From: Bacteroidota bacterium
GTDB lineage: Bacteria > Bacteroidota > Ignavibacteria > Kapaibacteriales > UBA2268
Reading direction: 5' to 3'
NCBI GenBank assembly: GCA_024278075.1
Contig: JAJRTW010000043.1
Coordinates: forward strand, 1 to 50,848
Length of the DNA stretch: 50,848 nucleotides
This document shows, piece by piece, positions 1 through 50,848 of this stretch. The notes below the pieces were generated by a model. The model did no database searches and was not told the DNA's origin. It worked only from the letters and a program-made list of their open reading frames with translations. How positions within the stretch are numbered: the first letter of the stretch is position 1; each line of letters begins with the position of its first letter. The position numbers were made by a program, and so were the translations under genes.

Positions 1-117
1 GACTTGGCAATGGGTACTAAGCTAATAAAATTGCATCCATAATAGCGCCATTTAGGCCAAAATGAAGCTAATATCAGCGATTCGCACTTTTTGGCTGCTT
101 TTTAACCGGACACTACT
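1..117. mobile_element. End of a MITE-like repeat (family with terminus AGTGTCCGGTTAAAAA), truncated by the window edge
   Basis: The reverse complement of ~20-115 aligns with 25322-25418 (agtgtccggttaaaaa...cattttggccta...attatggatgcaatttt). Confidence 0.7.
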
Positions 118-173
118 GAATTATTGATTAATAAATGTCTTTTTTAATAAGTAATATTATTCAGGAGTAATTT

Positions 174-815
174 ATGAGAAAAGCAATCTTATTTCTCACT
201 ATCTTCTTGGCTTTAAGCAATTTATCCTATTCGCAATTTACTTTTAGTGCCAGCCCGGGATTTGTTTTCAACGGTGCAAATTTTGGATTTGAAATCGGAG
301 ATTTAGTACCATACATCGGGATTCAATATGCCAATCTAAGTTCGACCAGAGAATCAAGTTATCAGACATGGGATTATGAAACAAATACGTTAATTACGGT
401 CAAAAATTCCTACGAAGATGCTCTGGATGTTTTCATGCCTTATGTTGGTGCTAAATATTTTGTGTATAAAAAATCCACATTAAGAGCATATTTCAATGGA
501 GCCTTTTTTCTGCCAATAATATCAGGGACTGATAAAAGGAATACTGAAGATAATGAAGATTTTAAAAGTATGATGGACGAGATGAGTTCCTGGGGCATAG
601 AATTTGGTTTCGGAACAGAATTTTTCTTAGATGAAAACTTCAGTCTTGGAGGCGAGTTTGGTTTGAGACTCGGAAATGTTGGATCCGAATATTCTTATTC
701 AGATATAGTTAGCACTCCGGATGGTACTGTTCCTGGCAAACGTTCTGAAAATGATAGTTATAACCTGACATCGACTTATACCAAAATATATTTGAATTAT
801 TATTTTGGCAAATAG
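174..815 (+). CDS. Outer-membrane beta-barrel (porin-like) protein
   Basis: Signal peptide, alternating amphipathic beta-strands (GIEFGFGTEFF, SLGGEFGLR), C-terminal YLNYYF, AGGAG RBS. Confidence 0.7.
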   Translation: MRKAILFLTIFLALSNLSYSQFTFSASPGFVFNGANFGFEIGDLVPYIGIQYANLSSTRESSYQTWDYETNTLITVKNSYEDALDVFMPYVGAKYFVYKKSTLRAYFNGAFFLPIISGTDKRNTEDNEDFKSMMDEMSSWGIEFGFGTEFFLDENFSLGGEFGLRLGNVGSEYSYSDIVSTPDGTVPGKRSENDSYNLTSTYTKIYLNYYFGK

Positions 816-841
816 GAAATAAGAGTAGGTCGAAAATTATT

Positions 842-871
842 AAAAAGCTGCTCAACAGGGCGGCTTTTTTT
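842..871 (+). terminator. Rho-independent terminator
   Basis: aaaaagctgctc-aaca-gggcggcttttttt stem-loop with a U-tract just downstream of the CDS. Confidence 0.75.
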
Positions 872-1098
872 CTATCTCGGCAATAGTTTGTTAATCCTTT
901 GTTCCCAATGAAATAGCCATTATATTTTGATTCATCCTTCCCGTCATTTTTGTTAATTCCACAAAAAAGCCGTATATTAAAATCCTTTTCATTTATGATA
1001 ATTAATAGAAAGTAATTTTCTTTATTATTTTAGAGTGACGAAAATGTGAAAAGATAAGAAATGGAATATATTTAGTACGAAGCAGAAAGGAGTATCAC

Positions 1099-2484
1099 AT
1101 GACAAGAGACGACCGCAGAAGCGCTCCTAATATATATAAGACCCGCATTTTCCCTAAGTACAAATCTTATACATTAAGAAATTTCAGAAATATATCTCAG
1201 ATTCGGGCTAATTTTTCCGAGGCCGAGCTGTTTGAAATGGAAGTAGTCGGCAATGTGCTGCCGTTCAAGGCAAATAATTACGTTGTTGATGAATTGATTG
1301 ACTGGGACAAGGCCGCAGCCGACCCTATTTTCAGGCTTACATTTCCACAGAAGAACATGCTCCGCCCCGAGCATTATGATATGATGGCATCCACACTGAA
1401 AAGGACAAGTTCCAAAAGTGAGATAGCATCGGTGGCCAATATTATTCGTGAAGAATTAAATCCGAATCCAGCAGGGCAAAAGGACTTTAACGTTCCGGTA
1501 TTTAATGGCAGGCCGCTTTCCGGTGTTCAGCATAAATACAGGCAGACGGTGCTGTTCTTTCCGTCGCAAAGCCAGACTTGCCATGCCTATTGCACGTTCT
1601 GCTTTCGCTGGCCGCAATTTACAGCATCACAGGATTTGAAGTTTGCCAGCAAGGAAATCGATACCGTAATTGAGTATATCAAATCCGACCCGTCCATCAC
1701 CGACCTGTTGATTACAGGCGGCGACCCTATGGTGATGAAACCAAAATTATTTGAGCATTATATAGATGAAATATTAAAAGCCAACCCGCCGAATTTAACA
1801 AATATTCGAATCGGGACTAAATCGCTTGCATATTGGCCCTATAAGTTTACTACCGACGAGGATTCCGGCCTGTTGCTACGCTCGTTCGAGAAGATTATTA
1901 ATTCCGGCAGGCACTTGTCTTTTATGGCTCATTTCAATCATTATGCCGAGCTGTCAACGGATGTTGTCCGGCTGGCTATCAAAAGAATCCAGCAAACCGG
2001 AGCGGAAATCCGCACACAATCGCCGCTATTTAAATTCATAAACGACGACCCGAAAGTATGGAGCCGTATGTGGAACGAGCAGGTACGCCTGGGCTGTATT
2101 CCTTACTATATGTTTATTGCCCGCCATACGGGTGCCCAGCATTACTTCAAGGTCGATTTGGAAAGGGCATGGAATATTTTCCGCAAGGCATATCAGGATT
2201 GCAGCGGATTGGCCAGGACTGTGAGGGGGCCTGTGATGTCATGCAATCCGGGCAAGGTGCAGGTGCTTGGCGTTACGGAAATCAACAACGAGAAAGTATT
2301 TGCATTAAGATTTTTACAGGGACGGAATGAGGACTGGGTGCATAGGCCGTTCTTTGCCGGATATGATGCCGGGGCTGCCTGGATTAATAATCTGAAGCCG
2401 GCTTTTGGCGCAGATAAGTTTTTCTACGAAGATGAACTGAGTGCGATCTATAAAGAAAAAATAGCGGTTTTATCCAATCACTGA
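1099..2484 (+). CDS. KamA-family radical SAM aminomutase-like protein (substrate uncertain)
   Basis: HKY...CHAYCTFCFR CxxxCxxC motif, ITGGDP, IRIGTK, HFNH, PYYMF and PGK; AAGGAG RBS. Confidence 0.85.
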   Translation: MTRDDRRSAPNIYKTRIFPKYKSYTLRNFRNISQIRANFSEAELFEMEVVGNVLPFKANNYVVDELIDWDKAAADPIFRLTFPQKNMLRPEHYDMMASTLKRTSSKSEIASVANIIREELNPNPAGQKDFNVPVFNGRPLSGVQHKYRQTVLFFPSQSQTCHAYCTFCFRWPQFTASQDLKFASKEIDTVIEYIKSDPSITDLLITGGDPMVMKPKLFEHYIDEILKANPPNLTNIRIGTKSLAYWPYKFTTDEDSGLLLRSFEKIINSGRHLSFMAHFNHYAELSTDVVRLAIKRIQQTGAEIRTQSPLFKFINDDPKVWSRMWNEQVRLGCIPYYMFIARHTGAQHYFKVDLERAWNIFRKAYQDCSGLARTVRGPVMSCNPGKVQVLGVTEINNEKVFALRFLQGRNEDWVHRPFFAGYDAGAAWINNLKPAFGADKFFYEDELSAIYKEKIAVLSNH

Positions 2485-2531
2485 ATTGACTCTTAATCCT
2501 TAATTATTAATGAATTCCAATTTTTCCATAA

Positions 2532-3497
2532 CTAATGGTTTTGGTTCAGCTTTTGCAATTCTTTGAACAAGTTCTTTTCTTTTACGGTTAGCTTTTTGGG
2601 CAGATCAACTTCAATCCTGATAAGCAGATTTCCCCTTTTGGTTTTCGAGCCATAAACCGGCATACCCTGGCCGGATATTTTAAGTAATTTTCCAGGCTGG
2701 GAATAAGGTGGGATGGCAACTTTAATTTTCTTTGAGAATGTTTCCACTGTTTCGGTGCCGCCCAAAACAGCCTTGTAAAGGTCAATTGTCAGATTAATAT
2801 ACAAATCATTATCTTTACGTTCAATGGCGGAGTGGCCCTGAATCAGGACATTAATTATTAAATCGCCTTGCTTACCACCATTTTTTCCGGGAAATCCTTT
2901 GCCTGAAATTTTCATTGACTGCCCGTTGGCAATTCCCGGTTTGAATTTTACTTCTAAGGATTCACGGTTTATTTTCAACAGCCTCGTAGTGCCTTTGTAA
3001 GCCTCTTCTAAAGTTAAAGTCACTTCCGTCTGATAGTCTTTGCCTTTTTTTTTGGATTTAATTGCCGAAGCTGCACTAAATCCTCTGCCGAACCCGCCGG
3101 TTTGGCCGGCATCTTCGCCGAAAATCTTAGTGAAAAAATCGGAAGTTCCACCGCCGGTGCTGAAAAAATCATTAACCGATTGGCGATTGCTCTGCGATGG
3201 CCTTTGCCGTCCGCCCTGATTGAACCAATTAGTCCAATCGAAATCGTTCTCTCTGCCGCCATGAGTCCGGAAATTATTATATGAAGAACCGAGGTTGTTA
3301 TACTTCCTTCTCTTAGCAGTGTCGCTCAAAACCTCGTAAGCCTCGCCGATTTCCTTAAATTTCTGTTCGGCGCTATTATCACCCTGATTGGCGTCGGGAT
3401 GATATTTCCGGGCTAACTTTCTGTATGCCTTCTTGATTTCATCAGTTGTAGCGTTTCTGTCAACACCCAATATCTTATAATAATCTTTGTATTCCAT
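2532..3497 (-). CDS. DnaJ class II / CbpA-like co-chaperone
   Basis: J-domain ([11 protein letters not shown]), G/F-rich linker, DnaJ C-terminal domain, no zinc finger. Confidence 0.9.
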
Positions 3498-3663
3498 CTT
3501 TACTCTATTGTTTGGCCAATTTATTTCGTTGCAGATTTATTAGACGTTGAATTCGGAATTTAATTTGTGTGATGTTCTTATGGGGCTGCATTTAGCTGAA
3601 TAAAATGAAAATTAGAAATCATCCACCACGAGCTAAAGCAATCTAATGCGAGCACGTGGCAAT

Positions 3664-3712
3664 TAACTTGTGTCCAGCGACTATTGACTTGCAACCAGCG
3701 ACTAACGACTTA
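3664..3712. repeat. Degenerate heptamer tandem repeat (7 units)
   Basis: taacttg tgtccag cgactat tgacttg caaccag cgactaa cgactta; the last unit contains the pfk stop codon. Confidence 0.6.
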
Positions 3713-4918
3713 CAGATGCCTTCTGATGTGGCCATGCTGTTCGGAGAACATAGGGTGATAGTCAACCGGTTTTCTGCCAAAACAAACTCCGAGGGATTCG
3801 AAAAATTCAATTTTATTCAAATTCACATTTCTCTGCTCGATTGCCTTTGAAGTGGGCATATATTGAATATCATTTTCCTGCACATCCACTACCGTAACGC
3901 CGCAGATACCTTCCAGCATCAAAAGAACCGCCGCGCCGCCCGCCTGCTTGCCAAAGGAAACATCATAGCTGGAGGTTCCGCCAGCCCTGACAAGATGCCC
4001 AAGCGAGACTTCCCTTATTTCGGGATATTCGTATATATCCTTAACGAAGATGCCTTCCTTAGTAAGCACTTGCTGCCAATCCTTATCGTTTTTCATTTGG
4101 CTTTCCAGCTTTTTCCGGATGTACTGTCCAACACCGGAGAGCTTGGCATGGCCAAAAGAATCCGTAGAGGCCGCCTCGTCTGTAAAAAATTGGCCGTCTT
4201 TGTTCCGGACCCCTTCGGCGGCAATAATTATATATGTAGACCCCTTAACATCGCTGGACAATAACCTGCTGATATATGTTTTCTTAAAATGCTGATAAAC
4301 GACCTCGTAATCAACAAATATTTCCGGTATTAAGATGCAATCTGCATCGGCGCCAATTCCACCCCGGAAAGCCGTATGACCGGCATACCGCCCGAATACT
4401 TCAATCACCAGGGCGCGATTATGGGTCAGGCCCGTTGTCCGAAGGTCATCGGCAAATTTGGAAATACGGTTGATAGTGGAATCGCCACCTACGGAATAAG
4501 TCTGTAGGTCGAGGTCCATTGTTTTTGGTACATGAACACAGTCAATTCCTTTTGCCGTAAGGTCTACCACAACAGAGCCGGTATCATCGCCGCCTGCGAT
4601 TATTAATCCGTCAATATTATGCTTTCTCAAACCCGCATTAATAATTTCATATTTGTTCGGGTCTTTAATTTTACTGATTTTAACCCTCGAATGACCGGCC
4701 TCAGAGCCCGCCACACCGGAATGAATCTTGTCGGCACGGGCAAAATCAATAATCGGCGGGTCTAAATCATTTAGGTTATATAATCCGGCATAGCCATTTG
4801 GTATCAGGCAAATTTCTATACCCTTCGTATGAGCCATTCTCGCCGCACCGTTGATAACTGCGTTCAATCCGCCGCAGTCGCCGCCACTTGTAATAATTCC
4901 CAATTTCTTCGGTTTCAT
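3710..4918 (-). CDS. 6-phosphofructokinase family, probably PPi-dependent
   Basis: TSGGDCGGLN, GGDDT, PKTMDLD, EVFGRYAG, LGHLVRAGG motifs. Start taken at MKPKK (4918); the ORF track extends to 4969. Confidence 0.9.
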   Translation of the reverse strand: MKPKKLGIITSGGDCGGLNAVINGAARMAHTKGIEICLIPNGYAGLYNLNDLDPPIIDFARADKIHSGVAGSEAGHSRVKISKIKDPNKYEIINAGLRKHNIDGLIIAGGDDTGSVVVDLTAKGIDCVHVPKTMDLDLQTYSVGGDSTINRISKFADDLRTTGLTHNRALVIEVFGRYAGHTAFRGGIGADADCILIPEIFVDYEVVYQHFKKTYISRLLSSDVKGSTYIIIAAEGVRNKDGQFFTDEAASTDSFGHAKLSGVGQYIRKKLESQMKNDKDWQQVLTKEGIFVKDIYEYPEIREVSLGHLVRAGGTSSYDVSFGKQAGGAAVLLMLEGICGVTVVDVQENDIQYMPTSKAIEQRNVNLNKIEFFESLGVCFGRKPVDYHPMFSEQHGHIRRHL

Positions 4919-5051
4919 TTTTTCCTTATTTATATTTCGTTCTAGTATCAAGCCATCCACAGATTCCATTGCTTCGAACTATACGATTTAGTTTCTGCCC
5001 TTAACAAGGTGGGGAACTAAAGGAGTGGCTCTTCGCACTGTTCAAAATATA

Positions 5052-6617
5052 TCATTCGTTAGCCATTTGGCTCACATGGACGAGCTTAAATTCGACTCGG
5101 CGGTTAATATTTCGATAGTAATCATTCGTATTTCCGATTATCGGATTTTCTTCGCCTTTGCCGCTGTATAGAATCTTCATCTTTGGTATTCCAAGAGAAC
5201 TGATAAATCTAACCGCAGATTTTGCTCTCTTGTTTGACAGTCTCAAGTTGACATCAGCCGGGCCGGTATCGTCTGTAAACCCGGTTATTTGAATGCTGAA
5301 CTCTTTATTCTCTTTCAGGAAACCGGCAACGAGTCGAATCAGCTTTTTCGATTCTTTGGTTAATCCGGAACTGTTCTTTGCAAATATTATGTTCCTCATG
5401 CAAATAAGTGAATCTTCTATAGGAACAAGCTCCACATTATTATGAATGACTTTATATTTATTAATTCTTCTGGCATCAAGTGCCCCAATGTATGTAATAA
5501 ACCCATTGGCAGACACCCTGCATGAATATAATTCACCGGCGGGCATAGTCAGGGTGTACTTCCCGTAAATGGAATCGGAATTTGCTGTTCCTGCCAGTTC
5601 GCCGCCAACCCTGATAGTGCCGTCGGTATGGGTATAGTAGGCTATTGTGGTGATTATCGGCACACGAGTTCTGGCATTCGACACCATACCCTTAGCCAGG
5701 AAAGCAACGTTCGGCCTTACCTTTTCGGGAACCTGAACTTTGAATATGTCACTTTTCCCAAGAGTATTTTGAGTGGATACATAATAAGCGTAATCTCCTG
5801 AAGCCGCAATTTTATAGCCTGCATCCCATTCTGGAGTGTTAATCGATGGCCCGAGATTTTCGGGGACAGACCAGCTTTGCCATGTCTTGTCCAGCCTTCT
5901 TGTCAAATATACATCAGCTTTTCCGAACCCCTTCCGGCCGTTACTGGAGAAATAAAGGCTTGAGCCGTCCGATGCCAAAAAAGGAGAAAGCTCATCGCCC
6001 TTTGTGTTCACCACCGGGCCGAGATTCATCGGTTTCGACCAAGTTAATTTACTCTTCCGGAAACTCACATATATATCCTTTTCGCCATAAGAATCTCCAT
6101 CCTGGATTGTCATCAGCAACGTCAGGCCATCGTTCGAAAGATAAAATCCGGCGTATTCATTATAATTTTGAAAATCCTTTATGACTATTTGCTCCGGTTT
6201 GTTCCATCTGCCATTTGACTTATGAGAAATAAATATGCCACCTGCAATCGTATCGCCATTTCGTACTTCTGTGGCAAGAAGCATGTTATTGCCATCCGGC
6301 GATACCGAGCATGGGAAATTGCTGCCGTATGTATTCAGGGGCATTCCGACGTTCACAGCTTTTGTCCAACTGCCATCGTCTTTTTTGTAGGATACCCATA
6401 TATCATCTTTTCCAAGATTGCCCTCGCAATTGGTTCGGCAAAAGAAAAGCGTATTGCCATCGGCCGAAATAACCGGGCTTAACTCTTCGCAACTGCTGTT
6501 GACTGCATGCCCAAGGTTGATTGTGGCCAAAGAGTCGGTTTGGCTATTGGAGGTTACGATGCTTGATATGAAGATCAAACTTATTAATAATAATTTACTT
6601 TTCATGATTTGCTTCAA
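5052..6617 (-). CDS. OmpA-family peptidoglycan-binding protein with PD40/WD40-like beta-propeller (PorE-like architecture without TPR)
   Basis: Repeated NLG..VN..E.SP..S.DG..L.F PD40 units; C-terminal GFTDDTG...NLRLS..RA...NRRVEF OmpA_C domain. Confidence 0.85.
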   Translation of the reverse strand: MKQIMKSKLLLISLIFISSIVTSNSQTDSLATINLGHAVNSSCEELSPVISADGNTLFFCRTNCEGNLGKDDIWVSYKKDDGSWTKAVNVGMPLNTYGSNFPCSVSPDGNNMLLATEVRNGDTIAGGIFISHKSNGRWNKPEQIVIKDFQNYNEYAGFYLSNDGLTLLMTIQDGDSYGEKDIYVSFRKSKLTWSKPMNLGPVVNTKGDELSPFLASDGSSLYFSSNGRKGFGKADVYLTRRLDKTWQSWSVPENLGPSINTPEWDAGYKIAASGDYAYYVSTQNTLGKSDIFKVQVPEKVRPNVAFLAKGMVSNARTRVPIITTIAYYTHTDGTIRVGGELAGTANSDSIYGKYTLTMPAGELYSCRVSANGFITYIGALDARRINKYKVIHNNVELVPIEDSLICMRNIIFAKNSSGLTKESKKLIRLVAGFLKENKEFSIQITGFTDDTGPADVNLRLSNKRAKSAVRFISSLGIPKMKILYSGKGEENPIIGNTNDYYRNINRRVEFKLVHVSQMANE

Positions 6618-6770
6618 TTCTTTTTGATAAAGAATAATAATGTTGATTGTCTGAATTAGCTATAAATAATTGAAATTTTACAGACAAAAAAACGAAAAAT
6701 CGACTTAATCCTGCATTGTGCGTTGTGTTCATCACAGCTTGCTGCAAGTATCATGTTGAGATTCCTCTAC

Positions 6771-7715
6771 TTACGGCAGAGCAGTTTCTGCAAATGCGAT
6801 ATTCAACATTTTATATAGCAAACGTGCTGCCAATATATCGGGATGGCTTAAATTATTAATCGGCGCCAGCTCTACTATATCAAATCCGACTATGTTTTTG
6901 CCGGCTGTCCTTATTGCCCGAAATATATCAAGCGTTTCGGAATACAGGAAGCCATCCGGCTCGGGGGTGCCGGTTGATGGCATTATTGCAGGATCGAAAT
7001 AATCCAGGTCGAATGTAATGTATACGTCCTTATTTAGGCAGTTGACTATGGCATCAATCCAGTTTGCAGAATCGATTCGATTCGTTGAATCAATGCTATT
7101 CTTAGAATAAATCCCACGCCTAATCTCAGAAGCAAAAAAAGTGTTGATATGCAAGTTATTAATTCTCTCAGCTTCTTCCTTGCATAACGCTCTTATTCCA
7201 ACCTGCGTAACGCTGCCGGCAGGGAAAAATTCAATCACCCTCGACATAAAACAAGCATGTGAAAAAGGCGAGCCGTCATAAGTGTCCCTCAAGTCCGAAT
7301 GAGCATCAAAATGCAGCAAGCTCATGTCGGGATATTTCGAGAAATGAGATTCGATTGGCGCCGTTGAGATAGTATGCTCGCCTCCCAAAGTGGCAACGAA
7401 TTTGCCGCGGTGCAGCAATTCATCCACCTGCTGCTTAATCAAATCCAAAGCGTCTTTGCCATTTCTGCCTTTGAAATCGATTGGCGCAAGAGTAGCAATA
7501 CCCTTGTCGAAACAGAGTTCCGTATCAAATTCATCGTCATAGAACTCCACAAAAGCACTCGCCGCAAGAATCACCTCCGGGCCTTTGGACGTACCCTTGC
7601 CATAGCTGACCGTATGCTCGTATGGGGCTGAAACTATGGCAATGTCAGAATTCTCCAATTGCGAGTATTTCTCTTCGATTGACAAGAAGTTCGCATTGCT
7701 GTCTAATATTTTCAA
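6771..7715 (-). CDS. speB: Agmatinase (ureohydrolase family)
   Basis: GGEHTIS, HFDAHSDLRD, SHAC, TFDLDYFDP, STGTPEPDG, DIVELAP motifs; TTG start. Confidence 0.85.
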   Translation of the reverse strand: MKILDSNANFLSIEEKYSQLENSDIAIVSAPYEHTVSYGKGTSKGPEVILAASAFVEFYDDEFDTELCFDKGIATLAPIDFKGRNGKDALDLIKQQVDELLHRGKFVATLGGEHTISTAPIESHFSKYPDMSLLHFDAHSDLRDTYDGSPFSHACFMSRVIEFFPAGSVTQVGIRALCKEEAERINNLHINTFFASEIRRGIYSKNSIDSTNRIDSANWIDAIVNCLNKDVYITFDLDYFDPAIMPSTGTPEPDGFLYSETLDIFRAIRTAGKNIVGFDIVELAPINNLSHPDILAARLLYKMLNIAFAETALP

Positions 7716-7780
7716 ATTGTTCCTTTATCAATACTTCAGATATATTTTATAATGACTTGAAAAATAAAGCACTTACGAAA

Positions 7781-8018
7781 TGTCATTCTGAGCCCTTCGG
7801 CAGTCTATCCTGAGTCCTTCGACTTCGCTCAGGATAAGCTCAGTCGAAGGACTCAGGGTGACTATTTTAGTGTCATAGTGAGCGGAGTCAAACTATAGAC
7901 ACGATCGGCCTGACTCGGGATAAGCTCCGCAAAGAATCTATAACTCTATACATTTTAATTGTTTATAGATTCTTCACTACGCTCCGCCACAAGTGGCTAC
8001 GCTCCATTCAGAATGACA
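7781..8018. repeat. Composite REP/MITE-like palindromic element (TGTCATTCTGA...TCAGAATGACA)
   Basis: Perfect 11-bp terminal inverted repeat, nested hairpins, and ~80 bp near-identical to 20957-21033. Confidence 0.85.
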
Positions 8019-8745
8019 AAAATGTCCGATCTGTTGCCTTTATAAGAAAAATGAAATAACGTCAAACATACATATAAGCGTTGTGGCTATGCAATATTGC
8101 TGTTCGGAGCCGCCCATAAAATCTCCCTGCCAACGAGGAGAATAAAAGAAAAGCGGAAAGCCTTAAATCCGAACAATGACAATTGATGCCCGGCATATCG
8201 CTAAAGACTTCTAAATAATTAACATATTGTCATTTTACTATATTGTAATAAGAAGGACAGTTGCGTCATCCTGCGGTTTTGACTATTATTTATGGCATAG
8301 AATATGTTATAGATATATTTATATCGTATTTAGAATTAGTGAATTGTTCTACGAGAAACCGTGAATGTACTAATTATTAGTAGGGGTGACGAATTAGCCG
8401 ACGGTGATATTAACCTTTTTTGCTGTTGCGAACCGGATAATTTTCCGGATAATTTTAATAGCTAATCTATCGTTAAATTGATTATTAATTTGGCCTATAA
8501 GAACGGCCAATAAGACTATTATTTACTTTTCGTTGAATGCAGAAGGATGAATCCATGCACGAAGCGGGAATTATGAGTTGTTTGGCTGGCAGAAAGCAGT
8601 GCATGAGAAAGCAAGCTGTTGTTCATTGTTTTTAATCGATATTTTTCAGCAGGATTAATTTTGGCATGGACGATATATTTTATGAGTCGGGAGTTATTAA
8701 AACGGGTTACAATCTTATATCGATTTTATGGAATTGGTATACTTA

Positions 8746-8787
8746 AGAGCGATATTTCGCTCTATTTAACGATATTTCGCTCTATTT
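8746..8787. promoter_or_regulatory. 18-bp direct repeat overlapping an inverted repeat, upstream of the sensor kinase
   Basis: cgatatttcgctctattt at 8750-8767 and 8770-8787; AGAGCGA-tatt-TCGCTCT inverted repeat. Confidence 0.4.
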
Positions 8788-9046
8788 CGAATATTTGTGT
8801 GAAGCGATTTGTAAAAAGTAGGATAAGTCGCTTTTTTTATATATTAAGTTAAGGCAATAGGATGCAATCATCCCGATTATTTCGGACGTGTTAAGGAACA
8901 ATTCCGTATCTATTTAGGAATATGTAGAGTTAGCCGGACACTGCGGCAATCATATTCAACTCGACGAATGAGAATCCTTAAACAACTGTTATCCATTGCC
9001 TGACTGACTTCTTTAAAAACTAATAAATAATGCAGGTTAAATCCTG

Positions 9047-11641
9047 ATGAGTTTGCGATACAAAATAATTTCGTTCATTATCCTTGCCGCTCTTTGCTTC
9101 TGGGTTATAGATTCTGTTGTGGAATGGCTGCTTTTTTATGATTCATCATTTGATGAGTTGCTGGGCAAGGGCATCCCATATTACAATAAAATCTATAATC
9201 CCATGCACGAAGTATTATTGAGAGGAATAATCCTTGGCAGCTTCATTTTCTTTTATGTCTCCACGGCAACATTACTTATTAAAAGAAAAAGAATTGAAGA
9301 TGAACTGCTGGACAGCAGAGAGAAGTATAAGAAACTCGTTGATAATTCGCTGATAGGCATTGGAATATCTAAAGGCAATAAAGTTGTATTTGCTAATGAC
9401 AAGCTCCTGGAAATTTGGGGATATGATAATTTTGAAGAATTTGCCAGAATTACAATACTTGACCATATCGCCCTGGAAGACCGTGAGAAGATATTGAATA
9501 GAATGAAAAAAAGAGATAATGGCGATAATCTCACTTCCCATCTTGTTCATAAAATTATCCGTAAGGATGGAGCTATCAGGACTCTCGAACTGTCGTCAAC
9601 CCCGATTACAATAGCTAATGTTAAATATATCCAGTCAACTTTCCGGGATATTACCGAACGCAAACTGCATGAAGATGCACTGAAAGAAAGTGAGACGAAA
9701 TATAGCTCTATTGTCAATTCTGCTAACGATGCGATAATTACCGCAGACCACAATAGTAAGATAGTATTTATCAATCCTTCTGCCGAGAAAGTATTTGGCT
9801 ACTCTCATGACGAAGCCCTGGGCTTGCCTTTAACGGACCTGCTACCCGAAAGATATAAGAAAATGCATACGTTTTCATATAGAAAGGCAATTGAAACCGG
9901 AGACCACTATTTAGTTGGCAAAACCATTGAAGCCATTGGGCTGAATAAAGAGGGCAGGGATATCCCGATTGAACTCTCATTTGCCAGCTGGAAAACAACA
10001 AAAGGTACTTTTTATACATGTTTTGTAAAGGATATAACAGACAGGAAGAATGCAGAAGAAATATTATTAGAAAATCAGGAAAAATACTCTGCCGTCCTTC
10101 ATCAAAGTGCAGATAATATCTACCTATTAGACTTCAAGACGAAGAAAATTATCGAAACTAACGATGCCTTGCAGAAGCTTCTGGGCTATACCGCAGAAGA
10201 ACTGGAAGGCCTTAGAGTTTATGATTTTGTGGCTCATGACAAAGATAATATCGACAGGAAAATAGAAAATGTTATTTCAAACAAGAGGTTCAATCTTGGC
10301 GAACGCTACTATAAACGAAAAGATGGCTTGCTGGTGGATGTGGAAGCAAGCGGGAGTTTAATTAATTATCATGGCAAAAAAGCCGTTTGTATTGTTTCGC
10401 GCGATATTACCGAGAGGAAAAAAGCGGAAAGTGAAATCAGGGAAAGAAGCAAGTTCCTCCATTCGATTTTGGAATCGTTAACCAATCCCTTCTATGTAAT
10501 TAATGTAGATGACTTCACAATCGCAGAGGCCAATTCGGCTGCACTGAACGGATTGTCAAAAAAAGGCATGACGTGCCATGAAATGTCGCATCTGAAGCGC
10601 AAACCATGCGATGAGGCTGATCACCTTTGCCCGATTGAAGTGATTAGGAGAACAGGCAAGCCCGCAAGAATGGAACATATACATTATGATTCGAAAGGGA
10701 ACAGACAAAGCGTTGAGGTTAATGCCTACCCGCTGTATGACGACGATGGTGAATTGAAACAGATAATCGAATATACCTTAGATATTACTGAGCGCAAGGC
10801 TGCGGAAGAAGAAATTCAGAAACTTAACGAAGACCTCGAACTAAGAGTTAAAGACAGAACCTTCCAGCTTCAGGATGCTTTGGAGGAAATCAGGTTCGAA
10901 AATGAGGAAAGGAAAAGGGTGGTTCTGGAGCTTGAACAAGTCAATGCTTCGAAAGACAAGCTGTTTTCTATTATTTCTCATGACTTAAGAAGTCCGATTT
11001 CATCATTGATAATGACTACCGAATTGCTGATAAATTATTATGACAGATTTGACAGAAGCAGCTTAGAAGCCAAATTAAAACAAAACCTTACCGCATCGAA
11101 GCAAATATATAATCTTTTTGACAATCTGCTGTCATGGGCTAAATCGCAGTTAGGCAAAATCGAGTTCGAACCGGAAAGGATTGATTTCTTCGATGTACTA
11201 AAGGACGTCTTTCCGTTAATGCAGCTGCAGGCCGAAAATAAAAAAATAGAGATTTTATTTGATAGATACCAACATGCTGAAGTTTATGCTGACAAGGCAA
11301 TGCTTGAAACAATATTGAGAAATTTAATAAGCAATGCAATTAAGTTTACTTCCGGGGATGGTAAGGTAGAGATAAAATGCGAACAAACAAACGGGAGTTT
11401 CGAAATTTCTGTTAATGATACTGGTATTGGAATGAAGCAAGAAGACATCGACAAGCTTTTCAGAATAGATGTACACCATACTTCAGTTGGTACTGACAAA
11501 GAAAAAGGTACCGGCCTCGGTTTGATCCTTAGCAAAGAGTTTGTTGAAAAAAACAATGGCAAAATCTGGGTTGAAAGCCAATTTGGGAAGGGGGCAACTT
11601 TTAAATTTACCCTTCCTTATGTCGAGGAATTGCCAGTATGA
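9047..11641 (+). CDS. Membrane-anchored multi-PAS sensor histidine kinase
   Basis: Two N-terminal TM helices, four PAS/PAC units ending in DIT[ED]RK, H-box ISHDLRSP, N-box NLISNAIKF, G1 DTGIG, G2 GTGLGL. Confidence 0.95.
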   Translation: MSLRYKIISFIILAALCFWVIDSVVEWLLFYDSSFDELLGKGIPYYNKIYNPMHEVLLRGIILGSFIFFYVSTATLLIKRKRIEDELLDSREKYKKLVDNSLIGIGISKGNKVVFANDKLLEIWGYDNFEEFARITILDHIALEDREKILNRMKKRDNGDNLTSHLVHKIIRKDGAIRTLELSSTPITIANVKYIQSTFRDITERKLHEDALKESETKYSSIVNSANDAIITADHNSKIVFINPSAEKVFGYSHDEALGLPLTDLLPERYKKMHTFSYRKAIETGDHYLVGKTIEAIGLNKEGRDIPIELSFASWKTTKGTFYTCFVKDITDRKNAEEILLENQEKYSAVLHQSADNIYLLDFKTKKIIETNDALQKLLGYTAEELEGLRVYDFVAHDKDNIDRKIENVISNKRFNLGERYYKRKDGLLVDVEASGSLINYHGKKAVCIVSRDITERKKAESEIRERSKFLHSILESLTNPFYVINVDDFTIAEANSAALNGLSKKGMTCHEMSHLKRKPCDEADHLCPIEVIRRTGKPARMEHIHYDSKGNRQSVEVNAYPLYDDDGELKQIIEYTLDITERKAAEEEIQKLNEDLELRVKDRTFQLQDALEEIRFENEERKRVVLELEQVNASKDKLFSIISHDLRSPISSLIMTTELLINYYDRFDRSSLEAKLKQNLTASKQIYNLFDNLLSWAKSQLGKIEFEPERIDFFDVLKDVFPLMQLQAENKKIEILFDRYQHAEVYADKAMLETILRNLISNAIKFTSGDGKVEIKCEQTNGSFEISVNDTGIGMKQEDIDKLFRIDVHHTSVGTDKEKGTGLGLILSKEFVEKNNGKIWVESQFGKGATFKFTLPYVEELPV

Positions 11642-11739
11642 TTATTCGGAAGCTCTCCGGATGCTCATTAATATTCCGTTCGGACATGCAACAGCGACCG
11701 GAGTGGCTCCATCAAAACGGGCACTCGGATTAAGATGCT

Positions 11740-11935
11740 AATGTATTCAAAGCCGTCCGGCATCTATATCGTGGCCGAAAGCAGCTTCGAACGATTGCAA
11801 AAGGTCTCAATATATTCAAAGATACTCAATTCCGCCTCATGCCTGTTCTGGCAGTGTTTCCGTTATACCAGTTCAAGTTTACTTTTGATAAACACCTCAG
11901 CAACAGTGCTTGGTGATTTAATTAGATTATCATAA
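11740..11935 (-). pseudogene. IS3-family transposase remnant (C-terminus of the integrase core)
   Basis: Minus strand reads YDN...VAEVFIKSKLELV*RKHCQNRHEAELSIFEYIETFCNRSKLLSATI*MPDGFE. This matches the IS3 OrfB C-terminal pattern (DNAvAEsFf..lK.Elv....f.tr.eA...ifeYIe.fYNr.R.HS.l....P..fE) but contains stops. Confidence 0.75.
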
Positions 11936-12349
11936 CCCAACTACCTCGGGTATTTTATTCAGCGGTTTTATATATTATTGGGAATATAGGAGTTAGCCCG
12001 ATAGTATGATAAGTATTTTTGGCCCCATAAATGAGCAATCCTGATTACCTGTTGGCTACGGACTGTCAGTGGCTTTGGTAATTACGAATAATGCGTGATA
12101 AATACTAACTGCATATTATTACTGTAAAGCCTTATCCGGATTAAGACAAACTGGCTACTAATATTTTTATTATATTGTAGAAAATATTTTGGAGATACTA
12201 TCGATAGGCAATTGCCCCAGATGGTAGGAAAAGGTTGTTATCTATATTGAACACTTAGAAAACCTTGCCCCGTTAGGCAAGCTCTTTGCAAAATATGGAC
12301 TCCACCCCAATGCAATCAATCAATAACTAATAATAATGAGAGATAAATA

Positions 12350-14209
12350 ATGCTATATAATGATTTAATTCGAAAGCTATCTGTTCATAACGGCCAATGT
12401 GTATCGTGCAATATTATTTGGATTGCTGCCACAATAACGCTTTTTTTTCTTTGCCGTGGGATTTGTGCTTTTAGTGGGCCGTACGGCTACGAAATCATTA
12501 CATTGAAATCAATAAAGCCATCCGAATCAATACCAATAATAGTAAAATACCTGCAGCCCGATAAATCAGTTAATCGTAAGATTTTCAATGCAACAAGATT
12601 GTCGTCAACTGGCGGCAGTTTAACGAAAGAAACAATCAATATTAAAGCCGGGGTGGGAAGTGTTGTGTCGGAAGTGTCTGCAAATGCCGATTTCGAAATT
12701 ATTATAAATGGAGAGAAAACCGGAAAAATTGTAGAGTTAATATCCGATGTCCCGAAAAAATATTATGAAGGGCAGTTGGGGGCGGATGAAGTGTGGACTT
12801 CGGATTTCGAGTATTATATAACGGGTGACTTATACGTAAAAGAGGGATTGGCCCTATTAATTGAAAAGGGTACAAGAATATATATTGACAGCAAAATAAA
12901 CATATTTATTGACGGTGGTACTAACATCAATGGCACCAAGGACGAGCCGGTTGTATTCACATCATTCTTTAATGATAAGCCCTGGGGCGGTATTGTCTTT
13001 GGCCCGAAAAGTTCAATATCAAGATTCACCAATTGCATAATAACAAATGGAGGCGGCAACGACGAATACATAATGGGCCATTCGATGAGCCAGGCGGTTG
13101 TGAATATGTTGGCTGCCGATGTCACTTTCGACGAGTGCTATTTTATAGACAATACAGGAAAAGCATTTGGAGCAACCGATAGCAGAGTGACTATCTCGAA
13201 TTCCTTAATATCAAGGTGTGATACCGGAGGAGAGTTCCATACGAGCTTAGCCAATATTACCAATACCGTTGTGTCCGAGATTCCGGATAATACTGATAAT
13301 TTCATTGATGATGACAATGACGGGTTTTATTTTCTTAACCCGCACTCTTCTTCGGACGAGCCATCAATTGTCGACGGGTGTTATTTTATTAAAGGAAAAG
13401 ATGACGCCATTGACCATAACGGGGCCAAGCTAATAGTTAAAAATACATATATCGATGGTTTTACTCACGAAGGCATTGCAGCGTCTACGGACAACTTTGT
13501 TAAAGTCTTCAATTCATTGATAACAAACTGCAATCAGGGAATCGAGGCCGGCTATGGCGAGCCGGAAGTAATGGTCGACCACTGTCTGATTATCCGGAAC
13601 GATGCGGGAATTCGTTTTGGTGATTCCTATGATATTGCTTGTGAGGGGAATATGGAAATTCGCAATACAATAATTATAAAGAATGGTATTAATATCAATA
13701 ACTTTGTTAATCTGTTAGAAGGGCCATTCCCCGGCGGTATTAATCTTGGCAATACACTTCTGGACAACAGTGATTATAAAGAGGAATGTTTGAACTGTGT
13801 GATTGGCGAGGCGCTGTTTAATGAGAATTATTTATTAGTTGAAGGATCCCCGGGAAAGGCCATGGCTTCGGACGGTTTGGATATTGGGCTTGTCGATACT
13901 TTATTGAACGGCCATTTAGTATATCTTCCGGATGATGGGACAATTCCGAAAACATTTCACTTTAAATCATTTCCGAATCCGTTTTCCATAGCAACGAATT
14001 TATGCTTTGAACTGAATGAATACAGTTTCACGGAAATAGTAATAATTAATTCCTTAGGGCGGCAAATAGAAAAAATTATATTAGGATACGTAGAGCAGGG
14101 GCGGCAATGCGTTCGATGGCAGCCCGTTGGTTTAAGCAAAAGTATCTATCGGGCAATATTAATTACAAATGGCCAGGCCTCCGGAAGTATAAATATTGTT
14201 TATCAATAA
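12350..14209 (+). CDS. Secreted right-handed parallel beta-helix protein with T9SS C-terminal sorting domain
   Basis: GTKDEPVVFTS...WGGIVF, repeated beta-helix rungs, DDDNDG/DDAID acidic motifs, GSPGKAMASDG.DIG, C-terminal SFPNPFS...INSLGRQI. Start codon uncertain. Confidence 0.75.
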   Translation: MLYNDLIRKLSVHNGQCVSCNIIWIAATITLFFLCRGICAFSGPYGYEIITLKSIKPSESIPIIVKYLQPDKSVNRKIFNATRLSSTGGSLTKETINIKAGVGSVVSEVSANADFEIIINGEKTGKIVELISDVPKKYYEGQLGADEVWTSDFEYYITGDLYVKEGLALLIEKGTRIYIDSKINIFIDGGTNINGTKDEPVVFTSFFNDKPWGGIVFGPKSSISRFTNCIITNGGGNDEYIMGHSMSQAVVNMLAADVTFDECYFIDNTGKAFGATDSRVTISNSLISRCDTGGEFHTSLANITNTVVSEIPDNTDNFIDDDNDGFYFLNPHSSSDEPSIVDGCYFIKGKDDAIDHNGAKLIVKNTYIDGFTHEGIAASTDNFVKVFNSLITNCNQGIEAGYGEPEVMVDHCLIIRNDAGIRFGDSYDIACEGNMEIRNTIIIKNGININNFVNLLEGPFPGGINLGNTLLDNSDYKEECLNCVIGEALFNENYLLVEGSPGKAMASDGLDIGLVDTLLNGHLVYLPDDGTIPKTFHFKSFPNPFSIATNLCFELNEYSFTEIVIINSLGRQIEKIILGYVEQGRQCVRWQPVGLSKSIYRAILITNGQASGSINIVYQ

Positions 14210-14497
14210 CAGGCCTCCGAATAATTCGACTATAATGCCATTGCTATGCAACAGGCCTCCGATTTTCATATAAGCGCTGCTGGATTCCCATTTGAGCTTT
14301 GCTGCTTCGTCTTTTTTGGCCAGGCCATCGTTTTTCGGAGCTTTTAGGTAGTTCAACTTATTTTTTATTCAAGTTCATTGTGTTATCTTTAAGTTTGTCG
14401 TAAATTGACGAAAGTCCATTAATTATGAATTATTTACGGGAATAGAAAATATAGCTTGCTTTCTATTGTTCTATTGCCTATATTGCTTTGGACGTTA

Positions 14498-14541
14498 GTT
14501 ATCCCTTTGTTATCCCTAAGCTTTTCCTTAGCTTTCCCAAT
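14498..14541. promoter_or_regulatory. Four phased 11-bp direct repeats (putative regulator binding array)
   Basis: GTTATCCCTTT GTTATCCCTAA GCTTTTCCTTA GCTTTCCCAAT. Confidence 0.5.
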
Positions 14542-14629
14542 ATTAAGAAAAGGGAAGGCAGTTTTCTTCAACGTTAATCCGGAGGCAGCCATGATACGTA
14601 GCCCATAACCATTCCCGCTTTAGCACTCA

Positions 14630-14720
14630 CAAAAAAACCGGTGAGGAAAACCCCACCGGCCGGTAGATATGAACTTCGGCTGAGTCTCGCTAAAGAACTG
14701 CCAAAGTGCCATATCGGTTG
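14630..14720 (-). ncRNA. Putative structured small RNA ending in an intrinsic terminator
   Basis: Minus-strand long hairpin GATATG..ACTTTGGC..(loop ttagcg)..GCCGAAGT..CATATC (one G-U pair forms only on the minus strand), then ccggtgggg-tttt-cctcaccgg-ttttttt. Confidence 0.5.
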
Positions 14721-14804
14721 TTGTTAATTTACGGATTTTTTCGTAAATGCCGAAAAGTTATTTATTTTTAATTATTTTGTAAATTAATTTATTAGGAGTA
14801 TGTC

Positions 14805-15086
14805 ATGAAGAAGAAATTATTTGCAGCTTTATTTATGGTATTGTTTTTAGTATCTACATCTTTGTTCGCTTTTTTCGATTGGAGCGACACAGGCTGGACG
14901 TCAAGCAACGGGTTGAACTCTGTGGCCGGCCAAGCCTCAAATTTACAACCAATTCCAGGGGGGTGGTCTTTCTATTGTTCAGGAGATGGAATATGTTATC
15001 AAATTATTGGTGGTGGCCTATGGATTTATTCAACAGTACAGTCGCCCGAAGAAGGAGATCCATTTGTTGAAATCACAAAACAATAG
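14805..15086 (+). CDS. Small secreted Gly/Trp-rich protein with a CSGDGIC cysteine pair
   Basis: Strong AGGAG RBS, Sec signal MKKKLFAALFMVLFLVSTSLFA, ~71-aa mature peptide, followed by a terminator. Confidence 0.75.
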   Translation: MKKKLFAALFMVLFLVSTSLFAFFDWSDTGWTSSNGLNSVAGQASNLQPIPGGWSFYCSGDGICYQIIGGGLWIYSTVQSPEEGDPFVEITKQ

Positions 15087-15101
15087 TTCATCATAGATAC
15101 A

Positions 15102-15132
15102 GAAGGGAACTATTCGTTCCCTTCATTTTTTT
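15102..15132 (+). terminator. Intrinsic terminator between the peptide and lipoprotein genes
   Basis: GAAGGGAAC-tattc-GTTCCCTTC-attttttt. Confidence 0.75.
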
Positions 15133-15151
15133 ATTAAAACATTAAAGCAAC

Positions 15152-16456
15152 ATGAAAATAATTATTGTATTACTTTTACTATTATCTACTCACTGCACTT
15201 CGAATAAGGATTTGCTTAGCGATTTCAAACAGCTTAAATTAGCAGTAGATTCTACTTTACACAAGAAATCTCTTGAAGTGGCCGAACTGGTCAACATAGA
15301 AGAGTCTGAATCATTAATTCTAAATGATGTTTATGCTACTGATATTAACTTTGCAACTAATAAAATAATTGTGGCAGACCCTGTTAACAGAAGTGTAAAT
15401 ATATATAACTATAAAACCGGAAGCATTATTAATAGTGTTACATCGGGACTCAATCTTAGTGATTCATTAATATATTCTGGTAGAATCCCGCTTGACCATA
15501 CATTAACCGGAAGGCGTTTTAGATACCTTAAAAATGCAGAATATGAAGAATTTGGATTAACTCAACAAGATATAAATCTTCAAAAGAATAGATATTTTGT
15601 ACCCAAATTTGTTAGTAACGATAAGATAGAGATTTTAGCAACAATCTATGCGCCAGCTATTTCTGAAGATAATTTCACAGTATTGGATAATACTGCGGCA
15701 ATAATTAAATATGATTCAATGCTAAATTTAAAACGTGTAACTGTATTTGAAAATAGTCTGAAGGGATACTCACTTTCTTATGCGTTTCTTATAGATAAAG
15801 AACGCGGCCAATATTTATTAACCAGTTCAACTTATCACAGAACAAATACATATAAATTATTTGATTCGCTCACAGCAATATCTTTATATGATAGAAATGG
15901 TAATTTTATTAAAGTTGCTTCTTACCTCCCTGGTATCTATGAAACTGTAAAAAGCGGATATAAATTGCAATGGATGCCCAAGATAGCTCAAATTAACAGT
16001 AAACCTTTCATTGCATTCCCACTTGATTTAACAATATATGGTATCAATAGTCAAAAACGATTTAACCTTGTTAATCTTCCTTATAGTAATGATCATGGCT
16101 TTGAGTATTTCAAAAAAAATAGACGCGAAATTATGGATCCAAATGTTAGTGTTGATCGATTCAGTGAAATAAGGGATGTGATAAAAAATATATTTCCTAT
16201 TAATATTGTTGGACTCTTTTCAGTAAACAAGAACCTAATTGTTCGTGTACTTGTGTATGACGATACGGTCGAGGGTGGCTATTACTATATTTTACAGGAA
16301 TATAGCCCTTCCGGAGAATTGCTGTCGCAGACAAATATTTATGAAGATTTTAACAATAAGATTCATTATGTAACATTCGATAATGCAAATAACTACCTTG
16401 TCCTGTTCAAGAAGAGCAAGGATGGCTGGACTATGGAAAAGAGGAAATGGCAATGA
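15152..16456 (+). CDS. Probable lipoprotein with beta-propeller-like fold
   Basis: Short hydrophobic signal ending in Cys15; blade-like motifs (KIIVADP..RSVNIYN..TG, ISLYDRNGNFI, LQEYSPSGELL). The fold is inferred. Confidence 0.6.
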   Translation: MKIIIVLLLLLSTHCTSNKDLLSDFKQLKLAVDSTLHKKSLEVAELVNIEESESLILNDVYATDINFATNKIIVADPVNRSVNIYNYKTGSIINSVTSGLNLSDSLIYSGRIPLDHTLTGRRFRYLKNAEYEEFGLTQQDINLQKNRYFVPKFVSNDKIEILATIYAPAISEDNFTVLDNTAAIIKYDSMLNLKRVTVFENSLKGYSLSYAFLIDKERGQYLLTSSTYHRTNTYKLFDSLTAISLYDRNGNFIKVASYLPGIYETVKSGYKLQWMPKIAQINSKPFIAFPLDLTIYGINSQKRFNLVNLPYSNDHGFEYFKKNRREIMDPNVSVDRFSEIRDVIKNIFPINIVGLFSVNKNLIVRVLVYDDTVEGGYYYILQEYSPSGELLSQTNIYEDFNNKIHYVTFDNANNYLVLFKKSKDGWTMEKRKWQ

Positions 16457-16908
16457 AAAATCCATATATTATAGTCCCACTATTATTTGTCATTGTAATT
16501 TCAGCTTTGTCACGGAATAGTTTGTTTAATGAGATAGCAAAGCTATCCGGACTGAACGAGAACGAATTTTTACTGGTCGTTTATTTAAATCCGGCTACTT
16601 GTGTGAAATGTTATATTGAGCCATTTGATATAATAAATTATATAGAAAAAAATAAGCGTAAGGCCAAATTCAAGTATCTGGCAATGGTTAAGTGCGATCG
16701 GGAAATAGAGCTTAAAGTATTCAAAAGGGAAACCGGCTGGAAGTATTATTCCTATGTTGATGACGGGACTTCATTGAAGAAATTAGGCGGAGAGGGCAAA
16801 ACAGTAATCTCAATATTAAATCATAACGGTGAGAATCAATTGAATTTGAGAGAGATGCAAGTAATGAAAAACAGAAAATTAGTGAGAGGATTCCTAAAAG
16901 GCCTTTGA
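16453..16908 (+). CDS. Thioredoxin-like CxxC protein, exported or membrane-anchored
   Basis: N-terminal hydrophobic segment, LLVVYLNPATCVKC motif, ATGA overlap with the upstream stop codon. Confidence 0.65.
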   Translation: MKNPYIIVPLLFVIVISALSRNSLFNEIAKLSGLNENEFLLVVYLNPATCVKCYIEPFDIINYIEKNKRKAKFKYLAMVKCDREIELKVFKRETGWKYYSYVDDGTSLKKLGGEGKTVISILNHNGENQLNLREMQVMKNRKLVRGFLKGL

Positions 16909-17096
16909 AAAAACCTCAAGCGAAGCCTAATAGTTTTAGAATGGCCGGATGCAGAATACCCGTATACATTCGCCACGCTTCTCATAGTTTCTACCGGACA
17001 TTACAAAATCTCATCTAAAATTATCCATATAATCACAACAACAAATTTCTTACTCTTAGTTCCGGCAGGATCATAAAGCCTGATTAAAAAAAAATC

Positions 17097-18167
17097 TCAA
17101 GTATATTCTTTAACATTGATTTCGCCTTTCAGAGCGTAGTAAACCCCTTCGGCCAGGGCCTGCATCTCATCTTCGCCGGGATAAATCTTGACAGGTGCGA
17201 TGAATTTAACGCCATTTCTTATCCACTGCACGAGCATGGCGGAATGCGCCAGGCCACCGGTTATTAATATTGCATCTACCTTGCCGTTAACCACAGTGGC
17301 CATAGCCCCGATTTCCTTCTTAATCTGATAGGCCATCGCCCGAAACACCTGCTTGGCTTTCCTATCCTTTCGTTTAATCATTTCTTCAACTTCGGTGGCA
17401 CTGTTCGTCCCGAGGTAGGAGACAATCCCGCCATTCCCCGTAATCATCTTCCTTACCTGATGCAGTTGATATTTACCCGAGTAGCATAGCTTTACAACCT
17501 GGCCGACCGGCAGAGAGCCCGTTCTTTCAGGCGAAAACGGCCCATCGCCGTCCAAGCCGTTGTTCACATCGATTACACGCCCGTGCTTGTGAATTCCCAC
17601 GGTGATGCCGCCGCCAAGGTGGACTACAATTAGATTCAGATGCTCATATTTCGTATTGGTATCGCGGGCATATCTGCGGGCTACCGCCTTCTGGTTCAAA
17701 GCGTGGAAGATGCTCATCCTGGGGAGTTCGGGCCTGCCCGAGAATCGCGCAAGCTCCTCCAATTCATCAACCACCACGGGGTCGACTATATAAGCTTCGG
17801 CCACTTTCCCCGATTCCTTTGCAATTTCTCTGGCGAGAATTCCGCCCAGGTTGGATGCGTGTTCGCCTAACACCCCAACCCGAAGGTCTTCGATCATCGC
17901 ATCGCTTACCTTATACACGCCGCCCGGGATTGGCTTCAATAAACCGCCGCGGCCAACAACCGTATCAAAAGATTCCACGTCAATGCCGGCTTCTTTCAAT
18001 GAGTCTAATATTAATTTCTTCCTGAAATCATATTGGTCGAATGTCATTCTGAAACTGTCGAGGTCGTCGAGGCTGTGCCGGATGGTTTTGGCAAACAATG
18101 GCTTCAGGCCATCGAAGACCGCAATTTTTGTTGAAGTCGAGCCGGGATTTATTGCAAATATTCTCAT
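17097..18167 (-). CDS. buk: Butyrate kinase
   Basis: INPGSTSTKIAVF, GRGGLLKP, HASNLG, FHALNQKA, HLGGGI, GPFSPER, PGEDEM. Confidence 0.95.
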   Translation of the reverse strand: MRIFAINPGSTSTKIAVFDGLKPLFAKTIRHSLDDLDSFRMTFDQYDFRKKLILDSLKEAGIDVESFDTVVGRGGLLKPIPGGVYKVSDAMIEDLRVGVLGEHASNLGGILAREIAKESGKVAEAYIVDPVVVDELEELARFSGRPELPRMSIFHALNQKAVARRYARDTNTKYEHLNLIVVHLGGGITVGIHKHGRVIDVNNGLDGDGPFSPERTGSLPVGQVVKLCYSGKYQLHQVRKMITGNGGIVSYLGTNSATEVEEMIKRKDRKAKQVFRAMAYQIKKEIGAMATVVNGKVDAILITGGLAHSAMLVQWIRNGVKFIAPVKIYPGEDEMQALAEGVYYALKGEINVKEYT

Positions 18168-18231
18168 TGTTAATTCTCGTATTTACATATAGATACGAAA
18201 TATTTTCAGCAAAATGCCCTAAATAATCTGT

Positions 18232-19128
18232 CTAATATGATGCGGCAAGGGCAATCGACATTAGCTTGCTTTTGTCCGAATCCGACCGTGATGTAAGCAC
18301 AACCGGAGCGTCGGCACCAAGCGTAATCGACGCCACTATAGCACCGCCGAAATAAGTCAGGCTCTTGTAAAGCACATTGCCAGCCTCGATATTCGGGGCA
18401 ACCAACAGGTCGGCCTCGCCGGATACTTCGCTGCTTATGCCTTTGTGCTTGGCGGCCTGCTGCGACACCGCATTGTCGAAAGCCAAAGGCCCGTCTATCA
18501 GGCATCCTTTAATCTGGCCCCGCCGGTTCATCATGGTTAGCAAAGCAGCATCAACGGTGGCGGGCATCTTCGGATTAACCCCTTCGATGGCTGCCAATAC
18601 TGCAATCTTTGGATTATCTATGCCCAATCTGTGGAACATATCAACGGAATTATTGATAATTGCAATTTTCTCATTCAAATCCGGTGCTATGTTCTGTGCA
18701 GCATCTGTCAGGGCAATGAGTTTGTGATAATATTTAGTTTCAAAGAATCCTATATGGCTCAGCAGGCCGCCGCGATGAAGGCCATTTTCCTTGTCGAGAA
18801 TTGCACGTAGAAAATCTGCGGTTCCGGCCAGTCCCTTCATCAGTATTTGGGCTTTGCCGTCTCTGATTAATTCAACGCAAATACGGGCGCATCGAACGGA
18901 GTTTTCTTCATTTATTATTTCGAAGCTGCTTATATTGAATTGATTATCATTGGCAATCTGTTCAATTTTTCGTCTGTTGCCAACAAGTACCGCATCCGCG
19001 ATACCTTCGCTATGGGCATCGATTACTGCCTTCAACACAGGCAAGTCTCCGGCTGCCACAACCGCTATTTTCTTCTTCGGCTTCCGCTTTGCAATTTCTA
19101 TGAAGGTATTTAATGATTTAAGTTCCAT
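18232..19128 (-). CDS. ptb: Phosphate butyryltransferase
   Basis: LMKG, DGPLAFDNAVS, PNIEAGNVLYKSL, PVVLTSRSD; adjacent to buk. Confidence 0.9.
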   Translation of the reverse strand: MELKSLNTFIEIAKRKPKKKIAVVAAGDLPVLKAVIDAHSEGIADAVLVGNRRKIEQIANDNQFNISSFEIINEENSVRCARICVELIRDGKAQILMKGLAGTADFLRAILDKENGLHRGGLLSHIGFFETKYYHKLIALTDAAQNIAPDLNEKIAIINNSVDMFHRLGIDNPKIAVLAAIEGVNPKMPATVDAALLTMMNRRGQIKGCLIDGPLAFDNAVSQQAAKHKGISSEVSGEADLLVAPNIEAGNVLYKSLTYFGGAIVASITLGADAPVVLTSRSDSDKSKLMSIALAASY

Positions 19129-19142
19129 ATCGTCTCTAATAT

Positions 19143-19311
19143 TAGTTCGGATTATTCATAAAATATCTAAAATACCTGACGGGCAATGGATAACAGATGA
19201 TTAAGATGACTCAATTATAAGCCATACATGATCGCCGTTGAATCGGCCTAACCCGAATACTTCCAGAGAGATACGAAGCTCTTGAGTAAAAGTCCCGCAA
19301 TATTCGGGTTA
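19143..19311. mobile_element. ~169-bp MITE-like repeat, copy 1
   Basis: Homologous over its full length to 23693-23860 and 45882-46050; right end aatattcgggtta. Confidence 0.85.
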
Positions 19312-19332
19312 TAAGAAGTCACTAATGATAAA

Positions 19333-20856
19333 TCAAGATAAACTTCCGATGGCCGCTTCAACTTCCCGAAGAATTTCACATGATTTAACTACTTCCTTCA
19401 TGGCCGTATGATCTGTATACAAAGGCCGGTCGATGTCCAGAAAATCAACATGCCTTCTAACAACGTCTTTGGCCGCCCGCACGCCTTGGCCGAATGTAAA
19501 ATCCCTGAAATCAAGAGCCTGTGCGGCAGCTATAAACTCAATACCGATTATGCCATAAGCATTGTCCAGAATCTGTGCATTCTTGATTGCTGTGTTCATG
19601 CCCATCGATACGAAATCCTCCTGGTCGGCGGCGGCCGGAATCGATTGAACAGATGCCGGTGCGGAAAGAATACGCTGCTCGACTATCAGCGAATCCGCCG
19701 TATATTGGCTTAGCATCAGCCCCGAGAACATGCCTGCACCTTTGGTCAGAAACGCCGGCAATCCCTGGCTCAGGGCGGGATTGAGCAGGCGGTTCAGCCT
19801 TCTCTCGGACAGCACCGAAACCATAGTGACAGTCACCCCGGCCATATCCATTGGCAGAGAGACGGGCGAGCCCTGGAAGTTCGCACCGGATAGCGCTAAA
19901 TTATCCTCCGGCAAAAAAATCGGATTGTCGCCAACGCCATTTAGCTCAATCTCCACCTGGCTTTTAGCATACTCACAGGCATCATGGGCAGCGCCAATCA
20001 CCTGCGGCGTCGACCGCATAGAATACGCATCCTGCACTTTCGTTTTAATTCTTCCGGTCAGCAAATCCCCGCCTTCAAAGCATTTCTTGATTGCTGCCGC
20101 ACATCTCTGCGCCCCAGCAAAACCGCGTATCTTATGAATCCGAATATCGTAAGGCTTCATATTTGCAAGCAGAGCTTCGAGCGACATAGCGGCGGCTATC
20201 TCGGCCTGTTTCAGCAAGCTGTTGAAATCGTAAAGGTGAATCGCACTCATCGCCGTCAGCAGGTTAGAGCCGTTAATCGTTGCCAGCCCGTCGCGCACCT
20301 CAAGGCCCGGGATAGCAATGCCGGCTTTGTCGAGGGCCACTCGCCCGGGGAGCCGCTTGCCATCGTAGAAAGCCTCGCCCTCGCCCATCAGCAGCAGGGC
20401 TATCTGCGACATCGGAGCCAAATCCCCGCAAGCACCAACTGACCCTTTCTGGCACACAACGGGCGTTACGCCTTTGTTGAGCATTTCAACAAGCGTTTGG
20501 GTTATTGCAAGGCGGCAGGCGGAATTGCCGTGGGCATGTACGTTAATCCTTCCGGCCATTGCGCCGCGGACGTATTCGATTGGTGCCGGATCGCCAATGC
20601 CGGCCGAATGATTATATATCAGATACTTCTGGAAATCCTGCAATTTGTCGGCGTCGAGCACCATTTCGGAGAATTCGCCAATGCCCGTATTTACTCCGTA
20701 CATTATCTCTTTGCGGGCTACTTTCTCCTCGAGCATCCTGCGGCAGGATTGTATCCTTGCAATCGCACCGTCGCTTAGCTCAACCTTCGCATTATTCCGT
20801 GCTATATCAACAATTTTTCCTATTGTCAATCCCTCGCCATTCATTACTATTGCCAT
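19333..20856 (-). CDS. MIO-dependent ammonia-lyase (HAL/PAL/TAL family) with an Ala-Cys-Gly motif
   Basis: YGVNTGIG, GSVGACGDLAP, DGLATING, VQDAYSMR, DNP, SGANFQG, SERR, QEDFVSMG. Confidence 0.9.
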   Translation of the reverse strand: MAIVMNGEGLTIGKIVDIARNNAKVELSDGAIARIQSCRRMLEEKVARKEIMYGVNTGIGEFSEMVLDADKLQDFQKYLIYNHSAGIGDPAPIEYVRGAMAGRINVHAHGNSACRLAITQTLVEMLNKGVTPVVCQKGSVGACGDLAPMSQIALLLMGEGEAFYDGKRLPGRVALDKAGIAIPGLEVRDGLATINGSNLLTAMSAIHLYDFNSLLKQAEIAAAMSLEALLANMKPYDIRIHKIRGFAGAQRCAAAIKKCFEGGDLLTGRIKTKVQDAYSMRSTPQVIGAAHDACEYAKSQVEIELNGVGDNPIFLPEDNLALSGANFQGSPVSLPMDMAGVTVTMVSVLSERRLNRLLNPALSQGLPAFLTKGAGMFSGLMLSQYTADSLIVEQRILSAPASVQSIPAAADQEDFVSMGMNTAIKNAQILDNAYGIIGIEFIAAAQALDFRDFTFGQGVRAAKDVVRRHVDFLDIDRPLYTDHTAMKEVVKSCEILREVEAAIGSLS

Positions 20857-20914
20857 TTCCGTTCCTGATAATTTCGAATTTTTGTTATAAATGTAATTCT
20901 ATTAAAAATAATTC

Positions 20915-21173
20915 TGAGACTTCTGAATAATAGGCATTCTGAACCCTTCGACTCCGCTCAGGGTGACTATTTTAGTGTCATAGTGAGCGGAGTCGAACTA
21001 TAGACACGATCGGCCCGGCTCAGGATAAACTCCATTAAGAATCCAGTCTTGATGCGGCTTCTGAATTCTTCAGCCACTCCGCCGCGAGTGGCTACGCTCC
21101 AATCTGAATGACAATTTTCACACATTATATTGCGATGCTATGAAAGCAAGAATCGAAATTTTCAGAAGTCTCA
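20915..21173. repeat. REP/MITE-like composite: inner element 20933-21113 inside a 13-bp outer inverted repeat
   Basis: Outer tgagacttctgaa (20915-20927) / ttcagaagtctca (21161-21173); the inner part is homologous to 7781-8018. Confidence 0.8.
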
Positions 21174-21304
21174 TTCTATTAATTTCTGATTCTTGTTCCA
21201 TATGCTAAAGCACGTGGCTATTTCTTCTTGATTCGAACTATTCCTTATTCATGTTCCATGAGCTTTAGTTCGCGAATAATTATTTCCATTTTTCCCTTCG
21301 CAAG

Positions 21305-22285
21305 TCATGCCATCAAAGTGCAGATAGCTGCCACATTCACCATATCTGCCGACGAGCAGCCGCGCGATAAATCGCAATATGGCTTGTTCAGCCCCTGGAC
21401 TATCGGCCCGATGGCCTCGGCACCGGCCAACCGCTGAGTCAGCTTGTATCCTATGTTGCCGGCATCGAGATCGGGGAAAATAAGCACATTAGCGCTGCCC
21501 GCCACCGGCGATCCCGGGCTTTTCTTTTCACCGATGGATTTGATGATAGCCGCATCAAGCTGGAGCTCGCCGTCGACGGCAAGGCCCGGGGATTTCTCCT
21601 TAATAATATTTGTAGCCGATACTACTTTATCCACATGAGGATGATCGGCACTGCCTTTGGTCGAGAATGACAGCATAGCAATTTTCGGCTGCTCGCCGGT
21701 TACGGCCTGGTAATTCGCGGCCGAACTTATGGCAATATCGGCAAGCTGTTCGGGATTCGGGTCGGGATTGACCGCACAGTCGGCAAAGCAAAACATCTTA
21801 TCCGGCAAAATCATAATAAAATAACTGCTGACAACCGATATGCCCTCAGCCACGCCAACAGTATGGATTGCAGCCCTTAGCACATTACCAGTCGAGGAAA
21901 TATTCCCGCCCACACAGGCATCTATCCTGCCGGTTTCCAGCAATAATCCGCCATAATACAGAGGGTCGGCAACTTTGATTGACGCCTCAATCAAGGTCAT
22001 TCCCTTCGACTTTCGCTTCTCGAAAAGTATATGGGCAAATTCCTGAATATGCTCGGAAACCGATGGATCGTAGATCATTATCCCGTCGATGTTAAGGCCA
22101 TTGTCGGATGATAGATTGTGAATCTTAATCTTATTGCCGATAAGAACAGCCCGGGCAATATTCTCCTTTTGCAGTATTACTGCCGCTTCAATCGACCTTA
22201 TATCCTCGGCATCGGGAAATCCTACGGTTAATTGCTTATTGCTTGCTTTTGCCCGAATTGTTTCAATAAATAAATTAGCTGCCAT
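21305..22285 (-). CDS. pta: Phosphate acetyltransferase
   Basis: FADCAVNPDP, AMLSFSTKGS, DGELQLDAA, NVLIFPDLDAGNIGYK, DLSRGCS. Start taken at MAANL; the ORF track gives 22312. Confidence 0.93.
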   Translation of the reverse strand: MAANLFIETIRAKASNKQLTVGFPDAEDIRSIEAAVILQKENIARAVLIGNKIKIHNLSSDNGLNIDGIMIYDPSVSEHIQEFAHILFEKRKSKGMTLIEASIKVADPLYYGGLLLETGRIDACVGGNISSTGNVLRAAIHTVGVAEGISVVSSYFIMILPDKMFCFADCAVNPDPNPEQLADIAISSAANYQAVTGEQPKIAMLSFSTKGSADHPHVDKVVSATNIIKEKSPGLAVDGELQLDAAIIKSIGEKKSPGSPVAGSANVLIFPDLDAGNIGYKLTQRLAGAEAIGPIVQGLNKPYCDLSRGCSSADMVNVAAICTLMA

Positions 22286-22324
22286 GATGAAATCCGAATA
22301 ATTATTAAACAATATGTACTCAGG

Positions 22325-23572
22325 TTAATTCCTGCGAGGTGCGTTCAATACCACACGCACGGTGTCCCGTGCCAAAATCAACTCTTCGTTGGTCGGGATT
22401 ACGAATACTTTAACTTTGCTGTTGTGAGTGCTAATCATCATTTCGCTGCCCTGCACCGCGATATTATTTTTTTCTTCGTCGATTTCAATTCCAATGTGGT
22501 CCATGCCTTCGCAAATTTTACTGCGAATTTTTGGTGAATTCTCTCCGATTCCAGCCGAAAAGCAAACGGCATCGGCACCATTAATTGCTGCCATATATGC
22601 CCCAATATATTTTTTCGCCCTGATGCAAAACATGTCTAAGGCAAGCTGGGCTCGCCTGTCGTTGAATTCATCAACTTCGTCAATCAAATCGCGCATATCG
22701 TTAGTCAGGCCTGAAATCCCCAAAACGCCGGAACGTTTGTTTAGCATAGCGAAAATTTCATCGATGGTAGCGCCCTCTTTGTGCGACAGGAATTCAATCA
22801 CCGTAGGGTCGATGTCGCCGCAGCGGGTTCCCATCATCAGCCCTTCCAGCGGTGTGAAGCCCATGGATGTATCGATGGAATCGCCTTGCTTAATCGCACA
22901 GGCCGACGAGCCATTGCCGAGGTGGAGCGTGATAATATTGGTATCCTCACGCGCCTTGCCGGTCAGGTCTCTGTAGCGATAGGAGATATATCGGTGCGAA
23001 GTGCCGTGGAAACCATATTTCCTTATTTTATACCGCCTGTACATTTGGTAAGGAATGCCGTACAGGTACGCTGTCTCTGGCAATGTAGAATGAAAAGCAG
23101 TGTCGAACACGGCCACCTGCGGGGTAGTGCTGCCGAATACTTCGCGAGCAGCATAAATTCCCTTAATATTAGCCGGATTGTGCAGCGGGGCCAATTCGAT
23201 GCAGTCCTCAATTCCACGAATCACTTCATCGTCAACCCGAATCGAACTTTTGAAGCGCTCGCCGCCGTGAACCACCCGGTGGCCTATGGCATGAATATCC
23301 TCCAGGCCTTTAATGCCAGGCACTTCATAATCCGGATTCGTCAGGAGTTTCAGTACATAATTCAGGGCGGCTTTATGGTCTCTTAAAGGAGTTGCTTCCT
23401 TCAATGCGGCTTTGCCCTCCACCTGATAGCTAATCAGTGCCTGGCTGCCGATACGTTCGATTACTCCCATGGCCAATGTCCGGTCGGCGTGTTGTTCAAT
23501 CAGGTCAAGGTCTGTTTCGATTATCCTGAATTTCAATGTGGAACTGCCGCAATTTAATACGAAAATATTCAT
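22325..23572 (-). CDS. ackA: Acetate kinase
   Basis: NCGSSTLKF, GHRVVHGG, APLHNP, FDTAFH, YGFHGTSH, HLGNG, TSMGFTPLEG, GIGEN, IPTNEEL. Confidence 0.97.
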   Translation of the reverse strand: MNIFVLNCGSSTLKFRIIETDLDLIEQHADRTLAMGVIERIGSQALISYQVEGKAALKEATPLRDHKAALNYVLKLLTNPDYEVPGIKGLEDIHAIGHRVVHGGERFKSSIRVDDEVIRGIEDCIELAPLHNPANIKGIYAAREVFGSTTPQVAVFDTAFHSTLPETAYLYGIPYQMYRRYKIRKYGFHGTSHRYISYRYRDLTGKAREDTNIITLHLGNGSSACAIKQGDSIDTSMGFTPLEGLMMGTRCGDIDPTVIEFLSHKEGATIDEIFAMLNKRSGVLGISGLTNDMRDLIDEVDEFNDRRAQLALDMFCIRAKKYIGAYMAAINGADAVCFSAGIGENSPKIRSKICEGMDHIGIEIDEEKNNIAVQGSEMMISTHNSKVKVFVIPTNEELILARDTVRVVLNAPRRN

Positions 23573-23692
23573 AATTTCACCGTAAAATTAAAATAACTTT
23601 TATTTATTGTTAGTTCCTTCGGTTGTTCCATCCATCAGAACTAAAGCGAAGTATATTCCCGATACAAATATAACAACTTTTTAAATACTTAT

Positions 23693-23860
23693 TAACCCGC
23701 ATTATTCATAAAACATACAAAACACCTGACATGCAGTGGATAACAGATATTTAAGACAACTCAATAATAAGCCAAATATGATCACCGTGGAATCGGCCTA
23801 ACTCAAATATTTCTTATGAGATACGAAGCTCTTGGTTAAAATCCCGCAATAAGCGGGCTA
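23693..23860. mobile_element. ~168-bp MITE-like repeat, copy 2
   Basis: Terminal inverted repeats TAACCCGCATTATT...AATAAGCGGGCTA; homologous to copies 1 and 3. Confidence 0.85.
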
Positions 23861-23932
23861 ATCAAAGACATATATAATAATTATTATGTGATTCGGAATG
23901 TTGGCTAAACTCATTTATTCGATACGAACCAA

Positions 23933-25159
23933 TCACTTAGCCGCCTCTATCAATCCATCGCAGAGCCAATTGGCCACTGCCTGGCGGTTGCCCGGCTCCA
24001 CAATTCGAACCTGGTCGAGCGGATTTTGGATATTGCCTAATTCAATATAAATACACACTGGCTTGGTCTGTTTCAGCATGAAGAGATCCCTCGGGCTAAT
24101 CGTTCCTTCGTACCCGCGGTTTGGCTGGGCAATTTTATATTTAGTTTCGATGGTTTCAAGAAGAATTCGGGCAGTTCTTTTGCCCTCGTCGCTGGCTTCA
24201 TTGTGATAGAAAAATATGTCAATTCTTTTATTGGTAATCCTGGAATCGACGTGGATGGATATTGCCTTTTGGCTGATGGCAGTTTTTGCATTTTTGAAAA
24301 ACAGATCATTGATAATATCAACCCTTTGCTGCAACCGGGGGCGCTGCCGGTGGGATATGCTGTCGCCGCCGAGATAGAATTCGTGATTGTCATTGCTCAG
24401 GTACCGCACATCCCGAATTCCATCATCGGGGTCGCGAACTATTATATACACAAGGGCGCCATGCTCGATCAGATTCCTGGCCAGCCGAAGCGTAACGTCG
24501 TAGGCATATTCATCTTCGCTGAGTTTATGTCCGGCTTTGCTGCCGATTGCACCCGGATCGGGGCCGCCGTGGCCCGAGACAAGATAAAACACCTCTCCTT
24601 TAAGCAGATGATCCTTCTCTACAACCTCTTTATATTTATCGCCGAATATCGGATATTGCTTCGTAACCAGTTCATCCTGCTTAATGCCCTTGAATTCCAA
24701 GAGCGGCACCCAAAGCTGGCCGGAGATGCGGAAATCTGCCTTTTTTATGCCCCGCCTCCATAATCTCAGGTTGTACAATTCAATGCTCTTGGCATAATCG
24801 TAATCATTATTGCCAATCGAAGAGCGGATATTTTGTCCGTTAAATTTGCGGATAACTATGGGCAGGCGGTAGAGCTTGCTCATCGACAACCCGCCTCGAC
24901 TATTGAATTGACCGGCATTGTTTTTCTTAAACCATTGCAGGCTTTGCGTATTAATTGCAATGCCGTAGCGGCGGAGTATGGAGTAGATACCATCTCCCGG
25001 CTTTGGTTTAATTATTAGATAGTCACCGGCGGGAATGTTATCTACGGGATTATTGCCGGATAGAGTGTCGTTGCCGGCCAATAGGGAAGAGGCGGGCAAA
25101 ATAAACAGGCATGTGAGAAATATGATTATATGTAATTGTTTCTTGGTTTTGGGCTTCAT
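23933..25159 (-). CDS. N-acetylmuramoyl-L-alanine amidase (Amidase_3) with a LysM-like N-terminal region
   Basis: Signal peptide, PGDGIYSILRRYG, GHGGPDPGA, E, SIHVD, YIELGN zinc/catalytic motifs. Confidence 0.88.
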   Translation of the reverse strand: MKPKTKKQLHIIIFLTCLFILPASSLLAGNDTLSGNNPVDNIPAGDYLIIKPKPGDGIYSILRRYGIAINTQSLQWFKKNNAGQFNSRGGLSMSKLYRLPIVIRKFNGQNIRSSIGNNDYDYAKSIELYNLRLWRRGIKKADFRISGQLWVPLLEFKGIKQDELVTKQYPIFGDKYKEVVEKDHLLKGEVFYLVSGHGGPDPGAIGSKAGHKLSEDEYAYDVTLRLARNLIEHGALVYIIVRDPDDGIRDVRYLSNDNHEFYLGGDSISHRQRPRLQQRVDIINDLFFKNAKTAISQKAISIHVDSRITNKRIDIFFYHNEASDEGKRTARILLETIETKYKIAQPNRGYEGTISPRDLFMLKQTKPVCIYIELGNIQNPLDQVRIVEPGNRQAVANWLCDGLIEAAK

Positions 25160-25321
25160 GCTGCGTTACTGGCCGGGAAGTTAAAATTCTATTCCCCCTA
25201 AATTAATGAAATAAGCGGGAAATATTAACAAGAAATATCATGCGATTGACATTTATTAGCTATTTCATGCAAATATTTGATTATTCTGCTTTTCGATCGG
25301 TTTAATATCTCTTAACACACA

Positions 25322-25677
25322 AGTGTCCGGTTAAAAATCAGTCAATTTGTGATATTCGCAGCATTAAGCTCCATTTTGGCCTATATTGTGCCATTATGGA
25401 TGCAATTTTTGGATTAGTGAAATATATTATTAAATCATGTCATACCGGACTTGTTGAGCTTGCGTAATCCCGCTATCGGGAACCCGGTATCCATCTTAAA
25501 TATAGCAAATAGCCTAAGAATACTGGATTCCCGCTGGAGTTTATCCTGAGTCCTTCGGCATGGTTTATCCTGAGCGAAGCCGAAGGGCTCAGGATAAACT
25601 GCCGAAGGGCGGGAATGACACGTGACAGTTTTTAAGGGTATATTCTGCAAGGCTCTCATTTTTTACCGGACAATACT
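25322..25677. mobile_element. MITE-like element (TIR agtgtccggttaaaaa...ttttttaccggacaatact) containing a nested REP-like element
   Basis: The left ~100 bp is homologous to the reverse complement of 20-115; the right end matches the same terminus. Confidence 0.7.
25438..25620. repeat. REP-like palindromic element (TGTCAT...ATGACA family)
   Basis: tgtcataccgg...gggaatgaca ends; internal gtttatcctgag / ctcaggataaac and ccttcggc / gccgaagg hairpin modules. Confidence 0.8.
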
Positions 25678-25704
25678 AATTGCACTATTGAAATATTACT
25701 CATA

Positions 25705-28173
25705 TCAGAAGTTAGCTTTTATTCCGATATTCACTGCTCTTGGCATTCCGGGCCTTAACCCGGCTGGCCTTCTGGCAACAATATATATTCGGTCTGTTAA
25801 ATTAGTCGCATTGGCGAATAAAGTAATATTCATAGTCAAATTATATCCGGCACTGGCGTCAATAACAAAATAAGAATCGGTAGCTTCATTCGGAATTATC
25901 TTTCCTTGCCCGGGAACGGTCCGCATTGCATCGATATATCTCCCACTTAAATTTATATTGAACTTATGGTGTTCCAAACCAAGCATTATAGTAAATTGAT
26001 TATTGGCTAAATATGGAAATTTATCGCCAGCTGATACTTTTCCCCAGCCACTAAAGTCACTGTCAAAGTCATTTTGGAATTCTGCATCGGTATAAGTATA
26101 AATTAATGACAGAGGAAGCCTGTAATTACTTTCATAATTTGATATTAATAAGTCATATGTTAAGTTAAACTCCAATCCTTTGGTTTTTACTGCCCCGCCA
26201 TTGAATTGTTCGTTAGTTCCCCCGCCTCCGGCGGCCTCAAGGTCAGTTCCGAGCAAGTTAGTATAATCATTAAGGAAGACTGTAGCCTGTCCGGAAAGAC
26301 CGGCAGCTTCAGTTCTTAAGCCTAATTCATAATTAATGCTTATCTCCGGCTGAAGGTCGGCTTTGGAGCCGGGCGGAGCAAACCCTTTGTGAAGTCCGGC
26401 AAATGCACTTATGTGATTATTGAATTTATAATCAAATCCAATACCGGGAATAAATACATTAACTGTGTTACTTCTTTCCGTTATGTCATTAGCTGTTCTA
26501 TCGGGGTCATTTTTGCCATAGTCAATTCTTTTTTGAGTAATGTTCTCGTAGCGGGCGCCGGGAGTAATGGTCAGATCGCCAATTATTAATTTATATTGAA
26601 TATATGCAGCGAAGGCATCGGCAGTCTCAATCCGGTTACTTTCAGTACCGTGAATGCCGGAATTAATTAATTCCATCACAGCATTATCCATTGCATACTT
26701 ATCGAACCATTGAAAGCGGTCTATCTGGTCTTGATGGAGCCTTAAACCAAGATCGACAGCATGAGTTGCATAATTAGTATTCAAATTAAATCTTAGAACG
26801 GTTTGAGCACCTTGCGAATAGTAGCTACGATTATTTGCTTTCACTAACAGAGCATCTTCCGGGCCGCTATTTGTACCTGAAATTATGTCATAAGCATATT
26901 TATTTCCTTCGGGGTCATCTAATATACCTGCAATCTTAGTTATTTTGCCCATATTATTCACCACTCTGTCCAATTTATACCAATTTCGTTTAAAATCCGT
27001 TCGATAAGCGGTGGTAGTAATGCTGAACAGGGCGGGAAAAACAGCTTTATGGGTTAATGAATACTGTGTGTGATCGGTAGTAATCCGGTCAACTTGCGAT
27101 CCGGCATATCTTTGGACGGGATTTGCATCGAAATCATTTTGAGTAAGTCCGAGATAGGTCTCATTAATATCCCCTGTGGACTGGCCGAATTTAAGTGTAA
27201 CGGCTTGATACACTTTTGCATCGTCATCGGTATTTACTCTGATCTTAGCAAGATAATCTTGCTTGCCAAATCCGGAATTTCTATCCAATCCTCTATTGCC
27301 GGGGCCGTCCAATTGCTTAAAACCGTTGGAACCATACTGAAATGTCTCCACTAAATATGAAAAGTTTTTGTGGGAATTGCCAACAAATGCGTGAAGGTTT
27401 CTTCCTCCGAAGCTTCCGCCAAGCAAACTTATTTTACCTGAGAAATTATTTGGAATTTGAGTAGAGATTAAATTGATAGCACCGCCTGTTGTGTAGGGCC
27501 CGTATCTAATTTGGCTGCTGCCTTTTAGAATTTCGACGCCCTGCATTCGGCCTATGGTGGGAAAATAGTAGGCAGCCGGAGCAGCATAAGGAGCCGGTGC
27601 TATCAATACGCCATCTTCCATCACAGTAATCTTAGTATTTCGCTCAACCCCTGTGCCTCTGAGCCCAATACTTGGGAAAAGTCCGAAACCATCTTCTTCC
27701 TGAATATTAATTCCCGGCACTGCCCTCAAAGTTCGGTTAATATCGGTATAACTATACTTTTCGAGCTCCTTTGGCGATATATAAAATGCCGAACCGGATA
27801 TTTTTTTTACGCCGATGATTCCACCTGTTACGGTTACCTCAGACAGGGCGTAAATAGTTTCCGTCATAATAAAGTCATGCTTGGCCACCATGTCCTTGCC
27901 AACGCATATTTCCTTTTTTTGTGTTAGATAGCCGATGGCAGAAACCACTATGGTGTAATCTCCGGGAGGCAAGTTCTTAATAGTATAGTTGCCATTGCTG
28001 TTAGTAGTTGAATTGAAATTGGTTTTGGATAAATAAACCGACACACCCGGCAGGGCGGTGGTGCTGTCGATTAGTTTGATGTTCCCCTCGATTGCTGCAC
28101 CTTTGGCATAAGCCCCAACTGAGCCGGCAGTAAAGCTTAGAATATAGATAGTAAACAGAATTAAGTGTTTCAC
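25705..28173 (-). CDS. TonB-dependent receptor (FecA-like) with N-terminal carboxypeptidase-regulatory-like domain
   Basis: Signal peptide, G.Y.I.NL.PGDY, plug (VPGINIQEEDGFG...GLRG, EILKG...YGP...GGAINL), barrel ending in GIKANF; GTG start. Confidence 0.92.
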   Translation of the reverse strand: MKHLILFTIYILSFTAGSVGAYAKGAAIEGNIKLIDSTTALPGVSVYLSKTNFNSTTNSNGNYTIKNLPPGDYTIVVSAIGYLTQKKEICVGKDMVAKHDFIMTETIYALSEVTVTGGIIGVKKISGSAFYISPKELEKYSYTDINRTLRAVPGINIQEEDGFGLFPSIGLRGTGVERNTKITVMEDGVLIAPAPYAAPAAYYFPTIGRMQGVEILKGSSQIRYGPYTTGGAINLISTQIPNNFSGKISLLGGSFGGRNLHAFVGNSHKNFSYLVETFQYGSNGFKQLDGPGNRGLDRNSGFGKQDYLAKIRVNTDDDAKVYQAVTLKFGQSTGDINETYLGLTQNDFDANPVQRYAGSQVDRITTDHTQYSLTHKAVFPALFSITTTAYRTDFKRNWYKLDRVVNNMGKITKIAGILDDPEGNKYAYDIISGTNSGPEDALLVKANNRSYYSQGAQTVLRFNLNTNYATHAVDLGLRLHQDQIDRFQWFDKYAMDNAVMELINSGIHGTESNRIETADAFAAYIQYKLIIGDLTITPGARYENITQKRIDYGKNDPDRTANDITERSNTVNVFIPGIGFDYKFNNHISAFAGLHKGFAPPGSKADLQPEISINYELGLRTEAAGLSGQATVFLNDYTNLLGTDLEAAGGGGTNEQFNGGAVKTKGLEFNLTYDLLISNYESNYRLPLSLIYTYTDAEFQNDFDSDFSGWGKVSAGDKFPYLANNQFTIMLGLEHHKFNINLSGRYIDAMRTVPGQGKIIPNEATDSYFVIDASAGYNLTMNITLFANATNLTDRIYIVARRPAGLRPGMPRAVNIGIKANF

Positions 28174-28274
28174 GATATGTCCCTTTTGGATTTGATTGAT
28201 TATTATTTATTGTTCCGATTGTGTTTTATTTCGATAATATTTAATTAAGATTCGATATTAATATATTTTATTAA

Positions 28275-28310
28275 TCAGGCATTCCTAATAGCTTTATTAG
28301 CCATGCCTAA
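28275..28310. promoter_or_regulatory. Tandem TTAGGnnnnCCTAA-like boxes (possible DtxR/MntR-family operator)
   Basis: tcaggcattcctaa (28275-28288) and ttagccatgcctaa (28297-28310), starts 22 bp apart, upstream of the receptor gene. Confidence 0.45.
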
Positions 28311-28479
28311 TTATATCTAACACAAAACTAATCAATCAAAATCCATTGACAAAGCCTAATGGTGCTCTGTAATCGATGTGTGGTTATATATTCATAGGCA
28401 GAGCATTATCAAATATGTTATTGGAAATATCGTTTCCTTTATGTTAATCTATTATCCACAAATCCCTGCATAAACAGTA

Positions 28480-30330
28480 ATGGCGATCAAAGAAAAATTC
28501 TTAGACAGACTTGGCAAAGGAGCGGTGCTTTTCGACGGCGGCATCGGAACCGAACTATACAAAAAAGGCGTGTTCATCAACAATTGCTTCGAGGAGATGA
28601 ACCTATCCAACCCGGCTTTGATTAAGCAAGTGCATGAAGAATACAGAAAAGCCGGCTCCGAAGTAATTGAAACCAACACATTCGGCGCCAACCGCTTCAA
28701 ATTAAAGCCCTTCCAATTGGCCGGCAAGCTCTACGAGATCAATTTTGAAGGTGCGAAACTTGCCCGGCAGGTGGCAGGCGATGGTATATATGTTGCCGGA
28801 GCCGTTGGCCCCTTAGGCGTGCAGATAGAGCCGCTTGGCCCTGTGTCACGCAACGAGGCAAGGAAGTATTTTAGCGAGCAAATCAGGCCACTTGTCGATG
28901 GCGGCGTTGACCTGATACTGCTCGAGACATTTATCTATCCCGATGAATTATTGCAGGCCGTGAAAGCCGTCCGCGAGGTATGCAGTCTGCCCGTTATTGC
29001 GCAGATGACGATTGACGAAGACGGCTCCTCGCTCACCGGAGCCGAGCCTGAGGTTATGATTAAGGAACTGGAGGAATTCGGCGCCGATGTGATTGGTGCG
29101 AACTGCACGGTTGGCCCGCAGGTGATGCTGCGTTGGCTCGAAAATGTGAGGCAATATACCGATATGCCAATCTCGGTTATGCCGAATGCCGGCAAGCCAA
29201 AAAATATTGACGGGCGGAATATCTACCTTACTTCGCCCGAATATCTCGGCGAATATGCCAAGCATTATATTCAGGCCGGAGCCAATATAATCGGCGGATG
29301 CTGCGGCACCGGCCCTGAGCATATTTCTAAAATGAGGAATATGTTAAATGCAATTAAGCCCGAAGTGAGACGGAGCAGAATTCAAATAGTAAAGGAAAAA
29401 CTGCCGGAAGATGTGGAGGTTATCCCGCGGGCAAAGAAATCGAGATTGGCCCGCAGGCTGGCCGACGGACATTTTGCGAAATTCGTCGAGATATTGGCTC
29501 CCCGCGGAGTGTCGGCCGAAAAGGAACTGGAAAAGGCACGCGAAATGAATTACTGCGGGATTGACGTGATTAATATTCCGGACGGCCCGCGGGCAAGTGC
29601 CAGGATGTCGGCTATCTCGCTGGCGGTTCTTATGCAGCGGGAGATTGGCATTGAGACTGTGCTGCATTATGTATGCCGCGACCGGAACGTAATCGGGATG
29701 CAGTCGGACCTGCTGGGGGCCTATGCCCTGGGATTGAAGAATATCCTTGCCATTACGGGCGACCCGCCCAAGCTGGGCAATTATCCCGACGCTACCGCCG
29801 TGTTTGATGTGGATGCAATCGGCCTGGTCAATGTGCTCGACAGGCTGAACCACGGCAGGGACATAGCTGGCAATCCCATTGGCAATCCGACGGGATTCTA
29901 TGTTGGGGTGGGTGTGAACCCTGGTGCTATTAATTTGGAACACGAGCTTAGCCGGCTGGACTGGAAGGTGGAGGCCGGCGCCGAATATATTATCACTCAG
30001 CCGGTATTCGATCTGGAAGTATTCGAAAGGTTTATCGAAAAGATTCAGCATATTAAAATACCGATCATCGCAGGGCTTTGGCCGCTTACTTCAATCAGGA
30101 ATGCGGAATTTATGAATAATGAGATACCGGGCATCGACGTACCAGATAACATATTGCAACGTATGCGAAAGCATTCCGGTTCGAAGGAAGACAGCATGAA
30201 AGAAGGGATACTGATTGCCAAAGAGACGCTCGAAAGCATGTTGGGACATATCCAAGGCATTCAGATTTCCGCTCCGTTCGGGCGTGTGCAAAGCGTAATA
30301 GATGTGCTCGATGGATTCACATTCGTTTAG
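28480..30330 (+). CDS. Bifunctional homocysteine S-methyltransferase / 5,10-methylene-THF reductase (YitJ-like)
   Basis: DGGIGTEL, ETNTFGAN, GANC and GGCCGT zinc ligands; C-terminal MTHFR (DGPRASARMS, CRDRN, TGDPP, ITQPVFD). Confidence 0.92.
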   Translation: MAIKEKFLDRLGKGAVLFDGGIGTELYKKGVFINNCFEEMNLSNPALIKQVHEEYRKAGSEVIETNTFGANRFKLKPFQLAGKLYEINFEGAKLARQVAGDGIYVAGAVGPLGVQIEPLGPVSRNEARKYFSEQIRPLVDGGVDLILLETFIYPDELLQAVKAVREVCSLPVIAQMTIDEDGSSLTGAEPEVMIKELEEFGADVIGANCTVGPQVMLRWLENVRQYTDMPISVMPNAGKPKNIDGRNIYLTSPEYLGEYAKHYIQAGANIIGGCCGTGPEHISKMRNMLNAIKPEVRRSRIQIVKEKLPEDVEVIPRAKKSRLARRLADGHFAKFVEILAPRGVSAEKELEKAREMNYCGIDVINIPDGPRASARMSAISLAVLMQREIGIETVLHYVCRDRNVIGMQSDLLGAYALGLKNILAITGDPPKLGNYPDATAVFDVDAIGLVNVLDRLNHGRDIAGNPIGNPTGFYVGVGVNPGAINLEHELSRLDWKVEAGAEYIITQPVFDLEVFERFIEKIQHIKIPIIAGLWPLTSIRNAEFMNNEIPGIDVPDNILQRMRKHSGSKEDSMKEGILIAKETLESMLGHIQGIQISAPFGRVQSVIDVLDGFTFV

Positions 30331-30387
30331 AGTGTAGATTCGGAGAATCCGGTATAAATATAGTAATCAGTCAGAGTGACAATTTGC

Positions 30388-30490
30388 GTGTCATGGTGAA
30401 AATACGTGTCATGGTGAGCGGAGTCGAACCATAGACACATTCTACACTCTTCGACTCCGCTCGTGGTGACAAGCACTCCGCTCGTGGCGG
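30388..30490. repeat. REP-like element (gtgtcatggtgagcggagtcgaa / ttcgactccgctc) with internal duplications
   Basis: Shares the gtgtcat.gtgagcggagtc.aac.atagacac module with the elements at 7781-8018 and 20933-21113; gtgtcatggtga and actccgctcgtgg each occur twice. Confidence 0.75.
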
Positions 30491-30675
30491 TTCGTTTCGA
30501 AAAAATCTCCCAAAGAGATACAAGGGTTGAAAGAAAACAAGCCAGAACTTTTCGTGTAAATTTCCAAATGTGGAAAAGTTGTTTGTGAAATATTCACCGA
30601 TATTTAGTAATTTTGCTAAATTTATTTATTGAAATAATATAAATATCAAAGTACTACGAATATCGAATCAATCAG

Positions 30676-30759
30676 ATGAAAAAAGACTCAACCTTAGAAA
30701 TAAAAAGAGAAGTAAAAAGAGATATAAAAAAAATTGCCGGACATTTTATTTTTATTTAA
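30676..30759 (+). CDS. Putative 27-aa leader peptide MKKDSTLEIKREVKRDIKKIAGHFIFI
   Basis: ATG at 30676, TAA at 30757-30759 overlapping a terminator stem; A-rich body followed by a U-rich tail; upstream of carAB. Confidence 0.5.
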   Translation: MKKDSTLEIKREVKRDIKKIAGHFIFI

Positions 30760-30785
30760 TCCCGATTTATTCGGGATTTTTTTTG
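30758..30785 (+). terminator. Intrinsic terminator / putative attenuator upstream of carA
   Basis: aatcccga-ttta-ttcgggat-tttttttt. Confidence 0.7.
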
Positions 30786-30837
30786 GCTGAAACTCAATTA
30801 TCAGGATGTGTGAATTTTTCTATGACATTCCGGAGTG

Positions 30838-31006
30838 GTACAGTATCTCATAATAAGTTAATCTTTAACGTTCCGTCAGTTGTTACAACTGACGAATGAC
30901 GACATTTTCTACGATGCCAGTTGTAACAACTGGCAGAACAAAAGCGTAACAAAGTTGTGGATTAGTTACAAGGTTTAACATTGCATTTATTTACGAGATG
31001 TTGTAC
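30838..31006. mobile_element. MITE-like element enclosing an inverted REP doublet
   Basis: Imperfect TIR gtacagtatctcataataa / ttatttacgagatgttgtac; palindromes gttccgtcagttgttacaactgacgaa (30870-30896) and an inverted copy (30916-30939). Confidence 0.65.
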
Positions 31007-31045
31007 TAATGATGTTTCAAACTTACTTTGACGGTTCATTTAGGC

Positions 31046-31161
31046 TGTCATTCCTGTCCTTCGGCTTCGCTCAGGATAAATTCCAGCGGGAATCCATGTA
31101 TGATGGTGCTAAATAGTGCATGAAACAGGCTAATGGATTCTGAAACAAGTTCAGAATGACA
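31046..31161. repeat. REP-like element (TGTCATTC...GAATGACA family)
   Basis: Terminal inverted repeat; ccttcggcttcgctcaggataa module; gaatcca/tggattc inner stem. Confidence 0.75.
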
Positions 31162-31272
31162 AGCCCTGATCCTTTGCAACCGGTCTTATTAGCAGAAACG
31201 ATAATTCATGCACAAGTAATTATTAAGGTTGACATAACTCTAATCAAAATAAATAATATTCAGGATAAATAA

Positions 31273-32376
31273 ATGATTAATAAATCCCTTATAATGTTAG
31301 AGAACGGATACTATGAATTTGGCAGGGCATTTTCGGGCCGCGGAACTGTTTTCGGCGAGTTCGTATTCAATACTTCTATGTCGGGGTATGAAGAAATCAT
31401 AACCGACCCTTCGTACAAAGGCCAGGTAGTAGTGTTCACCTATCCGCTGATCGGCAACTACGGCATCACGCTGCGGGACGGGCAATCCCCGAATATAAAT
31501 GCCGAGGCAATCGTAGTAAGGGAATACTCGAATATCAGCAGTAACTTCAGGTCGCAGTCAAGTTTGGCGGATTACCTTGCCGGCAGTAATGTAATTGGCA
31601 TTCAGGGAATCGACACCAGGGAATTGACTAAGCAAATCAGGGCAGCCGGCGCAATGAAAGGCGGTATATCAACCGTGAATCTTGACCCGGAATCATTCAT
31701 CGGCCAGATTAAACAGTCGGAATCAATCAGCGATACCAATCAATACGAGCAGGTAATCAATGACAAAGTGGTTGCTTTCGATGGCAATCCGAATAGCGAT
31801 AAGAATATAGTTGCTATGGATTTCGGAATTAAAAGCAATATAATTGAAATGCTCAGGCAGAGATTCGGGAAAGTATACTTAGTTCCGTTCGATAATAACT
31901 TCGATGAGAATATTCGGAAGCTACAGTTTGATGGCTTATTTTTATCCAACGGCCCGGGAGATCCGCGTGTGGTCAAGAACACGGAGAAGTACATACTCGA
32001 TTTGCCGAAGAACAATAAAGCTGTAATCGGCATTTGCTTTGGGCACCAGCTGATTGGCAAATCCTATGGGCTGGAGATTGTGAAGCTGCCTTTCGGCCAT
32101 CACGGCGGCAACCATCCGGCGAAAGACATGGATTCCGGCAAGATATACATTACGGCTCAAAACCATAACTACGCAGTTGCAAAGGACAGCGTGGACAGCA
32201 GCAGCGACTGGGATATGAGCTGGCTGAATTTATATGATAATACAGTCGAGGGCATAAGGCACAGGCACCTGCCGGTGCAGTCCGTGCAGTTCCATCCCGA
32301 GGCCTCGCCCGGGCCGAATGAAGCCAATGAGAAAATATTTAACGAATTTTATAATACAGTAGCAAATATAGGATAA
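31273..32376 (+). CDS. carA: Carbamoyl-phosphate synthase small subunit
   Basis: GEFVFNT.MSGY.E..TDPSY.GQ, SNGPGDP, GICFGHQ, FGHHGGNHP, QNHNY, VQFHPEASPGP. Confidence 0.97.
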   Translation: MINKSLIMLENGYYEFGRAFSGRGTVFGEFVFNTSMSGYEEIITDPSYKGQVVVFTYPLIGNYGITLRDGQSPNINAEAIVVREYSNISSNFRSQSSLADYLAGSNVIGIQGIDTRELTKQIRAAGAMKGGISTVNLDPESFIGQIKQSESISDTNQYEQVINDKVVAFDGNPNSDKNIVAMDFGIKSNIIEMLRQRFGKVYLVPFDNNFDENIRKLQFDGLFLSNGPGDPRVVKNTEKYILDLPKNNKAVIGICFGHQLIGKSYGLEIVKLPFGHHGGNHPAKDMDSGKIYITAQNHNYAVAKDSVDSSSDWDMSWLNLYDNTVEGIRHRHLPVQSVQFHPEASPGPNEANEKIFNEFYNTVANIG

Positions 32377-32385
32377 TAGTATAAT

Positions 32386-35300
32386 ATGCCGCTTAGAAAA
32401 GACATAAACAGAATATTAGTGATAGGGTCGGGGCCGATAATCATAGGCCAGGCCGGCGAATTCGATTACTCCGGCAGCCAGGCCGTTAAATCCTTGAAAG
32501 CCCTGGGCTACTACGTGGTGGTTATCAACAGCAACCCAGCTACGGTTATGACCGACCCGGAGCTTTCCAACAAAGTGTATATAGAACCCATCACACCGCA
32601 GATAATCGAGCAGATAATCGTGCGGAATAAAATCGAAGCCATACTCCCGACCGTCGGCGGGCAGACTGCGCTGAATGTTACATTGGAATTAATTGACCTC
32701 GGAATCATTGAGAAATACAATATCGAATTGCTGGGCGTGAGCGGAGATGCTATAAATATAGCCGAAAGCAGAGAATTATTCAAAGCGGCAATGGATGAAA
32801 TCGGGCTGGATTCTCCTTTTGGCATGATCGTAAAAACCTTTGAAGATGCGATGGCAGTAACCAAAAAGATAGATTATCCCCTGATTATCAGGCCTTCGTT
32901 CACTCTTGGCGGCACCGGCGGCGGGGTTGCCGAAAACCGCACAGAATACGAGGAAATCGTTAAGCGGGGCTTGAGCCTGTCGCCCATCAGCGAGTTATTG
33001 GTCGAGGAATACCTGCTTGGCTGGAAGGAATTTGAATTCGAGGTGATGCGCGATTTGAACGACAACGTTGTGATAGTTGCGTCGGTGGAGAACTTCGACC
33101 CGATGGGCGTTCACACCGGCGACAGCATAACAGTTGCCCCGGCCCAGACTCTGACCGATAAGGAATACCAACGATTGCGTGATTACTCCATTGCAGTTAT
33201 CCGCAAAGTGGGGGTTGCAACGGGCGGTTCCAATATCCAGTTTGCAGTGAATCCGAAGAACGGTGATATTCGAATAATCGAAATGAACCCGAGGGTGTCG
33301 CGGAGTTCTGCTTTGGTGTCGAAGGCAACGGGATTTCCAATCGCGAAGATTGCCGCCCAGCTTGCCGTGGGCCTCACTCTCGATGAAATAAGAAATGAAA
33401 TAACCGAATCCACACCGGCTTCATTCGAACCGGCTTTAGATTACATCGTTGTAAAGATACCGCGCTGGGATTTCGAGAAATTCAAGGTCTCATCGAAGCT
33501 GACAACTCAGATGAAATCCGTGGGCGAGGTGATGAGTATCGGCTCGAATTTTCGCGAAGCATTGCAAAAGGCCTACCGCTCACTTGAAATTGGAGTCGAC
33601 GGGCTGGAGTTTTCGGGGCTGGAAAAAGCGTCCGAAGAAAAATTGGCCGACAAGTTGGCCTATGCCACTCCCATGAGGCCGTTCTATGTAAAGGAGGCAT
33701 TCCGGCGCGGCTGGACGCTGGAACAGATATTCGATAAGTCCAAAATCGATCCCTGGTTTTTGGACAATATCCGGCAGATAGTTACGCACGAAGACGAACT
33801 CAGAAATTTGACAATAGAAACAATTGACAGCTATACATTGAAGCATGCGAAATTATCCGGCTTTTCCGATGAACAGTTAGCATCGCTGATAGGGGCGGAC
33901 GGGCCATCGGTTAGATTGAAACGCAAGGAATTTGGAGTGCTGCCAACATATAAAAAAGTTGACACCTGCGCCGCCGAATTCGATGCTCAAACACCTTATT
34001 ATTATTCGACATATTTAAAAGTAAACGAGAGCAAGCCGTCCGGTGGGAAGAAGATAATTGTGCTGGGCGGCGGCCCGTTCAGGATAGGCCAGGGGATAGA
34101 GTTTGATTACTGTGCCTCGCAGGCTTCGCTTATGCTTAAGGAAATCGGCGTCGAGACGATAATGATTAATTGCAATCCCGAAACTGTGAGCACCGACTAC
34201 GACACTTCAGATAAATTATATTTCGAGCCGGTCTATTTCGAAGATGTAATGAATATTATCGAACTCGAAAAGCCCGACGGAATACTGCTTCAGCTTGGCG
34301 GGCAGACTCCGCTGAAATTGTCAAAAAGGCTGAACGATGAAGGAATAAATATTCTCGGCACATCGCAAGAGAATATGGACAGGGCGGAGGATAGGGGAAG
34401 GTTTATCGAAATGCTCGAAAAGCTGAAAATTAAATATCCTCCCGGCGACATGGCTTTCAAAGAAGAGGAGGCTATTAAAATTGCCAATAAGATCACATAT
34501 CCGGTTATCGTACGCCCCAGCTATGTGCTTGGCGGACGCGGCATGGCGATAGTATACAATGAAACAGACCTGAAACAATTTATAGCGGAGGCCGCGAAGG
34601 TCAATAAGAACCATCCGGTGCTAATCGATAAATTCTTAGAGAATGCCTTCGAGGTCGACGTGGATGCTATTTCCGATGGCAAAGATGCAATCATTGCGGG
34701 AATCATGCAGCATATCGAAGAGGCCGGCGTGCATTCGGGCGATAGCTCGTGCGTGCTGCCCACCTATCGCGTAGAGCCGCATATCGTTGATAAAATCAGG
34801 GAATATACTTATAAATTAATCGACGAATTGAATATCATTGGGTTTATTAACATTCAATTCGGAGTCAAGGGCAACGATGTTTATGTTATCGAGGTCAATC
34901 CGCTAGCCTCGCGAACTGTTCCTTATGTATCGAAATCTGTGGGTATAGCATTGACCAAAGTTGCCGTAAAGCTGATGCTCGGCGAAAAGATAGCCGATCT
35001 CGACATTCCCGATCTTGGCTGGATTAGCCATTATGCCGTAAAGGCGCCTGTGTTTTCATTCAGCAAATTCCCCGGGGTCGATACGGTATTGGGGCCGGAA
35101 ATGAGAAGCACCGGCGAAGTGCTGGGCTTAAGCGAATTCTTCGGCGAGGCCTATGTTAAATCCCAAATTGCCGCCGGCAACAACCTTCCGGTGGAGGGGA
35201 ACGTCTTCATAAGCGTTAATGATTACGATAAAAAGGAAGTTATTCCGATTGCAAAAAGGCTGAGCAGCCTGGGCTATAAGATTTATGCTACGCTCGGAAC

Positions 35301-35592
35301 CTATAGCTCGCTTCATGTGGCGGGAGTGAAGGTCAACCTGATTCACAAAATTGGCGACGGCCACCCTAACGTTATCGAGAAAATTCGCGGTGGCGATATT
35401 CACATCATCATCAACACCCCCCTTGGGCGAAAGGCCTATCAGGACGACCTGCTCATTCGCGAAGCCGCACTCGAGAAGAAGATACTCTGCATAACCACTC
35501 TGCCAGCGGCCAAAGCCGCCGCCGATGGTATGGAATGGCTGCAAAAGCACCAGATAACTATTTTCAGGCCAATTAAAAACCGGAAATGGTAG
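32386..35592 (+). CDS. carB: Carbamoyl-phosphate synthase large subunit
   Basis: [17 protein letters not shown], two ATP-grasp domains ([18 protein letters not shown]), HTGDS/HSGDS, C-terminal MGS-like domain. Confidence 0.98.
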
Positions 35593-35682
35593 TTTTTAAT
35601 TAATAATTAACAATTAAGAATTCTCCCTTTGAAGGGAGATTAAGGGGAATGATTGACAATTACGAATCGAAAATTGTTTCCC

Positions 35683-37566
35683 CTACCTCACCAATATCAT
35701 AGTCCCGCTCTCAATCCGCTCACCTGTTTGAATAGTGTAATAATACATTCCGGGCGGGAGGTTTTCCGCATCGAAAACAGCACGGTTGATGCCGGCAAAA
35801 CGGAATTCATCTACTGGCGAGGCAACTTCAGTTCCAATGGAATTATATATATTTATCCGAACAAAAGCTGGTTCTGTAAGGTTGTACTCAATCGTTGCGG
35901 ATTCGGAAAATGGGTTGGGGAAGGAGTTAATATTAGAAACGGGTTTTTCATGTTCAACACCGCTAATAATTACTTCAACCGTGTCGGAATAAAGGGTCAG
36001 TTCGGTTAATATTCCATTATTGACCAGGCAATTGTATCTGCCGTTTTCGCCGGCTACTATTGTGAGGCCCGTTGCGTCCGGAATATCAACTCCGTTTCTT
36101 TGCCATTGGAACGTGTTTGCCGGTTCATCGGCAATAACTGTTAAATTATAAAGATAGCCATCTTCTTTTATCGCAATAGGCAATATCGTATCCTGTGGTG
36201 CATAAGTAAAATCAAAAAAAGTGTGATTTAGCCATAAATGTATAAAAGTTAATTTATTCGACGAAACAATCAATTTCGTTTGACGGCCAAGATTACTTAA
36301 TGCCTGTAATTCAGTCAAACGGTTATTCGATAAATCTAGTTCTGCAAACAATATATTTGTAAAGTTAGGTACTTTGCCATCCAATTGGTTGTAGGATAAA
36401 TTAATACGAGCCCTCATATTAAATATAAAATCCGGTATATCTCCTGACAAAAGATTGTGGGATAAGTCAATCACCAAGGTCCCCGGCAAATTGAATATAG
36501 GAATTCCGGTGAATTGATTATTGTTCAATCTTATTTCAATGATTTTCGGCATTTCAAAAGCCGGGATTTGTCCGGTCAGATTATTATGTGTTATTGTAAG
36601 AATTTTGAGGCTTGACATATCGAAATTAGGGATATTACCTTCGAGATTATTATAAGAAAAATCTATTTCTTCAATTTTAGGAAGGCCTAAATTCGGTATT
36701 GACCCGCTTAGCTCATTGTTCTGAAAATTTAGTTTTGTCAGATTTGGCAGATCAAGTTGTGGTATTTCGCCTGATATATTATTAACGGATAAATCAAGCT
36801 CTGTCAGGCTATCTAATTTGAAATTTGGGATGCCGCCTGTTAACTTATTATTCATTAAATACACAACCTTAAGTTTTGGGTAGTTATAATCGGGGATGTT
36901 CCCTGTCAATTCATTATTCGACATATCTAAAATTTCAAGATTGGGCAAGTCAAGAGCAGGAATATCACCAGTCAGTTTATTTCCCTGAATATATAATTCT
37001 ACTAATTGTGGCGATCTGATTTCCGGGATATTCCCCGTCAGCAAATTGGAACTTAGGTTCAGCGAAGTTAATTTGGGGGCAATTATATTCTCCGGGACAG
37101 TATCAAATAAATTTTTTGACAGGTTGAGAACTTCCAGTTCGGAAAGTGTTAATTCCGGGAACGGGCCTGAAAATTTGTTATCGGATAAATCAAGATGCTT
37201 CAATTTTGGGAACTCAATCTTATCAATGATGGAATCTAATCCATTACTACCGAGATTTAATTGAACCAAATCGGGAAGATTGAGCTTTATCAATTCTCCT
37301 CTTAAATAGTTCCAATTCAATATAATTGATGTTACAACCAAAATGGAATCTTCGTTTTCAATAACGTATTCCGTATTAATGCCATACCATTGACTAATAA
37401 GCGAGTCAGATAGCCAACCGGCTTGGTTGCGCCAATTCGGGCCATCAAACGCATAATAAAACTTAATCAGTTCCAAAGAATCAGATTCGCGAGTGTAAGT
37501 TTCCGACAAGCATGTGGCATGAGAAGAGATGATAAGGATAATCAATATGAGTATTTTGTAAATCAT
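35683..37566 (-). CDS. Secreted leucine-rich-repeat protein with Ig-like domain and T9SS sorting domain
   Basis: Signal peptide, N-cap (DSLEL..FY....GPNW....GW...WYGI), ~16 LRRs of 22 aa (LxxLxLxxNxLxGxIP), FQWQRNG..Y.C Ig, FPNPFS...IYNSIG...GMYYY. Confidence 0.9.
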   Translation of the reverse strand: MIYKILILIILIISSHATCLSETYTRESDSLELIKFYYAFDGPNWRNQAGWLSDSLISQWYGINTEYVIENEDSILVVTSIILNWNYLRGELIKLNLPDLVQLNLGSNGLDSIIDKIEFPKLKHLDLSDNKFSGPFPELTLSELEVLNLSKNLFDTVPENIIAPKLTSLNLSSNLLTGNIPEIRSPQLVELYIQGNKLTGDIPALDLPNLEILDMSNNELTGNIPDYNYPKLKVVYLMNNKLTGGIPNFKLDSLTELDLSVNNISGEIPQLDLPNLTKLNFQNNELSGSIPNLGLPKIEEIDFSYNNLEGNIPNFDMSSLKILTITHNNLTGQIPAFEMPKIIEIRLNNNQFTGIPIFNLPGTLVIDLSHNLLSGDIPDFIFNMRARINLSYNQLDGKVPNFTNILFAELDLSNNRLTELQALSNLGRQTKLIVSSNKLTFIHLWLNHTFFDFTYAPQDTILPIAIKEDGYLYNLTVIADEPANTFQWQRNGVDIPDATGLTIVAGENGRYNCLVNNGILTELTLYSDTVEVIISGVEHEKPVSNINSFPNPFSESATIEYNLTEPAFVRINIYNSIGTEVASPVDEFRFAGINRAVFDAENLPPGMYYYTIQTGERIESGTMILVR

Positions 37567-37597
37567 GTGGCCTCCGTGGATTAATTATTAGAATAAA

Positions 37598-37612
37598 CCA
37601 ATATTTGTGCCA
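37598..37612 (-). promoter_or_regulatory. Possible sigma54 (-24/-12) promoter of the LRR gene
   Basis: Minus strand TGGCAC-AAATA-TTGG: one mismatch to TGGCAC-N5-TTGC, ~30 nt upstream of the ATG. Confidence 0.3.
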
Positions 37613-37918
37613 AATGTTACATTACAATACCAATTACCTCGAATATAGTATCAACACTACAATCGTGATATGAGGAAAAATATTTCTTCAAAATCAATAC
37701 AAAGCTAATTGTAAGGAATAGTCCACACAATATACAAATAGTGTTGAAATCATTGCACAGAGTGAAGCCAATAGCCTTTAATTAAATGATATAGGTGATA
37801 GCGCAGCGGTGACCCCAATTCGTACTGTTCAAATGAACCTTAACCTTTACCCAATAAAATACTTTCCTGAAAAATACTTCTCTATTTCTTTTATCCATAC
37901 ACTTATTCCAATGCTTTT

Positions 37919-40900
37919 ATGAATCCTGAAAAGAACATATATAAGCAATTAACAGCGCTGCTGCGGGAGCGTATTCTTGTGCTTGACGGCGCAATGGGTT
38001 CGCTTATTCAGAAGTACAATCTGGAGGAAGAGGATTTCAGAGGTAATAGGTTTGCCGGCCATCACAAACCCGTTAAAGGCAACAACGACCTGCTGAGCCT
38101 GACCCAACCGAAGATAATTAAAGATATTCACCGGCTCTACCTCGAGGCCGGCGCCGATATAATCGAAACCAATACTTTTAATGCCAGTGCAATTTCGCTG
38201 GCCGATTACGATATGCAAAGCCTCGCTTATGAGATTAACTTCGAATCTGCCAAATTGGCCAAGCAGGCAGTTAAGGAATTTAATAAAAGCAACCCGGCAA
38301 AGCCAAGATTTGTGGCCGGTGCGGCCGGGCCTACGAACCAAACCACTTCCATGTCGCCCGATGTGAGCGATCCGGGATACCGCCGGGTGGCATTTGATGA
38401 TATGGCCAGGGCTTACTCCGAACAATTCAAAGGCCTGTTGGACGGTGGGGCGGATATTATTCTTATCGAGACGATTTTCGACACGCTGAATGCTAAGGCT
38501 GCAATATTTGCCGCATCGGAAATTCTGAAGGGAGATTATAGCAATATCCCCGTAATGCTGTCGGGTACTATCATTGACCAAAGCGGCAGAACGCTTGCGG
38601 GGCAGACAGTCGAGGCTTTTCTGACCTCGATCGAGCACGCACCGAATCTGATTAGCATCGGCCTGAACTGTTCGCTCGGCTCCCGGCAGATGAGGCCGTA
38701 TATAGATGAATTGAGCCGTATCTCCCCGTGCTTCACCAGCCTTTATCCCAACGCAGGGCTGCCAAACGAATTCGGCGGCTATGACGAAAGCCCGGAGTTT
38801 ATGGCCGAAGTAGCCGAATCCTATATTAATGACGGATTTGTGAATATAATTGGCGGGTGCTGCGGTACCACGCCGGAGCATATCGAAGCACTTGTGCGGG
38901 CGGTGGTGAATCTAAAGCCGAGGGCTATTCCTAAGATCGAGTCTTGCCTTAAGCTAAGCGGACTGGAGCAATTGCTCGTGCATCCCGAATCGAACTTCAT
39001 TAATATTGGCGAACGTACAAATATTGCGGGTTCGGCAAAATTCCGAAGGCTGATAACCGAAGAGAAATACGAAGAGGCGCTCGCAGTTGCCCGGCAGCAG
39101 ATTGAAAATGGCGCTCAGATAATTGATATTAATGTAGATGAGGCAATGATAGATTCCCCGGCGCTAATGACAAGATTCCTTAATCTAATAGCTTCCGAGC
39201 CGGATATTGCCAAAGTGCCGATTATGATAGATTCGTCCGATTGGAATGTGCTCGAGGCCGGATTGAAATGCCTGCAAGGCAAGGGGATAGTGAATTCGCT
39301 GTCCCTGAAAGAGGGTGAAGGGGATTTTATTAATAAAGCCCGAAAGGTGAAGCATTACGGTGCGGCTCTGATTGTTATGGCGTTCGATGAAGCCGGCCAG
39401 GCAACTTCGGCCGAAAGAAAGAATTCAATTTGCGCCAGAGCGTATAAAATATTGACTGAAGAGGTTGGCTTTGCGGCGAAAGACATTATTTTCGACCCGA
39501 ATATACTAACGGTAGCTACCGGTATGGAAGAACATAATAATTATGCCGTTGATTTCATCGAATCCGTAAAGTGGATCAAGGCAAATCTTCCCGGGGCATG
39601 TGTCAGCGGCGGTGTGAGCAATGTATCATTTTCGTTCAGGGGCAATAATCAGGTTCGCCAGGCCATGCACTCCGCTTTTCTGTATCATGCCATACGTGCC
39701 GGTATGGACATGGGAATCGTCAATGCCGGACAGCTTGAAATATATGAGGAGATACCCGATGATTTATTAAATAAAGTCGAGGACGTGCTTCTCAACCGCA
39801 GAGATGACGCTACCGACCGGCTTATTTTATTCGCCCAAACATTAGCGGACAAAGACATAGCAGAAGCAGCCAAACAAGCATGGAGAGAGCTTCCGGTGGA
39901 GAAGCGGCTTGAGTACTCTCTTATAAAGGGGATTACAGAGTATATCGACGAAGACACCGAAGAAGCCAGGCTTAATTCAAAATCTCCGATTGATGTGATA
40001 GAGGGGCCGCTGATGAACGGGATGAACCGTGTAGGAGAGTTGTTCGGCTCGGGCAAGATGTTTTTGCCGCAAGTTATCAAAACCGCCCGCGTAATGAAAA
40101 AAGCTGTGGCTCATCTCACTCCGTATATCGAGAAGCAGTTGAAATCAAAGGGGAGAAGTTCGGCAGGGAAGATATTGCTGGCTACCGTCAAGGGCGATGT
40201 TCACGATATTGGGAAAAATATAGTCGGAGTTGTTTTGGGCTGTAATAATTACGAAATTATCGACCTTGGAGTGATGGTTCCGGCCGATAAAATAATTGCA
40301 GAGGCAATCCGGCACAATGTTGACATGATTGGCCTTAGCGGCCTTATAACGCCTTCGTTGAACGAAATGGTGCATACGGCCAAAGAGCTTAAGAGAAATG
40401 AAATAAAACTGCCACTGATGATTGGCGGCGCTACCACATCAAGGGTGCATACGGCTGTGAAGATTGCCCCGGAACTAAATCAGCCGGTGGTGCATGTGCT
40501 TGATGCAAGCCTTAGCGTTGCCGTTGCGGGCAAGTTAAAAGACCAGGATTATTTAACGAAAATTCGGAATGATTACGGCCAAATAAGGGAGAATCACAAC
40601 AGGAAGCAATCAGCCAATAACTTGGTTTCAATTGAAGAAGCCAGATTAAATAAGCTGCCGGCCGATTGGGCCAAAGAGAATATTGCAGTCCCAAACATAC
40701 AGGGCATACATTATTTCCTCGATTTTCATCTTGGTAAACTTAGGAAATATATCGACTGGACTCAGTTCTTCCTTGCCTGGGATATAAAGGGCAAATACCC
40801 CAACATTCTCAATCATCCCGAAAAGGGTGTCGAGGCCAAAAGTTTACTGGCCGATGCTAATGAATTGATCGATGAAATTATTGCAGATGGATTATTGACT

Positions 40901-41596
40901 GCAAATGGAGTGGTTGGGATATTCCCGGCGAATTCATCGGGGGATGATATTTTGGTTTATGATAACGGCAGCAGAGACAATATTGCTGCTGTATTCCCAA
41001 CATTGCGGCAGCAGCGGAAAAAGACGAATCTGCCCAATCTGGCGTTGGCCGATTATATTGCACCGGTGCAGAGCGGGAGGGAGGATTATATCGGAGCTTT
41101 TGCGGTTACCGCCGGCTTAGGGTCGGAGGCAGCGGCGCAGAAATATAAGGATGACAACGACGACTTCAGGGCAATCCTGCTTAAAATAATTGCCGACCGT
41201 TTTGCAGAGGCTTTCGCAGAATATTTGCATGAATTAGTCCGCCGTGAGTTATGGGGCTATCTGCCGGATGAGGATTTGGATATGGTCGATTTGCTATCGG
41301 TGAAATACTCCGGCATCCGCCCCGCACCGGGTTATCCGTCACTCCCCGGCCATTCCGAAAAAGAGACTATATTTGAATTAATCGACCCGGCGGGGGAGAC
41401 TCGAATAAGCCTTACCGAATCCTATATGATGAACCCTGCAGCTTCAGTCTGCGGCCTGTATTTTGCTCACCCCGAATCGCGATATTTCCCCGTAGGCCCG
41501 ATTAATAAGGATCAATTAGAGGATTATGCCCGAAGGAAGGGGATAGATACTGGAGCGGCCGAAGAACTGCTATCATCGATTCTTGCCTATAAATAA
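37919..41596 (+). CDS. metH: Cobalamin-dependent methionine synthase
   Basis: LDGAMG, GLNC, GGCCGT, IGERTN pterin domain, [16 protein letters not shown]12 motif, SGLIT, RPAPGYP activation domain. Confidence 0.98.
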
Positions 41597-41668
41597 CATC
41601 CAGCATGAGTTAATAATCAGGCATGTGGGGGTCCAGATGAAATAGTCAGTTTGGTTTGGCAGTAAAAT

Positions 41669-41694
41669 ATGGGGCAAACCTCTGTTCGCCCCAT
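41669..41694 (-). terminator. Hairpin terminator between convergent metH and tlpA-like genes
   Basis: Minus strand atggggcgaac-agag-gtttgccccat followed by atttt. Confidence 0.55.
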
Positions 41695-41755
41695 TCATAA
41701 AATCATTTGTTATTGATTACTAAGCCGCCCTCAGCTGAAAGATATAACCCTCAGC

Positions 41756-42358
41756 TTACATAGCCCTTTTGACAGCTTTCATAAAAGCCTTATAGGTCGA
41801 GAAGCCAATGATTTTCTCAGCAATTTTCTTATCCTTCCCGATAATATAAGTAGTGGGAACAGAAGGAATGCCGCCGTAAGAATCAGTCAATGCCTTTAAT
41901 TCTTTATTGGCAGGATACTTCCCAGTTAAATTTATATAATTAATACCTTTTTTATCGACAAACCCGCTTACCTGTTTAATTGCGGCGGCGTCGTTGCTGC
42001 TGCGCTCCATCGCTATGCCGATTACAACAAAATCCTTATTGCCCAATTCCTTATTTATTTTAATAATATCGGGGATTTCCCTGCGGCACGGCGGACACCA
42101 AGTACCCCAGAAATTCAGGAATACAACTTTGCCTTTGGTATATTCATTGAATGATACTTTTTTCCCGTTCTGTATCCAATAAAAATTAGTAGCATACCCC
42201 TTTTTACCTTTTTCGGTTTTGCTAATTTTATAGACATCTACCTTAGAGGATGATTTGTGCGGTGCGGCAGAAATCGATTCCGAATTCTGATTGAAAAACA
42301 CCATCCCGACTACTATCAATCCAAGTACAATCCAAAGTAAATTCAATCTCTTTTTCAA
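41756..42358 (-). CDS. TlpA/ResA/CcmG-like thiol-disulfide oxidoreductase
   Basis: N-terminal TM anchor, GKVVFLNFWGTWCPPCRREIP, SVPTTYII; TTG start; downstream of ccmF. Confidence 0.9.
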   Translation of the reverse strand: MKKRLNLLWIVLGLIVVGMVFFNQNSESISAAPHKSSSKVDVYKISKTEKGKKGYATNFYWIQNGKKVSFNEYTKGKVVFLNFWGTWCPPCRREIPDIIKINKELGNKDFVVIGIAMERSSNDAAAIKQVSGFVDKKGINYINLTGKYPANKELKALTDSYGGIPSVPTTYIIGKDKKIAEKIIGFSTYKAFMKAVKRAM

Positions 42359-42501
42359 AATTTAGTCTCCACTAAAATTATTATACAATACTAATTAGAT
42401 AATATGACGCAGCCTGCTAAATATTATTTGATCAAGCTGGGTTGGAAGCCGGCTTAAGTGTTATGATTCAATGCAGTTAATAATATTGCTAACGGGCAAT
42501 A

Positions 42502-44940
42502 TTAGGCTCTGTCCTCTTCGTTTTGGCCATCGCCGGCTTTGGCATCACCGCTATTTTCTCCCGTGCCGCTGCCATCGGTTGCTCTATCCGGTGATGCTTG
42601 TGCTGCGGTATCGGAGATTATTTGTTGCGAAGTATCATTTCCTTTCTTCTTCTTCTTCTTCTTCTTCTGTCCGCCCGGGGTGTATTTCCCCATGGCAATA
42701 AAGAAACCGGCAAAAAGAATAATAGTGCCTATCCATACAAGATTAATATATGGTTCGATTATTACTCTAAAAGTGAAAACAGTGACAGGTTCAGGCTCGG
42801 GCTGGCCCTTTTCCCTGAAATAAAACACGGCCTGGGATTGAGCCATGTTCTCTTTGTTGGGAATGAACTCCTTGAATCCAATCTCGATAACTGTATTCAG
42901 ATATGTGTACCATTCGGGATGGTTGCAGCCGGATAGCATATCCAGGCTAATGTAAAGAGTGTCAACGAATGATTCTCCTTCATGCGGCTCGAACCTGATA
43001 ATGCACCCCATGCGGATATGGTTTGGCTCGCCTTCCGGGGAAGTGGAATGTGCCATATCGAATCCAAGCATTGCCATATTCACCGAATAGTTCAATGGAA
43101 TTCTGTGTTTATGGCCTTTGCTGAGTACAATGCTCATTGCATTTGAAGTGGAGCGAACATCCTTCGGCTCAACATATATGTCTTTTGTAAGAAAGCGGCT
43201 GATTCCCGGCTGCATGTACGGAACCTCACGTTTGTTGAAGTCACTCCAATATGCTACCGGCTTAACAATATTCTTTTCGCCATCCTTCTCAATCATTAGT
43301 GTCAATTGATACTTTTCGCGATCGGTCAGTTCCTTCTCTATTCTTTCTTTTTTAAGGAAGAAGAAAGTGTAGCCAAAGGCCTCGGTTTGCTCTCCTTCTT
43401 TCAATGTTAGCTGTGTAGATTCGGAAAAGGCCCCGCTGCCTAAAGCACCGAGCAGCAATAACGCCAGCCCGACATGCGACAGGTAAGCTCCGGTCTTCGC
43501 AAAATTCTTTGCGAAATGTTTAATAATTAGCTGAGTGTTGATAATCATCGAAAGCCAAGCGGTGAAAATAAGCAAAAGGAATAAAAAATTACCGACTCCC
43601 ATTATTACCGATACAGCTGTTAATGCAATAGAAATGAGAATTGCCGGAAGTGATTTTACAAGTACTGTCTTGATGTCTGATGATTTCCAACGGAAAAATA
43701 ATGACAGGGCATTAACAAATAGCAAAACTATCCAGATAGGAAGATTCCACTGGTCGTAAAGTGATGTATCGATAGCGGCTTTCGGCTGCCCGAACCAGGG
43801 GCCGAGAATAGGCCAGCTTGTGCCAATGATAATTATTAAGCCGGACAGCAATATGCCAATAGTTCCAAACGAAAGAGCAAATTCCTTGGAAGTGAAGCTG
43901 AAGTTCATTTTGGGATTGGGTATTTCTTTCAGCCGGAATAATAGTGCAAATAATCCGAGCAGTAAAAATGCTACTATGAACAGCAGCAGGATTAAGTAAA
44001 CCGTCATTCCCGGATCGGCAAACGTATGCACCGATGAGCCTGCCAGAATTCCGCTTCTTGTTAGAAAAGTGGCATAGAGAACAAGTACGAATGATATCAC
44101 CGCAAGCGAAAAGTTGGTTTTAATCAAGCCGCCGTTCTTCCTATAAACGAACATCGTATGCACCAGTGCCACAGCTACAATCCAGGGCAAAAGCGACGAG
44201 TTCTCCACGGGGTCCCATCCCCAAAAGCCGCCCCATCCAAGGGTTTCATAAGCCCAAAAACCACCTATCATAATCCCCAGGCCAAGCGTTGCCGTAGCAA
44301 ACAATGTCCAGGGTATTGCTATATCTATCCACTGCCTGTAATCCCTTTTGAACAATCCGGCCAGCCCGAAAACAAACGGCACCGACATTGCGGCATAGCC
44401 AAGAAACAGAATAGGCGGATGGATGGCCATCCAATAGTTCTGAAGGATTGGGTTCAATCCATGGCCGTTCTTCGGAGTGAACCCGACTTCTACGCCTTCA
44501 TAGGATTCCCACAGGAAGTGGAAGGGATTTTTGAATATCATTAATAATAATATAAAGACCAATATTAACGAATAAAAACCCATTACATAGGATTCGTATC
44601 CGAATTTCCTGGCATAGGGCATAAGGAAATAACCAATAACGGCTACGAATATGGCCCAAAGCAAAAATGAGCCGTGCTGCCCTGCCCAAAATGTTGAAAT
44701 CAGCAGCGACAATGGCAGCTCATTGGAGGAATAGTCATATACATAAGTATATTGGTAGTCATGCGAAAGGATTATCGACAATAGGAACAAGGACATCAGA
44801 ATCAGGCCTAAGGTTACACCATTGTATAAATAGCTGCCTGCTTTATTAAGCTTTTCATTCTTATTGGCGGAAATAAGATAAACTACTGTTGACCCCACAG
44901 ACAGGGCCAAAGTTATATAAACGAGAAATTGTCCAATCAT
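42502..44940 (-). CDS. ccmF: Cytochrome c biogenesis heme lyase CcmF
   Basis: FWAGQHGS, GLNPILQ, IHPP, WAYETLGWGGFWGWDPVENSS, HT, FLTRSG, SVH; many TM helices. Confidence 0.93.
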   Translation of the reverse strand: MIGQFLVYITLALSVGSTVVYLISANKNEKLNKAGSYLYNGVTLGLILMSLFLLSIILSHDYQYTYVYDYSSNELPLSLLISTFWAGQHGSFLLWAIFVAVIGYFLMPYARKFGYESYVMGFYSLILVFILLLMIFKNPFHFLWESYEGVEVGFTPKNGHGLNPILQNYWMAIHPPILFLGYAAMSVPFVFGLAGLFKRDYRQWIDIAIPWTLFATATLGLGIMIGGFWAYETLGWGGFWGWDPVENSSLLPWIVAVALVHTMFVYRKNGGLIKTNFSLAVISFVLVLYATFLTRSGILAGSSVHTFADPGMTVYLILLLFIVAFLLLGLFALLFRLKEIPNPKMNFSFTSKEFALSFGTIGILLSGLIIIIGTSWPILGPWFGQPKAAIDTSLYDQWNLPIWIVLLFVNALSLFFRWKSSDIKTVLVKSLPAILISIALTAVSVIMGVGNFLFLLLIFTAWLSMIINTQLIIKHFAKNFAKTGAYLSHVGLALLLLGALGSGAFSESTQLTLKEGEQTEAFGYTFFFLKKERIEKELTDREKYQLTLMIEKDGEKNIVKPVAYWSDFNKREVPYMQPGISRFLTKDIYVEPKDVRSTSNAMSIVLSKGHKHRIPLNYSVNMAMLGFDMAHSTSPEGEPNHIRMGCIIRFEPHEGESFVDTLYISLDMLSGCNHPEWYTYLNTVIEIGFKEFIPNKENMAQSQAVFYFREKGQPEPEPVTVFTFRVIIEPYINLVWIGTIILFAGFFIAMGKYTPGGQKKKKKKKKGNDTSQQIISDTAAQASPDRATDGSGTGENSGDAKAGDGQNEEDRA
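42646..42666. repeat. (CTT)7 microsatellite encoding part of a Lys8 tract in the CcmF C-terminal tail
   Basis: Seven perfect CTT units (AAG on the coding strand) plus one AAA codon. Confidence 0.85.
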
Positions 44941-45020
44941 AATCTAATTTGTTAATATCAGTTTATAAATAATTAATTATATTCGAAATCACTCAAGGCA
45001 TACGATGACAGTCCTTTGTT

Positions 45021-45047
45021 GTTCCGTCAGTTGTTACAACTGGCGAA
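45021..45047. repeat. Single REP-like palindrome
   Basis: gttccgtcagttgttacaactggcgaa: one mismatch to 30870-30896. Confidence 0.75.
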
Positions 45048-45130
45048 TTGCCACAGTTCCCGGAGGTTATATGCAACGCCTGAGTTGAAGTGGAAATCAC
45101 CTGTTTGTCTGTTGCTGCCTGCTTACTTAT

Positions 45131-45517
45131 TTATGAAGATTTAAGTTCTTCGCCATCGCCTTCGTATTTCGATGGGCATTTCGTCAGAATTTCGGAAGCC
45201 CTGAACACATCGCCGTTGAACTTCCCCTTGATGACAAGCTCGGGAGCTATATCGAAATTATTCGGCTTTCCTCCGTCGAAAATAATTTTTGTCACATTGC
45301 TTTCTTCATCTTCCATATAGAAAATGAATTGATTATTTTCTACATCATAGTCATAATCATGCTCTTTCACCCACGAGCCAATTACCTGGACTGTCTTGCC
45401 GGTTTCACGTGCTTCAAGAAAATCTGTGTATTCGATCTTGCTGCTATCAAATGAATATATAGCCAGAATCAAAAACAAGACTCCGATTATCGAACCAACA
45501 ATATATCTTGGTTTCAT
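45131..45517 (-). CDS. ccmE: Heme chaperone CcmE, CxxxY (System I*) type
   Basis: N-terminal TM, G.KPNNF...V.KG....F.A.EILTKCPSKY. Start taken at MKPRY, which has a GGAGG RBS. Confidence 0.9.
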   Translation of the reverse strand: MKPRYIVGSIIGVLFLILAIYSFDSSKIEYTDFLEARETGKTVQVIGSWVKEHDYDYDVENNQFIFYMEDEESNVTKIIFDGGKPNNFDIAPELVIKGKFNGDVFRASEILTKCPSKYEGDGEELKSS

Positions 45518-45615
45518 TGCATCCTCCAATCTATTCGTTAGTATTATATCAATTTAAAGTATATCAATTAAGTTTAGTATGCAAAAATAGCGGAATATTC
45601 AAAATCAGGCAACCA

Positions 45616-45768
45616 CTATTCGTCCGAATCTGATTTAAGAGTAATCCTCTTCTCCAGTTTTGTTATCTTATTGTCCAGCACGAAAAGGAATCCGGCTATG
45701 CCAATCCATATAATCAAAACAATAAAGAGAACAATGTAGTTAGAATTATCCGAAAAGAACTGTTCCAT
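45616..45768 (-). CDS. ccmD: CcmD-family small membrane protein (50 aa; below the ORF-track cutoff)
   Basis: MEQFFSDNSNYIVLFIVLIIWIGIAGFLFVLDNKITKLEKRITLKSDSDE: one TM helix plus an LD.KI.KLEK coil, located between ccmC and ccmE. Confidence 0.85.
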   Translation of the reverse strand: MEQFFSDNSNYIVLFIVLIIWIGIAGFLFVLDNKITKLEKRITLKSDSDE

Positions 45769-45881
45769 TTCCGTATTCAAGATTAATTAATAAAAAAATT
45801 AGTAATAAAATAGTTGTTTCTATTAACCCGCATTATAGCAGCAATTTCGCACAGTCTTTCTGCACTCTTCAGATACTGATT

Positions 45882-46050
45882 TATCCCGTATTATTCAAAA
45901 AATATCCAAAACACCTGACAGGCAATGGCTAACAGATATTTATGATAACTCAATAATAAGCCAAATATTTTCACCGTGCTACCGGACTAACTCGAATAAT
46001 TCCGAAGAAATACGAAGCTCTTGAGTAAAAGTCCCGCAATAAGCGGGTTA
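45882..46050. mobile_element. ~169-bp MITE-like repeat, copy 3 (extra left-end sequence at 45824)
   Basis: Homologous to copies 1 and 2; its terminal tta is the ccmC stop codon; an additional taacccgcattat lies at 45824-45836. Confidence 0.85.
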
Positions 46051-47127
46051 TACTGACAGCCTTCGGCTTGCGGCAGAGTATTTAGTTTTGATATTATCAT
46101 ATCTGATTGCCAGGCTCATCATCCAGAAATAAATAATGATAAAACCGGCAAGTGCCAGCCCAAAGGCATAAAGCAGGCTGGAATCCAGCATCCCGGGCTG
46201 ATTGCTAACCACCGGCCCGGCTGTGTCCTCGCCCTTTGCACCCGGGTGCAGCCCGGAGAACATTCTCGGCAATATGAAAACAAAAAACGGCACTGTCAAA
46301 AAGGCTATTATCGAATAAACCGAACTCAGCCGCGCTTTCAAATCCTCGCGGTCAAGAGCCGAACGCAAGGCAAAGTAGGCCGCATAAATCAGCATAAGCA
46401 CAAGGATTGATGTTTGCCGCGGGTCCCAATTCCAGAAGCTGCCCCAATTAAATTTTGCCCAAATCATGCCGGTAACTGTTGCAAGTATGGTAAATACGAA
46501 TCCCAATGCCGCCGAACTTGAGGCGTAGAGGTCGTACTTCAGGTCGCGCCTCCGCAGGTACAATATAGAGTAAATCATCGACACCATATAGGCTACCACA
46601 GATACCCAGGCCATGGGGACATGAAATACCATAATCCTTATTTTATCCTGCAACGCCGGCAAATACGGGTATGTCATCAGCGGGGCAATTGATTTAGTAT
46701 GATTGTATATGAAGCGGTTGCTATCTTTGTCGTAATTCAGGTTGGCAACAATCATCTTATCGGTAGTGAATTCATCGGGCAAATCTTTCTGATTAATTAT
46801 TATTATTTGCGGTACTGCATTGCCGCTTGAGCCTGCCTCCGGGTTACGGGTGGATAATACCCAATAATTACCTGCGCTGTTAAATTCGGGCGAACCGTCG
46901 AGTACATTGAACTTCACATCGATAGTATAGCCATCGGTGATGTTGTTCATGATTTTTAATTGCGAAAAACTGCCGGCGGTTGGTGTCAGGAATACAAGAA
47001 CAGATGCAATTGCTACGAATAATATTGCCACCCAGCGCCATATTATCGGGCGCGGCTTTGTGAAATGGGGAATGAATCCGAAGAGAACCCCTATTATTAC
47101 GGCCGAAAACATTACTATGAATTTCAT
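46048..47127 (-). CDS. ccmC: Heme exporter CcmC with an extended N-terminal region
   Basis: IMVFHVPMAW, TGMIWAKFNWGSFWNWDPRQTS WWD domain, GLHP. Confidence 0.9.
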   Translation of the reverse strand: MKFIVMFSAVIIGVLFGFIPHFTKPRPIIWRWVAILFVAIASVLVFLTPTAGSFSQLKIMNNITDGYTIDVKFNVLDGSPEFNSAGNYWVLSTRNPEAGSSGNAVPQIIIINQKDLPDEFTTDKMIVANLNYDKDSNRFIYNHTKSIAPLMTYPYLPALQDKIRIMVFHVPMAWVSVVAYMVSMIYSILYLRRRDLKYDLYASSSAALGFVFTILATVTGMIWAKFNWGSFWNWDPRQTSILVLMLIYAAYFALRSALDREDLKARLSSVYSIIAFLTVPFFVFILPRMFSGLHPGAKGEDTAGPVVSNQPGMLDSSLLYAFGLALAGFIIIYFWMMSLAIRYDNIKTKYSAASRRLSV

Positions 47128-47487
47128 TTATACTTCAATTTATCGATAAACTATGATTATAATTTATATATGAAGTTTAAAATAGATAAATATTTTTTGG
47201 AAATATAATGAAATCAGATAATATATTGATATGAATGAAATTGTGTAATTATCGGTGTGTTTTCGGATTTACGTCCTGCAGGTTTTTATTATTATACGAT
47301 TCAATTAGGCAGGGAAATTAAAACAAACAAAATAACTGTTTCCAGATAGTTCATCAAAAAAAAATCCTGTATGGTGGTTTGCTCCGGGCAGTTTTATGAA
47401 TTATATAATAAACCGACATCAGGACGGGAAGTCCTGACGCCACGAAAAGAATTCATCGGAAGCGTGTATGGGAAGCAATAATTATTC

Positions 47488-47928
47488 TTACTGGAGCAGT
47501 TTGATTAATTTCAATACGTTCTGCGGCCTGGATTTTGAGGACGGAGAGTATTTAATATCGTCCATAACAAGTTTCATCAGGTGGATGCCCAGCCCGCCTT
47601 TTCTGAATTCCTTTAAATATTTCTTCATATTGGGCGAGTTCACATCCAATGGGTTGAAAGGCTCGCCATCATCAAGAATTTTTACAACGAACCGACGCCC
47701 GGATGTTTCAACTTCAACACAGAATTGCTTACTTTTGTCGAGATGATAGGCGTGCTGGATTAAATTGGTGCACGCCTCGTCGACGGCAAGAGCTATTTGG
47801 TTGGCTTCATCTGCGCCGAAACCAAATAATTCTGCTTTCGTCGAAACGAATTTCCGAACCTTTCTCAATTCGGAATATTTGCCGGGAGCGCAAATAAGAT
47901 TACTGTATGTGTCGTTTCTACTATACAT
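47488..47928 (-). CDS. Anti-sigma factor / Ser kinase (RsbW/SpoIIAB-like)
   Basis: LAVDEACTNLIQHAY, D.G..F, GGLGIHLMKLVMD. Start placed at 47928 (or 47937) to avoid a long overlap with the STAS gene. Confidence 0.88.
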   Translation of the reverse strand: MYSRNDTYSNLICAPGKYSELRKVRKFVSTKAELFGFGADEANQIALAVDEACTNLIQHAYHLDKSKQFCVEVETSGRRFVVKILDDGEPFNPLDVNSPNMKKYLKEFRKGGLGIHLMKLVMDDIKYSPSSKSRPQNVLKLIKLLQ

Positions 47929-47929
47929 T

Positions 47930-48307
47930 CTATACATCGCCCTTAATGTCGCCATTTGCAAATTTTTGTAAAGCACTTTCATCCTCTTTATCAATATCAA
48001 AAAGCATGGGAAAACCAAGCAGGTCGAACACCGAAAAGACTTTGGGGTTCATTTCGGTCAATTTAATATCGCCGCCGGATTTCCTTAAATCTTCTATAAA
48101 AGCCATGAAAACCCCCAACCCGGCACTGCTTATATAATCCAGGTTGCGGAAATTCACTAAAATCATTTTCCTGCCATCTTTAATCAGTTTGTCAATTGAA
48201 GATTCTAGTTCAGGCGCAGTCAATGCATCTAAGTATCCATGGAGGTGCAGGCAATCGACTTCTCCGTTGGTTCGGTGCATTATCGAGAATTTGTTTTTTT
48301 CTGTCAT
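47930..48307 (-). CDS. STAS-domain anti-sigma-factor antagonist (RsbV-like)
   Basis: G.LDA.TAPEL, LDYISSAGLGVF phospho-Ser motif, VFDLLGF. Confidence 0.92.
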   Translation of the reverse strand: MTEKNKFSIMHRTNGEVDCLHLHGYLDALTAPELESSIDKLIKDGRKMILVNFRNLDYISSAGLGVFMAFIEDLRKSGGDIKLTEMNPKVFSVFDLLGFPMLFDIDKEDESALQKFANGDIKGDV

Positions 48308-48417
48308 AATCCCTTCTCTCAGGTTTAATATATAAATAACCGGAATTTGAACTACAAAAGTATGTATGTTTTATTTTATATTAAATAAAAATTATTCTAA
48401 GAACCGTTCCATAGTTC

Positions 48418-50526
48418 TTAGTTACCGTTAAAAACGATTGAAAAAACTGTCATATCGTCGTGCTGAATGCCATTAACCGAATGTCCGGCAAGGGCATTCC
48501 GAATGTCTATGTCAATTTCCTTAGCATCTCGCGGATTGGCCATGGCGGCAATTCTTTTAAGTGGCTCGAGGCCAAACTCGGAGTTGTCTGCTCCAAGCAA
48601 TTCATTCACACCATCGGTGAATAGCAGGCAAACGTCATTTCGGCTCAATGTTAACTCAATCTCTTCAAGCACCGGATCGAAAATATCCGGGCCAACCAGT
48701 CCAATACCCAGGCCCTTTGGCGTCATTAGATTGACAATGGATTCGGCCTTGATAACCAAAGGCGTATGGCCGGCGCGTGCAAACCTTAACATCCCGCTAT
48801 TATTAACTATCTCAACAGCGCTAACGGTTACGAACATTTGCTTTTCCATGGATCGGATCAATGTCTCGTTCATACGCATCAGCAGGTCTGCCGGGCCGCT
48901 TGCTATTTTAGAGTGCGCCAGCAGCACGCCCTTTACGTGGGCCATAAAAAATGCTGCGTTCATCCCCTTGCCCGATACATCACCGATAACTACGCAGGGA
49001 TTGCCATTCGACAGATTCACCACGTCATAGAAATCACCGCCGACCACATCGGCCGGCAACGAGAATGCAGATATAGAATAGTTCTGAATTTCCTGCAATT
49101 CCGATGGCAGTAATTTTTGCTGCATCTCTTTGGCTATTTGCAGTTCGCGGCGGTAATGTTCATTTTCTATTGCTTCTTTCAGCAGCCTGGAGTTGTCTAT
49201 TGCGATAGAGACGTTCTCTGAAAATGCTGTCATTACGTTGATTGCATCCGGCTCGAACCCAAATTCATCATGCTTGCAGACGATTAGTGACCCTATTCTC
49301 TCTTTGCCGGTAATGATTGGAGTAATTATCATTGACGAGGCAAAAGGTAATAATTTCTTGAGGAAATGAAATTCCTCGCTCTCCGGAATAGAGCTTATAT
49401 AATAAGGCCTGTCGAAGGCTGTGAATTTATCCTTTAATGCAAATTGTTGATGAACCTCGACGATTCTCTGCGGATTAAAATTAGTTGCTGACATGATCCT
49501 TATCCTGCCGCTGTCGTATATCTCTGTCCAGGCAGCTTCGGCGGAGGTTGAATTCATTGCCAACTTGGTAACAATCTCTATTAGGTCTTCGAACTCAACA
49601 TTTCTTGCAACTATATTATTAAGATAAGACAAGGAACTGATTCCCTGGCTGTGCCTTTCGACAATATCGGAAGTGGGAAGGGCCGCAACAGCCGACAGGA
49701 AAATTCTGGCTAATAATGCAATTAAATAGACATAGCTCATGGCAACTATCGGCACAAGGCCGGAAAGATAGTGGAGAAAGGATTTGTAGAAATCCGAATT
49801 ATCATCAAAGGCGTAAAACAGGATTATAAATGACAATATTATTTGAAGTGTGGACTGAAGAATCAGCTTTCCCTTTTCATTGCCGGGCAGTAATGCTATC
49901 CATGTGTTTTTCCTGGCCGTTGTCATTGTGACAGCAAGGAGTATAACAAAAATTATTGCCCCTACCACTCCTGCTATATCCTGATTAATTGATGTCCAGT
50001 AGATATCGACAAGCACGAAATAAATCAATGAAAAAGATAATATTTTGATGTTGCGTTTAGTTTTTTTATGCCTTCGTATCATCAGCCATTTATGTAGAAA
50101 TTTGTAAACAAACAGGCTTGTAAACAGCCCGAAAGCATCGAACAGTTCGATATAGAGAAGTGAAAAAATATTGCCCGGACGGCTGTTTTGGCTTGTTATA
50201 TCGGGCAGAAAGAAAATTGAAATAATAAATGCTGTCGTAAGAATAATTATCCATCTTAGGTCTTTAAAAAAATTAACTGTCAGATTATCCATTTTCCCGA
50301 TGGATTCCTTGTTAGACCTATAGAAATAGATGATCACAGGAAAGACAATAGCAAAAGCGGCCAATACATTCCATATTGCGATAACTGGATTATCAAGGAG
50401 ATTGAACGTAAAAAATACGATATTCCCCAATATCCTGACTATCAGGACAGCAGCAGCCAATGCAAGCAATAAGAAGTTATTCGCCTGGTTTATGATATAT
50501 GGCTTATTTCTTTTTAAGTTCTTCAT
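48418..50526 (-). CDS. Multi-TM GAF + PP2C (SpoIIE/RsbU-like) phosphatase
   Basis: About 8 TM helices, GAF (IGSL...F...SIAIDNSRL), ELQIAKEMQQKLLP, VGGDFYD, GDVSGKG, AGH, FTDGVNE, DDMT. Confidence 0.92.
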   Translation of the reverse strand: MKNLKRNKPYIINQANNFLLLALAAAVLIVRILGNIVFFTFNLLDNPVIAIWNVLAAFAIVFPVIIYFYRSNKESIGKMDNLTVNFFKDLRWIIILTTAFIISIFFLPDITSQNSRPGNIFSLLYIELFDAFGLFTSLFVYKFLHKWLMIRRHKKTKRNIKILSFSLIYFVLVDIYWTSINQDIAGVVGAIIFVILLAVTMTTARKNTWIALLPGNEKGKLILQSTLQIILSFIILFYAFDDNSDFYKSFLHYLSGLVPIVAMSYVYLIALLARIFLSAVAALPTSDIVERHSQGISSLSYLNNIVARNVEFEDLIEIVTKLAMNSTSAEAAWTEIYDSGRIRIMSATNFNPQRIVEVHQQFALKDKFTAFDRPYYISSIPESEEFHFLKKLLPFASSMIITPIITGKERIGSLIVCKHDEFGFEPDAINVMTAFSENVSIAIDNSRLLKEAIENEHYRRELQIAKEMQQKLLPSELQEIQNYSISAFSLPADVVGGDFYDVVNLSNGNPCVVIGDVSGKGMNAAFFMAHVKGVLLAHSKIASGPADLLMRMNETLIRSMEKQMFVTVSAVEIVNNSGMLRFARAGHTPLVIKAESIVNLMTPKGLGIGLVGPDIFDPVLEEIELTLSRNDVCLLFTDGVNELLGADNSEFGLEPLKRIAAMANPRDAKEIDIDIRNALAGHSVNGIQHDDMTVFSIVFNGN

Positions 50527-50791
50527 TTTTCTTATTATACGATTAAGAAACTCAAAGGTTGCTTAAGATAGCATTAATTTAAGATAGCACCTAAATTCCC
50601 AAAGTAAGTTAATTCCCAACTAAATATAACGATTACTTCACCAAAATCCACACCTTGCGTATTATTTGACTAATTCTTTTGCAGTTTCCACTCTTGCTAC
50701 AGCGATCAACCCAGCATTATAAGCTGGTTAATACTTTTTGAGCGCAAGTCTCCACTGCATCATGATTTGTTTTCTCTTTATAATTTGTTAG

Positions 50792-50848
50792 TTACGCAAA
50801 AGATAAATTATCGACTGCTTCATCAATTTTTCGCCACCTGACCTTGTA
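50792..50848 (-). CDS. Possible 3' end of an upstream gene (truncated by the window edge)
   Basis: Open frame from the window end, YKVRWRKIDEAVDNLSFA*; too short to identify. Confidence 0.25.
   Translation of the reverse strand, partial: YKVRWRKIDEAVDNLSFA

Follow-up and report, generated by a model that had tools for sequence, protein, structure and literature searches.

The window, by which we mean the whole analyzed stretch of 50,848 nucleotides, contains a cassette of three open reading frames (ORFs) on the + strand, located at 14805-15086 (93 aa), 15152-16456 (434 aa), and 16447-16908 (153 aa). The features of the cassette are as follows.

14794..14798, + strand: AGGAG Shine-Dalgarno-type site, read in the sequence, 6 nt 5′ of the peptide ATG
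14805..15086, + strand: gene for a 93-aa exported mini-protein (ORF list and family alignment)
15102..15133, + strand: hairpin and T-run resembling an intrinsic terminator, between the peptide and propeller genes
15152..16456, + strand: gene for a 434-aa six-bladed β-propeller, a probable lipoprotein (ORF list and AlphaFold2 [AF2] model)
16453..16908, + strand: gene for a thioredoxin-fold protein of 151 aa whose N-terminal helix is either a membrane anchor or a signal (gene caller and AF2 model)

The third gene, here called the CxxC gene, is more likely to start at 16453 than at 16447. The preferred start gives the 151-aa product reported by the gene caller and overlaps the propeller stop codon (16454-16456) in an ATGA, such that the membrane-anchored protein would be translationally coupled to the propeller. 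AGGAG was found 5′ of 3.9% of the 1622 long ORFs in the genome, with ORF starts approximated by the first ATG, compared to 0.5% of random 15-mers, and thus the site ahead of the peptide gene is of a minority, strong type. The cassette had been described as AT rich in an earlier note on this DNA, and the GC contents of the propeller gene (0.316), the CxxC gene (0.340), and the peptide gene (0.404) are indeed below those of the whole genome (0.427) and of the adjoining kinase (0.502) and transferase (0.474) genes.

The three cassette genes stand alone between 14209 and 17097, flanked by genes for a beta-helix protein, an acetokinase-family protein, and a PTA_PTB protein, and no export or processing gene is present in the cassette or adjoining it. 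Another hairpin is located at 14636-14661, and in the 7 relatives inspected, the genes that follow the kinase gene are not kept in order. When the three proteins were searched against their own genome, which is 96.7% complete, tblastn returned only self matches, the next best having an E value of 0.034 or worse. No match to the propeller was found in plasmid and phage collections, none of the three proteins matched a PADLOC anti-phage defense family at an E value of ≤0.1, and PHROGs gave a single weak match, for the CxxC protein (E value of 0.043).

The exported peptide

The first gene is predicted to encode a Sec-exported mini-protein of approximately 70 residues. As read from the sequence, a hydrophobic N-terminal signal of the Sec type spans about residues 1 to 22, and the mature peptide of ~71 aa (residues 23 to 93) contains 11 Gly, 4 Trp, and two Cys residues, with acidic residues abundant in its C-terminal tail. 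The cysteines, C58 and C64, lie within CSGDGIC and form part of a conserved C-x5-C-Y motif, and G42, C58, and C64 are invariant in the alignment of the peptide family (alignment A7). The AGGAG-led gene, its Sec signal, its Gly/Trp-rich mature part, and CSGDGIC had all been pointed out in the earlier note, and all are present in the window. The note had also held that the peptide belongs to no known family; consistent with that claim, the peptide matched 0 Pfam families at an E value of ≤1 and no NCBIfam model, and a word-index search found no homologue.

A profile search of 1.84 billion proteins recovered the peptide family as ~92 to 93 clusters at an E value of ≤0.001 and 49 at ≤1e-10, and together with genome searches it was used to collect the wider cassette family. 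The pattern C-x(4-7)-C-[YWF] is kept in 91 of the 92 peptide clusters, and exactly two cysteines follow residue 25 in 53 of them. The paired cysteines and the adjoining aromatic residue most likely form a disulfide that clamps a β-hairpin. Three of the 92 peptides look lipid anchored, which counts against the explanation that we favor below. Most of the distribution falls within a single group at the family level, in which the peptide family was found in 28 of 130 genomes, and a phylum-wide sample gave only weak N-terminal matches outside its order. A relationship between the Cys-hairpin core of the peptide and thyroglobulin type-1 repeats was considered and rejected: hhalign assigned a probability of 2% against a 26-repeat protein found by the peptide profile, and Pfam Thyroglobulin_1 matched 1 of 28 peptide-family members with an E value of 0.029, the E value for saxiphilin being 0.014.

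The terminator-like hairpin and the propeller

An intrinsic terminator directly after the peptide gene had been proposed, and a hairpin resembling one is present. The hairpin, at 15102-15124, pairs 9 bp, 5 of them GC, around a 5-nt loop and is followed by a T-run, and the spacer between the peptide and propeller genes folds at −14.9 kcal/mol compared to −5.9 kcal/mol for shuffled sequences (z = −3.9). Moreover, 24 of 26 cassettes have a spacer with z of <−2 (median z of −4.4), and it is the position of the hairpin that is kept, as its sequence is not conserved. A hairpin kept at this position would be consistent with more peptide being made than partner proteins, and from this anatomy we infer that the hairpin sets peptide production above that of the two downstream proteins.

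The second gene encodes a protein whose AF2 model (pLDDT of 91.3) has six blades and resembles solved members of the DUF4221/DUF5128 type, with the DUF4221 structure 3s9j being the closest. The blade-like repeats noticed earlier in this 434-aa protein thus correspond to a six-bladed fold, and the accompanying claim that it is a lipoprotein anchored at Cys15 holds as probable rather than certain, as the His at −1 is atypical of a lipobox. Cys15 is the only cysteine of the protein. Among 43 relatives, 35 have a cysteine where the hydrophobic region ends, as judged by a pattern of our own, and 8 have none there; the residue at −1 of that cysteine is Ser in 15 relatives. Residues E51, D104, N313, and Y384 of the propeller are invariant. 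The window propeller matched neither Pfam nor NCBIfam, and none of 19 members of its family matched the DUF4221 (PF13970) or DUF5128 (PF17170) models at an E value of ≤1; a word-index search found 7 homologues. The data support the conclusion that the propeller belongs to no characterized family, and its likely description is that of a DUF4221-like six-bladed propeller that is usually lipid anchored.

The CxxC protein

The third gene appears to encode a membrane-anchored thioredoxin-fold protein of the TlpA/ResA type. The AF2 model (pLDDT of 86.6) has a strand at residues 38 to 45 followed by a helix at residues 51 to 67, and it places the CVKC motif (C50 and C53) where the first helix of the thioredoxin fold begins. 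The top Foldseek matches were of the TlpA/DsbE/ResA type (4grf, 2lrn, 3gl3, and ResA entries), with E values of 4e-5 to 6e-4 and TM scores of 0.54 to 0.58, in agreement with the earlier reading of a CVKC thioredoxin-like protein. Sequence comparisons gave fainter matches: the window protein had no match in Pfam or NCBIfam, 5 of 13 relatives matched AhpC-TSA (best E value of 8.5e-8) and 5 of 13 matched Thioredoxin_8, a profile of the family found a thioredoxin as its best match among PDB sequences (E value of 0.0043), and a word-index search found 2 homologues. Across 43 distinct relatives, C50 is kept in 43, C53 in 42, R83 in 43, E86 in 43, and C81 in 35. Ahead of the strand at residues 117 to 122, Pro occurs in 6 of the 43 at column 115, and Thr or Ser in 27 of the 43 at column 117. 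Around the place where thioredoxin-fold enzymes carry a cis-proline, column 115 being the nearest, Pro thus does not appear to be conserved among these relatives, which counts against the explanation that we favor.

In the explanation that we favor, the CxxC protein would be a thiol-disulfide catalyst dedicated to the cassette, with the peptide as its substrate. The peptide is the sole product of the window cassette with free cysteines, and the genome shows no general DsbA/DsbB/VKOR machinery, having no match to DsbA (DSBA), DsbB, VKOR, or Thioredoxin_4; both observations speak for this role. TlpA/ResA-type proteins are usually reductants. In view of that tendency and of the one DsbD in the genome, the CxxC protein may reduce the peptide rather than oxidize it.

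Distribution of the three genes

To the extent that the three genes form a unit, they should recur together. Loci were collected from relatives (60 loci with 57 distinct propeller ORFs, 50 of which are full length), and a search for related loci with a narrower alignment (A5) recovered 5 in genomes and 4 in metagenomes. Among the full-length propeller genes with at least 500 bp of downstream sequence, 38 of 47 are directly followed by a CxxC gene, mostly overlapping, and in 5 more the next gene is another propeller gene in an array that ends with a CxxC gene. On the other side, at least 500 bp of upstream sequence is available for 46 of the full-length propeller genes, and 31 of these have a peptide-family ORF directly upstream, within 600 bp and on the same strand. 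All three genes are present in 27 of the 43 propeller loci for which both flanks are available. We conclude that the three genes are a real, recurring, conserved, and uncharacterized set in one group of uncultured bacteria.

For the remaining 15 of these 46, no peptide gene was detected upstream, and one array (L012) has three propeller genes and one CxxC gene with no peptide, and thus the propeller and the CxxC protein can stand as a pair without the peptide. That pair could itself be the functional unit, a split counterpart of NHLRC2/SOQ1 that acts on other envelope substrates, with the peptide gene as an optional or unrelated passenger. NHLRC2 and SOQ1 are proteins in which a thioredoxin-like domain is fused to a six-bladed NHL propeller. 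In the cassette, by contrast, the thioredoxin-like protein and the propeller come from distinct genes that are translationally coupled, a small exported protein joins them as a third partner, and there is no sequence similarity at the level of family models. We consider a passenger peptide doubtful: 31 of the 46 propeller genes are immediately preceded by a peptide-family gene on the same strand, the peptide family occurs in this context at each such locus, and the mature propeller of the window has no cysteine on which the CxxC protein could act. Moreover, the mature peptide diverges along with the N-terminal part of the propeller in two arrays.

Divergence within arrays

The earlier note had predicted paralogous arrays in which signal and Cys spacing are conserved and mature peptides diverge, and two such arrays were found, in different genera. 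In the first (genome G119, locus L073), the upstream DNA and signal-peptide codons are 97 to 100% identical and the 3′ third of the propeller gene and the CxxC gene are 90 to 100% identical, whereas the mature peptide and about codons 1 to 275 of the propeller gene are just 44 to 77% identical. The second (genome G144, locus L057) has the same pattern, with corresponding values of 94%, 84 to 96%, and 48 to 66%. Thus, divergence is shared by the mature peptide and the first two-thirds of the propeller, and the promoter, signal peptide, propeller C terminus, and CxxC gene around them remain nearly identical.

Coupling across the wider family is weak by a correlation of the mirror-tree kind. In a crude comparison of distances over 27 cassettes, the Spearman coefficients were 0.14 for peptide and propeller, 0.15 for peptide and CxxC protein, and 0.45 for propeller and CxxC protein, such that the peptide is coupled to the propeller no more strongly than to the CxxC protein, which counts against the explanation that we favor. 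Prediction of a complex between peptide residues 23 to 93 and propeller residues 20 to 434 gave, in a run lacking controls, a best score of 0.11 relative to a mark of 0.32, which speaks neither for nor against binding.

DISCUSSION

We favor the reading that the locus is a self-contained extracytoplasmic cassette in which a cognate peptide-propeller pair is served by its own thiol-disulfide enzyme, and we give it a probability of about one half. The propeller would be the cognate binding partner of the peptide and may serve as its receptor, its carrier, or a protective partner. What the earlier note observed is confirmed, and its interpretation along these lines is partly supported. The cassette most likely serves recognition or antagonism, as a polymorphic module that joins a secreted peptide to a matching protective or receptor protein, and this is the weakest step of the proposal. 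No sign of a membrane-active bacteriocin was seen in the mature peptide sequence, and in a cell with two membranes, Sec export alone would leave the peptide in the periplasm; both count against the favored explanation. A bolder form of the proposal, which we hold tentatively, is that the cassettes are a new polymorphic class of peptides and partners in bacteria of the FCB group. Each cell would secrete a mini-protein clamped by a disulfide, the first four blades of its propeller would recognize only its own peptide variant, the variable parts would be modules swapped between constant flanks (promoter and signal on one side, propeller C terminus and thioredoxin-like gene on the other), and the pair could act as toxin and immunity protein or as a tag of self and nonself.

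Two further readings concern the role of the propeller. It could be an extracytoplasmic enzyme that acts on the peptide through cyclization, amidation-type chemistry, or hydrolysis, whether to modify or to process it, in which case the product of the cassette would be a modified peptide; we regard this as unlikely. A peptide signal and its receptor in a circuit resembling quorum sensing, one of the options of the earlier note, would account for a secreted small protein paired with a matched, binding-type fold and for peptide gene features that fit high expression, but is quite improbable, as the propeller lacks an output domain, the neighbors of the cassettes vary by locus and include no conserved regulator, kinase, or transporter, the flanks in the window are a beta-helix protein and metabolic genes, and it is not evident how a folded protein of 70 residues would cross the outer membrane.

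Several known systems resemble the cassette in part. In methylamine dehydrogenase, mauA, mauB, and mauD together encode a small Cys-containing subunit, a propeller that forms the large subunit, and an accessory protein of the thioredoxin-like kind on which the disulfides of the small subunit depend. The mau propeller is seven bladed, and the small subunit has six disulfides as well as a cofactor that a di-heme enzyme derives from tryptophan. The cassette shares the grouping of genes for a small Cys protein, a propeller, and a thioredoxin-like protein, but its peptide has two cysteines, no Trp is conserved across the peptide family (alignment A7), and the cassette includes neither a heme enzyme nor MauE, the one MauE gene of the genome being elsewhere.

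The cassette also recalls Bacteroidota neighborhoods, represented in databases, of small NVEALA Cys peptides, DUF5128/DUF4221 propeller lipoproteins, and TlpA-like proteins, which the earlier note had taken as known background. In the literature searched, no paper was found that names NVEALA, DUF4221, DUF5128, or DUF4934, or that describes this cassette, and the peptide is not an NVEALA member. None of 28 peptide-family members matched NVEALA PF14055, and an Atlas feature score of 0.82 between the peptide and a cluster labeled "NVEALA protein" is below the level that counts. No protein of the cassette reaches the Pfam models of those neighborhoods, and the window peptide is distinguished from the NVEALA type by one Cys pair rather than many and by a distinct Gly/aromatic-rich N-terminal half.

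A closer parallel in redox chemistry is with the bacteroidetocins, class IIf bacteriocins of Bacteroidales, in which a small secreted cysteine peptide is likewise encoded beside a dedicated thiol oxidoreductase (PMC6671954). Deletion of the oxidoreductase attenuates toxin activity, which the authors ascribe to Bacteroides lacking general disulfide machinery, and the parallel extends to the phylum, said there to be without general disulfide-forming machinery (PMC6671954). Bacteroidetocins carry a leader of the double-glycine type, and their loci include a peptidase-containing ABC transporter and a protein with five transmembrane segments but no propeller and no identified immunity protein (PMC6671954). 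Unlike the bacteroidetocins, the window peptide has a Sec signal, the cassette has no transporter, and a propeller is its constant partner; neither a double-glycine leader nor a peptidase-containing ABC transporter, the marks of class II bacteriocins, was found in 14209-17097 and its flanks.

Bacteroidota and related bacteria very commonly have six-bladed propeller lipoproteins accompanied by small cysteine peptides and thioredoxin-like neighbors, and the branch in the window is unusually simple: the peptide has one Cys pair, the propeller is cysteine free, and there are no further partners. A hairpin kept in position and the covariation of peptide and propeller within constant flanks turn a vague neighborhood into testable claims, and the arrays supply cognate and noncognate pairs for assays of binding and killing. 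The cassette also offers a clean system for extracytoplasmic disulfide formation in organisms without DsbA/DsbB. If the polymorphic-pair reading is true, it would give a function to the large and unstudied families of DUF4221/DUF5128-type propeller lipoproteins of Bacteroidota.

A linked three-gene cassette

An earlier note had described a block of three genes richer in A and T than its surroundings, and all three open reading frames (ORFs) were present where it had placed them:

14805-15086, plus strand: peptide gene, 93 aa
15102-15124: hairpin (9 bp, 5 GC) and T-run
15152-16456, plus strand: propeller gene, 434 aa
16447/16453-16908, plus strand: CxxC gene, 153/151 aa

The GC content was 0.316 for the propeller gene, 0.340 for the CxxC gene, and 0.404 for the peptide gene, versus 0.427 for the genome, which bore out the AT-richness; the adjacent acetokinase-family and PTA_PTB genes had values of 0.502 and 0.474. 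None of the three proteins was matched by PADLOC, and PHROGs returned nothing meaningful for them.

Word-index searches found few relatives (seven propeller, two CxxC, and no peptide), and six-frame genome searches found many more. Sixty loci were collected and all of their ORFs were scored with profiles of the three proteins, which indicated 57 distinct propeller ORFs, 50 of them full-length. The gene-neighborhood check proposed earlier showed that the genes are linked: a CxxC gene lay directly downstream, usually overlapping, of 38 of the 47 full-length propeller genes with downstream DNA, and 5 further propeller genes were followed by another propeller gene in an array that ended in a CxxC gene. 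Moreover, a same-strand peptide-family ORF lay no more than 600 bp upstream of 31 of the 46 propeller genes with upstream DNA, and all three genes were present in 27 of the 43 cases with both flanks. Because the other neighbors vary from locus to locus, we conclude that the cassette is autonomous.

No peptide gene was detectable upstream of 15 propeller genes, including an array (L012 5255-9119, genome G006, contig C42) in which three propeller genes overlap in tandem ahead of a single CxxC gene. Two propeller ORFs of genome G089 (L063 2050-3297 and L065 2039-3295), also with no peptide gene upstream, start with a near copy of the signal of a peptide gene in another cassette of the same genome (L045 1125-1418), as if a deletion had joined the peptide's signal to the propeller. 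A divergent cassette (L070 1594-5294, G072, contig C2) carries a 116-aa exported Cys-containing ORF directly upstream of its propeller and CxxC genes; ahead of that ORF lie another CxxC-type ORF (144 aa) and one of 353 aa unlabelled by the profiles.

Two observations concern the flanks. A strong terminator-like hairpin (14636-14661, minus strand; 11 pairs, 7 GC, T-run) lies just upstream of the cassette with no minus-strand gene adjoining, and no terminator-like site for the acetokinase-family gene (17097-18167, minus strand) occurs before the cassette is reached; the AT-rich cassette may thus have lodged between this gene and its former terminator. Further upstream, a 619-aa protein encoded at 12350-14209 (plus strand) contains a right-handed beta-helix region (Pfam Beta_helix, 1.4e-10), and its C-terminal stretch, by eye, resembles a type IX secretion sorting domain.

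The peptide gene and its hairpin

The claimed AGGAG was found 6 nt 5′ of the first ATG of the peptide gene; taking the first ATG as the approximate start of each ORF, AGGAG preceded 3.9% of 1,622 long ORFs in the genome versus 0.5% of random 15-mers. The N-terminus reads as a hydrophobic signal, and of the remaining ~71 residues, 11 are Gly and 4 are Trp, with C58 and C64 as the only Cys. As had been supposed, the peptide matched no Pfam or NCBIfam family, and no family member convincingly matched NVEALA or any other Pfam family. G42, C58, and C64 were invariant in a profile of 28 peptides, which, searched against 1.84 billion representatives, matched 93 clusters at an E value of ≤0.001 and 49 at ≤1e-10, nearly all 72 to 126 aa long. 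One match, P0080, is an 1,858-aa protein with ~26 thyroglobulin type-1-like repeats, caught via a short C-x6-C-W hairpin motif; thyroglobulin type-1 homology was rejected, as the weak likeness is confined to that short local motif (hhalign probability, 2%; saxiphilin E value, 0.014). With that match left out, C-x(4-7)-C with Tyr, Trp, or Phe as the next residue was kept in 91 of 92 clusters, exactly two Cys beyond residue 25 occurred in 53, and 3 looked lipid anchored.

The terminator reported after the peptide gene was also recovered as a hairpin with a T-run, in a spacer that folds far better than its shuffles (z = −3.9). The hairpin is conserved: a strong one was found in the spacers of 24 of 26 testable cassettes (z < −2; median, −4.4), usually with a T-run next and with unrelated sequences, and a stricter hairpin-plus-T-run pattern was found in 14 of 31. 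In place of such a spacer, propeller and CxxC genes are joined by overlaps; here, the CxxC ATG at 16453 lies across the propeller TGA. This layout is consistent with production of more peptide than of its partners or with a separate peptide transcript.

The propeller and CxxC proteins

The propeller protein has a single Cys, Cys15, which ends a hydrophobic N-terminus and is preceded by His, atypical for a lipobox. It had no Pfam or NCBIfam match, and its language-model features adjoin DUF4221 clusters (score, 0.94), yet none of 19 family members reached propeller family models at the sequence level. We conclude that structurally it is a six-bladed propeller like DUF4221 proteins but that it belongs to a separate sequence family. 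In six-frame searches, the family was found in 28 of 130 genomes and 17 of 55 genera of the same family-level group, often in multiple copies per genome. A phylum-wide sample gave matches in just 12 of 401 genomes; those outside the order were weak and N-terminal, and 5 of 8 such proteins scanned matched DUF5128 (E ≤ 0.01), 3 of the 5 scoring above the family cutoff.

The model of the CxxC protein (pLDDT, 86.6) shows a thioredoxin fold, in agreement with the fold first proposed, after a long N-terminal helix. The best Foldseek matches were TlpA/DsbE/ResA-type proteins (E value, about 4e-5; TM, 0.54 to 0.58); Pfam and NCBIfam gave no match to the protein itself, and 5 of 13 relatives matched AhpC-TSA (best, 8.5e-8). 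Among 43 distinct relatives, C50, R83, and E86 were kept in all, C53 in 42, and C81 in 35, and no conserved Pro occupied the expected cis-proline place. The genome (96.7% complete) had no match to DsbB, VKOR, Thioredoxin_4, or DSBA; it encodes one DsbD (C23:7235-7876) and one MauE-family protein (C242:21755-22138), the latter near no cassette. Because the propeller protein lacks Cys beyond Cys15, the peptide's two are the only free thiols of the cassette outside the CxxC protein.

A variable module between constant flanks

Paralogous cassettes with divergent peptides and conserved signals, a search for which had been suggested, were found in tandem arrays of two genera. The array of genome G119 (L073, C16:2876000-2888000) consists of a CxxC gene and three cassettes, the last with two propeller genes, and then a further propeller-like ORF.

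Identity between units of two tandem arrays (G144, another genus: two units, compared up to the end of the propeller gene)
Upstream DNA and signal-peptide codons: G119 (L073), 97-100%; G144 (L057), 94%
Mature peptide and propeller codons to about 275-285: G119, 44-77%; G144, 48-66%
Remaining propeller gene: G119 (with CxxC gene), 90-100%; G144, 84-96%

Within the G119 array, mature peptides were 30 to 73% identical whereas signal peptides were 96 to 100% identical, and three of four CxxC copies were 98 to 99% identical. Divergence is thus mosaic, and from this pattern we conclude that a single variable module, made up of the mature peptide plus the first two-thirds of the propeller, is set within flanks that stay constant.

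Interpretation

We propose, at a probability of about 0.5, that the cassette would export a mini-protein with one hairpin-clamping disulfide, that the CxxC protein would be its dedicated catalyst, in a redox direction that we infer, that the propeller would bind it as cognate partner, and that the hairpin would set stoichiometry. The patchy distribution and multicopy arrays, together with low GC and the variable module, suggest a polymorphic role in recognition or antagonism. Several points tell against such a role: some cassettes lack a peptide gene; the family-wide distance correlation is weak (peptide-propeller, 0.14, versus propeller-CxxC, 0.45); TlpA-type proteins are usually reductants, and the genome has a DsbD; the cis-proline is missing; and the peptide has no evident route across the outer membrane. 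An unlikely alternative is that propeller and thioredoxin would work as a pair on other substrates; somewhat less probable still is that the propeller would be an enzyme that modifies the peptide, and a signal-receptor pair is the least probable of these readings. For a dedicated catalyst, bacteroidetocin loci (PMC6671954) offer a published precedent in the same phylum, with a thiol oxidoreductase of their own encoded next to a small, secreted, Cys-containing peptide.

The wider cassette type also occurs beyond the family-level group: in a genome of another family of the phylum (L082 30-1401, G340, contig C50), the gene for a different propeller lipoprotein is immediately preceded by one for a 61-aa exported peptide containing eight Cys. 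A literature search of limited coverage found no paper on NVEALA or on DUF4221/DUF5128/DUF4934, and none joining a propeller lipoprotein, a thioredoxin-like protein, and a secreted peptide in Bacteroidetes. We conclude that the cassette represents an unusually simple form, distinct in sequence, of a recurring, unpublished three-part architecture, which its two added features, the hairpin and the variable module, make testable.
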